Origin: an uncultured delta proteobacterium
GTDB taxonomy: Bacteria > Myxococcota > UBA727 > VGSZ01
NCBI GenBank assembly: GCA_963775425.1
Contig: CAVZJB010000016.1
Span: forward strand, 288,001-352,000
Reading direction: 5' to 3'
Length of the DNA stretch: 64,000 nucleotides
The translations under genes were made by a program, and so were the position numbers. Positions 1 through 64,000 of the stretch are shown in pieces. Position 1 is the first letter of the stretch. Each line of letters starts with the position of its first letter. Under the pieces are notes generated by a model, which was not told the DNA's origin, did no database searches, and saw only the letters and a list, made by a program, of their open reading frames with translations.

Positions 1-2
1 CG

Positions 3-164
3 GGCGAAGTGCCGGACACAGAGATGGCGTCCCCCTTCTTCGAGGCGTGCGTGCTCCAGGAGATCGCGGGCACGCCCTTCGACGCGCCGGCGGGCGGCGG
101 CGCCGTCGACGTCAGCTATCCGTTCCGCTTCGAAAACGACGCCGACGCCGGGACCGCGCCGTAA
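3..164 (+). CDS. 3' end of an AgmX/PglI (TonB-C-like) C-terminal domain protein, partial
   Basis: Frame 3 reads ...FFEACVLQEIAGTPFDAPAGGGAVDVSYPFRF...TAA(164), matching the C-V...F.AP.GGG.V.V.YPF.F pattern of this domain. Confidence 0.7.
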   Translation, partial: GEVPDTEMASPFFEACVLQEIAGTPFDAPAGGGAVDVSYPFRFENDADAGTAP

Positions 165-200
165 GCGCGGGGCGCTCCCGGCGGCGCTCGCGCTTACGGC
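158..200. terminator. GC-rich hairpin at the stop of the upstream gene; possible terminator or REP-like stem
   Basis: gccgtaagcgcg ... cgcgcttacggc forms a perfect 12-bp stem; its internal segment is duplicated at ~200-222; no U-tract. Confidence 0.35.
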
Positions 201-477
201 GCGCTCCCGGCGGCGCTCGCGCGGGTGCGCAAGGCGTGCGCGTCCCTGCCCGGCGCCGGGGAGCGCGTCAGCCACAAAGCGCCGCTCCCCCCGGCCGAGG
301 TGACGCGCGTCGAGGCTGATCCCGCGCGCTTCTCCCCGCCCGGCGTCGCGCGCGCCGCCCGAGAGGAAGGCACGCACACGGCGCGGATGCTCGCGCGACG
401 TGCGTTTCGCTCGCGCCGCCGCGCGCGTCGGCACATGGGCGGCGGCGCGCGCCGCGATCCCCCGCGCGCGCCGCCGG

Positions 478-491
478 GGCACAGGGCTTGA
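478..491 (+). promoter_or_regulatory. possible sigma54 (-24/-12) promoter
   Basis: GGCAC-N5-TTGA (consensus GGCAC-N5-TTGC) ending 13 nt before ATG 505. Confidence 0.35.
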
Positions 492-504
492 AGCAGCCCC
501 GGCC

Positions 505-1614
505 ATGAACACACATGTCCTCGCCGCGTCCACGGCGCTCCTCATGTCGTTGCCCGCTGCCGCCGACGTGCGCTCGAGCCAGAGCGTCATCGTCGACAGC
601 GGCGAAACCGTGCGGGGCAACCTCTACGCCGCCGCCGGCAGCGTCATCGTGCACGGCGACGTCGAGGGCGACCTCGTGGCCACGGGCGGGACCATCGTCG
701 TCGACGGCGACGTCCACGGCGACGTCCTCGCGTTCGGAGGCCAGATCACGATCTCCGGCGACGTCGGCGGCGCCGTCCGCGCCGTCGGCGGCCAGATCGC
801 GCTGCTGGGCGCGGTGGGCGGCGACGCCGCTGCCGCCGGCGGCGAGGTCACCATCGAGGGCCGGGTGGGCGGAGACGCCCTCGTCGCCGGCGGCACCAGC
901 CACCTGGTCGGCGCCGTCGACGGGCGCGTCTACGTCGCGGGCGGCGAGATGGACGTCGAGGGCCCCGTGGGGCGCGGCGTGCTCGCGCGCGGCCAGCTCC
1001 TCACCCTCGGGCCCGGCGCGCGCGTCACGGGCGATATCGACGCCACCACCGCGCGGGACATCGAGCGCGCGCCCGGCGCCGTGGTGGGCGGCGAGGTGCA
1101 TCGCGTGCCGCTCGAGGCGCCTGCGCGCTCCGCCGCGGGCGCGGTGTTCGCCTGGATGCAACTGCTCTTCGGCTCGATGATCCTCGGCCTCCTGTGGCTC
1201 TTCGTGTTCCGCAACTTCGCCCAGCGCTCCGTCGGCGTCCTGCGCGAGCAGCCGATCCGCTGTCTCGGGCTCGGCGCCGTCGCCTTCTTCGGCGCGCCCC
1301 TGGTGCTCGCCTTCGTGCTCGCCGCCGGCGTCCTCATCGGCGGCTGGTGGCTCGCGTTCATGGGGGCGTCCGTCTACTCCATCGCCGTCGCGCTCACGTT
1401 CCCGCTCGTCGCGCTCCTGCTCGGCCGGCTCGCGTTCCACGCCCTGAAGATCTCCGCGGGCGCGGACTGGCTGCCGATGATCCTCGCGCTCTTCGTGCTG
1501 CTCCTCGTGGCCGCCATCCCCGTCGTGGGCGTGCTCGTCGCGCTCGCGACCATCGTGTTCGGGCTCGGCGCCATCTCCATCGCGTTGGCGGGCACCTTGG
1601 CGCGCACGCGCTGA
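505..1614 (+). CDS. bactofilin-like (polymer-forming) beta-helix repeat protein with C-terminal multi-pass membrane domain
   Basis: Signal peptide, many G.V.GD...GG.I.I.G repeats, then ~5 hydrophobic helices; ATG at 505. Confidence 0.75.
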   Translation: MNTHVLAASTALLMSLPAAADVRSSQSVIVDSGETVRGNLYAAAGSVIVHGDVEGDLVATGGTIVVDGDVHGDVLAFGGQITISGDVGGAVRAVGGQIALLGAVGGDAAAAGGEVTIEGRVGGDALVAGGTSHLVGAVDGRVYVAGGEMDVEGPVGRGVLARGQLLTLGPGARVTGDIDATTARDIERAPGAVVGGEVHRVPLEAPARSAAGAVFAWMQLLFGSMILGLLWLFVFRNFAQRSVGVLREQPIRCLGLGAVAFFGAPLVLAFVLAAGVLIGGWWLAFMGASVYSIAVALTFPLVALLLGRLAFHALKISAGADWLPMILALFVLLLVAAIPVVGVLVALATIVFGLGAISIALAGTLARTR

Positions 1615-1654
1615 GTGGTGACCGCGCCCCGCTCGCCCGCGACGCTCGCGGCAC

Positions 1655-2446
1655 CTATCGGTGTTTCCAGGGCGCGGCGACGCCGAGGACGTTCGGGATC
1701 GGCCACTGCGCGCGGTTGTCGTCGGACTCGCGAAAGCCGGTCTCGTAGCTGCCGCAGAGGTCGAGGTCGACGCCGGGGACGTGGATGGAGAGGCTGGCCT
1801 CGGGGCCGCCCTCCATGTGCATCGCGCGCACGACGCCGAGCCCCGACGCGAGGACGCGCGCGTTCCACTGGGCCATCGAAAACGGCGCGCGGGAAAACAG
1901 GAACAGCACGCGGCCCTCGCCGTCGACGGCGACGGCGGCCTCGCTCCACTTGCGGCCGTTCTCGCTCCACACACCCTTGCCGGCGCCGATGAGCCGGAGG
2001 TTCTGAACGACGACGGGCGCGCCGTCGAACGAGGGGCAGCGCGCGCCGCAGTCGGCCATCGTGGCGGACTTGTCGTCGACGGCGAGGACGCTCTTGTACG
2101 CGCGCTTCCAGGCTGGCTGGAGCACGCGGCCGCCGGCGCGGAAGTAGCCCTCGTGGCTGGACATGTCCTCGAGGGCGAACATGCCGGCGTTGATGACGAC
2201 GGAGAGGTGCTTGTCCTTCGCCCACTGCCCGGCGGTGCGGCTCCTCCCGTCCTCTGCGGCGGCGGCGGCGGCGACGACGTGGGCGACCGCGGGATCGATG
2301 CGGACCGCGTGGAGCATCTCGCCAGCGCCGATGTCGACGACGGCGAGCTCGACGCCGGGGGCGATGACCCGGAACGCGGGCGTTCGCTCGTGGGCCGCCG
2401 CCGGAGGCGCCGTGGCGATGGCCGCGAGGAGGGCGAGGGCGAGCAT
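1655..2446 (-). CDS. phosphodiester glycosidase (NAGPA-like) family secreted protein
   Basis: Signal peptide MLALALLAA; VINAGMF and MHMEGGPEASL motifs; C-terminal PIPNVLGV. Confidence 0.75.
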   Translation of the reverse strand: MLALALLAAIATAPPAAAHERTPAFRVIAPGVELAVVDIGAGEMLHAVRIDPAVAHVVAAAAAAEDGRSRTAGQWAKDKHLSVVINAGMFALEDMSSHEGYFRAGGRVLQPAWKRAYKSVLAVDDKSATMADCGARCPSFDGAPVVVQNLRLIGAGKGVWSENGRKWSEAAVAVDGEGRVLFLFSRAPFSMAQWNARVLASGLGVVRAMHMEGGPEASLSIHVPGVDLDLCGSYETGFRESDDNRAQWPIPNVLGVAAPWKHR

Positions 2447-2499
2447 GTCCAGGAGACACGCGGGCGGCGCCGCTTGTTCCCGGCCGGCGCGCGCCGACG

Positions 2500-3249
2500 T
2501 CACCGGCCTGCGGCGAGGGCGTACACGCCAAGCGCGTCGAGGCGCGCCACCGACGCCCGGCGGGAGGCGCGCCAGTCGGGGCCGTAGCTCGGGAACAGCG
2601 CCGCGTCGTACGGCGGCGGTGCGCCGTCGGGGAAGATGTCCGCGAAGTAGGCGCGCACCGCGGCGATCCCGTCGGCGTCGTCGCGCGGATCGCTCACGAA
2701 GTCCGCGCGCCACTGCCGGCGCACGCCGCCGCCGGCGCTCGCGTGGCGGAGGTGCTCGTCGAACAGGATGACGTCGCCGGGCGTGGTCGGGAGCGAGACC
2801 CAGTCTGCCGGCGCGGCGCGGTGGGAGCCGGGGAGGACGCGCAGCGCGCCCGAGGTGTCGTCGAGCGGCTCGAGGTACGCGGCCACGCCGACGCTCGCCA
2901 CCGGACGAACGCTGTCGACGTGCGCCGGGGTGTCGCCCGTGTATCGCACGCCCTTGGCGCGCGTGGGGACGACGGGCCCGCCGAGGAGCGCCGCGGCGAC
3001 GGGCTCGAGCGCGTCGAGGAGCGCGAGGCTGCGCGGCGTCCGCGCGCACATCATCGGCACGTACGCGACCTGCACCGCGCCGCCCTCGACGGCGGCGGCG
3101 AACGCGCCCGCGCACCCCGCGTCGAGCGCGGCGTCGACCTCCTCGGCGAGCGCACGCGCGTCGAAGAACCCGCGCAGCACCGTCAGCCCGCGCGCGTGGA
3201 AGGACTCGACGTCGAGCATCGGGGACGAGAGCGCCGCTGGCGTTGACAC
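2500..3249 (-). CDS. phytanoyl-CoA dioxygenase (PhyH) family Fe(II)/2-oxoglutarate dioxygenase
   Basis: FHARGLTVLRGFF start, HxD (HVD), GALRVLPGSH, PGDVILF..LRH motifs; start may instead be 3219. Confidence 0.8.
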   Translation of the reverse strand: MSTPAALSSPMLDVESFHARGLTVLRGFFDARALAEEVDAALDAGCAGAFAAAVEGGAVQVAYVPMMCARTPRSLALLDALEPVAAALLGGPVVPTRAKGVRYTGDTPAHVDSVRPVASVGVAAYLEPLDDTSGALRVLPGSHRAAPADWVSLPTTPGDVILFDEHLRHASAGGGVRRQWRADFVSDPRDDADGIAAVRAYFADIFPDGAPPPYDAALFPSYGPDWRASRRASVARLDALGVYALAAGR

Positions 3250-3267
3250 GACGACGACCGGCGGCGG

Positions 3268-3606
3268 TTACGCGGTGCGGAGGAGCGCGACCGCGTCCAT
3301 CAGGTGGGCGATGGCCGCCACGTCGCCGGCGAGGTGCAGGCGCCTGGTCACGATGCCGTCGTCGGCGCTCATGCGGCCCTCGACGAGGGCCATGAAGTCG
3401 CGCTCCGCGGCGCGCACGATGACCTTGGGCTGCGCCGGCGACGGCCCCGCGGTCACCGTGCGGGCGCCGAAGTCGACGACCCAGGTGCCTCCCTCGGCGC
3501 CGGCGATCTCGAAGAGCACCGGCCCCGCGATGTCGACGGACGCCGACTGCACCAGCGCCGGCACCGCGGTCTCGAACAGCTCTTTGGTCGTTTGCGTGTA
3601 CGGCAT
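3268..3606 (-). CDS. SCP2 sterol/lipid-binding domain protein
   Basis: FEIAGAEGGTWVVD...DFMALVEG...RLHLAGD is a typical SCP2 pattern; 112 aa. Confidence 0.85.
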   Translation of the reverse strand: MPYTQTTKELFETAVPALVQSASVDIAGPVLFEIAGAEGGTWVVDFGARTVTAGPSPAQPKVIVRAAERDFMALVEGRMSADDGIVTRRLHLAGDVAAIAHLMDAVALLRTA

Positions 3607-3620
3607 GGTTCCATCCGAAG

Positions 3621-3641
3621 CGGGGGCGAGCCCCGCCCTAC
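3621..3641 (-). repeat. GTAG REP-like palindrome
   Basis: Minus strand GTAGGGCGGGGCTCGCCCCCG; its TAG is the stop codon of the dikinase gene. Confidence 0.65.
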
Positions 3642-6600
3642 TTGTCCATCAAGATGACGCGGGCCTGGACGATGCGCCACTCCCCGTTTTGCCGGGCGAC
3701 CTCCATGTCGACGGCGTAGCCCTTGCCCGGCTCGACGACGTCATGGAAGAACTTCTCGGTCTCGAGCACGATCTCGCGCAGCTTCTGCATGTCCGCGTCG
3801 GACACCGGGACGCCGCCCACCGTGACCGAGGCGTCGACGTCGGCGGGCGTGCCGTCGACGTGGTTCACCTCGGCCCCGCCCTGCTTGATGACGCCCTCGG
3901 TGGCCTTGCCGCCATCGACGCCGCCGCCGAAGCCCTTCACGAGCTGGAACGTGACCTGGTTGCGGGCGCCGTTTTCGACGTTGCGCGAGATCATCACGCC
4001 GGAGATGTCCGGCGTCATGCACGCCTGCACCACCACGGTGGGCCCGATGTGCTTCAGGAAGAACTGCTCGGCCGCGTTGTTCTCGACGGGCTCGGGCATC
4101 CACGTGGACTCGACGACACCGATGGCCGCCTTCACGCGCGCCGGACCCATGAACGCGTTGTGCGCCTCGAGCGCCTTCTTGAGCGCGGCGGGGTCGCCGC
4201 TGTGGCGCGCCGCGTCCAGCTTGGCGAACTCCGCGTCGACCTTGTCCTTGCCGAGCATCTCGTTGGCGATCTTGCGATCGACGTAGCTCTCGTACTGGCC
4301 GGCGCCGCTCTTCCCGGGCCTGTCCTCGCCGGTGAAGCTAGAGCGGAAGATGATGGACCCCGTCTCCGCCTCCGACAGCGCGGGGTTCTTCATGATGTTC
4401 TTGTAGAGGGCCTCGCCCTGCGGCGTGAGCTTGCCCGACGCGGAGTCGATCAGGCTCCTCGTCAAGCCCTCGCGCGTCACCTTCTGGAGCTCTTCCCGCG
4501 TGCGCTTGCGGTAGCGCGGGTTCGTGTAGAACTCGCTCTGCAGGAAGTTCCTGTCGTCGACGACACCGACCTTGGGATCCTTGTCCCAGACGTCGTCCCA
4601 GGCCTGCTCGAGGGTGCGCCCGTCGACGAGCTTGGCGCCGCGCAACATGTCGCGGATGTCGCCGGGCGTGATCTCGCTGCCCTTGGGGACGTACTTGCCG
4701 AGCACCGGGTGCTGCGACAGGAGCGCGAGCACCGTGCCCTTCTCGCCCGCGAGGTGGCGCGCGCGCACACCGAGCTTGGCGAGCTCCTCGAACGTGGGCA
4801 CGCCGCGACCGATGCCCTTCACCTGCTCCTCGGGGATGTACAGCTCCACCTCACGCGTCTTGCGCTGCGCGTTGATGATGGCGTCGTGCTTGGCGGCCAC
4901 GGCGAAGGACTCGCCGTCGCTGGTGGGCTTGAGGTACGTGATCTTGCGGTTGACGCCGGGGCGCAGCTTGTCGAGCGCCTCCTGGGTGTTCCCGACGCGG
5001 CCCTCTTCGCGCGCCTTGTCGAGCGTCATCATCACGAAGCCGTCGCCGCTGTCGTCGACGTAGAGGCCGCCCTCCTTCTGCGCGTTCTTGAACAGCTCGG
5101 CGTATTTGGTGCGCAGCTCGGGCAACGCCACCACGGGGATGCCGTTGTTCATCGCGTACATGTTCAGGTGGCTGTTGCCGCCCGGGGCCTGCTCGGTGTC
5201 GACGAAGAGGCCGCCGACGGCGACCATCTTCTTCTCCTCCAGGTGATAGAGCACCGCGAGCTGGTCCTTGCTCGTGCCCATGGCTGCGAGGTCCTTGCCG
5301 TTCTCCGCCGTCACCACCGAGGTGAACACCACGGGGCCGATGCCGTTCAACACGCGCATGCCCTCGACGTTCTCCACCTTCCTCGGCCCGATCTTTTCGT
5401 GAAGCCCGACGCGCATGCCCTTCTCGGCGAGCGCGGTGGCGTAGTGAAGCGGCGACTGCTTGATGAACTGATCGATGAACTCCGGGTCGATCTGCATGCC
5501 GCCGCGGGCCACCTCGGCGGCGCGCTCGTCGGCGAAGGCGCGGATGTTCTGCACCACTTCGCGCACGGCGACGTACGCCGTGGACATGGCCTTGCGGTAG
5601 TCGTCCTCGCTGCACTTGCCCTTGGCGAGCAGCGCGTCGACGCCGGCGAGCGCCTTTTGCAGCCCGCCGGCGGGGGCGGCGGCGGCGTCGGCGTCGGAGC
5701 GGATGTCGCCGAGGCCGCTGGCGACGGCGGAGCGCAGCGCGGTCTGGAGCGCCAGGAGGCACTCGGCCTTGTCGCCGTCGGTCTTGAGGGTGCCGACGCG
5801 GTCGACGGCGGCGCCCAGGTGCTCGTTGGTGAGCCGCAGGAGCTGCGCGTCGAGCTTGATCATCTCGTGGCGCTCGAACCCGCTCTTGGCCTGGTAGATG
5901 GCGTCCTTGAGCGCGAGCCGCGCCTCACCGAGCTCGCGCAGGGTGCCCTTGTCGTTCTTGGCGTCCAGGGCCGCGATGACGTCGGCGACCTCGGTGTAGG
6001 CGGGGCCGGCGCGGAAGAGGTCGTGCTCGAGGGTCGCCGCCGTGGGTTGGCCGGCGCAGACGGCGACGTAGGTGCGCGCCGCCATCTCGATGTTGGCCTC
6101 GACGTTGTGGCCGAGGTCCTTGGTGCACGTCCCCTTGAGCAGATCGCGCAGGCCGTCGGCGAGCGCGGGGAGCTGTTCGGGCTTGTTGCTCCCGGCCGAC
6201 AGCGCCTCGAGGCCTTCGGCGAGCTTCTTGCCCGAAGCGTCGCCCGTCTTGAGCGCGGCCGTGGCGAACGCGAGGGCCTTGCCCGCCTGCTCGCCGTCCC
6301 CCTTGCGCGCCGCCCCCATCGCGCTCGTGAGCGCCGTGAAGATCGTGCAGCGCTTGTCCCGCGGCCCGACGGGGAACATCCACTCCTCGATGAAGAGCTG
6401 GATGTTCCTCGGCGTATCGCGCGAGAAGTTGTGGTGGATGGAGGAGTACGGCGACGCGGTGGCGCCCGGCGGCTTCTCCTTCCACACCCACTTCGTGGGG
6501 CTGCCGTACGACGTCTCGCGCTCGGCGGTGCGGCCCTGGTCCGTGAGGATGGACGAGATGGCGTTGCGGGCCTCGAAGATGCCGTTGGTGGACGAGATGG

Positions 6601-7408
6601 GGTGCGAGGAGATGAGCTCGCGCAGCAGGGCGTAGTCGCGGCCGCTCTGGGCGTCGCCCTTGGTGAGGTCCACGCCGGACAGGAGCACGTGCTGCTCCGC
6701 GAGGATGGCGAGGCCGAAGCGGTCGATGCGGGTGGTCCAGCCGTCCTCGCGCTGGTTGGCGACGTCGGTGCGGGCGCGGAACTGCAGGAGCGCGTCCATC
6801 ATGGCGTCGTCGCGCAGCGCGCCGTTGGGGATGAGCCCGAGGCCGACCACGGACATGTCGGACACGTCGAAGAAGTGGGAGGTGCCGGCGACGAGGTCCT
6901 CGGCCCGCTTCTTCTGCTTGGTGACGCGCCCCTCGTACTCGCGCTGGAGGATGTCGGCGGTGACGGTGTTGTTGTTGAACGGCTTGTACCAGTCGAACTG
7001 GCCGGCGCCCTCGAGCGTGTACTCCTTCTCGTCGGTGGCCCGGAGGAAGTCGATGTCCTTGCCCACCTCGTCGGAGATCTTGCGCAGCGTGGCCTCATCC
7101 ACCGCGAAGCCGCTCTTGTCCGCGATCAGGGTGGAGACGGCGCTGCGGCGCTCGGTGACGGCCGGATCGCCCTTGCCACGGCCCTCGAGGCCCATCTTGC
7201 CGTCGCGATCCTTGTGCTGCGTGACCACGTCGATGAGCTTCTGCGCGGCCGTCCGCGCCGCCGCGTCGCGCTCGGCCGCGGGGACGGCGGCGGGCGGGGT
7301 CACGTCGATGGTGGCGGGCGTCTCGGAGGTCGCCGGCTTGTCGGTCCCCGTGGGCTTGTCGGGGGTCTGCGGCACCTGCGGCCGGAAGCGGTCGTTGATC
7401 GTGGGCAT
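3638..7408 (-). CDS. large PEP/pyruvate-binding (PPDK_N ATP-grasp) plus phospho-histidine domain dikinase, ~1256 aa
   Basis: GGNSHLNMYAMNNGIPVV His-swivel motif; C-terminal GEKG, RSSFTGEDRPGKSGAGQYES, VVQ..SGV, DME, IVQAR motifs; ATG 7408 preceded by AGGA. Confidence 0.85.
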   Translation of the reverse strand: MPTINDRFRPQVPQTPDKPTGTDKPATSETPATIDVTPPAAVPAAERDAAARTAAQKLIDVVTQHKDRDGKMGLEGRGKGDPAVTERRSAVSTLIADKSGFAVDEATLRKISDEVGKDIDFLRATDEKEYTLEGAGQFDWYKPFNNNTVTADILQREYEGRVTKQKKRAEDLVAGTSHFFDVSDMSVVGLGLIPNGALRDDAMMDALLQFRARTDVANQREDGWTTRIDRFGLAILAEQHVLLSGVDLTKGDAQSGRDYALLRELISSHPISSTNGIFEARNAISSILTDQGRTAERETSYGSPTKWVWKEKPPGATASPYSSIHHNFSRDTPRNIQLFIEEWMFPVGPRDKRCTIFTALTSAMGAARKGDGEQAGKALAFATAALKTGDASGKKLAEGLEALSAGSNKPEQLPALADGLRDLLKGTCTKDLGHNVEANIEMAARTYVAVCAGQPTAATLEHDLFRAGPAYTEVADVIAALDAKNDKGTLRELGEARLALKDAIYQAKSGFERHEMIKLDAQLLRLTNEHLGAAVDRVGTLKTDGDKAECLLALQTALRSAVASGLGDIRSDADAAAAPAGGLQKALAGVDALLAKGKCSEDDYRKAMSTAYVAVREVVQNIRAFADERAAEVARGGMQIDPEFIDQFIKQSPLHYATALAEKGMRVGLHEKIGPRKVENVEGMRVLNGIGPVVFTSVVTAENGKDLAAMGTSKDQLAVLYHLEEKKMVAVGGLFVDTEQAPGGNSHLNMYAMNNGIPVVALPELRTKYAELFKNAQKEGGLYVDDSGDGFVMMTLDKAREEGRVGNTQEALDKLRPGVNRKITYLKPTSDGESFAVAAKHDAIINAQRKTREVELYIPEEQVKGIGRGVPTFEELAKLGVRARHLAGEKGTVLALLSQHPVLGKYVPKGSEITPGDIRDMLRGAKLVDGRTLEQAWDDVWDKDPKVGVVDDRNFLQSEFYTNPRYRKRTREELQKVTREGLTRSLIDSASGKLTPQGEALYKNIMKNPALSEAETGSIIFRSSFTGEDRPGKSGAGQYESYVDRKIANEMLGKDKVDAEFAKLDAARHSGDPAALKKALEAHNAFMGPARVKAAIGVVESTWMPEPVENNAAEQFFLKHIGPTVVVQACMTPDISGVMISRNVENGARNQVTFQLVKGFGGGVDGGKATEGVIKQGGAEVNHVDGTPADVDASVTVGGVPVSDADMQKLREIVLETEKFFHDVVEPGKGYAVDMEVARQNGEWRIVQARVILMDK

Positions 7409-7494
7409 GGTCCTGGATTTATCAGGAACTTTGCCGATTTGGCCGTGCGCCAAACACGCCCCGGGCGGGATAGAACGAGGGCCGGAGGTTCCAG

Positions 7495-7719
7495 ATGGAC
7501 TGGGAGAAGAAGTGTGGCGTGTGGACGGTGCACTCGGAGCGCGAGAGCCACCCGACCCTGCGCGGCTTCGCCAGGAGCAAGGGCGAGGCGGAGACCCTGA
7601 TGAACAAGCTCAAGGGCGGTGACGCCGACGCCGGCATCACGGAGTACTGGGTCCTCGAAATCACCAACGGCGAGCTCGACGACTTCCGCCAATTCGGAAT
7701 GCTTCCCCCGGGGTTCTAA
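7495..7719 (+). CDS. small hypothetical protein, 74 aa
   Basis: GGAGG RBS, GC3-biased codons, stop 3 nt before the next ATG. Confidence 0.75.
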   Translation: MDWEKKCGVWTVHSERESHPTLRGFARSKGEAETLMNKLKGGDADAGITEYWVLEITNGELDDFRQFGMLPPGF

Positions 7720-7722
7720 ACC

Positions 7723-9414
7723 ATGCCGCGCATCCAAAAGCCCGCTCTCCAGACCATGTACGACAAGCTGACCCGCTCACCGGGCCAGCGGCTCGACCTC
7801 GACGAGCTGGTCTCCATCGTCGGCGACAAGAAGGTCCTCGGCTTCACCACCACCACCTCGGCGGCCGTGGCACGCACGCTCGAGAGGGGCAATCTCAGCG
7901 CCGCCGAGAAGCTCGAGCTCGCCAAGGCCGGCCTGGACGAGGGCGAGAAGGCGGACCTGAGGGAGCTGTTGAACGACGACGCGTTCAAAAAGACGCTCGA
8001 CCCGGCCGCCACCAACTTCCTCCGCGCCCTCCTCGGCCTCGAGGCGCTCGCGCACACCCCGTCGGGCGGCCCGGCGTCCGGCGGCGCCGCGGACGTCCAC
8101 AAGGCGCCCGAGATCGTCGCCGACAAGAACGCGCCCGAGGTCATCGCGGCCACCAAGCTGCGCGAGCTCATCAAGAGCGGCGACCTGCAGAAGTACTACG
8201 ACGCGTCCATCGGCGCCGTCGACGACCCCGCGCTGAAGGCGGAGGCGGAGGCGCTGTTCAAGCAGCTCCCCGTCGTGAAGCCCGGCATGGCGGCGACGGA
8301 CTTCGTGAAGGCCGGCCTGTGGGCCAAGGCGCCGCAGGGCATCGAGGAGATGCAGAAGTCTGCGCGCTACCTTCCGGGCCGCCAGGTCCTCGTGGAGACC
8401 ACCTGCTACGCCAAGGTCCCCGCGCGCAGCGACGTCACCTACGAGACCCAGCGCAAGAAGATCGGCTCCTACGACCCCAACGGCAAGCTGGCCGTCACCT
8501 ACCGCGCCACCCTCGTGGGCGCCGACCCCAACAACGACAAGAACTTCCTCGTGAAGGTCGACGGCTCCGACAAGCCCATCTCGGTGACGAAGGCGAGCAT
8601 CTTCGAGCACAACCAGCCGCACGAGCTGGGCAAGGAGTACATCAAGTCCGACACGCACCGCGAGCTCCCCTACAACTGGACCACGTGGGACATGGACTAC
8701 GCGTCGCCGCTGGCGCGCGCGAAGCTGTGCGAGGTCGCCATCAAGATGGACGAGCTCGTGGGCAAGCTGGACTTCAGCAAGCAGAAGACCGAGGGCGGCA
8801 GCGGCATCAACGTCTTCGGCCGCGGCGACGTGGCGCAGAAGATGGTGGACCTGCAGAAGAAGTGCGTGGAGACCGTCTTCCGCTCCATCAACATGAAGTA
8901 CCCGCGTGAGGACGGCCGGCCCTTCGACGACCCCGGCCGCGCTCCCCAGGGCAACCGCGACGTCGCGCGCCAGGCCATCAAGGGCACGGGCATGTGCGTG
9001 CAGCAGTCCACCGTGTTCGGCGGCCTGATGACCCCGTTCATGGAGGTCCTCGGCGTCGACGGGCAGTACCGCTCCGGCAACTGCTACCGCAACATCCGCG
9101 GCGCCACCGACAACGTCTACGCGCCCGACTACGCGTCCGGCCACGGCTGGTGGCAGATCACGTTCCGCCCCTCGATGGACATGACGGTCACGGACAGGAC
9201 GTGGAACCAGGTCAACCTGGACCTCGACCGCGCCTACGGCTTCCCCTACGGCGACCGCTACGCCAACAAGAACATCACCGGCTTTCACCCCAAAAAACCG
9301 AGCGCCACCGACGTCAACGTCACCGGCGACGTCACGGTGGAGACGGTGGAGAGACAGTTCTCCCACGCCGGCGACGGCCGCGAGAACCACATCAGCCACA
9401 GCCAGGATCCCTGA
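7723..9414 (+). CDS. hypothetical protein with C-terminal transglutaminase-like Cys-His-Asp domain
   Basis: GTGMC(425)VQQS...LG...GH(474)GWWQI...TD(491)RTW spacing fits the transglutaminase-like catalytic triad. Confidence 0.7.
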   Translation: MPRIQKPALQTMYDKLTRSPGQRLDLDELVSIVGDKKVLGFTTTTSAAVARTLERGNLSAAEKLELAKAGLDEGEKADLRELLNDDAFKKTLDPAATNFLRALLGLEALAHTPSGGPASGGAADVHKAPEIVADKNAPEVIAATKLRELIKSGDLQKYYDASIGAVDDPALKAEAEALFKQLPVVKPGMAATDFVKAGLWAKAPQGIEEMQKSARYLPGRQVLVETTCYAKVPARSDVTYETQRKKIGSYDPNGKLAVTYRATLVGADPNNDKNFLVKVDGSDKPISVTKASIFEHNQPHELGKEYIKSDTHRELPYNWTTWDMDYASPLARAKLCEVAIKMDELVGKLDFSKQKTEGGSGINVFGRGDVAQKMVDLQKKCVETVFRSINMKYPREDGRPFDDPGRAPQGNRDVARQAIKGTGMCVQQSTVFGGLMTPFMEVLGVDGQYRSGNCYRNIRGATDNVYAPDYASGHGWWQITFRPSMDMTVTDRTWNQVNLDLDRAYGFPYGDRYANKNITGFHPKKPSATDVNVTGDVTVETVERQFSHAGDGRENHISHSQDP

Positions 9415-9479
9415 CGCGCAGGCGCGGCTTTGTCGGGGGGCCGACAGACGGCGGCGGCGGGGGCGGCGATGCTCTGTGC

Positions 9480-10001
9480 ATGCGCTCCCTCACCGACCAC
9501 CTCTCGAGCTATGCCGCCTACCACCGGGACCCGCGGAACATCGCCACCCACTTCGTGGGCATCCCGATGATCATGGTCGCCGTCGCCACGCTGCTCGCCC
9601 GCCCGGCGATCGCGGTGGGGCCGGTGCCCCTGTCGCCCGCCGTGCTGCTCATCCTCGGCGTGCTCGTGTTCTACGCCCGGCTCGACCGCCGCTTCGCCCT
9701 GGTGATGACGGTCATCCTCGGCGGCACGGGGGTGCTGGCGAGCTTCCTCGCGGCGCAATCGACGGCGGTGTGGCTCGGGGCGGGCCTCGGCCTGTTCGTC
9801 GTCGGCTGGATCATCCAGTTCGTCGGCCACTTCTTCGAGGGCCGCAAGCCGGCGTTCGTGGACGACCTCGTCGGCCTCGTCGTCGGCCCGCTCTTCGTCG
9901 TCGCCGAGGCGGGCTTCGCGGCCGGCTTCCGCGAAGAGGTGAAGGAAGAGATCGAGCGCCGGTCCGGCCCCGTGCGCCTGCGTGAAGCCGCCCCGGGCTG
10001 A
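9480..10001 (+). CDS. DUF962/Mpo1-like 2-hydroxy fatty acid dioxygenase family membrane protein
   Basis: YAAYHRDPRNIATHFVGIP and QFVGHFFEGRKPAFVDD signature motifs. Confidence 0.9.
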   Translation: MRSLTDHLSSYAAYHRDPRNIATHFVGIPMIMVAVATLLARPAIAVGPVPLSPAVLLILGVLVFYARLDRRFALVMTVILGGTGVLASFLAAQSTAVWLGAGLGLFVVGWIIQFVGHFFEGRKPAFVDDLVGLVVGPLFVVAEAGFAAGFREEVKEEIERRSGPVRLREAAPG

Positions 10002-10025
10002 TCCCGCGTCGGGTAGGATCGGCGC

Positions 10026-10712
10026 GTGGACGCCGGCGCGTATCGCGCGCTCCTGCTGCAGGGGCGCTGGTTCTCGGGGATCCCGGAGGCCTTCCAGGAG
10101 GCGCTCCTCGCGCGCGCGGTGGTCCGCGATTTCGCTTCGGGGGAGCGGCTGTTCTCGCGGGGGGACCCGCCCGGCGGCATCTACGCCGTCGTCGACGGCA
10201 TCGTCCGCATCACGGCGAGCACCGACGCGGGCAAGGAGGCGCTCCTCACGCTCCAGGAGCCGCCGGCGTGGTTCGGCGAAATCGCGGTGTTCGACGGCCA
10301 GGCCCGCACCCACGACGGCGTCGCCGACGGCGCCGCCCGCGTGCTCCACGTGCCCCAGGCCGCGATGGACGCGATCCTCTCCGCGCAGCCCGTGTGGTGG
10401 CGGGACCTCGCGCTCCTCGTCACCCAGAAGCTCCGGCTCATGTTCCTCGCGATGGAGGACGTCACCACGCAGCCCCTGCCCGCGCGGCTCGCCCGGCGGC
10501 TGTTGTTGATGGCCGAGGGCTACGGTGACTGGCACGCGCGAAAGCTGCGCGCCCTCGACGTCAAGCAGGAGCAGCTCGCGTCCATGCTCTCGACGTCGCG
10601 GCAGTCCGTGAACCAGGCGCTCAAGGACCTCGAGCAAAAGGGCGTCGTGAAGCTCGCCTACGGCCAGGTCGAGATCGTGGACCTCGACGCCCTGCGCGCG
10701 CTCGCGGCTTGA
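10026..10712 (+). CDS. Crp/Fnr family transcriptional regulator
   Basis: cNMP domain (WFGEIAVFDGQARTHD) and HTH (QEQLASMLSTSRQSVNQAL). Confidence 0.92.
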   Translation: MDAGAYRALLLQGRWFSGIPEAFQEALLARAVVRDFASGERLFSRGDPPGGIYAVVDGIVRITASTDAGKEALLTLQEPPAWFGEIAVFDGQARTHDGVADGAARVLHVPQAAMDAILSAQPVWWRDLALLVTQKLRLMFLAMEDVTTQPLPARLARRLLLMAEGYGDWHARKLRALDVKQEQLASMLSTSRQSVNQALKDLEQKGVVKLAYGQVEIVDLDALRALAA

Positions 10713-10742
10713 TCAAGCGCGGCCGCTCCCCCCGGTCGCTGA

Positions 10743-11594
10743 TCAGCGCGGACAGTTCTTGGCGGGGTGGACGGGGAACTTGGCCGGAGCGGCGGCCCAC
10801 GCCGCGTCGCCGCGGAGGGCGACGTCGGGCTCGGGCGAGGGCCAGCGCAGCTCCACGGGCTTTCCCTTCTTGAGCTCGACGCGGACGCCGTCGGCGGTGT
10901 GGTGGGCCGCGGTGATGGCGACGACGGCGTCGCCCTCGGAGAAGGCGCCCTGGCCGAGCAGGCTCTGGGCGAAGGCGATGCGGGGCGTGGGCTTGCCGCA
11001 GATCTCCTGCACGTAGCGGCGGCTGGGCACCCCCGACAGCACCGTGAACGACGGCGGCAGCGACGCCAGCGCCTGGCGGCTCGCGCGCGACAACACAGGG
11101 CCGGTGAACTGCGGGACGGGCGCGTGGTGCTGGGGGAAGCCGGCGAACAGCACGCGCTCGACGGCCGGGTCGCGCGGGCCGCGGGCGCGGATGACGTCGA
11201 GGTCGACCTGCACGTTGTCCCCCTCGGGCCGGACGCCGCGGACCACGCCCTCGGTGAGGAACAGCTCCTCGTAGCCGGGCAGGACCAGGGCGGTGACCAG
11301 CTCGTCGCCCTGCATCTCCACGAACGCCGAGGCGTACGCGATGTGCTCGACGTGATCGCGCACGCAGCTCTCGGTGCTGATGGAGCCCCGCAGCGACGGG
11401 CACGTGATGATCACGCGCTCGAAGTCGCGGGTGCGATCGATGAGCGCGTGCCGCGCCTCGAGGAACGCGCTCTTGAGCTCGGCGCGCACCGCCGCGGACT
11501 TTTCGTCATGGGCGTAGGCGCGGCGGGCGTCGCTGAGGGCGGCCTCGGGATCGATCGGGCCGGCGACGGCGAGCGAGAGCATCAGCGCGAGCAC
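10743..11594 (-). CDS. hypothetical secreted protein
   Basis: Signal peptide, coding-like codon usage, lies 4 bp downstream of the previous co-directional gene. Confidence 0.6.
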   Translation of the reverse strand: MLALMLSLAVAGPIDPEAALSDARRAYAHDEKSAAVRAELKSAFLEARHALIDRTRDFERVIITCPSLRGSISTESCVRDHVEHIAYASAFVEMQGDELVTALVLPGYEELFLTEGVVRGVRPEGDNVQVDLDVIRARGPRDPAVERVLFAGFPQHHAPVPQFTGPVLSRASRQALASLPPSFTVLSGVPSRRYVQEICGKPTPRIAFAQSLLGQGAFSEGDAVVAITAAHHTADGVRVELKKGKPVELRWPSPEPDVALRGDAAWAAAPAKFPVHPAKNCPR

Positions 11595-11598
11595 GGGT

Positions 11599-12204
11599 TC
11601 ACCTCACGAGACGGACGACAGGAGCGAGCGCCGCGAGCACCGCGGTCAACAGGCCGCGGTCGCCGCCCACCGACGCCTTCAGCGTGGTGGGTGAGGCGCC
11701 CGCGAGGACGGCGTCGATGGCCGCGGCGTCGAGGGAGACGGCGAGCACGCGGGTGGCCTCGTCGACCGGCCCGCGGGCCACGCTGTACTTGCCGCTCGCG
11801 CCGGCGCCTTTGATGTCGAAGTCGACGCGGGCGTCGTCGATCTTCTGCACGGCGGCGACGACGACGTCGAGGTCGCCGGGCTTGGGCGCGCGCAGCTTGT
11901 CGAGCTCGGCCTTGAGCTGCGGCGCCGCGGGCAGGCCGTCGACCACCGCCTGCAGCTCACGCTGCAACAGCGCCCAGCCGCCGCGCGGGATGGCCGCGGC
12001 GACCAGGGGGGCCTTGGCGAAGCCCTTCTTGGCCGAGAGCTTCCCGCCGTCGACGACGATGGTGAAGGTGCCCTCCCCCGCCGCCTCGATCTCGAATTCG
12101 ACGCGGGCCTTGGCCCGCAATTCGGGCGGCGGCGCCAGCTTCTCCTCGAGGACGCCGAGCACGGCGGCGTCGAGGGTGGCGGCGAGGGTGTCGGGGATCT
12201 TCAT
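11599..12204 (-). CDS. hypothetical protein with SCP2-like N-terminal region
   Basis: MKIPDTL start overlaps the PfkB stop (ATGA); FEIEAAGEGTFTIVVDGGKL resembles SCP2. Confidence 0.6.
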   Translation of the reverse strand: MKIPDTLAATLDAAVLGVLEEKLAPPPELRAKARVEFEIEAAGEGTFTIVVDGGKLSAKKGFAKAPLVAAAIPRGGWALLQRELQAVVDGLPAAPQLKAELDKLRAPKPGDLDVVVAAVQKIDDARVDFDIKGAGASGKYSVARGPVDEATRVLAVSLDAAAIDAVLAGASPTTLKASVGGDRGLLTAVLAALAPVVRLVR

Positions 12205-13145
12205 GCGAGGTTGACGTTGCCTTCGAACGCGGAGAGCTGGTGCAAGCGCTGCCAGCGCTGCCCGATCTCCTCGTGGTCGAGCGGCAGCATGCGGTCGAAG
12301 CTGAACTGCTCGACGACGAAGCTGGCCATCACGGTGCCCATCACCATGGCGCGCCGCCACAGCATGTCGTCGGGGACCTCGCCCTTGGACACGTGGCGAT
12401 CGAGCCACCCCATGAAGCCGCCGGCGAAGGTGTCGCCCGCGCCGGTGGGGTCGAAGACGTCCTCGAGGGGGAACGCGGGCACGAACGAGATGTGCTCGCC
12501 GCGGAAGCAAAGCGCGCCGTACTCGCCGCGCTTGACGACGACGTTCAGCGGCCCCATGCGGCCGCCGACGCGCTGGATGGCCCGCGCCGCCTTGACGATG
12601 TTGTGCTCGCCCGAGAACAGGCGCGCCTCGCTCTCGTTCATGAACACCACGTCGACGCCCTTCATGGCCTCCACGAGCGCGCTGCGCTTGGTGTTGATCC
12701 AGAGGTTCATCGAGTCGATGCCGACGAGCCGCGGCTCCTTCACCTGCTCGAGCACGCGGCGCTGGAGGTCCGGGTCGATGTTGGCGAGGAACACCGTCTC
12801 GGCCCGGCGGTACTCGTCGGGCAGCTTGGGGTCGAAGCCCGCGAACACGTTGAGCTGGGTGTCGAGGGTCTGCGCCTCGTTGAGATCGAGGCCGTACTTG
12901 CCCTTCCAGTGGAAGGTCTTTCCGGGCACGCGCAGCAGGCCGGCGGTGTCGATGCCGCGCTTGCCGAGGCCCTTGACGTGGTCCTCGGGGAAGTCCTCGC
13001 CGACGATGGCGCACAGCTTGACGCCCGTGAAGAACGACGCGGACAGCGAGAAGTAGTTGGCGGACCCTCCGAGCGCCTGGTCGCGCTTGCCGTAGGGGGT
13101 CTCGAGGGTATCGAACGCGACGGAGCCGACGACGACGATGCTCAT
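12201..13145 (-). CDS. PfkB family sugar/nucleoside kinase
   Basis: VVGSVAFD...LGGSANY N-terminus; DPTGAGDTFAGG PfkB signature. Confidence 0.92.
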   Translation of the reverse strand: MSIVVVGSVAFDTLETPYGKRDQALGGSANYFSLSASFFTGVKLCAIVGEDFPEDHVKGLGKRGIDTAGLLRVPGKTFHWKGKYGLDLNEAQTLDTQLNVFAGFDPKLPDEYRRAETVFLANIDPDLQRRVLEQVKEPRLVGIDSMNLWINTKRSALVEAMKGVDVVFMNESEARLFSGEHNIVKAARAIQRVGGRMGPLNVVVKRGEYGALCFRGEHISFVPAFPLEDVFDPTGAGDTFAGGFMGWLDRHVSKGEVPDDMLWRRAMVMGTVMASFVVEQFSFDRMLPLDHEEIGQRWQRLHQLSAFEGNVNLA

Positions 13146-13199
13146 TTCTTCACCTTTCCGTACGCCCTCGTCCGAACGCGCACTGTTCTCGAAAAAACC

Positions 13200-14069
13200 T
13201 CACCCGAGCAGGTCGCCGACGATGCCGGCGAGCCTGCGCTTGCTGTCGATGGGCGCCGCGTCTCTCGACGTCATGACGGCGCCGCGCGCGATGTCCGCGA
13301 AGGGGCTCTTGTCGGGCGCGCCCGGCTGCGCCAGCGCCCGCGCCACGCCGCGCACGGCCTCCTGCGCCACCGCCGCGCACTTGTGGAGCACCGCGATGAC
13401 GGCGTCGACGTTGACGGCCTCCTCGCTCTCCTTCCAGCAGTCGTAGTCGGTGGCGAGCGCGAGGGTGGCGTAGCTGAGACCGGCCTCGCGCGCGAGCTTG
13501 GCCTCGGGCACGTTGGTCATGCCGACGACGTCGGCGCCCCACTGCCGGTAGAGCTTGCTCTCGGCGCGGGTGGAGAACGCGGGGCCCTCGATGCACACGT
13601 AGGTGCCGCCGTCGTGCACGGTGGCGCCGGTGGCGCGCGCGGCCGCGAGCAGCAGCGGCCGCAGCGTGGCGCAGACCGGGTCCCCGAACGGCACGTGGCC
13701 GACGACGCCGTCGCCGAAGAACGTGGAGCAGCGCCGCGTGGTGCGGTCGATGAACTGATCGACGACGACGAGGTGCCCGGGGGCGATGGCCTCCTTGAGC
13801 GAGCCCACCGCGCTCACGGAGACGACGAAGGAGCAGCCGAGGTGCTTGAGCGCCCAGATGTTGGCGGCGTACGGGACCTCGGTGGGCAGGAGCCGGTGGC
13901 CGCGCCCGTGGCGGGGCAGGAAGGCCACGCGGGTGCCTTCGAGGGTGCCGAGGATGAGGTCGTCCGAGGGCATGCCCCACGGAGTCTCCACGGCGGCGCG
14001 CTCGACGTCGGCGATGCCGCTCATGTCGTACAGGCCGCTGCCGCCGATGACACCCAGGTGCGCTTGCAT
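13200..14069 (-). CDS. mtnP: S-methyl-5'-thioadenosine phosphorylase
   Basis: GVIGGSGLY, FLPRHGRGH, EGPAFSTRAES, VGMT..PEAKLARE, TDYDCW. Confidence 0.93.
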   Translation of the reverse strand: MQAHLGVIGGSGLYDMSGIADVERAAVETPWGMPSDDLILGTLEGTRVAFLPRHGRGHRLLPTEVPYAANIWALKHLGCSFVVSVSAVGSLKEAIAPGHLVVVDQFIDRTTRRCSTFFGDGVVGHVPFGDPVCATLRPLLLAAARATGATVHDGGTYVCIEGPAFSTRAESKLYRQWGADVVGMTNVPEAKLAREAGLSYATLALATDYDCWKESEEAVNVDAVIAVLHKCAAVAQEAVRGVARALAQPGAPDKSPFADIARGAVMTSRDAAPIDSKRRLAGIVGDLLG

Positions 14070-14101
14070 GGCGCCGTCGGTATCGCAGGACGCGCGATCG
14101 T

Positions 14102-14836
14102 TCAACGCTCGATGCGGCCCACGTCCGTCGAAGCGAGCGGCTGCGGCGCCGCGAGCGGCCGCGGCAGCTCGGCGGGGTCCTTCGCGTCGCGCTCGGCGCC
14201 GGCGGCGCGGGCGATGCGGGCGGCGAGGTCGCCGTTCCACGCGATCACCGCGTCGCGGTACGTGGCGGCGGCGGCTGCGTGAGCGACGGGCTCGACGAGC
14301 ACCTTCTCGAGGATGAGCGCAGGCAGCATCAGGCTGATGCCGAGGGCGGTCCCCATGCTCATGGCGTTCGCGAGGCCCCCGCCTCCGCTCGCCGAGCCCG
14401 AGGCCGGCGCGGCCAACGACAGCACCGCGCCGAGCCCGACGCCGGAGAGGAACCCGGTGGCCACGGCCACGCCGGGGCCGATCCGGGTGACGCCGCGATC
14501 AACGGCGACCTCCGGCGCGAGCATGTGCTCCTGCGCCACGTGGGACGCGGAGACGAACAGCACCGCGGCGTCGTCGTACGCGGGGGTGGAGACCTCGGCG
14601 CACGCCCGGTGCGTCTCACGCGCGACGACGGTGGGCGTCACGCCCGGGCGGCGGATGGTGCCGTCCTCGAGGGTGAGCTCGTAGCGGCGCTGGAGCGCCG
14701 CGCGGGCGCCTGCGCTCCCGTCGTTTCGCAGCTCGTCGTCGAGCGGCGGCAAGCCGATGGAGGTGGTGCGGCACGCGGTGGCCGCGAGCGCGGCCACGAG
14801 CAGGACTCCGGTGGGTGACAAGCGGTGCAAAACCAT
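14102..14836 (-). CDS. hypothetical lipoprotein with two C-terminal hydrophobic helices
   Basis: Lipobox-like LAATAC; Gly-rich hydrophobic hairpin. Confidence 0.6.
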   Translation of the reverse strand: MVLHRLSPTGVLLVAALAATACRTTSIGLPPLDDELRNDGSAGARAALQRRYELTLEDGTIRRPGVTPTVVARETHRACAEVSTPAYDDAAVLFVSASHVAQEHMLAPEVAVDRGVTRIGPGVAVATGFLSGVGLGAVLSLAAPASGSASGGGGLANAMSMGTALGISLMLPALILEKVLVEPVAHAAAAATYRDAVIAWNGDLAARIARAAGAERDAKDPAELPRPLAAPQPLASTDVGRIER

Positions 14837-15073
14837 CGTGGCCTCGGGGCGACAAGGATGGCGCCTCGCCGGCCTCCCCGCACGCGGAACCTCGGCGCGC
14901 CTCATCGGCCTGACGGCGGACGCGTCGCCCCGCGTCGTCCGCGACGCGCCGCGACAACAGGCGAGCGTGGACGGCCAGCGCGTGCGACTCGCGGTCACGG
15001 CAGCGGTCGCGGTCTGTGCCGTCCCTCACCGTGACCGCGTGCGGCGTCCCCACGCTCGCAACCTGATCGGTTT

Positions 15074-16255
15074 CTAGTCCACCACCGGCAGCGACGCGCG
15101 GCGCGCCTCGTCGAGCTTCTTGGCGCCGAGCATCCCGCAGGCGGCATCGATGTCGAGGCCGCGGGTGGTGCGCACGAAGCACGACACATGGGCGCGGTCG
15201 AGGATGCGGCGGAAGCTCTCCACGCGCTGGTCGTCGGGGCGCTCGAAGGGGGAGAGCGGGTGCGGGTTGAAGGGGATGAGGTTCACCTTGGTGGGCATGC
15301 CCTTGAGGAGGGACACCACACGGCGGGCGTCGTCGTCGCTGTCGTTGACGCCCTTCAGGAGCACGTACTCGAAGGTGATGCGGCGCCGCGGCTTGAGCGG
15401 GAACGCGCGGCAGGCCTCCAGGAGCGCAGCGATGTCCCAGCGCTTGTCGACGGGCATGATGCTGCGGCGCACCTCGTCGGTGCTGGCGTTCAAGCTGACC
15501 GCGAGGTGCACGTCGGTCTCCACGCCGAGCCGGGCGATGGCGGGGACGAGGCCGGACGTGGAGACGGTGATGCGCCGCGGGCTCATCGCGGGCCCTTGCG
15601 GGTGCGTGAGCAGCCCGATGGCCGCGATGACACCGTCGACGTTGTGCAGCGGCTCGCCCATGCCCATGAACACGATGTTGCGCGGGAGCGCGCCCGCGGG
15701 CTTTGCGTCGTCCTCGTCGTCGTCGGCGTCGAAGGGGCCGGCAGGGGCGGCGGCCGGCGCACGACCCTTGGCGTCGTCGCCGAGATCGCGGCACACGGCG
15801 TAGAGCTGGCCGACAATCTCGCCGGGCGAGAGGTCGCGCACGAGCTTGAGCGACGCCGTCGCGCAGAAGGTGCAGCCCATGGCGCAGCCGACCTGGCTCG
15901 AGATGCACAGGGCGTTTCTGCCGGGGCCCGAGGCGTCCGGGATCCACACCGCCTCGACCGCGTGGCCGTCGTGCGTCGTCAGCCGGTACTTGCGGGTGCC
16001 GTCGCGGGCGACGCGCACCTCGTCCACGGTGGGGCTGTGCAAGGCCGCGCGCTCGGCCAGCCGCTCGCGGAGCACGCGCGGAAGGTCGGTCATCTCCTCG
16101 AACGACGAGGCCATTCGCTGATGGAGCCACGCGAAGATCTGCCGCGCGCGAAACGAGCGTTCGCCGAGCGCGCGCACGAACCCCTCTAGCTCCGAGGGAG
16201 CCATCGCGAGTAGATCGGCGCGCTCCGATCGATCTGTCCCTGGGGTGCCGTACAT
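15074..16255 (-). CDS. rlmN: 23S rRNA A2503 / tRNA A37 C2-methyltransferase RlmN (radical SAM)
   Basis: CISSQVGCAMGCTFC, NIVFMGMGEP, FEYVLLKGVND, DIDAACG; acidic insertion before NIVFMG. Confidence 0.95.
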   Translation of the reverse strand: MYGTPGTDRSERADLLAMAPSELEGFVRALGERSFRARQIFAWLHQRMASSFEEMTDLPRVLRERLAERAALHSPTVDEVRVARDGTRKYRLTTHDGHAVEAVWIPDASGPGRNALCISSQVGCAMGCTFCATASLKLVRDLSPGEIVGQLYAVCRDLGDDAKGRAPAAAPAGPFDADDDEDDAKPAGALPRNIVFMGMGEPLHNVDGVIAAIGLLTHPQGPAMSPRRITVSTSGLVPAIARLGVETDVHLAVSLNASTDEVRRSIMPVDKRWDIAALLEACRAFPLKPRRRITFEYVLLKGVNDSDDDARRVVSLLKGMPTKVNLIPFNPHPLSPFERPDDQRVESFRRILDRAHVSCFVRTTRGLDIDAACGMLGAKKLDEARRASLPVVD

Positions 16256-16319
16256 GGGTCAGGCAAGGCGTATCCGCCCCAGGCGGCCCCGCCAACCCCG
16301 ACCACACATGGAGTCGACG

Positions 16320-18056
<1,737 letters not shown>

Positions 18057-18200
18057 CCCGCGCGCGCGCCTGGCGGCGCTCGAGAGCCCCGGCACGCGGG
18101 CGGCGCCGTCGCCGCCGCCCGCGTCGACGCGGCCCGCACGGCACGTAGGCCGCCCATCTTGTGGGGCGCGTCGGAGGCACCGGCAACGTCCGCCTGGGCT

Positions 18201-18260
18201 CTCCGTCGCGGGGGACAAGCCCCCGCCCTACGGGGCGTCGGGGGACAGGTCCCGCCGTAC
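18201..18260 (-). repeat. two tandem GTAG/GTAC REP-like palindromes
   Basis: Minus strand GTACGGCGGGACCTGTCCCCCG then GTAGGGCGGGGGCTTGTCCCCCGC, in the intergenic gap. Confidence 0.7.
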
Positions 18261-18432
18261 GGGACGTCGACGCAGCCGACGTCGAGCCCCGCTGCCCGAG
18301 GCGTGGATGCTCCGCGCCGGGGCTCTTCTTTTGTCCGTGCAATCGTCACCGCTGGGGCATGGCGCCACTGTAGGAGGTTGTCGTACCCCGCCAGGCCGGC
18401 TAGAGGGGGCCAGGCTTTTCCTCGAGGACATC

Positions 18433-21111
18433 ATGTTTTTGCGAATCACCCTCCTCTTCTCGCTGCTGGCGCCGCTGGCGTTCGGCGCGTGCACCTGTGG
18501 CACCGGCACCCCGGAGAACACCCCCGAAATCTGCGACAACCGCGACGACGACGACAACGACGGCGCCGTGGACTGCGAGGACTCGGACTGCGCCAACGAC
18601 CCGGCGTGTCAGCTCCTCGGCGAAGGCGAGGGTGAGGGCGAGGGCGAAGGCGAGGGCGAAGGCGAGGGCGAGGGCGAGCAGCCGGTCTGCGGCGACGGCG
18701 TCGCCACCGGCGCCGAGCAGTGCGACGGGACGGACCTGCGCGGCGCGAGCTGCGCCAGCCTCGGCTTCGCCGGCGGCAACCTCGGCTGCAACGTGGCCTG
18801 CTCCTTCAACACCAACGGCTGCTCCGGCGGCGGCGAAGGCGAAGGCGAAGGCGAGGGCGAGGGCGAGGGCGAAGGCGAAGGCGAGATCGGCGCCGCCGCC
18901 CAGGCCGTCTGCGACCACGTCATCACCGACTGCGGCGCGGCCCTCGACCCGGCCACGTGCGCGTCCGACGAGCAGGGCGGGCTCGACGCCGCCCGCGGCG
19001 TCGGCGACGCCACCTGCAACAGCGCCGCCGACGCGCTCGAGGCCCTCCTCACCTGCGAGTCCACCGCCGCGTGCACGGACCTGCAAAACGGCACCGACTG
19101 CCCCACGGAGTCCGCCGCCCTCGACGACCTCGTGAACAACGGCGCCGCGCCCTGCTTCGACGGCAACCCCCCGGTCACCATCCCGCCGGAGTGGACCTGC
19201 CCCGCGGCGTTCTTCGGCTCCGGTGACGGCTGCGACTGCGGCTGCGGCGCGCTCGACCCCGACTGCCAGGCCGACAGCCAGACCGACGGCTGCGCCGACC
19301 CGGGCTGCGGCATCGACAGCGTCGTCGACGGCTGCAGCTTCTGCTACGCCGACGCGGCCGCCGCCGCCGCCGGCACCGACACCGCTTGCGCCGACGGCGG
19401 CGAGGGCGAAGGCGAAGGCGAAGGCGAGGGCGAGGGCGAGGGCGAAGGCGAAGGCGAAGGCGAGCCCATCGTCGACGAAGCCAACAACACCCCGCAGACG
19501 GCCACCCCGTTCGGCAACCTCCCGGGCACCCAGGTGTTCGACCTCAACCCCGCCGGCGACATCGACTGCTGGTCGTTCACGCTCGCCAACGCCTCGCTCG
19601 TGTCCTTCGTGATGACCGACGGCACCAACAACGCCTGCCTGTCGCCGTACGACCCGGTGCTCGACCTCTTCGACTCGAGCTTCAACCCCGTCACCGAGAT
19701 CGACGACAGCAACGGCGGCGCCGACCGCTGCGGCGACGCCGCGGGCGTCGCGCTCCCGGCGGGCACGTTCGAGGCGTGCGTGGCGGACTTCGATCCCACG
19801 GGCGGAAACGGCGACAACACCGAGCTCGGCGTCACCCTCACCATCAGCGCCAGCGACGCGCCGGGCAACGACGAAGCCGGCAACACGCCGGAGACGGCCA
19901 CGCCCCTCGGGCCGCTCCCCGCCAACAAGACCTTCAACCTCGACCCCGCGGGCGACGTCGACTGCTGGTCCTTCGACCTGGCGCTCGACTCCACCGTCGA
20001 CATCGTCACCGACAACGGCAGCAACACCTGCAGCACCGCCAGCTTCGACACCGACGTCTTCCTGTTCGACAGCGCCGGGCAGCAGATCACCGAGGTCGAC
20101 GACACGGGCGGCCCCGGCGGCGACGCGTGCGGCGACATCCTCGGCCAGGACCTGGCCGCGGGCTCGTACGAGGTGTGCGTGCACGAGTTCCTCGACGACG
20201 ACACGCTGACCGGCGTCACCCTCGCCGTCACCGCCACCGCGGGCGACGACTTCGGCGGCCTGCAGAACCCCACCCGCGAGGAGTTCCCCTTCCCCGACCA
20301 GCTCGTGGCCAACCTCGACTTCGCCGGCGACCAGGACTGCTTCGCGGTCACCACGCCCGTGGTCGGCTCCGTGGTGTTCCTCACGGACAACGGCCCGCCG
20401 AGCTTCAACGGCTGCCCCGGTGACACGCAGCTCACGCTGTTCGACGACACCGGCGCCGTGGTCGATCAGAACGACGATGACACCACCGGCGGCAACAGCC
20501 CGTGCTCGTTCATGTTCACCGACGTCGACGCCGGCAGCTACACGGTGTGCGTCGACGCCTTCAACGGCACCGACCTCATCAGCGGCATCGGCGTCTTCGG
20601 CGACTTCGTCCCCGGCCTGCTCATCAGCGAGGTCGCGGACCCGGCCACGCCGTCCTCGGGCGGGGCGCGCTTCGTCGAGCTGCTGAACGTCACCAGCGTC
20701 GACGGCACCTTGAAGAGCACCAACCTGCAGCGCTTCTCCAACGGCCGCGACACCTCGACCCCCGTCGCCATCCCCGACGGCTCGGTGGTGCCCGCGGGCG
20801 GCCGGTTCGTCATCGCCAACAACCGCGCGGACTTCGAGGCCGACTTCGGCACCGGCGTCGCGGACATCTTCACCGCGGGCGTCTCCGGCAACGGCAACGA
20901 CGTGTACCTGCTGCGCGCCAACGGCGTCGACATCGACATCTTCGGCCGCGTCGGCGAGGGCGGCGCCGCCGGGTTCGATTGGGACTACACAAACGGCGTG
21001 GCCACCCGCGGCGCCGGCGTCGTCGCTCCCACCACCACGTTCGACGTCACCGAGTGGACCATCAAGCAGGACGCCGTGGTGCCCGACGACTTCTCGCCCG
21101 GCGCCCCGTGA
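18433..21111 (+). CDS. Cys-rich lipoprotein paralogue with three (GE)n linkers, three PPC-like domains and a lamin-tail-like domain
   Basis: GAGGA RBS; AFGAC lipobox; CGDG..EQCDG module; WTC..FFGSGDGCDCGCG motif; GD.DC repeats; LISEVAD..FVELLN. Confidence 0.8.
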   Translation: MFLRITLLFSLLAPLAFGACTCGTGTPENTPEICDNRDDDDNDGAVDCEDSDCANDPACQLLGEGEGEGEGEGEGEGEGEGEQPVCGDGVATGAEQCDGTDLRGASCASLGFAGGNLGCNVACSFNTNGCSGGGEGEGEGEGEGEGEGEGEIGAAAQAVCDHVITDCGAALDPATCASDEQGGLDAARGVGDATCNSAADALEALLTCESTAACTDLQNGTDCPTESAALDDLVNNGAAPCFDGNPPVTIPPEWTCPAAFFGSGDGCDCGCGALDPDCQADSQTDGCADPGCGIDSVVDGCSFCYADAAAAAAGTDTACADGGEGEGEGEGEGEGEGEGEGEGEPIVDEANNTPQTATPFGNLPGTQVFDLNPAGDIDCWSFTLANASLVSFVMTDGTNNACLSPYDPVLDLFDSSFNPVTEIDDSNGGADRCGDAAGVALPAGTFEACVADFDPTGGNGDNTELGVTLTISASDAPGNDEAGNTPETATPLGPLPANKTFNLDPAGDVDCWSFDLALDSTVDIVTDNGSNTCSTASFDTDVFLFDSAGQQITEVDDTGGPGGDACGDILGQDLAAGSYEVCVHEFLDDDTLTGVTLAVTATAGDDFGGLQNPTREEFPFPDQLVANLDFAGDQDCFAVTTPVVGSVVFLTDNGPPSFNGCPGDTQLTLFDDTGAVVDQNDDDTTGGNSPCSFMFTDVDAGSYTVCVDAFNGTDLISGIGVFGDFVPGLLISEVADPATPSSGGARFVELLNVTSVDGTLKSTNLQRFSNGRDTSTPVAIPDGSVVPAGGRFVIANNRADFEADFGTGVADIFTAGVSGNGNDVYLLRANGVDIDIFGRVGEGGAAGFDWDYTNGVATRGAGVVAPTTTFDVTEWTIKQDAVVPDDFSPGAP

Positions 21112-21938
21112 GCCGAACGTCGCTCGTCGCCGTCGGTCAGATGACGTCGACGAGCGACGTCGACAACAACGTCGCCCTGTGCGCCGAGCTCGCCGAGCGA
21201 GCTCGGACGCGCGGGGCGGCGCTGTTGTGTCTGCCGGAGTGCTTCGCCTTCATGGGGGCCTCGGACGCGGACACCCGCCGCGTGATGGAGCCGCTCGACG
21301 GGCCGCTGTTCGCGCGCTTCCGCGAGGTCGCGCGCGAGGCGGGCATCTGGGTGAGCTTCGGCGGCTTCCCCGAGAAGATCGACGACGAGCACAACCACAA
21401 CGCCCACGTCGTCGTAGACGACACCGGCGCGGTGCGCGCGGTGTACCGCAAGATCCACCTGTTCGACGTCACGCTGCCGTCGGGCACCGTGTACCGCGAG
21501 AGCGCGGTCACGCAGTCCGGCGGCGACGTCGTCGTCACCGATAGCCCCGCGGGGCGCCTGGGCCTCAGCGTCTGCTACGACCTGCGCTTCCCCGAGCTCT
21601 ACCGCGGCCTCGCCGATCCCGCGCGCGACGGCCGCGGCGCCCAGGTGTTGCTCGTGCCCGCCGCGTTCACGCTGGTGACGGGCAAGGAGCACTGGGAGGC
21701 GCTGCTGCGCGCCCGCGCCATCGAGAACCAGTGCTACGTCGTCGCCGCCGCGCAGACCGGGCACCACAACGACAGGCGGGACACGTTCGGGCACGCCATG
21801 GTCGTCGACCCGTGGGGCACCGTCGTCGCCCAGTGTCGCGACGGCCTCGGCGTCGCGTTCGCGGAGATCGACCTCGACTTCCTCGACGACGTCCGCGCGC
21901 GCCTCCCCGTGTGGAGCCACCGGCGCTCCCTGCCCTGA
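21108..21938 (+). CDS. carbon-nitrogen hydrolase (Nit1/deaminated glutathione amidase-like)
   Basis: LPE, YRKIHLFD and CYDLRFPE triad motifs; LRARAIENQCY; GTG start overlaps the upstream stop. Confidence 0.92.
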   Translation: MSRTSLVAVGQMTSTSDVDNNVALCAELAERARTRGAALLCLPECFAFMGASDADTRRVMEPLDGPLFARFREVAREAGIWVSFGGFPEKIDDEHNHNAHVVVDDTGAVRAVYRKIHLFDVTLPSGTVYRESAVTQSGGDVVVTDSPAGRLGLSVCYDLRFPELYRGLADPARDGRGAQVLLVPAAFTLVTGKEHWEALLRARAIENQCYVVAAAQTGHHNDRRDTFGHAMVVDPWGTVVAQCRDGLGVAFAEIDLDFLDDVRARLPVWSHRRSLP

Positions 21939-22034
21939 GCCGCAGAGGGGCACATCGCACACCGGCGCGAGGCGCTTCCCGATCCGGGTCGGGGGCGCTA
22001 AGCGGGGCGCACACCCGTTTCAACCCCGGAGACG

Positions 22035-23471
<1,437 letters not shown>

Positions 23472-23472
23472 A

Positions 23473-23984
23473 AGGCTGACGAAAAATATCGCTCGGTGCA
23501 GCACTCGGCGAAGCCGCCCACAAGGTGGCTCGCCGCGCGGAGTACGTGGCGAGGCACGTCGGCGCGGACTTCAGGCGGTGAGCTTCGCGAGGTTCTGCAG
23601 CAGGTTGAAGGCCACGGCTGCCATCAGGGTGAGGAGCTTGTCGAACGCGGCGCCGTGATCGACGCGGAACCTGGCGATGACGTCGTGCGCCGACGATAAA
23701 ACGGAAGGCGTCGTCGTTCGTCGTCAGCCGCGCGATCTCCCGGGCGCTCCCGATCCTTGGCCTATCGCGTACAGCCACAGCGTCAGGAGCATCCGCGGGC
23801 TCGTCATCGGGCGCCCACCGCCAAGCTGCACGGCCTTGGCGCTCGCTGTGAACCCGTCGAGGTCGCGCCCACCGAGCACACGGTCGATCAGGCGAGCCAG
23901 GGGCTCGGGGCCGATGAGGTCGTCCACGGCCTGGGTCTTCAGCTTGGGCGCTCGGAATCAGCGAAGGCGAGACAACGTCGCCAC
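23473..23984 (-). mobile_element. degenerate, internally deleted IS1182-like transposase remnant
   Basis: Across frameshifts: DDLIGPEPLARLI..GRPMTSPRMLLTLWLYA / IGSAREIARL..DDAFRFI / IARFRVDH..FDKLLT joined to LMAAVAFNLLQ..stop (23571); AT-rich AGGCTGACGAAAAA at 23473 is a candidate end. Confidence 0.75.
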
Positions 23985-24097
23985 CGCCGGAGCTCCTTTC
24001 CGCTCCGCCGTGGCTCGGATCAACGGTCCATCGGGCTCCCCGCGGCCCCTCCGCCGCACACATTGGCAGCCGCTGCCCGCCGCACTACCCCGCAGGG

Positions 24098-25261
24098 GTG
24101 CGCGCCCTCGCCGCGTCCAGCGCTGCCTCGCTGCCCGCCGACGCGGTGCTGCAGGTGGGGGAGCGCCTGCGCGCCCTGCAGCTCGACCGGAGCGCCCCGT
24201 CGTGCGCGCTCGTCTTCGCCACCACGCACCTCGCGCGCGACCCGGTGGCGCTGTCGGCGGCCGTGCGCGACCTCCTCGGTGACGACGTGCCTTTCGTCGG
24301 CTTCGTCGGCCGCACCGCCGTTCACGACGCGCGCCTGCGCGAGCGCAAGCCCGCGCTCTCGATGCTCGTGCTCGAAGGCGCCCGCGGCGACGCCCGCACC
24401 GCCGCCCTCGCCGGCGCCGCCGCCGACGTCGCCGGCGGCCTCCTCGCCGACGCCCCCCGCGGCGCCTCTCGCTTCCTCTCCGTCGCCGCCGACGCCGGCA
24501 CCCCCGGCGCCCTCCTCGACTTCCTCCCCGCCCTCGACGACCAGCACGTCCCCGTCGCGGGCTGCCTCTCGGTCCCGCCCGCGGGCCAGCGCCCGAGCAT
24601 CCTCGCCGCCGAGCTCCCCCGCAGCGGCGACGGGCCCGAGCCCGCCGCCGCCCTCCTCGACGTCGACGGCGTCAGCGCCGTCCTCGGCGTCGCCCAGGCC
24701 GCCCGCCCCCTCGGCCCCGCGCGCTCGGTCACCGCCGCCACCGGCAACGTCATCCAGGAGCTCGACGGCCGCCCGGCGGTGGAGGCCCTGCTGCGCGACC
24801 TGCCCGCGTCGCTGCGCAGCCGCATCCCCCAGCTCGGCGGCGCGCTCTGCGCCGGCATCGGCACCGCCGGCGGCGAAGCGCTGCTCATGCGCCACGTCGT
24901 CGGCCTCGACCCCACCACCGGCGCCGTCGCCGTCGCCGGCGTCGCCCGCGTCGGCGCCGAGATCGTCTTCACGATGCGCGACCGCACCGCCGCACGCCAC
25001 GACCTCCTCGACGTCATCGACGGGCTCGAGGACGTCCTCGGCGGCACGCGCCCCCTGGCGTTCGTCCTGTTCGACTGCGCCGCGCGCGACGGCGGCCTCT
25101 TCGGCGTGCAGAACCACGACGCGCAGCAACTGCTCGCGCGCTTCGGCACGGATGTCCCCGTCGTCGGCGTCGCCGGCGGCGGCGAGCTGTGCACGTACGG
25201 CGCCGCCACCTACCTGTTCGGGATGAGCTGCGTCGTCGCCGCGTTGATCCCTGCCGCGTGA
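24098..25261 (+). CDS. FIST N/C signal transduction domain protein
   Basis: VAQAARPLG..VTAATGNVIQELDGRPA, RHVVGLD, FDCAARD, GGEL motifs. Confidence 0.88.
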   Translation: MRALAASSAASLPADAVLQVGERLRALQLDRSAPSCALVFATTHLARDPVALSAAVRDLLGDDVPFVGFVGRTAVHDARLRERKPALSMLVLEGARGDARTAALAGAAADVAGGLLADAPRGASRFLSVAADAGTPGALLDFLPALDDQHVPVAGCLSVPPAGQRPSILAAELPRSGDGPEPAAALLDVDGVSAVLGVAQAARPLGPARSVTAATGNVIQELDGRPAVEALLRDLPASLRSRIPQLGGALCAGIGTAGGEALLMRHVVGLDPTTGAVAVAGVARVGAEIVFTMRDRTAARHDLLDVIDGLEDVLGGTRPLAFVLFDCAARDGGLFGVQNHDAQQLLARFGTDVPVVGVAGGGELCTYGAATYLFGMSCVVAALIPAA

Positions 25262-25296
25262 CGACGTCCGCGCACAGGGCGCCGCCGATGACGCGC

Positions 25297-26244
25297 TCAG
25301 ATGGGATCGGGCACGCGCTCGTCGGGGACCTGCGCCACGAGGAACTCGCGGAGCTCCGGCCACGGCTGCACGAGCGCGCGGACCTCGGCGCCGAAGGGCC
25401 GGGCCCCGGCGAGCAGGCGCTCCACGCGCGCCGACGCCCCCGCGCCCTCGGCGCGGTCGAGGCAGTACGCCAGCAGCACCCGCTGGGCCTTCATCGCGTC
25501 GCCGCTCGCGGTGGTCTCCAGCCGCTCCCAATGCTTGTCGAGGAGCGCCGCGGCCTCGCCGAAGCGGCCCTGGCGCGCCCGCAGCACGGCGGTGACGACG
25601 TCGGCGGTGTGCTCCTGCACGATGTTGCGCTTCTTGTTGCCGAGCGCGAGCCAGTCCTCGGCGGCCGCGGTCTCGCCGAGCACGGCGTAGGCGCGCGCGA
25701 TGTGAAACGGGATGGCCTCGGCGAGGTGGGGCTGAAAGCGGCGGATGGACCGGCTCCTCGACGCCACCGCCAACAGCTCGAGCTGCCCCTCGACGTCGCC
25801 GCGCAGGCCCTTTACGCCCGCGAGCTGCAGGACGGCGAGCCCGTGGATCTGCTCGTTGCCGCGATTTCGGTGCGCGATCTCCGTGAGGAGCGTCGCCGCG
25901 TCGACCAGGCGCCGCTCCTGCGTGAGCGCGCCCGCGGCGCCGAGCCTCTTGTTGGCCGCGCGGATGTGGCGGCGCAGATAGAGCCCCGGCACCAGCAGCG
26001 TCATCACGGGGAGGATGAGCAGCGCGGGCGAAAGCGCCGACAGCGGCACCGCGGCGAGCACGCTCGCGACGATGGCAGCGCCGTAGAGGGCGCCGAAGCG
26101 GCCGAGGGCGGGCTTGCGCAGCGCCTTGTCCGCCGGCGGCGGCGGGTAGACCAGGCCGCCCTGCACGGTCCGCGGCGGCGGGGGCACGGTCAACGCCGCG
26201 ACCGGCGCGCCCTGGCCGGTCGAGGGCCCGCCGGCGGAGCTCAT
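25297..26244 (-). CDS. hypothetical membrane protein with TPR-like helical region
   Basis: ATGA overlap with the ACAD stop; two TM helices then Ala/Leu-rich helices. Confidence 0.6.
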   Translation of the reverse strand: MSSAGGPSTGQGAPVAALTVPPPPRTVQGGLVYPPPPADKALRKPALGRFGALYGAAIVASVLAAVPLSALSPALLILPVMTLLVPGLYLRRHIRAANKRLGAAGALTQERRLVDAATLLTEIAHRNRGNEQIHGLAVLQLAGVKGLRGDVEGQLELLAVASRSRSIRRFQPHLAEAIPFHIARAYAVLGETAAAEDWLALGNKKRNIVQEHTADVVTAVLRARQGRFGEAAALLDKHWERLETTASGDAMKAQRVLLAYCLDRAEGAGASARVERLLAGARPFGAEVRALVQPWPELREFLVAQVPDERVPDPI

Positions 26245-27392
26245 GGCCCGAGGACCTCGCGGGCGATCACGATGCGCTGCACCTCGCTGGTGCCCTCGTA
26301 GATGCGCGTGACGCGCGCGTCCCGGTACAGGCGCTCGATGGGGAAGTCCTCGACGTAGCCGTAGCCGCCGTGGAGCTGCAGCATGCGATCGACGACGCGG
26401 CCGCAGGCCTCGGACGCGAACAGCTTGGCCATCGACGACGCCACCGCCGTGCGCTCCGCGCCCGCGTCCTTGGCCGCCGCCGCGCTCAACAGCAGGAGCC
26501 AGGACTGCTCGACGTCGAGGGCGGAGTCCGCGAGGGCGAACTGGGTCGCTTGAAATGCCGTGAGCGGCTTGCCGAAGGTCCGGCGCTCCTGCGCGTACTT
26601 GACGCCCTCGGCGAGGGCGGCCTCCGCGATGCCGAGCGCCTGCGCCGCGATGCCGAGGCGGCCGCCGTCGAGGGCGCCGAGGGCGATGCCGTAGCCGCGA
26701 TCGACGTCGCCGAGCACCTGCCTGGCGGGCACCCGGCAGTCCTCGAAGTGAAGCTGCGCGGTGTTGCTCGCGCGCAGCCCCATCTTCTTTTCCTCCTTGC
26801 CCGCGAACAGGCCCTTTTGGCCTTGCTCGACGAGGAAGCAGGTGATGCCGCGGCTGCCCTTGTCCGGCGACGTCTTGGCGAACACCAGGTGGATGCCGGC
26901 GAACCCGCCGTTGGTGATCCACTGCTTGCTGCCGTTCAGGACGTAGTCGCCGCCGTCCTTCACCGCCGTCGTCGACAGCGCGCTGGCGTCGCTGCCGCAG
27001 TGGGGCTCCGACAGGGCGAAGGTGCCGGCGCCGAGCTTGCCCGCGAGGTACGGCTCGAGCCACCGCGATTTCTGCGCCGCCGTGCCGTGGCGCGCCAGGA
27101 TGTCGGCGGCGAGGTTGCAGACCGCCATGGTCACGCCCGTGGACGCGCAGGCCCGCGACACCTCGCTGACGGCCATGACGTAGCTCGTCATGTCCGCGCC
27201 GGCCCCGCCGTCGTCGAGCGGGACCTTGATGCCGAGCAGGCCGAGCGCGCCGAGCTGCGGGATGAGGTCGGCGGGGAAGCGGCCGGTGCGATCCCGCTTG
27301 TGTGCGTCGGGCGCCACGCGCTTGTCGGCGAAGTCGCGCGCGGTCTCCCAGATGAGCTGCTGCTCGTCGGTGAGCGGGACGGAGCCGATCAT
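26241..27392 (-). CDS. acyl-CoA dehydrogenase
   Basis: [51 protein letters not shown]. Confidence 0.95.
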   Translation of the reverse strand: MIGSVPLTDEQQLIWETARDFADKRVAPDAHKRDRTGRFPADLIPQLGALGLLGIKVPLDDGGAGADMTSYVMAVSEVSRACASTGVTMAVCNLAADILARHGTAAQKSRWLEPYLAGKLGAGTFALSEPHCGSDASALSTTAVKDGGDYVLNGSKQWITNGGFAGIHLVFAKTSPDKGSRGITCFLVEQGQKGLFAGKEEKKMGLRASNTAQLHFEDCRVPARQVLGDVDRGYGIALGALDGGRLGIAAQALGIAEAALAEGVKYAQERRTFGKPLTAFQATQFALADSALDVEQSWLLLLSAAAAKDAGAERTAVASSMAKLFASEACGRVVDRMLQLHGGYGYVEDFPIERLYRDARVTRIYEGTSEVQRIVIAREVLGP

Positions 27393-27417
27393 GCGGTCCT
27401 CTTTGCTGGCGGGCACG

Positions 27418-28080
27418 TCACAGCGACTCCGTGCCCTTCGTTTGCGCCGGGGTCATCACCGACGGCCCGGTCTGATCCACGAGGCGGCCGTCGGCGTCGA
27501 CGCCGATGCCGAGCCGGTCCGAGAGCGCCTGCGGGTACGTGCGCGCGGCGCGGTCGGCGGCCTCGCCGGCCGCGTTGGCGTCCTTGCCGACGATGGCGAC
27601 GTCGAGCAGGCCGAGCCCGAGGCCGCCCACGCCAAGGACACCGGCGCCGATGGCGATGGCGACGACGGCGCCCGTCTGCTGGTCGTCGGGGATGGGCAGC
27701 ACGAGGGGGACGAGCATCCCGACGAGGCCCGCGAGGCCGGCGCCCATGCCGATGCTGCTGGCGTCGGCGAGCCACGCGTAGTCCTCGACCTTCTTGCGCG
27801 CGGCCACGTGGTCGCGGATGGCCATGGCGGCGGGGGACTTGTCGTCGACGGCGGGCAGCAGGTCCTCCGGCCAGTACACGCGCTCGCCGCCGTGGAGGAA
27901 CATGTGGTCCGCCTCGCGCGTGTCGAGGGCGTAGGTCTTGTAGTACTGCGCCCGCGCCGCATACGGCGACGTCGGCGACGGCGCCCGCGGGATCTCCACG
28001 TGCGGGTTGGGCGTGGCGCAGCCGCTCCCGGCGACGAGAGCGACGACAACGACGACGACGAGGATCCGCCGCGCGCTCAC
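27418..28080 (-). CDS. hypothetical lipoprotein with two C-terminal hydrophobic helices
   Basis: GTGA overlap; VAGSGC lipobox; Gly-rich TM hairpin; architecture like 14102-14836. Confidence 0.65.
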   Translation of the reverse strand: MSARRILVVVVVVALVAGSGCATPNPHVEIPRAPSPTSPYAARAQYYKTYALDTREADHMFLHGGERVYWPEDLLPAVDDKSPAAMAIRDHVAARKKVEDYAWLADASSIGMGAGLAGLVGMLVPLVLPIPDDQQTGAVVAIAIGAGVLGVGGLGLGLLDVAIVGKDANAAGEAADRAARTYPQALSDRLGIGVDADGRLVDQTGPSVMTPAQTKGTESL

Positions 28081-28543
28081 CAGTAGCTCCGCATGAGCTC
28101 GGTGGCCCACGCCGGCTGGCGCACCTCGCCGCGCGGGAGGAATTCGCGCATGACGGGCTTGATGTCGACGACGGGGGTGCCGTCGACGGCGTCGAGGCCC
28201 TCCACCTCGAGCACGGGACCTTCGACGCGCTTGATGCGGCAGGTGGTGACCCCCACGCGGTTGGGGCGCTTCTTGCCGCGCTGGGCGAAGATGCCGACCG
28301 CGGGCCAGTCCGTGCGCCCGCGGGGGTGGCGCGCGCCGGTGACGGCGGCGGCGGGGTCGACGCGGTCGAAGACGTAGACGACGTCGACGTGCGAAAAGCC
28401 CTCGAGGCCCGCGAGCGCGTCGGCGCCGAACGGCGGGGCGAGCTCGATGCGCGCGGTCTCCGCGTCCCAGCCGTCGTCGCGCGGCTCCTTGCGGGTGCTG
28501 CGCACGACGCCGACGGGCGCGATGGAGAAGCCGAGCGCGTCCA

Positions 28544-28547
<4 letters not shown>
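28077..28547 (-). CDS. TrmO/TsaA (UPF0066) family SAM-binding protein
   Basis: [40 protein letters not shown]. Confidence 0.85.
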
Positions 28548-29683
<1,136 letters not shown>

Positions 29684-29724
29684 GCCCGCCGCTTAGCGCA
29701 GCAAATCGCCCTCGTCGACGGGCG

Positions 29725-30633
29725 TCACCCGCACGAGCCGGTGCATCTGGTGAACGTGCGCAGCCCGTCGCTGCGCCCGATCTGGAGGTCGGCGAGGGTG
29801 ACCTGGCCCGCCTTCACCGAGATGGGAGCGGAGGCGATGAGGCGGAAGCTGTCGCCGTCCTTCACGTAGCCGTCGACGGTCCAGTCGCCGGGCGGCACGT
29901 TGACGCCGAAGAAGAACCCGTCGGCGGTGGTGGAGCGGACGAACGCGCTCGGCAGCTCGTTGTCGGTGTAGCCCGACGAGAACGCCTTCGGCACGGAGCA
30001 GTTGTCGTCGTGCACGAGGATCTGGACCTTGTCGACGGCGACGTCGCCGTCGCAGCCGGCGACCTTGCCGAACAGGAAGCCATTTTCGTCCTTGAGGTCC
30101 ACGCCGAGGATGAGCGTGACGAGGCTGAGCGTGCCGTTGGCGACGTTTCGGAAGTCGAACGTGGGGGCGGCGCCGGCGTCGCCGGGCTCGAGGACCACGT
30201 GCTGGCCGACCGTGACGCGGGAGTCGTTGTCGTTCCTGTCGTTGACGTAGGCGATGGGCGCGCAGAGCGGGACGTCGTCGTGCGAGAGGTTGCCGTCGGC
30301 GTCGGAGGTGGCGCTCCAGTCCGGGGCGGCGGTGAGGTCGTCGCCGGCGAAGAAGTCGACGCTCATGCCGCCGACGGGATCCTTGGACTGATGATCGACG
30401 GTGCGCGCGTCGAGAGTGGCGGCGACCGCGCAGGACGCGTCAAAGGGGTCCTCGTCGGTGAGCGCGCCGGCGGCGCACGACAAATCGGCTTCGGGCGCGG
30501 GCTCGTCGGCGAGGAACTGGCTGAACCAGTCGCCGTCGCAGGTGTTGTTCTCGGGCACGGGCTGCTTGCAGCCGAAGACACCCATCAGCGGCACGAGGCC
30601 CACGACGACGACGAACGACCCGAACAAACGCAT
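29725..30633 (-). CDS. hypothetical lipoprotein with beta-sandwich (carboxypeptidase-regulatory-like) domains
   Basis: VFGC lipobox; DGFFFGVNVPPGDWTV; alternative start GTG 30645. Confidence 0.65.
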   Translation of the reverse strand: MRLFGSFVVVVGLVPLMGVFGCKQPVPENNTCDGDWFSQFLADEPAPEADLSCAAGALTDEDPFDASCAVAATLDARTVDHQSKDPVGGMSVDFFAGDDLTAAPDWSATSDADGNLSHDDVPLCAPIAYVNDRNDNDSRVTVGQHVVLEPGDAGAAPTFDFRNVANGTLSLVTLILGVDLKDENGFLFGKVAGCDGDVAVDKVQILVHDDNCSVPKAFSSGYTDNELPSAFVRSTTADGFFFGVNVPPGDWTVDGYVKDGDSFRLIASAPISVKAGQVTLADLQIGRSDGLRTFTRCTGSCG

Positions 30634-30787
30634 GCTGTCCCCCACGCGCCGCGTCTATCGAGCGCGCGCTCGTGGCACAACCGGGCGCATCGGTCGCTCG
30701 CCCGGCGGTCGCTCCGTCACTCGCATCGTCCGTCGCGGCGATGCTCCCCGGCCGCACGGGGTGCGCACGGGGCACGAAAACCTCCGC

Positions 30788-31882
30788 ATGAGCTCCGCAG
30801 CCGTCCCCTCGCCGCGCCCCGCTCCGATGCGCGCCCCCCTGCGTCCCGTCGTCGACGACACCGCGCCCGCCGACGTCCCTCCCGAAGCCGCGTCGCCATC
30901 GCCGTCGCCGTCGTCGCCGTCGTCGCCGCCGTCGCCATCGTCGCCGTCGTCGCCATCGTCGCCGTCGTCGCCGTCGTCGCCGCGCACGTCCTCTGCCCGC
31001 GCGAGGGCGTCGATGCGCCCCGCGACGAAGCCGCCCGTGCCGGCGGCGGCGCGCGCGCCGACCCGTGGGTTATCCAGGGCGCCGCCGACGACGACGCAGG
31101 CGCCGCCGAAGCTCGACCACATCCCGCGCGCGTGGGTCACCGAAGCGATGGCCGCCACCGGGGTGAAGGAGCAAGACCCGCCGTTCCCCGGCAGCCACCT
31201 GTACACGCCCGGCGACGGCAAGCCGCACCCGGCGATCCTGCTGCTGCACGGCAGCGAGGGCGGCGACGCGGGCTTCAACGACCTCGCCGCCGTGTACCTC
31301 GCCAGGGCGGGCTTCACGGTGCTGTCGTTCGACTACGCGGGCAAGAGCAAGGGCATCCCGCACCAGCTCGCCAACGTGAAGCTCGACCGCACGCTTGCCG
31401 CGGCGCGCTGGTTGAAGGCCAACGCCAACGTCGCCGGCAAGAAGCTTGGGCTGTACGGGTGGTCCCGCGGCGCCGAGCAAGCGCTCATCCTCGCCAGCCT
31501 CCAGAAGGACACCAAGCTGCTCTCCGCCGTCGCCGCGCACGCGCCCCACGCCACCGTCGTCGGCTCCTGCGTCCTCGGAAAGAGCGAGCCCGTCTACGAC
31601 GCGCACGGCAGGGAGCAGCCGGGCTGGCTTCTGCACGGAAAGCCCAAGGCGCCCGGGCCCATCGAGGTCGAGAAGTTCAAGGGCCCCATCTACCTTTCGC
31701 ACGGCACCGCCGACGAGACCTGGGACGTCGACAACACCAAGCGCCTCGAGGCGCGCTTGAAAAAGGCCGGCAAGCACCCCGAGGTCCACACCTACCCGGG
31801 CGAGGGACACGTGCTCCAGAAGTCCGGCGACGAAAACGAGGCGCGCGTCATCGCCTTCTTCCGGCGAACCCTCGGCACCTGA
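30788..31882 (+). CDS. alpha/beta hydrolase (BAAT/dienelactone hydrolase-like) with Ser/Pro-rich N-terminus
   Basis: LLHGSEGG, GWSRG nucleophile elbow, HGTADE, YPGEGH; SPS repeat at ~30890-30982. Confidence 0.85.
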   Translation: MSSAAVPSPRPAPMRAPLRPVVDDTAPADVPPEAASPSPSPSSPSSPPSPSSPSSPSSPSSPSSPRTSSARARASMRPATKPPVPAAARAPTRGLSRAPPTTTQAPPKLDHIPRAWVTEAMAATGVKEQDPPFPGSHLYTPGDGKPHPAILLLHGSEGGDAGFNDLAAVYLARAGFTVLSFDYAGKSKGIPHQLANVKLDRTLAAARWLKANANVAGKKLGLYGWSRGAEQALILASLQKDTKLLSAVAAHAPHATVVGSCVLGKSEPVYDAHGREQPGWLLHGKPKAPGPIEVEKFKGPIYLSHGTADETWDVDNTKRLEARLKKAGKHPEVHTYPGEGHVLQKSGDENEARVIAFFRRTLGT

Positions 31883-31955
31883 GCGGGGCACCGACGCGAC
31901 GAGCGCGACCGACGCGGCGGGTGCGACGACAGCGCGAACGCCGCCGCCGCGCGGC

Positions 31956-32840
31956 TCATCGCTCGAGGTCCTCGAGAACGTCGCGCTGGCGCTGGTGGAT
32001 CTCGGGAAACAAGCGACGCGCGATGTCGCCGAGCAGGCGCGGCGGCGGGCGGCCGAGCTCCTCGAGGGCGCCGGCGGCACGATCGCGAAACGGCGCGGCT
32101 TGCTCGGCGGACGCCAACCGCGCCACCGCCGGCGGCAGGCCGCGCGGCACCTCGGCGGCGGCGTCGACGACGAGGCCGTAGATCTCCGGCGGCGGCGCGC
32201 CGAACACCTCGCGCAGCATGCCGGGCCCCGTGAGCACCATGCCGTCGAAGATCTCCGTCCCCGTAAGGCGCGGCGTCTCCGCGCGCACGCACGCGAGCGC
32301 CCGCGGCAGCAACGTGAGCGCGCCGTCCCAGCCGACGATGGTGTCCGCGGGCCGCAGCGGGTGCAGCGCCTCGATGAGCTCCGCGGTGCGCACGCACACG
32401 TCGAGCGCGACCTCCGCGGGCAGGAGCGCGCCCTCGGCGACGGTGGCGTCGACGATGGCGCGCAGGCGGACACCGGGGACGTCGGTGAGCACCGCGTACG
32501 ACACGCCCGGGTCGTCGTCCTCGACGTCGACGGAGGCAGGAAACGCGGCGCCGTTCAGCACCACGCGCGCGACGCCCGGCCAGCCGCAGCCCATCCAGCC
32601 GCGGGCGTCGTCGGCGATGGCGCGCTGCAGGGCGGCGACGTCGTCACCCTCGCGGAGGTCCGGGCGCGCGCAGAGGAGCATCACGACGCGGCCGCGGTCG
32701 ACGCCGCGGTACACCTCCACCCAGGAGCTCTCGAACGGGCTCGCGCGGCGCCGGCCGCGGAAGCGCGTGAGCCTCTCGAAGACGCGGACGCCGTGGATGA
32801 CGTCGTCGATGAGCTCGGGGGCGGCGAGGGCGTCGGTCAC
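31956..32840 (-). CDS. Ser/Thr protein-kinase-like protein, probably a pseudokinase
   Basis: EVYRG..VML, GVARV, VPGVRL, HPLRPADTIVGWDGALTL echo kinase subdomains, but HRD and DFG are absent. Confidence 0.55.
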   Translation of the reverse strand: MTDALAAPELIDDVIHGVRVFERLTRFRGRRRASPFESSWVEVYRGVDRGRVVMLLCARPDLREGDDVAALQRAIADDARGWMGCGWPGVARVVLNGAAFPASVDVEDDDPGVSYAVLTDVPGVRLRAIVDATVAEGALLPAEVALDVCVRTAELIEALHPLRPADTIVGWDGALTLLPRALACVRAETPRLTGTEIFDGMVLTGPGMLREVFGAPPPEIYGLVVDAAAEVPRGLPPAVARLASAEQAAPFRDRAAGALEELGRPPPRLLGDIARRLFPEIHQRQRDVLEDLER

Positions 32841-32853
32841 GCGAGCCCCGCGG

Positions 32854-33636
32854 TCACGTGCCGGTGAAGGCGGCCTTGCGCTTTTCCAGGAACGCCTTGA
32901 TGCCCTCGTCGTGATCCGCCGTGCCGAACACGGCGCCGAACGCGCGCTGCTCGCGGGTGGCCGCGTGCACGAAGCGGTCGGCGTCGTCCTCGCGTAGGAG
33001 CTTCTTCACCATGGCGATGGCCCGCGGGCCCTTCTCGGCGATGGTGGAGGCGAGCTTCTTCACCTCGCCGGCGAGGTCGGCGGCGGGGACCACGCGGTTC
33101 ACGAGGCCGACGCGCAGCGCCTCGTCGGCCTTGAGCGTGGCCGCCGAGAAGATCATCTCCGACGCCATGGCGCGCCCCACCCGCCGCGGGAGGCGCACGG
33201 TGCCGGCGAAGCCCGGGAGCAGCCCGAGGTTGGTCTCCACGAGGCCGAGCCTGGCGGTGTCCGCCGCCCAGATGAAGTCGCAGGCGAGCGCGAGCTCGAG
33301 GCCGCCGCCGAGGGCGAAGCCGTTCACCGCCGCGATGACAGGGGCCTCGAGCGACTCGAGCGCGCGAAACACCTCGTGGCCGCGCCGGCTGAACGCCTCG
33401 GCCTTCTCCGGGGACAGGCTCTTCATCTCGGCGATGTCGGCGCCGGCGACGAAGGCCTTGTCCCCTGCCCCGGTGACGATCACCGCGCGCAGCCCGGCGC
33501 GGTTGAAGCTGTCCTCGACGGCGCGCGCGAGGTCGTCGAGGGTGGCGCGGTCGAGCGCGTTCAGGGCCTTCGGCCGGTTGACGGTGATCGTGCGGACGGG
33601 GCCGTCGTCGTCGACGAGCAGGGTCTCGTAGCTCAT
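32854..33636 (-). CDS. enoyl-CoA hydratase (crotonase)
   Basis: NRPKALNAL, AFVAGADI, VNGFALGGGLELALACD. Confidence 0.95.
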   Translation of the reverse strand: MSYETLLVDDDGPVRTITVNRPKALNALDRATLDDLARAVEDSFNRAGLRAVIVTGAGDKAFVAGADIAEMKSLSPEKAEAFSRRGHEVFRALESLEAPVIAAVNGFALGGGLELALACDFIWAADTARLGLVETNLGLLPGFAGTVRLPRRVGRAMASEMIFSAATLKADEALRVGLVNRVVPAADLAGEVKKLASTIAEKGPRAIAMVKKLLREDDADRFVHAATREQRAFGAVFGTADHDEGIKAFLEKRKAAFTGT

Positions 33637-34019
33637 TTCACCTTCTCTCGGTTGAAGTGCGGGTTCTCGATGACGCCGAAGGCGTTGCCGAAGGGATCGA
33701 TGACGGTGGCGGTGACGATGCCGCCGCCGACGTCGTGCGGGGCCTCTTCGGCCTTGGCGCCGAGCTCCTCGAGGCGCGCCGTGGCCGCCTTGGCGTCGCC
33801 CACGCCCCAATACGCCGTGACGCCGCCGCGCCCGGGGGAGCTGGCGTCCGGGACGAGGCCGAGCTCGAAGCCGCCGACCTCGAAGCCGACGTAGAACGCC
33901 TCGTCGAAGTACGGCTGCTTGTCGAGGACCTGGGCGTACCAGGCCTTCGCCTTGTGGAGGTCGGGCGCGTGGTAGATCACGGTGCGCAACCCGCGCACCG
34001 ACGTCGCTGCATTCGTCAC
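33633..34019 (-). CDS. VOC/glyoxalase family protein
   Basis: GLRTVIY..DL.KAKAWY, DVGGGI..DPFGN.FGVIENPHF. Confidence 0.88.
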   Translation of the reverse strand: MTNAATSVRGLRTVIYHAPDLHKAKAWYAQVLDKQPYFDEAFYVGFEVGGFELGLVPDASSPGRGGVTAYWGVGDAKAATARLEELGAKAEEAPHDVGGGIVTATVIDPFGNAFGVIENPHFNREKVK

Positions 34020-34054
34020 GGCTCTCTCCGGTCCGGAGACGTCGGGGCTCGACG

Positions 34055-34317
34055 TCAAGGCTTGATGTTGCACCCGTTGGCGGCGCCGCAGGTGTCGAGG
34101 TCGTCGAGCACCGCGCCGTCGGGGTTCGGTTGGCCCTGCTCCTTGTCGAAGGCGGCCTGCAGGTCATCGCACCCGGCGAACGACTGCTTCTCGCCGACGA
34201 CGGTGCAGTCGAAGCCGCACCCCGCCGACGCGCCCATGACGACGACGGCAGCCACCGCCACGCCCAGGCGGACCCACGAAGACGGCGAAAGAATCCTCTC
34301 GAACAATCGAACCCGGC

Positions 34318-34321
<4 letters not shown>
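34055..34321 (-). CDS. small lipoprotein
   Basis: ATGA overlap with the hbd stop; ASAGC lipobox; four additional Cys. Confidence 0.6.
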
Positions 34322-35178
<857 letters not shown>

Positions 35179-35265
35179 GGCGCGGTGATGCGCGCGGGGC
35201 CGGCGCGCGTCAACCGGGACGAGGGCGCTTCGCCGGCGGCGGACGAGCGCCGCGCCACGTCGCGC

Positions 35266-36021
35266 TCATTGGACGGCGTCCCCGCCCACGCAGGTGCGTG
35301 CCACGTCGAGCTTGGGGGGGTTCGGCACAGGCGCCGTGGGCCCGTTCATGGCGATGTCCAGTTGGAGGGAGTCGCCCGAGGTGATGCCGCTGATGGTGAG
35401 CGCGACGGGATCGTCGAAGGAACCGAGCGACTGCACCTCGACGAGCCCTTCGAGGTAGCGGCTGGCGGCCGTGGTCTCGTCGTCGTTTTCGAGGTCGGCG
35501 GAGCCGTTGCCGTCGACGTCGGAGGCGACCAGGACGAGCGCCTGGACGTCGCCGGGGATCTCGATGGGGTCGCCGTGGGTGACCTTGTCGGTGAGGAGCT
35601 CGAAGACGCCGAACGGGTTGCCGTCGGCGTCGACGCAGCCGGCGCCGCCGAGGTCGTCGAACGTGGTGGCGCCCGGGAGCGCGAGCCACACGTTCACGTG
35701 GTGGTCGCCGACGCAGGCGCCGGCCGTGAGCCTCAGCTCGCACGACCACCACTCGCCGCGCGCGCTCCTGGACGCGTAGTCGACGTCGACGTCCTGCAGG
35801 TTCGTGCCCTCGACGCCGTCACGCTCCATCTTGCCCTTGAGCGAGAGCTGCTCGGACGGCGGCACGTTGGGACAGCCAGCCGTCGAGCCCGCCCCGACGA
35901 CAACGGCGACGAGCACGACCAGCGCGACCAGCGGCGGCTTGCCTGCCGCGGGGGGCGAGCCCCCGCGCCCCGGGGAAGCGGTCGAGGCTTCAGCGGCGGG
36001 CAATGACCGCCACCGCTTCAC
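35266..36021 (-). CDS. hypothetical lipoprotein (start uncertain)
   Basis: Hydrophobic stretch plus TAGC lipobox; acidic beta-rich body. Confidence 0.6.
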   Translation of the reverse strand: MKRWRSLPAAEASTASPGRGGSPPAAGKPPLVALVVLVAVVVGAGSTAGCPNVPPSEQLSLKGKMERDGVEGTNLQDVDVDYASRSARGEWWSCELRLTAGACVGDHHVNVWLALPGATTFDDLGGAGCVDADGNPFGVFELLTDKVTHGDPIEIPGDVQALVLVASDVDGNGSADLENDDETTAASRYLEGLVEVQSLGSFDDPVALTISGITSGDSLQLDIAMNGPTAPVPNPPKLDVARTCVGGDAVQ

Positions 36022-37162
36022 CGCCGCCGATGCACAAGGAGGCGCAGCCGACGTGCTTGTCGAGGTGCTTCATCTGCGACAGCAGCGTGGTGAAGATGCG
36101 CGCGCCCGAGGCGCCGATGGGGTGGCCGAGGGCGACGGCGCCGCCCCAGATGTTCACCTTGTCGTGCGCGAGGCCGAGCTGCTTCATGGTCACCATGGTG
36201 ACCACGGCGAACGCCTCGTTGATCTCGTAGAGGTCGACGTCGCCGGCCTTGAGCCCCGCCTTCTTGAGCGCCTTGTCGATGGCGCCGGCGGGCGCCGTGG
36301 TGAACTGCGACGGGTCCTTGGCGTTGGTGCCGTCGGCGACGAGGGTGCACAGCGGGGTGAGCCCGCGCTTTTTGGCCTCGTCCTCGCTCATCAGCACGAG
36401 CGCGCACGCGCCGTCGTTGATCTTGGAGGCGTTGGCCGCCGTCACCGTGCCGTCCTTGCCGAAGGCCGGCTTGAGCGCGCCCATCTTCTCGGGCTTGTAG
36501 CGGCCGGGCTCCTCGTCGTCGGCGACGGTGCTCACCGCCTTGCCCGCAGGCACCTCGACGGCGACGATCTCGCCCTTGAACAGCCCCTGCTCCTGCGCCG
36601 CGAGGGCGCGCTCGTAGGAGGTCCTCGAGAACGCGTCCTGCGCCTCCCGCGAGAAGTCGTTCTCGCGCGCGCACAGGTCGCCGAAGTTGCCCATGTGCGA
36701 GTTGCCGTACGGGTCCCACAGGCCGTCGTGGATCATGGAGTCGACGACGGTCTGGTTGCCCATGCGCATCCCGTTTCGAGCCGTCGGGAGCAGGTACGGG
36801 GCGTTCGACATGGACTCCTGGCCGCCGCACACGACGATCTCTGCGTCGCCGAGGGCGATGGCCTGGCGCGCGAGCATCACCGACTTGAGCCCGCTGCCGC
36901 ACACCTTGTTGATGGTGGTGCACGGCACGCTCGTCGGCAGGCCCGCGCCGAGGGCCGCCTGCCGCGCCGGCGCCTGGCCGACGCCGCCGGTGAGGACCTC
37001 TCCGAAGATGACCTCGCTGACGTCAGCGCCGGCCACCTTGACGCGCTCGAGCGCGGCCTTGATGGCGACGGCGCCGAGCTTGGGCGCCGGCAGGGGGGCG
37101 AGGGCGCCCTGGAACGAGCCGATGGGGGTGCGGACCGCGCTGACGACGACGACCTGACGCAT
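35990..37162 (-). CDS. acetyl-CoA C-acetyltransferase (thiolase)
   Basis: NKVCGSG, NEAF, GHPIGASG, CIGGG; AGGAGG RBS. Confidence 0.97.
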   Translation of the reverse strand: MRQVVVVSAVRTPIGSFQGALAPLPAPKLGAVAIKAALERVKVAGADVSEVIFGEVLTGGVGQAPARQAALGAGLPTSVPCTTINKVCGSGLKSVMLARQAIALGDAEIVVCGGQESMSNAPYLLPTARNGMRMGNQTVVDSMIHDGLWDPYGNSHMGNFGDLCARENDFSREAQDAFSRTSYERALAAQEQGLFKGEIVAVEVPAGKAVSTVADDEEPGRYKPEKMGALKPAFGKDGTVTAANASKINDGACALVLMSEDEAKKRGLTPLCTLVADGTNAKDPSQFTTAPAGAIDKALKKAGLKAGDVDLYEINEAFAVVTMVTMKQLGLAHDKVNIWGGAVALGHPIGASGARIFTTLLSQMKHLDKHVGCASLCIGGGEAVAVIARR

Positions 37163-37233
37163 GGAGGCCTCCTGCGATGGCGGTAACACCCGGGCTCCCC
37201 CGGGGCAACGTCCGCGGGAGCGCGCGCCGGGGG

Positions 37234-40200
37234 CTAGCTCGACAGGCCGTGCTGGCGGCGCAGGAGCCAGGCGTTGTCGCGCGCCGCGAACGCCGCCAGC
37301 TCGAGGCCGCGCGAGCTGCCCTGCAGGATGGAGGCGGCGCGCTGCGGCGGCTCGCGCATCAGGGAGGGCAGCGCGCCCGCGTGCAGCGTGGCGACGACGG
37401 AGCCGCTCACCACCAGGGCGAAGCGATCCGCCGCGCGCTGCAGGATGCTCATGGTGCCCGCGATGTCGGCGCTGTTGGCGACGGCCTGGTGGGCGAGGCC
37501 GCGGGCGACGCGCAGCTCGTCCTCGCGCAGGCGCGAGAGCATGCGTTGGCCGTGGGCGTCGGGGGCGTTGCCGAAGGCGTTCCTGATGATGTTCACGAGC
37601 GCGACGTCGTCGCCGGGCTTCAGGATCTCGGGCAGCACGGCGCCGAGACGGACGATGCCGTAGGCGCGCGCCACGCCCGCGAGGAGGGCGGTGTCGCCGA
37701 GGCTCAGGAGGTCGAGCGGCAGCACCACCGCCGGCGCCGCTCCCGGGACCACCGTGAGCCGATCGACGTTGCCGACGAGGACGCGGAAGGGCCTCCCGGC
37801 CAGGATGCGCTCGAGGCGGTCGAGCGCCAGCGCCCCGCGCGGGCTCTTTTCGTGGAGCGGGACGGCGTCGGCGGGGGGCGCGGCGTCGCCGAAGACCGTC
37901 TCCGCGGCGGCGCCGAGCACCGCGAGGAGCTGCTGCATCGGCCCGTTCCAGCCCGTGGGCGCCATGCGCGCCTGGATGGACTCGGCGTCGAGGGGCGAGA
38001 GCTGGGGTCGCTCGTCGAGGAGGTTCTTGTTGATCTCCTGCGGCACACCCTTGCCCCGCAGGATGCTCTCCACCGCGCGCATCGCGCGCGCGCGCTCGCC
38101 CTGCTGCTGGCTCTCGGCGAGGTCGGCGGCGAGGGCGAACACGCGCGCGTCCGACGGCGTGCGCCGAAGGAGCTGGAGGATCCCCGTGACGGCGTGCGAC
38201 GCGAGCCGCGGGATCTGCGCGTACATGCGGGTGAGGTCGAGGCGGACCTCGACGTCCTCTGCGTCGGCCTGGTGCGCCTGGTACAGCAGACCCGCGGCGC
38301 GGTCGAGGTCGACGAGGCGCTCCTTGGCGACCTGCGCCGCCGCGCGCGCCAACTGCTTGATCTCGACGGGGTCGGTGGCGCTCTTCAAGCGGTTGTCGAC
38401 GAGGTCGACGAGCCGCTGCGGCTGGTTGCCCTTCTCCGCCGCCTCCACGCCGAGCTGCAGCAGCTCGAGGTCCGCGGCCCCCTGCGCCACGGCCTGCTCC
38501 ACGAGGTCGAGCGCGGTCTTGGGGTCGTTCTCGGAGAGGTTGGCGCGGACCTGCAGGTGCAGCGCGTTGAAGCCGTGCTTGGCCGCGCGGTCCGAGTCCG
38601 ACGTCATCGTCTGCGTGCTGGTGATCTCGGGCGGGTCGGACGCGGTGGCCGCGACGCCGGGCGGCGGCGGCGGCGGCTTGAGCCCCACCTTCTTCATCAC
38701 GGCGCGGTCGCCGCTTTGCTGCGCCCACGCCTCCGCCTGCTCGCGGAAGCGCTGCTCGCCCGTCTCGCGGCGCAGCTCGATGAGCACCTCGACGGCGTCG
38801 GCGACGCGGCCGCCGTTGTGCAGGCTCTGCGCGCGGCTCTCGAGCGCCTTCATGCGGGCGGCGCCGACACGCGTCGACGCCAGGCGGCGCCAGACCTCGG
38901 CGGCCTCGAGGTGCTTGCCGCTCTCGTCGCGGGCGACGGCGACCACCTCGAGGACCTGGACGTTGGCCGGGTCGAGCTCGAAGGCGCGCTCGGCGGCGAC
39001 GACGGCCTCGTTCCAGCGCGACAGGCGCCCGCGCAGGTTGGCGAGCTCGACGTACGCCTGCGCGGCGCGCACGGGGTCCTCGCGCGCGGGGATGGCCGAC
39101 GTGAGCGCCTCGAGCGCGAGCTCGGCGGCGTCGTCGTCCTTCTTCTGGAGCGCGAGCTTGACCAGCATCTCCAGGGCGTCCTGGTGCTTGGCGTCGAGGC
39201 GCAGCACGGCCCGCAAGCGCTCCTGGGCGTCGTCGCGGCCGAGGGCGTAGGCGCAGCGGGCGCGGCGGTAGACGAGGTCGACGGGATCGCGCGGCCACTG
39301 CGCCGGTTGGATGCGGTCGAGGATCTCGAGGGCGCGCTCGTCGTCGCGGGCGGCCCAGGCGATGTCCGCGAGGCGGAGGAGCGCGGTGTTCTCGTCGGGG
39401 TCGACCGAGAGCGCCTCCTCGAAGGTCTCGCGCGCGAGCTGCTCGTTGCCGAGCTCGTCGAGGACGAAGGTCCCGAGCTCGCCCAGGCGGCGCGCGCGCT
39501 CGCTGCCGAAGTGCTCGCGGTCGAGGCTGCGCGCCCACGCCGACAGCAACGGCAACAGCGGCTGGAGCTTCCGCTTGCGCGTGTAGACGTCGCGCACCAC
39601 GCGCAGGGAGTCCGTGTCGCCGGGCTCGAGGGCGAGGAGCTGCTCGAGGCAGGCGACCTGTCCGTCGTCGTCGCCGCCCTTCTGCCGCGCACGCGCCTCC
39701 TTCTTCAGGAGCGTCGCCTGGCGCTTCTTGTCGTCGCTGGCGAGCCGCGCCTCCTCGAGGGTGAGCGCGAAGTGCGGCGTGCCGTCGGCGAGGTCGATCA
39801 GGCGATCCCACGCCTTGGCCGAGGTCTCCGGATCGCGGCTCGCCTTGATGAACGCCTCGCGGGCGCCGTCGCGGTCGCCGCTGATGAGGAGGCCGTCGCC
39901 GCGCACGAGCTGCAGGATGCCCGGCAGCTCCCGCGCGCCGCCCTGCTCCGCGCGCTCGATGAGCGCAGGCACGCCGTCGACGTGGCCGCCGCGCACAAGG
40001 AGGCGCGCCTTGAGCACGAGGGTGTCGGCGTCGTCGGGGTCGATCTCGAGCGCGCGATCGACCGTGGCCTCGGCCGCCTTGAGGTCCTGGAAGCGGTCGG
40101 CGTCGAGCACGGCGATCTCCCGCATGCGCGCCTTCTGGAAGTCCTTCTTGCCGGCGAAGTCGGCGGCGCGGAACAGCGCGGCCCGGAGCGGGCCCCAGGT

Positions 40201-43200
40201 GCCCTCGCGCTCCGCATCGACGCGCATGGCGTCGAGCGCGCCCTCGTGGTCCGGGACGAGCTCGAGGACCCGGTGGATGGCCTTGCGCGCGCCGACGTCG
40301 TCCTCGAGCTTTTCGCGGCGGAGGTCGGCGCGCTCCATCCACATGGTGGCCTGCGCGAACGGGTCCGGCTCGAGGTCGATCTCGCGGCCGAGGAGCTGAT
40401 CGACGTCGGCGAAGCGGCCGTGGGCGCGGTGCCAGGCGGCGGCGACGGCGAGCACGCGGTGGTCGATGACGCCGTCGGCGATGGCGGTCTCGGCGAGCGG
40501 CCCGGCGCGCTCGAGGTCGCCGAGGGACGCGAGCAGGCACGCGGCCTCGCGCGCCGCCGGCCCCACCGCCATCGGCGGCAGCCCCGGGATCTTGGCGGCG
40601 CTCTCGTAGGCCAGGGCGGCGTCGAGGACGCGGCGGCCTTCGAGGTACCACTCGGCGAGCGCGAGGCGCGCGCCGACGTCGTGCGCGTCGGCGACGGCTT
40701 GCGCTTCGAGGAGCGCGATGGCGCTGTGCCGATCGGCGAGGCTCTCGGCGAGGAGGCGGGCGCGCTCGAGGGTGAGCACGCGGCGCCGCTGCGGCTCCTC
40801 GACGACGCCGAGCAGCAGCTCGAGCACTTTGGCGAGCGAGCCGGGCCCGCAGCGCTCGCGGGCGAGCGGCTCGGCGACGCCGAGCGCCTCCGCGTCGCCC
40901 TCGGCGGCGGCGGTGCACAGCGTGGCGACCGCCTCCTCGGCGTCCCCGGCGCCGAGCCAGGCGTCGGCGCCCGAGCGGCGGAGCGGCCCGCGCGCAGCCG
41001 GCTCGCGCTCGCGCGCGGCGTCGTCGAAGGCGCGCGCCGCCGACGCGAACAGCTCGCGCACGTCGCCGTCGTCGCCGCGGTCGTCGTCACCGGCGGCGCG
41101 CTCGGCGGCCCGCCCGGCGGCGGCCGCGGCGAGGGCGGCGAGGACGCGGGCGCGCTCCTCGAGCAGCGCCGCGTCGCCGGGGAGGACGGCGAGGGACTCG
41201 TCGACGGCGACGAGGGCCGCGTCGTTGTCCTTCAGGGACTCGACGAGGAGGCGCACGCGGCGCGCGACGGACTCGCTCTTCTCCGCGGGCTTCTCGGTGG
41301 TGGCGGCGACGGCGCCGAGGGCGTCGGCGACGTCCCGGTCGTCGCCGGCCATCTCTGCGAGCTGGAGCCACAGGCGCGCCGAGTCGACGTCGTCGGGGAC
41401 GATGGCGAACGCGCCGCGCGCGTCCTTCGACGCCGCCTGCAGCATCTCCTTTTGGCCGGCGCGCACGAGGGCGCGCTCGCGCAGGAGCCCCGCGCGCTCG
41501 ACGGCGTCGGGCGCGGCGCCGGCCATGCGGCCCAGGCTCTCGACGACGAGGTCGACGCGGCCGCCCTTCTCGGCGAGCTCCTGGATGTCGCGCTCGCGGG
41601 CCGCGTCGTAGCCGGCGAGCGCGGCGACGAGGCGCAGCAGGCCCGCGGCCTCGGCGAAGCGGTGCGCGTCGGCGTGGGCGCGGGCGCGGGCCTCGAGGTC
41701 GGCCGCGCCGGGCTCCTCGCGCACGGTCGCGAACATGCGGGGATCGAGCAAGCGCGCGAGGGCCCCGCGCGCGCCGCCGGCGCCACCGGGCGCGCTGCTC
41801 ACGGCGAGGAGCGCGGCGGCGGTGGCGCGCTGCGCGGCGGAGGGGCGGCGGCCGAGCGCCCGCAGCACGGCGCGGGCGTCGACGGCGCCTCCGGAGCCGG
41901 ACGCGGGGGACGCGTCGGCGCCGCTCAAGGCGCCGGCGAGGTCGGCGGCGGCGCCCCCTGTGGAAGCGCCCCCTGTGGAAGCGGCCCCCGTCGAAGCGGA
42001 GTCGAGGCCGTCGATCAGGCCCGGGAGGCCGCGGCGGGCGCCGTGGACCTCCTGGCGGAGCGCGGCCCCGGCGTAGCCCTTGTCGTCGAGCTCGTCGAAC
42101 GCGGCGACCAGCGCGCGGCGGCGGCCGGGATCGCCGAGCACCTCGTCGCTGACCGCGGCGGCGGCGATGGCGGCGATGCGCGCCGACGGCGTCGCCAGCT
42201 CCGGGTCCGCGGCGAGGCGCACCTCGATGGGCGCCTCCGACATCGGCACGCCCGCGCGGGCGAGCATGCGCGCGGCGGCGACGTCGTCCTTGTCGATGGC
42301 GGCGCGCGCGGCGAGGGCGCGCCACGCGACCTTGCGCTCGTCGGCGCTGCCGCGGCGGGCGCGCGCGAGCAGCGCGGGCGCGTCGAGCCCGAGCTCCTTT
42401 GGCTCCGCCGCCCGCCCCGCCTTGGCCTCCACCCAGGCCCGCGCCACATGCGGTGGCAGCATGCCGTCGCGCAGCCGGTGCGCGCGCGCGGCGTCGTCGA
42501 CGAGGTCGGCCGGCCAGGCGCCGCGGCCACGCAGCGCCAGCGCCACGGCGAAGTGCTGCTGCGCGCCGCCCGGGTGCATCGCGGCGAGCTGCCACGCGCG
42601 GTGGTCGGTGGGATCGGCGCGCAGGCGCCAACCCGCCACCGCGCGCGCGACGTCGGGCGCCGCCTGCGTCGCGAGGCCGAGCGCCGCCTCGACGTCGCCC
42701 TCGTCGGCCGTCACGAGCGCGGTGCGCACGAGCAGCGGAGCGCCGTCGCCGCCCGCCTGCGTGGCGACGTCGCGCGCGAGCGAGACGAGCTCGTCGTCCG
42801 CCTCCGCGAGCGGCGCCGCCAACAGCGCCTCCACCGCGCCGGGCACGTCGCCGGCGTCGAGGAAGAGCTGCGCCGCGCGCGTCGCCCGCCGGCCGCGCGA
42901 CCCCTCGTCGACGACGCCGCGCAGGAGCACGCGCGCGGCGTCGGCCGGGCGCCCGAGCACCGCCAGCGCGCTCGCGAGCTCCGAGCGGAGCGGCCAGGCG
43001 AGCGGCTCCGGCGGCGACGCGGCGTCCACAGGGGGCGTGGAGCCGCCGGCGTCATCGAGGGCGCCGAGGGCGTCGACGACGAGCGCGGCGTCGCCGCTCA
43101 TGACGAGGACGCCGACGGCCTCGGCGAGCCCCCGCGGGCCGGCCTCGACGAGCTTTTGGAACAGCCCGCGGCGCAACAGGAGCGGCCGCAACCAGAGCGC

Positions 43201-46200
43201 GGCCTCGTCGGCGCCGGTCCCCGGCATCTCGGCGACGAGGAGCTCGAGCCACAGCCCGTCGTCGTCCTTCTTGCGGCAGCGGCGCAGGCGCGCGGCGCGG
43301 GCGTCCTCGGGGAGACCGGCGGCGCGGGCGGCGGCCTCCCACACGTCGAGGATGCGGCCGGCGAGCCCCGGCGGCTCGGCACCGGCCTCCACGATGTCCT
43401 TGAGGATGGGCGCCGCGCGCTCGGCGCCGGCGCCGCCGCCGGCGACGTCGAGGAGCAGCGCGACGCGCTCCGGACTCGCGCCGAAGCGCTCGACGAGGTC
43501 GGCGGCGCGCCGCGCGGCGTCGTCGAGGCGGCCGCGGCGGCGGTCGAGCCCGACGAGCAGGCCGAGCGTGGCCGCGTCGGCGGCGCCGCTCGCGCCGAGC
43601 TTCTCGAGCGCGGCGGCCTCAGTGTCGGTGTCACCCTCGAGCGCCGCCACCTCGGTGACGAGGAGCCACGCCGCGGGCGTATCGAGCTCGCGCGCGAGCG
43701 CGACGGCGGCGTCGCTCTTGCCGAGGAGCGCGAGCAGGCCGGCCTTGGCGAGCTCGTCGTCGACGACGTCGACCTGCGCCTCCACGAGGCCTTCGGCCGC
43801 GGCCAGGCGATAGGCGGCCTCGCGCAGGGAGCGGTCGCCGCCCGCGGCGCCGCCGAGGAGGATGGAGAAGGCGCCCTGGGCATCCTTGAGCGCCGTCATG
43901 CGGTGCTCCGCGCGACGTCGCACCACCTCGCTGCGCGCCTCGCTGCCGGCGGAGCGCTCGGCGGCCTCGGCCATCAGCTCGTCGATGACGTCGTGCAGGC
44001 CGGACGCCTGCGCGATGCCCAACGCCTCCGCCTGCACGCCTTCGTCGTCGGGCGCGCACCGGGCGAACGCGAGGAGCGCCCTGTCGAGCCCGACCTCCGA
44101 GAGCTGGCTCGTCGACGAGCGCAACAGCCCCTCGACGGCCTTCTTTCTGTGCTTGAGCGCTTCGGGGCCCACGGGCAGCGCGTCGGCGGCGCGCGTCGAC
44201 CACTCGGCGGCGTCGAAGGCGCCGAGGTGCCACGCGACCTCGGCCCGCGACGAGAGCGTCTCGGCGTCGACCACGGCGCCGCCGGCGGTGCGCGCGTCGA
44301 TGGTGCCGTCCAGGGCGAACGCGGCCTCGCGCCAGCGCTCGGCGCGGAGCGCGACGGCGGCCGCCGCGTGGAGCTCGGTCTGCCGGGCGTCTTCGGGGAG
44401 CGACGCCGACAACGCGAGGCGCAGGGCCAGGCGCTCGGGCGTGAGCCGCAGGTGGCTCGCGCGCCGCGCGGCGCGGGCGACGTCGTCGGCCCGCACGCCG
44501 TTTTGACGCGTGAGCTGGTCGAGGCGAGCGGTGCCGCGGGCGGCGTCGCCGACGCGCACGGCCGCGACGACGGCGGCGGAGGTCTGCGCCTGACGGCGGA
44601 CGGCGCGGCGCGCGTGCTCCTCGAGGAGCGCGCGGGCGGCGACCCCGGTGCGATCGTCGACGGCCTGGGCGAGCGCCTCGGCGGCCTCGCCCGAGAGCGC
44701 GGCGTCGCGCGCGGCGGCGACCGCGGCGTCGGCGTCGCTGATGCGGACGGCGCGGCGGAAGGCGACCAGCGCGGCGCGGCGGCGGTCGTCGTCGTTGCGG
44801 GCGGACGCCACCAGGCGCTCGACGTCGCCCGCGGCGCGCCGGGGGCCCGCGATGCGCCAACGACGGCGCGCGGCGGCGACGCCGAACGCGTCCGCGGCGT
44901 CGACGCCGGCGGCGAACAGCGCGTCGGACAGCTCGAGCGCGCCGGCGCTGCCGAGCGCGCCGGCGCCGGCGGCGAGGCCGAGGAGGAACGCGGCGCGGCG
45001 CCCGTCGTCGAGGGCGAGCGCGGCCAGCGCGGCCGACGACGGCCCGCCGGACGGAGGCGCCCCGCCGCCCCCGCCGAGCTCGACGCCCCCACCGCCGTCG
45101 CCCCCACCGAGCTCGACGCCCGCGGGCGCGCCGACGTCGACGGCCGCGGGGGCCTCCGTGCTGAGGTCGATGCGGGCAGGCGCGCCCGCGGCTGTGGCCC
45201 CGGCGAGAGACGACGCCGTCGCCACCGCCACCGCCTCCGCGATGCGCCGCTCGGGGGACATGGCGGCGTCGAAGATGGCGCGGGCGCGGTGGCGGGCGCG
45301 GTCCTCGTCGGTGGCGAGCACCAGGTGCGCGTGCACGCGCGCGGCAGGGTCCACGGCGTCGGGCTCGATCGCCAGGAGCGCCTCGGCGTCGAGGGGGTCG
45401 GGCGCGCGCGCCATCTCCGCCGCGAGGAACGCGCCGAGGGCCGCGCTGCCGCGCTCCTCGTGGATGCGCCGCTCGAGGACCTTGAGCTCCCCGTCCGCGC
45501 CGCCGCCGGCCTGAAGCTCGGCGCGCACCTCGACGAGCTGATCGAGCGCCTCCTCGCCGCGGTGCATCTCGAGGAGCAGCGCCGCCCGCCGCCGCACGAT
45601 CTCGCGCTTCTCGATCCCCGCGGAGCGCTCGGCGCGCCGCCCGAGCGCCTCGGCGAGGCGCGGCTTGTCGCCGAGCGCATCGAGGCACTCGAGCAGCTCG
45701 CCCCACGCCTCGCGGTCATCGGGGTCCTCGTCGACGAGCGCCTGCAGGTGCGTCACCGCGCGCGCCTCGTCGTCGAGGCCGGTGCGCAACACGCTCACGA
45801 GCTCGAGGCGCAGCGCGCGCCGCAGGGCGGCCCGCTTGTCGCCGGCGCCGTCTCCCGCCTCGGGGCGGCCCGCCTCCGCGTCGGCCGCGGCGATGGCGTC
45901 CTCGAGCACCAGCGCCACCGCGTCCCACGCCTCGGCGTCGCGCAGCAGCACCAGCGCCTGCCCGCGCAGGTCGGCGCGGTCGACGAGCGACGGCCTGAGC
46001 TCGTGCAGGCGGCCGAGCACGGCGCTGTCGGCGCCCGGCCCCGACAAGAGCGCCTCCGCGGCCGTCTGGCGGAGCACGGCGCGCCTCCCCTCGTCGTCGA
46101 CGCGCTCGGCCAGCGCCCACATGCGGTCGGCGGCGCGCAGCCCCTGGCCCGCGGACGCCTCGCGCTCCGCCGCCGCGAGCACGACGTCGACGTCGCCCGG

Positions 46201-49200
46201 GCACGCGTCGGCGAGCGCCACGAGCACGCCGTCTTCGAGGCGCCCGTCGCGCAGGCTCTCGGCGGTGAACGCGTCGCGCAGCGCCGACGCCGAAGCCGGC
46301 GTGCCGAGAGAGAAAGGCCCGGGCTCTGCGCCCGTGGACGGCAGCGCGTGCGCGCGCCCGAGGAGCGCCTGCGCGGCCAGCGTGGGCTCCGCGGTGGCCG
46401 CCCGCGCGACGAGAGAGCGCACGCGCTCGTCGGGCGTGGCGCCCGCGTCGAGCGCCGCGAGCACGTCCTCGAGCGCGGCGCTCGTGTCCTCACCCGCGCC
46501 GAAGCGCAGCTCGGCGCGCCGCACGAGGTCGGCGGCGTCGAGGGAGTCGTTGCGCGACCCCATCTCGTCGAGGAGGGCGAGCGCGGTGTCGGTGTCGCCG
46601 GCGGCCTCCGCGCAGGCGAGCGTCTCCTTGCGCAGCTCGGCGTCGGTGCGGATGGCGCGCGCCTTGTCGAGGAGCTTGACCGCGGCGCCGGCGTCGCCGA
46701 GGCGATCGCGGCTGTCGCGCGCGCACGACAACAGGCGTGCGAAGCGCTCGTCGTCGTCGCCGGCGTCGAGGAGCAACAGCGCGTCCGCCGCCGCCCGCGC
46801 CTCCGCCGGCCGCGACAGATCGCGGGCGAGGCGCTCGACGGCCCGCAGGCTCTCGACGTCGCCGGGGAGGCGCTCCGCCCTGCCTTGCCACGCGCCGAGC
46901 GCGGTGTCGGCGCGGCCGCACTTCTCGGCGGCGAGCGCGAGCCGCCCGAGGAGCGCCACCCGCTCCTCGGCCTCCGCCGCCAGCGGCAACAGCCGCTCGA
47001 GCGAGGCGACGGCGACGTCGAAGCGCGACAGCTCTTCGGCGATGCGCGCGCGTCGCATCTCGGCCGGCCGTGACAGCTCGCGGCTGCCGGCCGCGATCTC
47101 CTCGAGGAGCTCGAGCGCGCGGGTGCGATCCTTGGCGTCGTCGAGGAGCTGCGCGGCGCGCTCGATGACGGCCTTGCGGTCGCCGAGGGCGCGCGTGCCG
47201 TCCGGGCTGCGCTGCAGCGCCGAGAGCAGGAGCGAGGCGGCGGCGCCGGGATCGTCGAGCTCTTCGTCGAGGCCGACGAGGTCGTCGACGAGGCCGTCGG
47301 CGTCCTCGTGAGCCATCACGTCGGCGTCCTCGAGGGCGGCCTCGAGCGTGCGCCGGGCCTCCTTCTTCTGCCCGAGCGGCCCGGACTCGAGCACGGCCTT
47401 CCGGCGCAGGAGCGCGATGCGCTCCTCGACGGGGATGCTGCGCGCGAGGAGCTTGCCGAGGGCGTCGACGGCGGCGGTGTCGGCGCCGCTGTCGGCGAGG
47501 GCGCCGGCGTAGCGGCGCAGGACGTCGGTGCTGTCGGCGAGCGCGAGCGACTGCGCGCACAGGTCGGCGGCGAGCGCGGGGTCGTGCACCTCCTCGTCGG
47601 CGCGGGCGGCGAGCAACGCGTAGGCGGACGCGCGGGCGGCGCCCTCCAGGGCGGCGTCGGCCCAGGCGCGGTCGACGTCGAGCGCGCCCCGCAGGTCACC
47701 GCCGTCGCGCAACCAGCGCGACAGCGAGCGCGCCGCGGTCCGAAGCGTGGGATCGACCTCGAGGCACTGGCGGCGGGCCTCGGCGGCGCCGGCGGCGTCG
47801 TGCAGGAGCTCGTCGAGGATCTCCGCGCGCGTCTCGAGGAGCAGCGCCTTCTCGGTGATGCGCGCGCGCTCGAGGAGCTGGTCGACGGCGTCGAGGGCGG
47901 ACGGGCCGTCGCCGAGGGCGCGGTGCAGATCGACGCGGACGCGCGTGTGCTTCTGCGGCTTTTTGTCGTGCGTCTCGGCGAAGCGGAACGCGGCGAGCGC
48001 GAGGCGCGTGCGCCCGACGAAGCCGTAGAGGTACGCGCCCGCCTCCGCCGCCTGCTCGGCGGCCAGCGGGCCGTCCGCGAGCGTCTGCGCGGCGGCGAGC
48101 CGGGCGCGCACGACGAGGCGGTGGTTCTTGGTGACGCGCGCGAGATCGAGGAGGCGATCGAGCGCGTCGCCCGAGTACGGCGCGCTCTTCAAGGCGCGCA
48201 GCCAGATGTCGCGCGCGTCTCTGTGGCGGTCGAGGCGCAGGGCAGCGTCGCCGGCGCGCAGCCAGAGATCGGTGCGCTCGGCGCCGGGCTTGAGGCGGTC
48301 GCCGCGGCGCAGGCACTCGTCGAGGAGGCCGCCGTCGTCGCCGAGCTCGCCGAGGAGCGCCTGCAGGTGGCGGCTCGCCTGGGCGTCGTCGGGGGCGTGG
48401 CGCAGGTGACCGCGCCAGGCGTCGGCGGCGGCGGGCTTGTTCTTGAGCTGGTCTTCTTCGAGGGAGGCGATGCGCGAGTAGAGCCCCGCGAGCTGCTCGT
48501 CGGTGCCGCCGAGCTCGATGCGCGCGCCGAGGACGTCGACGGCGTTCTGCGTGCGCCCGGCCTCGCCGTAGAGGTCGGCGAGCCGTTCGAGCTCGACGGC
48601 GCGCGCCTGGCCGGCGCCGGTGCCGAGCGCCAGCTCGCGCGCCCGGATCTCGACGGCGACGTCGCCCTTCTTCTGCGCGGCGCCGGCGAGCTTGTCGAGG
48701 AGCGCCGCGAGCGCGGCGCCGGTGGCGCGGGCCGCGTCGCCCTCGGCGGCGCTTCCATCCGCGGCGCCGTCCCCCTCGGCGCGGCAGGCCTTCTCGAGCC
48801 GATCGAGCGCGTACGCGAGCTCTCCGCGGCCGAGGAGCTCCGGGATGAGCGACGACAGCGCGCTGTCGGAGCGCGGGTCCTCGTCGAGCCAGAGGCCGAG
48901 CGCGGTGCGCCCGCGCCCGGAGTCGATGGCGAGCAGCGCGCGCGCGCGCTGGGCGTGCACCGCGACGCGCGCGGCGGCGTCGACGTCGTGGCGGCCGAGG
49001 AGCGCGCGCGCGGCGGTGTCGATGGCGCCGGCGTCCTGCACCGCCACCGCGAGGGAGAACGCCTTGTGTGCGACCGCCCCGTCGGCGGCCGCGGCGCCCG
49101 TGGCGTCGAGCAAGCGCTTGAGGGCGCCGGGCGCGTCGCCGGCGGCCTCGAGGATGCCGGCGGCCTCGAGCAGCCAGGCCCCGCGGCCGTGACGGACGCC

Positions 49201-51963
49201 GGCGTCGGCGAGCACGTCGGCGGCCTGCGACGGAGGCAGCGCCCGCGCCTCGCTCAAGTACATCTCGACGTCCTCGAGCTGCTCGCCGCGCGCGGCGAGC
49301 ACGCCCGCCAGGCGCAACCGGGCGGTGGGGTCGTCGGTGAGGGCCGCCACGGCCGCGCGCAACGGCCCCGAAGGGACGTTGTGCACCTCGGCGTCGTCAC
49401 GGCGCAGCACCGCCGCGAGCCGGGACCCGTCCTGCGACGCGAGCGCCGCCTCGAGCCACGCGCCCACGTCGACGGAGCCCTTGTCCGCCGCCTCCTGCAG
49501 CGCGTCGGCCGCCGCGCCCGGGCCGCGGCCGCCGTCGCGCATGTGCAGCGCGCCCAGGCGCCGGAGCGCCAGCGCCGCCTTCTGCGGGTCGTCCTCGAGG
49601 AGCGGCAGCAGCCGCTCGCGCTCCTCGATCTCGAGCGCGGTCTCGCCCGCGGCGTCGGCGAACGACGCGCGCAGCTCCAGGCTCTGCTTGTCGTCGCGCG
49701 CCGCGAGCAGCGCGTGCGCGTCGCGCGGGCGGCCGGCGCCGGCGAGCTTTTGCGCCACGGCGTGGAGCTGCTCGACGGGCACGTCCGCCGCGCGGGCGCC
49801 GACGGCGCTCACGAGCCCGGCGGCGTTCGGCGCGTCCGGTGCGGCGGCGAGCGCCGCGGCCACCGCCTGCGCGTCCTGCGGGAACGCGCGCACGAGCGCG
49901 TCGGCGGCGTCGTCGACGCGGCCGGCGGCGACGAAGAGGCGCGCGGCCTCGATGCGCTTGGCGCTCGGCGACAGCGAGGGCGGCGTGCTGCCGCCGGCGG
50001 TGTCGGTGTCGGCCTCGGCGAGCAACAGCTCCGCGAGCGGGCCCGGCGCCCCGAGCAGCGCCTGCGCCTCGGCGTCGATGCGCTTCACCGCGGCGGTGGC
50101 GTCAACCGGCGGCACGCGCGCGATGAGCGCCCGCGCCCGCTCCGCGTCTCCGGCCCCGGCGCGCTTGACGAGCAGGCGCGCGGCGAAGACCAAGGGCTCC
50201 GCGGGCGCGTCCTCCGCGTCGACCGCCTCGCGCAACACGTCGAGCGCGCGCTCCGGCGTGTCCTCCATCAAGCCCGCGAGGCGCACGGCGACGATGGGGT
50301 CGGCGGGCCGGAGCTCGCGCGCGTTGGCGAGGTGCATGCGCGCCGCCTCGCGATCGCCGCGGGCCTCCGCGAGCCGGGCGGCGAGGATCTCGACGTCGGC
50401 GCGGGCGGCGCTGTCGTCCTCGACGACGACGAGGAGGCGCGTGAGCAGCTCGGCCGCGCGCTCGAGCGCCCCGGCCTCCACCTCGACGTCGATGAGGGCG
50501 ACGAGGGCGTCCTTGCGATCCGCGCGGCGCAGCGCCCGGCGCAACAACACGCGCGCGGAGTCGATGCCCTCGACCCGCTTGGCGAGCGCGGCGAGCTCGA
50601 CGGCGAACGCGTCGGCGGCGGCGGGGTCCTCGGCGCGCTCGAGGGCGGTGCGGCCGGTGGCGAGCGCGCGCGCGAATTCGCCGGCCTCGGCGAGGAGCCG
50701 GGCGGTGAGCGTGCCCGTCTCGGGGACGCTCGGGTCGGCGAGGAACGCGGCCTCGGCGCAGGAGAGCGCGAGGGCGTCGTCGCCGGCGTTCTTGGCGATG
50801 CTCGCGGCGACGAGGAAGGCGCGCGCGGCGACCCAGGGCTCGTCGGCGAGGTCGGCGGCCTTGCCGAGCGCCTGCAGGCGGTGCGCGCGCTCCGCGGGCT
50901 CCTTGCCCTCCTGCTCCGCGTGCGCGGCGAGGAGGCCGAGGTGCTCCGGCGCCTTCTGCAGCGCGGCGTCGAGGAGGTCGTCCCCCTCGGCGCGGCGCCG
51001 CGGATCGGTTCGGAGCACTTCGGCGGCGAACGGGACGACGCTCGGCGACAGCGCGCCCTCGTCATTGAGCTTGTCGACGAGCGCGATGCGCGCCTCGTCG
51101 CTGTCGGCGCCGACGAGGCCGTCGGCGAACACCGCGAGCGCCACGGCCTCCTCGAGCGGCCCGCGCTTCTGGTTGCGCGGCGCCTTCCAACCCTCGGGGA
51201 GCTCGCGCGCCCACGCGCGCAGGGTGACCTCGCCCTTGCCGAGGACGACCTCGTGGACGCGCACGTCGCCGACGGCGGGGACCTTCCAGCCGTACTGCGG
51301 CAAGAGCCGGCCGAGGACGGCGCGGAACGGATCGGCGCGGCGGACCATGGCGCGCGCGGGGAGCGCGCCCGGCAGATGCAGCGCATCGAGGAGCGACTGC
51401 GCGATGGCGGCGCGCGGCCGCGGCAGCGGCGAGAAGGAGATGACCTCGTGAAGCACGAGGGCGACGCCGGCCTCGCCGACGGGCGCGAAGATGCCGCGCG
51501 CGCGGATGGGCACGGGGCCCGCGGGGCCCTGCATCTCGACGAGGAGCTCGATGCCGCCGGCGCGCGCGCGCTCGCGTGCGAGGACGAAGCCCGCGGCCTT
51601 GAGCTTGTCGGAGACGTAGAGCGACGCGTGGCTGAGCGTGAGCTCGATGGCGCGCAGCGTGAGGCGGCGGTTCCTGAACTGCTGCGGGCCGCCGGAGACG
51701 TTCAGCGGGTAGTCGACGTCGGGGACCTCGAAGAGCGCGCGCGCGACGCCGACGCCGGGCTCGACGGTCTTGTCCTTGAGCGCGAGCAGCGTGCGCCCCG
51801 CCTCGAAGCGCAGGTCGAAGCCGAGCTGCTCGGGGGCGCCGAGCGCCTGGGGCGTGGGGTCCTCGGGCGCCGCCGACGACGACGGATCGCGCGGCTGCAC
51901 CGGCAGCGTGGGCAGGCTCTTGTCCTTGCCCTTGTCCCCGTTCTTCCCGTCGCCAGCGCCCAC
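37234..51963 (-). CDS. giant (~4900 aa) TPR-like alpha-solenoid protein
   Basis: Uninterrupted 14.7-kb ORF with many A...L...P.D..A...L helical repeats; proposed start GTG 51963 (the ORF extends to 52095 through the repeats). Confidence 0.85.
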   Translation of the reverse strand: MGAGDGKNGDKGKDKSLPTLPVQPRDPSSSAAPEDPTPQALGAPEQLGFDLRFEAGRTLLALKDKTVEPGVGVARALFEVPDVDYPLNVSGGPQQFRNRRLTLRAIELTLSHASLYVSDKLKAAGFVLARERARAGGIELLVEMQGPAGPVPIRARGIFAPVGEAGVALVLHEVISFSPLPRPRAAIAQSLLDALHLPGALPARAMVRRADPFRAVLGRLLPQYGWKVPAVGDVRVHEVVLGKGEVTLRAWARELPEGWKAPRNQKRGPLEEAVALAVFADGLVGADSDEARIALVDKLNDEGALSPSVVPFAAEVLRTDPRRRAEGDDLLDAALQKAPEHLGLLAAHAEQEGKEPAERAHRLQALGKAADLADEPWVAARAFLVAASIAKNAGDDALALSCAEAAFLADPSVPETGTLTARLLAEAGEFARALATGRTALERAEDPAAADAFAVELAALAKRVEGIDSARVLLRRALRRADRKDALVALIDVEVEAGALERAAELLTRLLVVVEDDSAARADVEILAARLAEARGDREAARMHLANARELRPADPIVAVRLAGLMEDTPERALDVLREAVDAEDAPAEPLVFAARLLVKRAGAGDAERARALIARVPPVDATAAVKRIDAEAQALLGAPGPLAELLLAEADTDTAGGSTPPSLSPSAKRIEAARLFVAAGRVDDAADALVRAFPQDAQAVAAALAAAPDAPNAAGLVSAVGARAADVPVEQLHAVAQKLAGAGRPRDAHALLAARDDKQSLELRASFADAAGETALEIEERERLLPLLEDDPQKAALALRRLGALHMRDGGRGPGAAADALQEAADKGSVDVGAWLEAALASQDGSRLAAVLRRDDAEVHNVPSGPLRAAVAALTDDPTARLRLAGVLAARGEQLEDVEMYLSEARALPPSQAADVLADAGVRHGRGAWLLEAAGILEAAGDAPGALKRLLDATGAAAADGAVAHKAFSLAVAVQDAGAIDTAARALLGRHDVDAAARVAVHAQRARALLAIDSGRGRTALGLWLDEDPRSDSALSSLIPELLGRGELAYALDRLEKACRAEGDGAADGSAAEGDAARATGAALAALLDKLAGAAQKKGDVAVEIRARELALGTGAGQARAVELERLADLYGEAGRTQNAVDVLGARIELGGTDEQLAGLYSRIASLEEDQLKNKPAAADAWRGHLRHAPDDAQASRHLQALLGELGDDGGLLDECLRRGDRLKPGAERTDLWLRAGDAALRLDRHRDARDIWLRALKSAPYSGDALDRLLDLARVTKNHRLVVRARLAAAQTLADGPLAAEQAAEAGAYLYGFVGRTRLALAAFRFAETHDKKPQKHTRVRVDLHRALGDGPSALDAVDQLLERARITEKALLLETRAEILDELLHDAAGAAEARRQCLEVDPTLRTAARSLSRWLRDGGDLRGALDVDRAWADAALEGAARASAYALLAARADEEVHDPALAADLCAQSLALADSTDVLRRYAGALADSGADTAAVDALGKLLARSIPVEERIALLRRKAVLESGPLGQKKEARRTLEAALEDADVMAHEDADGLVDDLVGLDEELDDPGAAASLLLSALQRSPDGTRALGDRKAVIERAAQLLDDAKDRTRALELLEEIAAGSRELSRPAEMRRARIAEELSRFDVAVASLERLLPLAAEAEERVALLGRLALAAEKCGRADTALGAWQGRAERLPGDVESLRAVERLARDLSRPAEARAAADALLLLDAGDDDERFARLLSCARDSRDRLGDAGAAVKLLDKARAIRTDAELRKETLACAEAAGDTDTALALLDEMGSRNDSLDAADLVRRAELRFGAGEDTSAALEDVLAALDAGATPDERVRSLVARAATAEPTLAAQALLGRAHALPSTGAEPGPFSLGTPASASALRDAFTAESLRDGRLEDGVLVALADACPGDVDVVLAAAEREASAGQGLRAADRMWALAERVDDEGRRAVLRQTAAEALLSGPGADSAVLGRLHELRPSLVDRADLRGQALVLLRDAEAWDAVALVLEDAIAAADAEAGRPEAGDGAGDKRAALRRALRLELVSVLRTGLDDEARAVTHLQALVDEDPDDREAWGELLECLDALGDKPRLAEALGRRAERSAGIEKREIVRRRAALLLEMHRGEEALDQLVEVRAELQAGGGADGELKVLERRIHEERGSAALGAFLAAEMARAPDPLDAEALLAIEPDAVDPAARVHAHLVLATDEDRARHRARAIFDAAMSPERRIAEAVAVATASSLAGATAAGAPARIDLSTEAPAAVDVGAPAGVELGGGDGGGGVELGGGGGAPPSGGPSSAALAALALDDGRRAAFLLGLAAGAGALGSAGALELSDALFAAGVDAADAFGVAAARRRWRIAGPRRAAGDVERLVASARNDDDRRRAALVAFRRAVRISDADAAVAAARDAALSGEAAEALAQAVDDRTGVAARALLEEHARRAVRRQAQTSAAVVAAVRVGDAARGTARLDQLTRQNGVRADDVARAARRASHLRLTPERLALRLALSASLPEDARQTELHAAAAVALRAERWREAAFALDGTIDARTAGGAVVDAETLSSRAEVAWHLGAFDAAEWSTRAADALPVGPEALKHRKKAVEGLLRSSTSQLSEVGLDRALLAFARCAPDDEGVQAEALGIAQASGLHDVIDELMAEAAERSAGSEARSEVVRRRAEHRMTALKDAQGAFSILLGGAAGGDRSLREAAYRLAAAEGLVEAQVDVVDDELAKAGLLALLGKSDAAVALARELDTPAAWLLVTEVAALEGDTDTEAAALEKLGASGAADAATLGLLVGLDRRRGRLDDAARRAADLVERFGASPERVALLLDVAGGGAGAERAAPILKDIVEAGAEPPGLAGRILDVWEAAARAAGLPEDARAARLRRCRKKDDDGLWLELLVAEMPGTGADEAALWLRPLLLRRGLFQKLVEAGPRGLAEAVGVLVMSGDAALVVDALGALDDAGGSTPPVDAASPPEPLAWPLRSELASALAVLGRPADAARVLLRGVVDEGSRGRRATRAAQLFLDAGDVPGAVEALLAAPLAEADDELVSLARDVATQAGGDGAPLLVRTALVTADEGDVEAALGLATQAAPDVARAVAGWRLRADPTDHRAWQLAAMHPGGAQQHFAVALALRGRGAWPADLVDDAARAHRLRDGMLPPHVARAWVEAKAGRAAEPKELGLDAPALLARARRGSADERKVAWRALAARAAIDKDDVAAARMLARAGVPMSEAPIEVRLAADPELATPSARIAAIAAAAVSDEVLGDPGRRRALVAAFDELDDKGYAGAALRQEVHGARRGLPGLIDGLDSASTGAASTGGASTGGAAADLAGALSGADASPASGSGGAVDARAVLRALGRRPSAAQRATAAALLAVSSAPGGAGGARGALARLLDPRMFATVREEPGAADLEARARAHADAHRFAEAAGLLRLVAALAGYDAARERDIQELAEKGGRVDLVVESLGRMAGAAPDAVERAGLLRERALVRAGQKEMLQAASKDARGAFAIVPDDVDSARLWLQLAEMAGDDRDVADALGAVAATTEKPAEKSESVARRVRLLVESLKDNDAALVAVDESLAVLPGDAALLEERARVLAALAAAAAGRAAERAAGDDDRGDDGDVRELFASAARAFDDAAREREPAARGPLRRSGADAWLGAGDAEEAVATLCTAAAEGDAEALGVAEPLARERCGPGSLAKVLELLLGVVEEPQRRRVLTLERARLLAESLADRHSAIALLEAQAVADAHDVGARLALAEWYLEGRRVLDAALAYESAAKIPGLPPMAVGPAAREAACLLASLGDLERAGPLAETAIADGVIDHRVLAVAAAWHRAHGRFADVDQLLGREIDLEPDPFAQATMWMERADLRREKLEDDVGARKAIHRVLELVPDHEGALDAMRVDAEREGTWGPLRAALFRAADFAGKKDFQKARMREIAVLDADRFQDLKAAEATVDRALEIDPDDADTLVLKARLLVRGGHVDGVPALIERAEQGGARELPGILQLVRGDGLLISGDRDGAREAFIKASRDPETSAKAWDRLIDLADGTPHFALTLEEARLASDDKKRQATLLKKEARARQKGGDDDGQVACLEQLLALEPGDTDSLRVVRDVYTRKRKLQPLLPLLSAWARSLDREHFGSERARRLGELGTFVLDELGNEQLARETFEEALSVDPDENTALLRLADIAWAARDDERALEILDRIQPAQWPRDPVDLVYRRARCAYALGRDDAQERLRAVLRLDAKHQDALEMLVKLALQKKDDDAAELALEALTSAIPAREDPVRAAQAYVELANLRGRLSRWNEAVVAAERAFELDPANVQVLEVVAVARDESGKHLEAAEVWRRLASTRVGAARMKALESRAQSLHNGGRVADAVEVLIELRRETGEQRFREQAEAWAQQSGDRAVMKKVGLKPPPPPPGVAATASDPPEITSTQTMTSDSDRAAKHGFNALHLQVRANLSENDPKTALDLVEQAVAQGAADLELLQLGVEAAEKGNQPQRLVDLVDNRLKSATDPVEIKQLARAAAQVAKERLVDLDRAAGLLYQAHQADAEDVEVRLDLTRMYAQIPRLASHAVTGILQLLRRTPSDARVFALAADLAESQQQGERARAMRAVESILRGKGVPQEINKNLLDERPQLSPLDAESIQARMAPTGWNGPMQQLLAVLGAAAETVFGDAAPPADAVPLHEKSPRGALALDRLERILAGRPFRVLVGNVDRLTVVPGAAPAVVLPLDLLSLGDTALLAGVARAYGIVRLGAVLPEILKPGDDVALVNIIRNAFGNAPDAHGQRMLSRLREDELRVARGLAHQAVANSADIAGTMSILQRAADRFALVVSGSVVATLHAGALPSLMREPPQRAASILQGSSRGLELAAFAARDNAWLLRRQHGLSS

Positions 51964-52017
51964 GGGGCGGACCCTACTACGGCCCCCGCTCGCGCCGGAA
52001 ATCCCTCGATGTGGCCC

Positions 52018-52162
52018 GTCGGGCGGGGGCTTGTCCCCCGCCTCGTCCCGACACCGGACGTCGGGCGGGGGCTCGTCCCCGCCTCGTCCCGACACCGGAC
52101 GCGGCGCGCGCTTGTCCCCCGCCCCGTCATGTCGGGCGGGCGCTCGTCCCCCGCCTGGTCAT
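52018..52162 (+). repeat. cluster of four REP-like palindromes
   Basis: GTCGGGCGGGGGCT(T/C)GTCCCC(C)GCC units at 52018, 52060, 52101 and 52131; the first two are ~41-bp near-identical tandem copies. Confidence 0.75.
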
Positions 52163-52214
52163 GCACCGCCCTGATCGCGTCCGGATGCGCCGGATCCCGG
52201 AATTCGCCCGCATC

Positions 52215-52242
52215 TTGACACTGTCATTGACAGTGTTATGAT
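52215..52242 (+). promoter_or_regulatory. sigma70-type promoter with palindromic operator, leaderless
   Basis: TTGACA (52215)-16 nt-TATGAT (52237); ACACTGTCA-T-TGACAGTGT at 52218-52236; ATG 6 nt after the -10. Confidence 0.85.
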
Positions 52243-52248
52243 GAGACC

Positions 52249-52899
52249 ATGGAAGGCCGCTGGACCCTCGATGAGCTCACCGCCCGGATGCAGGCCGTGC
52301 TCGGAACCGCCGGCATCGACGCGGCCAAGGTCAACGGCCAGGTCGGCGAGGTCCCGAACGCGAGGACCATCCGCTACTACACGACCATCGGCCTCGTCGA
52401 CCGCCCGACGCCCAAAGGCCGCGTGGCGACGTACGGCCGGCGCCACCTCGAGCAGCTCATCGCCATCAAGCGCCTGCAGGCGCAGGGCAAGGTCCTCGCC
52501 GACATCGCCGGCGAGCTCGTCGGCCTCGACGACGCCAAGCTCGCCGCCCTCGCCGCCCTGCCCGACGACGTCGAGCGCGCGCTCCACGGCCCGGCCGAGA
52601 AGGTCGCCTCGCGCCGCGAGCGCAGCTTCTGGAGCGCCGACGTCGAGACGGCGACGCAAGGGCCGGCGCGCCACGTCACGCCCGGCGACGACGGCGACAA
52701 GGCGGAAGCGCCGGCGCGCCACGTCACGGCCGCGGCGGTGGTCACTGGAATCCAGCTCAAAGACGGTGTCACGCTCGCCGTTCCGGCAGCGCGCGCCGTC
52801 GACGACGACGACGCGAAGGCCTTGCGCGCGGCCTTGTCAGGCGTCGTCGACATCTTGCGCGCGCGGGGCCTCATCGGCCCCGGAGGAAACGAGAAATGA
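52249..52899 (+). CDS. MerR family transcriptional regulator
   Basis: RTIRYYTTIGLVDRP..GRVATYGRRHLEQLIAIKRLQAQG..LADI. Confidence 0.9.
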   Translation: MEGRWTLDELTARMQAVLGTAGIDAAKVNGQVGEVPNARTIRYYTTIGLVDRPTPKGRVATYGRRHLEQLIAIKRLQAQGKVLADIAGELVGLDDAKLAALAALPDDVERALHGPAEKVASRRERSFWSADVETATQGPARHVTPGDDGDKAEAPARHVTAAAVVTGIQLKDGVTLAVPAARAVDDDDAKALRAALSGVVDILRARGLIGPGGNEK

Positions 52900-55526
52900 C
52901 CGCACCGCTGCCCCTGATGACCGAGAGCGAGCTCCGCGACTTCGCCGGCGACCGTGAGTGCGGCTACGGGTGTCTGCGCACCGAGCGCGGCGCCCTCCCC
53001 TTGCGCGAGATGAACGTCGAGGCGCGCGTCATCGCCACGTTCGCGCACACCACGCTGCGCCAGGTGTTCGTCAACACGCTCGGGGTCCCGCTCGAGGCCA
53101 CGTACATCTTCCCCCTGCCCGACCGCGCCGCGGTCACGCGCTTCACGCTCGAGGTCGCCGGCCGCGTCGTCGACGGCGTGCTCGAGGAGCGCATGCAGGC
53201 CCGCCGCACCTACGACCAGGCCATCGCCAGCGGCAAGCGCGCCTCCATCGCCGAGGAGGAGCGCCCCGGCGTCTTCACCATCCGCGTCGGAAACCTCATG
53301 CCCGGCGAGGCCGCCGCGGTGACGCTCGAGATGTCCGGCGCGCTGCCCGTCGCCGACGGCGAGGTCACGTACCGCTTCCCGCTCGTCGTCGCGCCCCGCT
53401 ACATGCCCGGCCAGCTCCTCGGCGGCGAGGACGTCGGCGACGGCGTCGCCCACGACACCGACGCCGTCCCCGACGCCTCGCGCATCTCGCCGCCCGTGCT
53501 CCTGCCCGGCATGCAGAGCCCCGTGCGGCTCTCGCTCGCCGTCGAGCTGGACGCCGCCGGCCTGCCGCTGTCCCAGGTGCGCTCGAGCCTCCACGCGGCG
53601 TACGCCGACGAGCGCGGCGGCCGCCTCGTCGTTCGCACCACGCCGGGCGAGCGCCTCGATCGCGACTTCATCCTGCGCTTCCACCTCGGCGACGACGCCG
53701 CGCACACGTCGGCGCGCATCGCGCTCGACGGCGCCATGCCCCTGCCGCGCGGGCGCGGCGTCCCGGGCGCGCTCTTCGGCGCACCCGGGTTCACCGAGGA
53801 CGCCACCTTCGCGCTCACGCTCCTGCCGCCCACGCTGCACGTGTCGCAGAAGCCCAAGGACGTCGTGTTCGTCATCGACCGCTCCGGCTCCATGCAGGGG
53901 TGGAAGATGGTCGCGGCGCGCCGCGCCACCGCCCGCATGATCGACGCGCTGCGCGCGCACGACCGCTTCGGGGTCATCGCGTTCGACAACGTCGTCAGCG
54001 AGCTCCACGCCGGGCTCGTCGAGGCCAGCGACCGCGAGCGCTACCGCGCCTCCGAGTGGCTCGCGAAGATCGACGCGCGCGGCGGCACCGAGATGGCCGC
54101 GCCCCTCGCCCGCGCCGCCGACCTCCTCGGCGGGGCCGCCTACGGAGGTGTTCGGCTGGAGCGCGATCGCGTGCTCGTGTTCGTCACCGACGGCCAGGTC
54201 GGCAACGAGGCGCAGCTCATGAAGCTCCTCGGTGCGCGCCTGCGCGGCGCGCGGGTGTTCGCGCTCGGCATCGACCAGGCCGTGAACGCGGGCTTCCTGA
54301 ACCGCCTCGCCGCGCTCGGCGGCGCGGGCGACGCCGAGCTGGTGGAGAGCGAGGACCGGCTCGACGAGGTGCTCCAGCGGGTGCACCGGCGCGTCGACGC
54401 CCCGGTGATCGCGGAGCTCAGCGTCGACGTCGAGGGCGCGCAGCTCCTGCCGGGCACGCTGTCGCCCGCGCAGCTCCCCGACGTGTTCGCCGGCGTCCCC
54501 GCCACCGTCTGCGGCCGCGTGCGGCTCGACAACCGCGGCGGGCGCTGGCCGGTGTTCGTGGTGCGCGGGCGCACGGCCGACGGCGGGCGCTTCGAGGACC
54601 GCATCTACGCCGACCCGGTGACGAACCCCGCGGTGCGCACGGCGTGGGCGCGGCTGCACCTGCGCGACCTCGAGGACCGCTTCGACGCGAGCATGGGCAA
54701 CCGCGCGGAGCTCGAGCGCCGCATCGTCGAGGTGTCGCTCGCGAACAACGTGCTGTGCCGCTTCACGGCCTTCGTCGCCGTCGACGGCGAGGTGGTGAAC
54801 CGCGGCGGCTGGCAGCACCACGCGACGCAGCCCGTGGAGCAGCCGGCGGGCTTTGGTGGCGGCGCCCCGGCCGGCGCCCCGGCCCCGATGCCCCAGGCTT
54901 CGATGCCCGAGGCCTCGATGGGCGGGCGCAGCCGTCGCTCGGCAGCGCCGAGCGCGTCGCGCGCCGAGTCCTTCGACAAGGCGGCGCTCGCGCGGCCCCC
55001 TGCCGATCTGAGCCGGAGCGCCGTGCTCGACGAGGAGTCGAACATGGACGCGCCGGCCCCGCGCGCGCCGTCGCGGGTGATGGCGCCGCCGCCGCCGAGG
55101 GCCAAGCCGGCGGGCGCGGACCTCGCCAAGCGGAAGGGCGGCGGGTTCCTCGGCGCGATGAAGGACGCGCTCGGGGGCAAGAAGGAAGCGGCGGCGGGCG
55201 TCTCGTCGTTCCGCGCGCGCCTCGAAGACCTCGTGCAGCTCGCGCGAAGGAAGGCGCAGGACCTGTTCGGCGTGGCGCGCGAGCTCGAGCAGCGGCTGCG
55301 GCTGCTCCTCGAGGACATGGCCCACGCGGGCGTGCCGGCGCACGAGCGGCGCCCGCTCGACGAGGTCGAACGCTCGTTGCGCGACGCCGTGCTGAGCGGC
55401 GACTCGTTGCGCGTCGAGCAGGCCCTGGTCGGCGCCGAGGACGTCCTGGCGCGCGCCGCGGGGATGACGCCGTCGAGGGGGTCTGTGACGCCCGGCGGCG
55501 GCAAGCGCGAGGGCTTCTGGCGCTGA
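52896..55526 (+). CDS. VIT plus vWA domain protein (inter-alpha-trypsin inhibitor-like)
   Basis: QVFVN..PLEATYIFPLP (VIT), DRSGSM MIDAS, GGTEM, TDGQV; ATGA overlap with merR. Confidence 0.92.
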   Translation: MTAPLPLMTESELRDFAGDRECGYGCLRTERGALPLREMNVEARVIATFAHTTLRQVFVNTLGVPLEATYIFPLPDRAAVTRFTLEVAGRVVDGVLEERMQARRTYDQAIASGKRASIAEEERPGVFTIRVGNLMPGEAAAVTLEMSGALPVADGEVTYRFPLVVAPRYMPGQLLGGEDVGDGVAHDTDAVPDASRISPPVLLPGMQSPVRLSLAVELDAAGLPLSQVRSSLHAAYADERGGRLVVRTTPGERLDRDFILRFHLGDDAAHTSARIALDGAMPLPRGRGVPGALFGAPGFTEDATFALTLLPPTLHVSQKPKDVVFVIDRSGSMQGWKMVAARRATARMIDALRAHDRFGVIAFDNVVSELHAGLVEASDRERYRASEWLAKIDARGGTEMAAPLARAADLLGGAAYGGVRLERDRVLVFVTDGQVGNEAQLMKLLGARLRGARVFALGIDQAVNAGFLNRLAALGGAGDAELVESEDRLDEVLQRVHRRVDAPVIAELSVDVEGAQLLPGTLSPAQLPDVFAGVPATVCGRVRLDNRGGRWPVFVVRGRTADGGRFEDRIYADPVTNPAVRTAWARLHLRDLEDRFDASMGNRAELERRIVEVSLANNVLCRFTAFVAVDGEVVNRGGWQHHATQPVEQPAGFGGGAPAGAPAPMPQASMPEASMGGRSRRSAAPSASRAESFDKAALARPPADLSRSAVLDEESNMDAPAPRAPSRVMAPPPPRAKPAGADLAKRKGGGFLGAMKDALGGKKEAAAGVSSFRARLEDLVQLARRKAQDLFGVARELEQRLRLLLEDMAHAGVPAHERRPLDEVERSLRDAVLSGDSLRVEQALVGAEDVLARAAGMTPSRGSVTPGGGKREGFWR

Positions 55527-55641
55527 GCGCGCGGGCGCCTTGAGCGGCCGGGCGTCGTGTGGACGGCGCCCGGCTTCTTTCTTCGTGCCCCGGCGACGGG
55601 CAGACCGCCGCGGAGCCGGCGCCGGGGGCTATGGTCCGTCC

Positions 55642-56763
55642 ATGTCCCCCCGCTTCTCCGCCGCCGTCCTCGCCCTCGCCGTGTTCTCCGCCGCCCACGC
55701 CGCCGGCGACGACAAGCGCCGCGTGCTCGTGGCCGACGCCGTCGCCAACGGCGTCGACCCGAGCCTCGCGCGCACGCTCACCTCGATGATCGTCGCGCGG
55801 CTCGACGCGCGCCCGGGCGTGGACGCGCTGTCGGGCGCGGAGCTCAAGCGGCTCATGTCCCTCGAGGCCGACAAGGCCGCCTGCGGCAGCGACGACTGCG
55901 TCAACGACCTCACCGGCGCCCTCGGCGCGCCGCTCGCGGTCTTTGCCGACGTCGGCAAGCTCGGGGCGCTCACCGTCGTCAACCTCACGCTCTTCGACGT
56001 CGTCCAGGGCGTGCCGGTGGCCCGCGCCGCGGTGGAGACGGAGAAGCTCGAGCAGATGCCCGACAAGCTCGACGCCGCCGTGGGCGGGCTGCTCGCGGAC
56101 GCGTCGGCTGACGGCGCATCGACCCGCCCCCCCTCGGCGAAGAATGCGGCGACGAAGAGCGCGTCGACGGCGGGCGCGTCGACGACGGGCGCGCCGACCC
56201 AGGACACCGCCTCGAGGGGCGCGGCGAAGTCAAAGCACGCGGGCGGCGCATCGAAGACCGTGGCGAAGGCCCGCCCGAGCGCCCCCCGCGCGCCGACGGG
56301 CGACGACGCGCGCGTGGCCGACTTGCTGGGCGACGACTCCGGCGGTGCCATCGGGGACGCCACAGGCGACGCCGGCGGCCTCGGGTTGAGGGGCGTGGGC
56401 GGCGGTGGCGGCGGCTCGGGTGCCGGCCTCGGCGGCCTCGGCGCCCTCGGCCGCCCCGTCGGTGAGGGCGCCGCGGGAGACGCGGGGCGCCCGCTGCGCC
56501 CCGCCGACGTGCAGACCGTGGTGCGCAGCCACCGCGGCGAGCTCCGCGCGTGCGCGCAGCTCGCGCGCAAGTCAGGCAAGCACGGCAGGGTGGCGGTGCG
56601 CTTCCTGATCGCCGGCGACGGCAAGGTCACGTTCGCGCACATCACCCGCACCGACTTCGCCCGCACGGGCGTCGGCAAGTGCGTCATCGATCACGTCTCG
56701 TCGTGGACCTTCCGCGCCACCGGCGCGCCGACGGCCATCAACTTCCCGTTCGCCTTTCGGTGA
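55642..56763 (+). CDS. secreted protein with AgmX/PglI (TonB-C-like) C-terminal domain
   Basis: Signal peptide; Gly-rich linker; GRVAVRFLIAGDGKV..CVI..WTF..INFPFAF. Confidence 0.75.
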   Translation: MSPRFSAAVLALAVFSAAHAAGDDKRRVLVADAVANGVDPSLARTLTSMIVARLDARPGVDALSGAELKRLMSLEADKAACGSDDCVNDLTGALGAPLAVFADVGKLGALTVVNLTLFDVVQGVPVARAAVETEKLEQMPDKLDAAVGGLLADASADGASTRPPSAKNAATKSASTAGASTTGAPTQDTASRGAAKSKHAGGASKTVAKARPSAPRAPTGDDARVADLLGDDSGGAIGDATGDAGGLGLRGVGGGGGGSGAGLGGLGALGRPVGEGAAGDAGRPLRPADVQTVVRSHRGELRACAQLARKSGKHGRVAVRFLIAGDGKVTFAHITRTDFARTGVGKCVIDHVSSWTFRATGAPTAINFPFAFR

Positions 56764-56821
56764 CGCAGCCCGCCGGTCGGCGATCGGCGCGGGCGCTCCC
56801 TCCGGTCGGCGGCCCGGCAGC

Positions 56822-58257
56822 TCAGCCGCGGTTGCGGGCTCTGTGGGTGCCGATCGGGATCGGGTAGTCGCCGGAGAAGCAGGCGTCGCAGTGGCCCGTC
56901 GTCGACGCCGAGCCGTGGACGGCCTGGTGAAGCCCCTCGCGAGACAGGAAGGCCACGGAGTCGGCGCCGATGAACGCCGCGATTTCGTCGACGGACATCC
57001 GGCTCGCGATGAGCTCTTCGCGCGTGGGCGTATCGATGCCGTAGTAGCAAGGGCCGGTCGTCGACGGCGCCGAGATGCGCACGTGGATCTCCTTGGCCCC
57101 GGCGCCGCGCACCATCTCCACGATCTTCTTCGAGGTGGTGCCCCGCACGATGCTGTCGTCGACGACCACCACGCGCTTGCCGTCGAGGATGCTCTTCACC
57201 GGGTTGAGCTTCAGCTTCACGCCGAAGTTGCGGATGCGCTGCTCGGGCTCGATGAAGGTGCGGCCGACGTAGTGGTTGCGCACGAGCCCCATCTCGAAGG
57301 GCACGCCGCTCTCGTTGGCGTAGCCCATGGCCGCGTACACCCCGCTGTCGGGCACGGGGATGACGACGTCCGCCTCCACCGGCGACTCCTTCGCGAGCTG
57401 CTGCCCGAGCGCCTTCCTGGCCTCGTGCACGTAGCGCCCGAACACCAGGCTGTCCGGCCGCGCGAAGTAGACGTGCTCGAAGATGCACGCGGCCTTCGGC
57501 AGCCCCTCGGGGTTCTCCAGACGGAACGAGCGCAGCCCGTCGTCGTCGATCACCACGATCTCGCCGGGCTCCACGTCGCGCACGGTGGTGGCGCCGATGA
57601 GGTCGAAGGCGCAGGTCTCGCTCGCGAGCACCCAGCCGCCGCGCGCCAGGCGCCCCACCGCCAGGGGGCGCACGCCCGACGGGTCGCGCACGCCGTAGAG
57701 CCGCCCGTCGCCGGTGACGGTCAACGAGTACGCGCCCCGCACCTGCTTCAGCGACTTCTGCAGGCGCTCGAGCAGCGAGCCGTGCGACGTGGCGACGAGG
57801 TGCAGGATGACCTCGGTGTCCGACGAGGTCTGGAAGATACTTCCACGCTCCTCGAACTGTGCACGTATGGTCTCGGCGTTCACCAGGTTGCCGTTGTGGG
57901 CCACGGTGATGGGGCCGGCCTGGCAGCGCACCAGGAGCGGCTGGCAATCCCGCACGGTGTCGGTGCTGTCGCCGGCGGTGGCGTAGCGGACGTGCCCCAC
58001 GGCGACGCGCCCGGCGAGCGCCGCCAGGTCCTGCTCGGAGAACACGTCGGCCACCAGACCCACGCCCACCTTGCGCTTGAGCTCTTCGCCGTCGCCGGCG
58101 ACGATGCCGGCGCTCTCCTGCCCCCGGTGCTGCAGCGCGTACATGGCGAGGTAGGCGAGGTTGGCGGCCTCGTCGTCGCCGTGGACGCCGACCACGCCGC
58201 AGCGGTCGCGGAAGCAGTCGCCGCCGTCGATCTCGTCGAGGAAGCCGTCGAGCACGC

Positions 58258-58261
<4 letters not shown>
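56822..58261 (-). CDS. purF: amidophosphoribosyltransferase
   Basis: Propeptide then [33 protein letters not shown], Fe-S Cys motifs. Confidence 0.97.
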
Positions 58262-60483
<2,222 letters not shown>

Positions 60484-60503
60484 GTCGTCTTCATCGCGGC
60501 CGG

Positions 60504-61189
<686 letters not shown>

Positions 61190-61193
<4 letters not shown>

Positions 61194-61429
61194 CGGAGGA
61201 TCTCGACGTCGTAGGTCTCGATCACCGGGTTCGCCAGGAGCTTGTCCGCCATGGCGCCGAGCTCGGCCTTGACGAGGCCCTCGTCGCCGTCGACGTCGAG
61301 CTCCACGATCTTGCCCACGCGCACGTTCTTCACGCCGGAGAAGCCGAGGCCCTTCAAGGCGCGCTCGATGGTCTCTCCCTGGGGATCGAGGACGGCGGGC
61401 TTCAACCGGACCGAGACGCGAGCGCGCAT
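61190..61429 (-). CDS. purS: FGAM synthase subunit PurS
   Basis: [23 protein letters not shown]. Confidence 0.96.
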
Positions 61430-61450
61430 GGAGAACCTCCATGCGCGCTC
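61420..61450. promoter_or_regulatory. perfect 14-bp inverted repeat covering the purS RBS and start codon
   Basis: GAGCGCGCATGGAG-AAC-CTCCATGCGCGCTC. Confidence 0.6.
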
Positions 61451-61540
61451 TATCCGCTCGGCGGCCCGGTGCCAACGGTCCCGCGCGCTGGCCGGCGCGG
61501 CGCCACGGGGGCGCTCGCGCCGATGGGCGCGCCGGTGGCG

Positions 61541-62323
<783 letters not shown>

Positions 62324-62505
62324 GTGTTGTCTCCTTTGCGCCTTCGACACGTCGACGGCGCGGGATGAAACCGTGCGCAGATCTGCGCAGCCGCTGCTCG
62401 AATCGGAGCAGCTCGACGCACGCGGGACGGGAACGACGAGCACGGCGGCCCCTGCGTTTCAGGGAGCGTGCCGGCGACGCCGCTAGGTGAATGTCGTAAC
62501 GCCGC

Positions 62506-64000
<1,495 letters not shown>

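Follow-up and report, generated by a model that had tools for sequence, protein, structure and literature searches.

The gene described here encodes a very probable bacterial dikinase in which a large helical domain, a phosphohistidine swivel-like domain and a complete ATP-grasp domain follow one another on a single polypeptide. The window, which is the whole 64,000-nucleotide stretch of DNA that was analysed, also holds genes for an SCP2-family protein, a 563-aa protein and a 74-aa protein, and with the dikinase gene these form a conserved module of four genes that is new here (Table 1).

On balance, we favour the following proposal for the function of the module. ATP would be bound by the C-terminal ATP-grasp, the beta-phosphoryl group would pass to His747, which lies in a small mobile domain, and AMP and Pi (or PPi) would be released. 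The swivel domain would then deliver the phosphate to the acceptor site of the helical N-domain, which measures about 600 residues. A small SCP2 subunit, seated on the last N-domain helices beside the swivel hinge, would work with the dikinase. The acceptor would be a hydroxyl (or carboxyl) of a hydrophobic small molecule held or delivered by SCP2, and the 563-aa Cys/His/Asp enzyme and the 74-aa protein would have roles in the same pathway, either ahead of the phosphorylation or after it. The chemistry is the firmer part, and we infer that the protein is highly likely to be an ATP-dependent swivel-His phosphotransferase with a non-pyruvate acceptor. The idea that SCP2 presents a hydrophobic small molecule as this acceptor is more tentative, and we give it rather less than an even chance.

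Table 1. Features of the dikinase gene and its module, with coordinates in the window
Feature	Coordinates	Strand	Basis
Dikinase gene, 1256 aa and TAG stop	3638..7408	minus	ORF and translation
Pro/Thr-rich variable N-terminal tail, residues 1-56	7241..7408	minus	composition; columns unconserved except initial 'MP'
All-helical domain, ~29 helices, presumed acceptor-binding, residues 57-660	5429..7240	minus	
Last N-domain helices, predicted SCP2 docking surface, residues 574-646	5471..5689	minus	complex-model interface list
Phosphohistidine swivel-like domain (~670-800) and three-stranded beta linker, residues 670-860	4829..5401	minus	hhalign, modelled secondary structure
His747 codon CAC in APGGNSHLNMYAMNNGIP, presumed phospho-carrier	5168..5170	minus	invariant, aligned to catalytic His
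Complete PPDK-type ATP-grasp nucleotide-binding domain, residues 862-1256	3641..4825	minus	
SCP2-family protein, 112 aa, start 31 nt past dikinase stop	3268..3606	minus	Pfam SCP2
74-aa protein with W-x-x-H motif, directly upstream of 563-aa gene, GGAGG before ATG	7495..7719	plus	ORF clustering
563-aa protein, candidate transglutaminase/papain-like enzyme	7723..9414	plus	alignment, tblastn, fusion, co-occurrence

The dikinase gene and its domains

The longest frame of the dikinase ORF spans 3638-7453 and encodes 1271 aa from a TTG start. The ATG at 7406-7408 gives the 1256-aa protein, and 29 aligned homologues likewise begin with 'MP' at that point. GC3 is 0.95 in this frame, and a 1610-aa plus-strand ORF at 2768-7600 was rejected as its high-GC shadow. 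A protein identical to the dikinase is present in a public collection (P0003), and 60 homologues were found at 37-72% identity. The family is scarce, with 74 representatives among 1.84 billion proteins, and as far as searched it is limited to Myxococcota, in which 23 of 301 genomes carry it. Matches below full length, taken at any length from the 1.84 billion proteins, covered only portions of the query and were taken as contig fragments. The N-terminal tail (residues 1-56) contains no signal-peptide-like hydrophobic stretch.

The identity and order of the domains and the conservation of their residues were established for the family. The preliminary description, made from the letters of the DNA, had placed a His motif upstream of a full C-terminal ATP-grasp domain, and this is borne out by the motif positions: GGNSH begins at residue 743 and is followed by GEKG (888), RSS (1022), SGAG (1034), DME (1234) and QAR (1248), the residues of which are all invariant across 29 homologues (38-72% identity). 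As that description had predicted, the C-terminus is an ATP-grasp of the PPDK_N type, with its Lys/Arg/Asp/Glu/Gln/Arg ligands present, and His747 lies 115 residues ahead of the start of this domain at 862. In some homologues a variable insertion in the ATP-grasp contains a 31-residue partial LysM match (E 1e-5). The claim that a pyruvate-binding TIM barrel is missing also held, as Pfam identified no PEP-utilizers_C pyruvate/PEP barrel in the dikinase at E<=1, and the chain terminates six residues past the QAR motif.

Judged by profiles, residues ~670-800 are a swivel-type domain carrying the catalytic His. Pfam PEP-utilizers (PF00391) gave no match in the dikinase protein, nor in the gene in a six-frame search of the genome, and a profile of the His747 region found no relative among solved structures. 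The suggested comparison with PEP-utilizers succeeded at the profile level, where hhalign aligned 71 family sequences with 22 PEP-utilizers domains over 70 columns, His on His (probability 65.8%, P 5.7e-5; reversed control P 0.34). An earlier and smaller test of the swivel region gave the same register (P 0.0045 over 28 columns). His747 is invariant in 29 of 29 homologues and in 15 of 15 of another set, and distant subfamily members have a more canonical 'PPGYSHxxVxARxxG' around the swivel His. In the model, His747 stands at a helix start with a strand next, like 'GGxTSHAAIVARxxGIPxVV'.

The N-domain (residues 57-660) is modelled confidently as all-helical and contains four-helix bundles (VIA-align). 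R87, D118, D205, Q209, R211, R281, H325, S329, R497 and D520 are invariant in it down to 25% identity, and outside its family neither a structural nor a sequence relative was found. A helical substrate domain of ~700 aa had been described previously. Its helical character and its lack of a known relative were upheld, and its size was not: the helices reach ~660 and the first ~56 residues are variable and Pro/Thr-rich, so the domain without a known fold relative measures ~600 aa.

The gene module and the nature of the acceptor

Linkage of the four genes was established from related loci. The 112-aa neighbour of the dikinase matches Pfam SCP2 at E 3.1e-11 (43.9 bits, cut-off 21.3). Its gene is directly downstream of the dikinase in 10 of 14 related loci, and in the four loci where no SCP2 gene was seen the sequence ends within 300 nt of the dikinase stop. 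An SCP2 gene also stands beside the dikinase homologues L026 (33% identity), L023 and L025 (~32%), the last two with SCP2 neighbours of 33.5 and 23.9 bits. SCP2 is absent downstream of two distant homologues, L022 being followed by an M13 peptidase and L024 by an FMN dehydrogenase. A model of the dikinase-SCP2 complex scored 0.69, versus 0.00 for the best control; 58 of 80 solved complexes attain this mark, as do 2 of 110 mismatched pairs, a calibration that holds roughly for modelling on custom alignments, and the score is a model confidence and no measurement. Three runs had at least 93% of contacts in common, with a partner pLDDT of at least 84. The models support, rather than show, docking of SCP2 on the last N-domain helices beside the swivel domain or hinge.

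SCP2-family proteins habitually bind a hydrophobic ligand, and UbiJ and UbiT are SCP2 lipid-carrier accessory proteins of ubiquinone synthesis. The dikinase partner resembles UbiJ and UbiT as a small SCP2 protein whose gene accompanies that of a soluble enzyme and which is predicted to bind this enzyme; the resemblance fits hydrophobic-substrate presentation, but no link to quinone genes was seen for it. The conserved face of the protein coincides with the modelled interface and also with the generic motif of the SCP2 family, and thus SCP2 could be a purely structural subunit. Because the SCP2 subunit is predicted to dock beside the swivel hinge, the acceptor would most likely be on a hydrophobic small molecule. 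Glycan, lipid, antibiotic and protein had all been listed as acceptors in the preliminary description, and of these the gene context favours a protein or a ligand that is hydrophobic.

The 74-aa protein was discovered through ORF clustering of the related loci. Its gene and the 563-aa gene each have tblastn matches in 11 of 14 loci, where their arrangement takes four forms; neither was found beside the ~32%-identical dikinase homologues where SCP2 persists. The 74-aa protein matches no Pfam family at E<=5. Its W-x-x-H is kept in 11 of 12 sequences, the His being Tyr in L026, and P20 and A32 are its only invariant positions. In the 563-aa protein Cys425, His474 and Asp491 are invariant in the pattern 'GxGxCxxQ ... 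HGW ... DRTW', which we take to resemble transglutaminase-like and arylamine N-acetyltransferase-like acyl-transfer enzymes. Pfam Transglut_core was matched weakly in 2 of 11 family members (E at least 0.038), the hhalign match of the family to Transglut_core was weak (37 columns with Cys on Cys, P 0.036; 0.57 for the reversed control), and Atlas scores of 0.78-0.79 against transglutaminases are leads only. A natural fusion of the 563-aa protein with the dikinase exists in P0039 (40% identity over 422 aa, E 3e-88), and of 301 Myxococcota genomes 19 gave a strong match to the 563-aa protein, every one of which also contains the dikinase. Both observations, the fusion and this strict co-occurrence, suit a protein substrate as well as a small molecule. 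Downstream in the window lies a NAGPA-like gene, which is not conserved in related loci.

These results bear on two other readings of the module. First, the dikinase may be directed at a protein, with the phosphoryl group passing to a side chain of the 563-aa enzyme, its substrate or the 74-aa protein and the N-domain serving as a protein-docking platform, comparable to transfer from Enzyme I to HPr. The fusion, the co-occurrence in 19 of 19 genomes, the W-x-x-H and the four-helix bundles are consistent with this, and transglutaminase/papain-like enzymes mostly act on proteins. However, the W-x-x-H is broken in L026, the deepest conserved partner is SCP2 (which alone persists at ~32% identity) and not the 563-aa protein, and none of the characterised PPDK_N-type dikinases considered here (GWD1, RPH, HpeHI, PEPS and PPDK) is known to phosphorylate a separate protein. 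We regard a protein acceptor as unlikely, although it deserves some weight.

Secondly, the dikinase may phosphorylate a carboxyl or carbonyl of a lipid-like molecule, from which the Cys/His/Asp enzyme would take over the activated group on its cysteine; an amine or the 74-aa protein would then receive it. The dikinase has a weak NCBIfam similarity to PigC (E 7e-4), and PigC/HapC reportedly activate an aldehyde; the invariant Cys425/His474/Asp491 pattern and the SCP2 partner point the same way. This scheme is built from family habits only, however, and with the Transglut_core similarity of the 563-aa protein as weak as described above, it appears less likely still.

Comparison with known dikinases

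Characterised swivel-histidine dikinases are few, and each gave access to its own field of biochemistry: gluconeogenesis, C4 photosynthesis, starch turnover, rifampin resistance, prodigiosin synthesis and phenol catabolism. Potato GWD1 has an acceptor domain, a His domain and an ATP domain in that order, and directly ahead of the His domain stands a helical 'central domain' for which the PDB offers no equivalent beyond a four-helix bundle (PMC13553574). The dikinase shares this domain order and the absence of a PEP/pyruvate barrel with GWD1 and PWD, and as in GWD1 a large helical domain precedes its His domain. It differs from them in lacking CBM45 and CBM20 and in its SCP2 and Cys/His/Asp partners. 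Neither sequence nor fold comparison detected the central domain of GWD1; its entries 9HA9/9QVI appeared neither in the Foldseek and VIA-align lists nor in the PDB profile search, although these entries may be outside the libraries.

A bacterial glucan or polysaccharide dikinase, a functional GWD/PWD analogue acting on glycogen, exopolysaccharide or cell wall, would agree with the domain order and the helical domain just before the His domain (PMC13553574) and with the partial LysM match. It is nevertheless very unlikely. Pfam identified no carbohydrate-binding module anywhere along the chain at E<=1, nor CBM45 or CBM20 at E<=10 in residues 1-700. The LysM piece lies in a variable insertion and is no targeting module, the conserved neighbours are SCP2 and the Cys/His/Asp protein and no glycan enzymes, and the NAGPA-like gene is not conserved.

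The order had been described previously as that of GWD and PWD. The resemblance stands, but the order is not special to these enzymes, since in the two-component dikinases HpeHI, PpsAB and CreHI the acceptor and swivel domains share one protein and the ATP-grasp is a separate one (PMC12167813). The dikinase differs from these in having all three parts on a single polypeptide, and its acceptor domain appears unrelated to that of HpeHI, HpeH being akin to the RIF-binding domain of RPH. Its His loop is PGGNSH, versus GG and three residues before the His in the two-component motif (PMC12167813); in profile alignments the Pro aligns, ungapped, with the first glycine.

RPH-Lm (5HV1, 5FBS) has the ATP-grasp first, then the RIF-binding helical domain, and the swivel last. 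An antibiotic- or xenobiotic-inactivating kinase of the rifampin phosphotransferase/phenol-kinase type is slightly harder to credit than a glucan dikinase: the domain order is unlike RPH, the N-domain model had no Foldseek match at E<0.1 to the RPH entries in the library, RPH was absent among the best 50 VIA-align matches listed in each of two runs (a missing match being no proof of another fold), and a strict four-gene module with a vertical-looking, patchy spread in one phylum is unlike typical resistance genes.

Compared with PEP synthase and PPDK, the dikinase lacks the TIM barrel, has the His and ATP domains in reversed order and, where those enzymes have a regulatory Thr ahead of the His, has Asn. 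Some homologues are annotated at NCBI as 'PEP/pyruvate-binding domain-containing protein' and PEP synthase models match in part, but the reading of the protein as a plain PEP synthase or PPDK whose domains were rearranged or mis-called is refuted by the absent barrel and retains virtually no probability, given the chain end just past QAR, 27 bits against NCBIfam cut-offs of 598-883 bits, and canonical PEP-utilizers proteins elsewhere in the genome (seven matches, none in the dikinase gene).

Implications for the family

The novel 600-residue domain, the SCP2 subunit and the co-inherited Cys/His/Asp enzyme indicate that the dikinase family very probably makes a phosphorylated product that nobody has sought in Myxococcota. 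The 'plant' domain order exists in bacteria as a single polypeptide, a fact relevant to the assembly of GWD-type enzymes. The module also lends itself to experiment, since its four proteins, small to large, are soluble, its catalytic His and Cys can be mutated, and the ligand of its carrier could reveal the substrate. It is conceivable, although improbable, that the four genes are a hitherto undescribed ATP-driven machine for the activation and transfer of a lipid or hydrophobic metabolite, in which SCP2 would deliver the molecule to the helical domain, the His would phosphorylate it and the Cys/His/Asp enzyme would attach the activated group to an amine or modify the 74-aa protein with it. 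If true, this machine would give predatory, developmentally complex bacteria a new way of making a phospholipid-like signal or of lipidating proteins.

Predicted catalytic domains of the dikinase

The window is very GC-rich (GC 0.68-0.77), so long open reading frames occur on both strands. The dikinase reading frame covers 3638-7453 on the minus strand, with a GC3 of 0.95 and a normal protein composition; a plus-strand ORF of 1610 aa lying over it was rejected as a shadow and not a gene. The preliminary description had placed the start at 7406-7408, which gives 1256 aa, and 'MP' likewise comes first in the homologues. Its observation of the gene and motifs was confirmed, with the His747 codon of GGNSH at 5168-5170, GEKG at residue 888, RSS at 1022, SGAG at 1034, DME at 1234 and QAR at 1248.

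The HMMER comparison proposed in that description returned PPDK_N as the sole Pfam family in the dikinase, at its C-terminus (residues 1013-1250, E 2.1e-16). The PEP-utilizers_C barrel was not found by Pfam, NCBIfam gave just fragmentary matches to PEP synthase and PigC far under the model cut-offs, and a single-sequence search of the PDB with the entire dikinase produced no match (best E 0.56). The family profile matched PDB sequences solely in the ATP-grasp regions of PEP synthases and rifampin phosphotransferase (RPH). An AlphaFold2 model of residues 640-1256, which rests on 46 aligned sequences, had a pLDDT of 91.0 and a pTM of 0.89, and Foldseek matched it to RPH, PEP synthase, HpeI and PPDK with E values down to 3.3e-14. 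The ligand residues were invariant in 29 homologues. On these fold matches the ATP-grasp domain is complete.

Some homologues carry a 'LysM' label (NCBI, Pfam), which traces to a partial match within a variable insertion of the ATP-grasp. For example, the match in the homologue P0034 (residues 1044-1074) covers 31 of 43 positions at E 1e-5, and the same feature occurs in P0032, P0033, P0037 and P0038. The window dikinase has a helical insertion at this site (about residues 1042-1095). Peptidoglycan targeting by LysM was dropped, since the match is partial and falls within the ATP-grasp insertion of these homologues instead of forming a targeting module at the N-terminus.

Alone, the region around His747 matched no Pfam family at E<=10, and PEP-utilizers, the second Pfam model proposed for comparison, was silent on the dikinase protein; when all six frames of the genome were searched, 7 canonical copies turned up, none of them within the dikinase gene. 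Against the PDB, the profile of the region gave chance matches only (best E 0.08, nitrophorin). Profile comparisons did align the histidine. When 15 family sequences were compared with 4 canonical domains of the same genome, His747 fell weakly on the catalytic His (28 columns, P 0.0045, probability 7.7%). A second comparison set 71 family sequences against 22 canonical domains taken from related genomes; 10 of the family sequences lack the APGGNSH motif, and some of these belong to distant subfamilies. This alignment spanned the whole PEP-utilizers core (70 columns, probability 65.8%, P 5.7e-5) and again paired His747 with the catalytic His, and a control with the query reversed gave 12 columns and P 0.34. 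Distant family members read 'PPGYSHxxVxARxxG' at the histidine, nearer to the canonical 'GGxTSHAAxVAR'. In the AlphaFold2 model, His747 stands at a helix start with the 'IPVVA' strand next, as in canonical domains. The complete C-terminal ATP-grasp, the alignment of His747 with the catalytic His and the missing PEP-utilizers_C barrel support the earlier interpretation of the protein as a dikinase.

The helical N-domain and known dikinases

The model of residues 57-700 (pLDDT 88.7) is all helical, with about 29 helices. In the Foldseek comparison proposed earlier, the C-terminal model matched RPH; the N-domain model had no PDB match at E<0.1. VIA-align (wide and second-look) gave nothing beyond generic helical-bundle matches among the matches listed, and the Atlas search gave no usable match. 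The N-domain profile, run against a 5.8-billion-protein collection (lengths 312-1176 aa), found 9 matches, all family members or fragments, and no sequence relatives of the domain outside the dikinase family were found in this or the 1.84-billion-protein search. Among the residues that do not vary at identities down to 25% are R87, D118, D205, Q209, R211, R281, H325, S329, R497 and D520, an Arg/His/Asp-rich set that would suit a phosphoryl-transfer site. In the homologue P0022 (1724 aa), the start region matches the dikinase N-terminus and the rest of the dikinase aligns from P0022 residue 814 onwards, so there seems to be an insertion of about 470 residues within the helical domain. P0022 shows no relation to the 563-aa protein of the module and was rejected as a fusion of that protein with the dikinase.

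The source on plant glucan, water dikinase (GWD1) lists two CBM45, a 20-helix central domain, a His domain and an ATP-binding domain, in that order, and no PDB equivalent of the central domain past a four-helix bundle (PMC13553574). By this account the GWD-like order claimed in the preliminary description holds, with a helical domain before the His domain in both proteins, although the window dikinase has no CBMs. In bacterial two-component dikinases such as HpeHI, one protein combines the acceptor and swivel domains and a second supplies the ATP-grasp (PMC12167813), and thus the succession of acceptor, His and ATP domains is not peculiar to plants. No similarity of the N-domain to the GWD1 central domain was detected in libraries from which GWD1 entries are possibly absent.

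A conserved four-gene module

Of the 74 proteins that phmmer matched at E<=0.001 among 1.84 billion representative proteins, 39 reached E<=1e-30, and a word-indexed search gave 60 proteins with 37-72% identity to the dikinase. All named ones among the 60, like the 14 genomic loci, come from Myxococcota or 'Deltaproteobacteria' MAGs. Among 301 evenly sampled Myxococcota genomes, 23 had a dikinase match, patchily across families.

The window neighbours were compared by tblastn with the 14 dikinase loci. The SCP2 gene lies directly 3' of the dikinase in 10 loci, and the other four end less than 300 nt past the stop; 11 loci contain the 563-aa gene. Clustering the ORFs of the loci revealed a fourth conserved gene, for a 74-aa protein, also in 11 of 14 loci and always immediately upstream of the 563-aa gene. 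Four arrangements of the two gene pairs were seen (divergent, convergent, and tandem with the small pair in either first or last place), which argues for selection on the linkage of the module genes. The entire module is kept in L026, the locus of a 33%-identical dikinase homologue. In addition, the 563-aa protein (40% identity over 422 aa, E 3e-88) is naturally fused to the dikinase in P0039 (2062 aa), and the 74-aa protein is not part of this fusion.

Other window neighbours (bactofilin-like, NAGPA-like, PhyH, Crp, PfkB, PNP) were not conserved beside homologues in the 14 loci. For this reason the PhyH-type and NAGPA genes may extend the operon in this lineage only, or have nothing to do with it. 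None of the four module proteins matched PADLOC defence models at E<=0.1. Within the 31-nt spacer after the dikinase gene is a short inverted repeat rich in GC, GGCGGGGC ... GCCCCCGC, which could form a hairpin.

Positions of the module genes and their neighbours in the window
Feature	Position	Strand	Remark
404-aa protein, weak bactofilin match	400-1614	plus	E 1e-5, just below cut-off; flanks module
Protein with NAGPA phosphodiester-glycosidase domain	within 1655-3115	minus	follows SCP2 gene
PhyH-type dioxygenase	2500-3249	minus	begins 18 nt after SCP2 stop
SCP2 protein	3268-3606	minus	module
Spacer	3607-3637	minus	dikinase stop to SCP2 start
Dikinase	3638-7408	minus	module
74-aa protein	7495-7719		module
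563-aa protein	7723-9414	plus	module
Crp/Fnr-type cNMP-binding regulator	10026-10712	plus	flanks module

The 563-aa protein was matched in 27 of 301 Myxococcota genomes. Nineteen of these matches were strong (E<=3.4e-55), and the dikinase was present in all 19 genomes; the other 8 were weak and partial, all in dikinase-free genomes. Four genomes had a dikinase without a 563-aa match, all with distant subfamily members. The family holds 62 proteins, none named, and has invariant Cys425, His474 and Asp491 in the pattern 'GxGxC ... HGW ... DRTW'. No Pfam family matched the 563-aa protein at E<=10, nor did a PDB profile search. A Pfam transglutaminase signal appeared in 2 of 11 family members (E>=0.038), hhalign aligned the cysteine with that of transglutaminase-like proteins at P 0.036 (0.57 for the reversed control), and Atlas transglutaminase-like scores of 0.78-0.79 were a weak signal. 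These results tie the protein weakly to the transglutaminase-like superfamily.

The eight dikinase-free genomes (G012, G022, G030, G056, G071, G086, G091 and G115) carry open frames of 353-505 aa that match the 563-aa protein mainly at residues 142-352 (E 1e-11 to 1e-20), and two of the eight extend to about residue 505-524. This suggests that the region ahead of the Cys/His/Asp core is a domain in its own right, belonging to a wider family. P0039 has about 500 extra residues (1-512) before its 563-aa-like part, in which Pfam detected no family at E<=0.01. On visual inspection, these residues show Cys, His and Asp in succession ('SRACAIAASDY', 'GHVLVSMD', 'FFDPAFG') and might form a second papain-like domain.

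SCP2 and the possible phosphate acceptor

SCP2 is the deepest-conserved partner of the dikinase. In two homologues of about 32% identity the next gene downstream still encodes SCP2 (Pfam 33.5 and 23.9 bits), with the 563-aa and 74-aa genes undetected nearby, and two at 28-30% identity have no SCP2 gene in that position. The neighbours of these last two, which are the most distant of the homologues, are an FMN-dependent dehydrogenase and a divergent 425-aa gene (L024, G088:C29) and an M13 peptidase (L022, G083:C1).

Dikinase residues 57-860 were modelled with the SCP2 protein, using a separate alignment for each. The complex score was 0.69 (runs 0.69, 0.67 and 0.75; best control 0.00). Of 80 solved complexes 58 attained that mark, as did 2 of 110 mismatched pairs, a calibration that is only rough here because custom alignments were used. 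The runs shared at least 93% of contacts, with a partner pLDDT of at least 84. In the model, SCP2 residues 2-4 and 67-89, among which are most of the invariant residues of SCP2, meet dikinase residues 574-646 in the helices that directly precede the swivel domain. The model supports, and does not show, binding of SCP2 to the dikinase. Among the papers listed, literature searches found no published link between SCP2 and a dikinase or phosphohistidine.

The preliminary description had proposed a non-pyruvate acceptor. Our leading guess within the overall mechanism, which we rate at somewhat under an even chance, is that SCP2 presents a small hydrophobic molecule as the acceptor. The main rival is that the acceptor is a protein. 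The 74-aa protein, which matched no Pfam family, is weakened as an HPr-like His acceptor, since its conserved His is not invariant and is Tyr in one sequence.

Judged from its sequence and models, the protein is best placed in the swivel-histidine dikinase superfamily as an uncharacterised member. It has a predicted new acceptor domain and is encoded in a conserved four-gene module. This gene context is the main addition of the present analysis.
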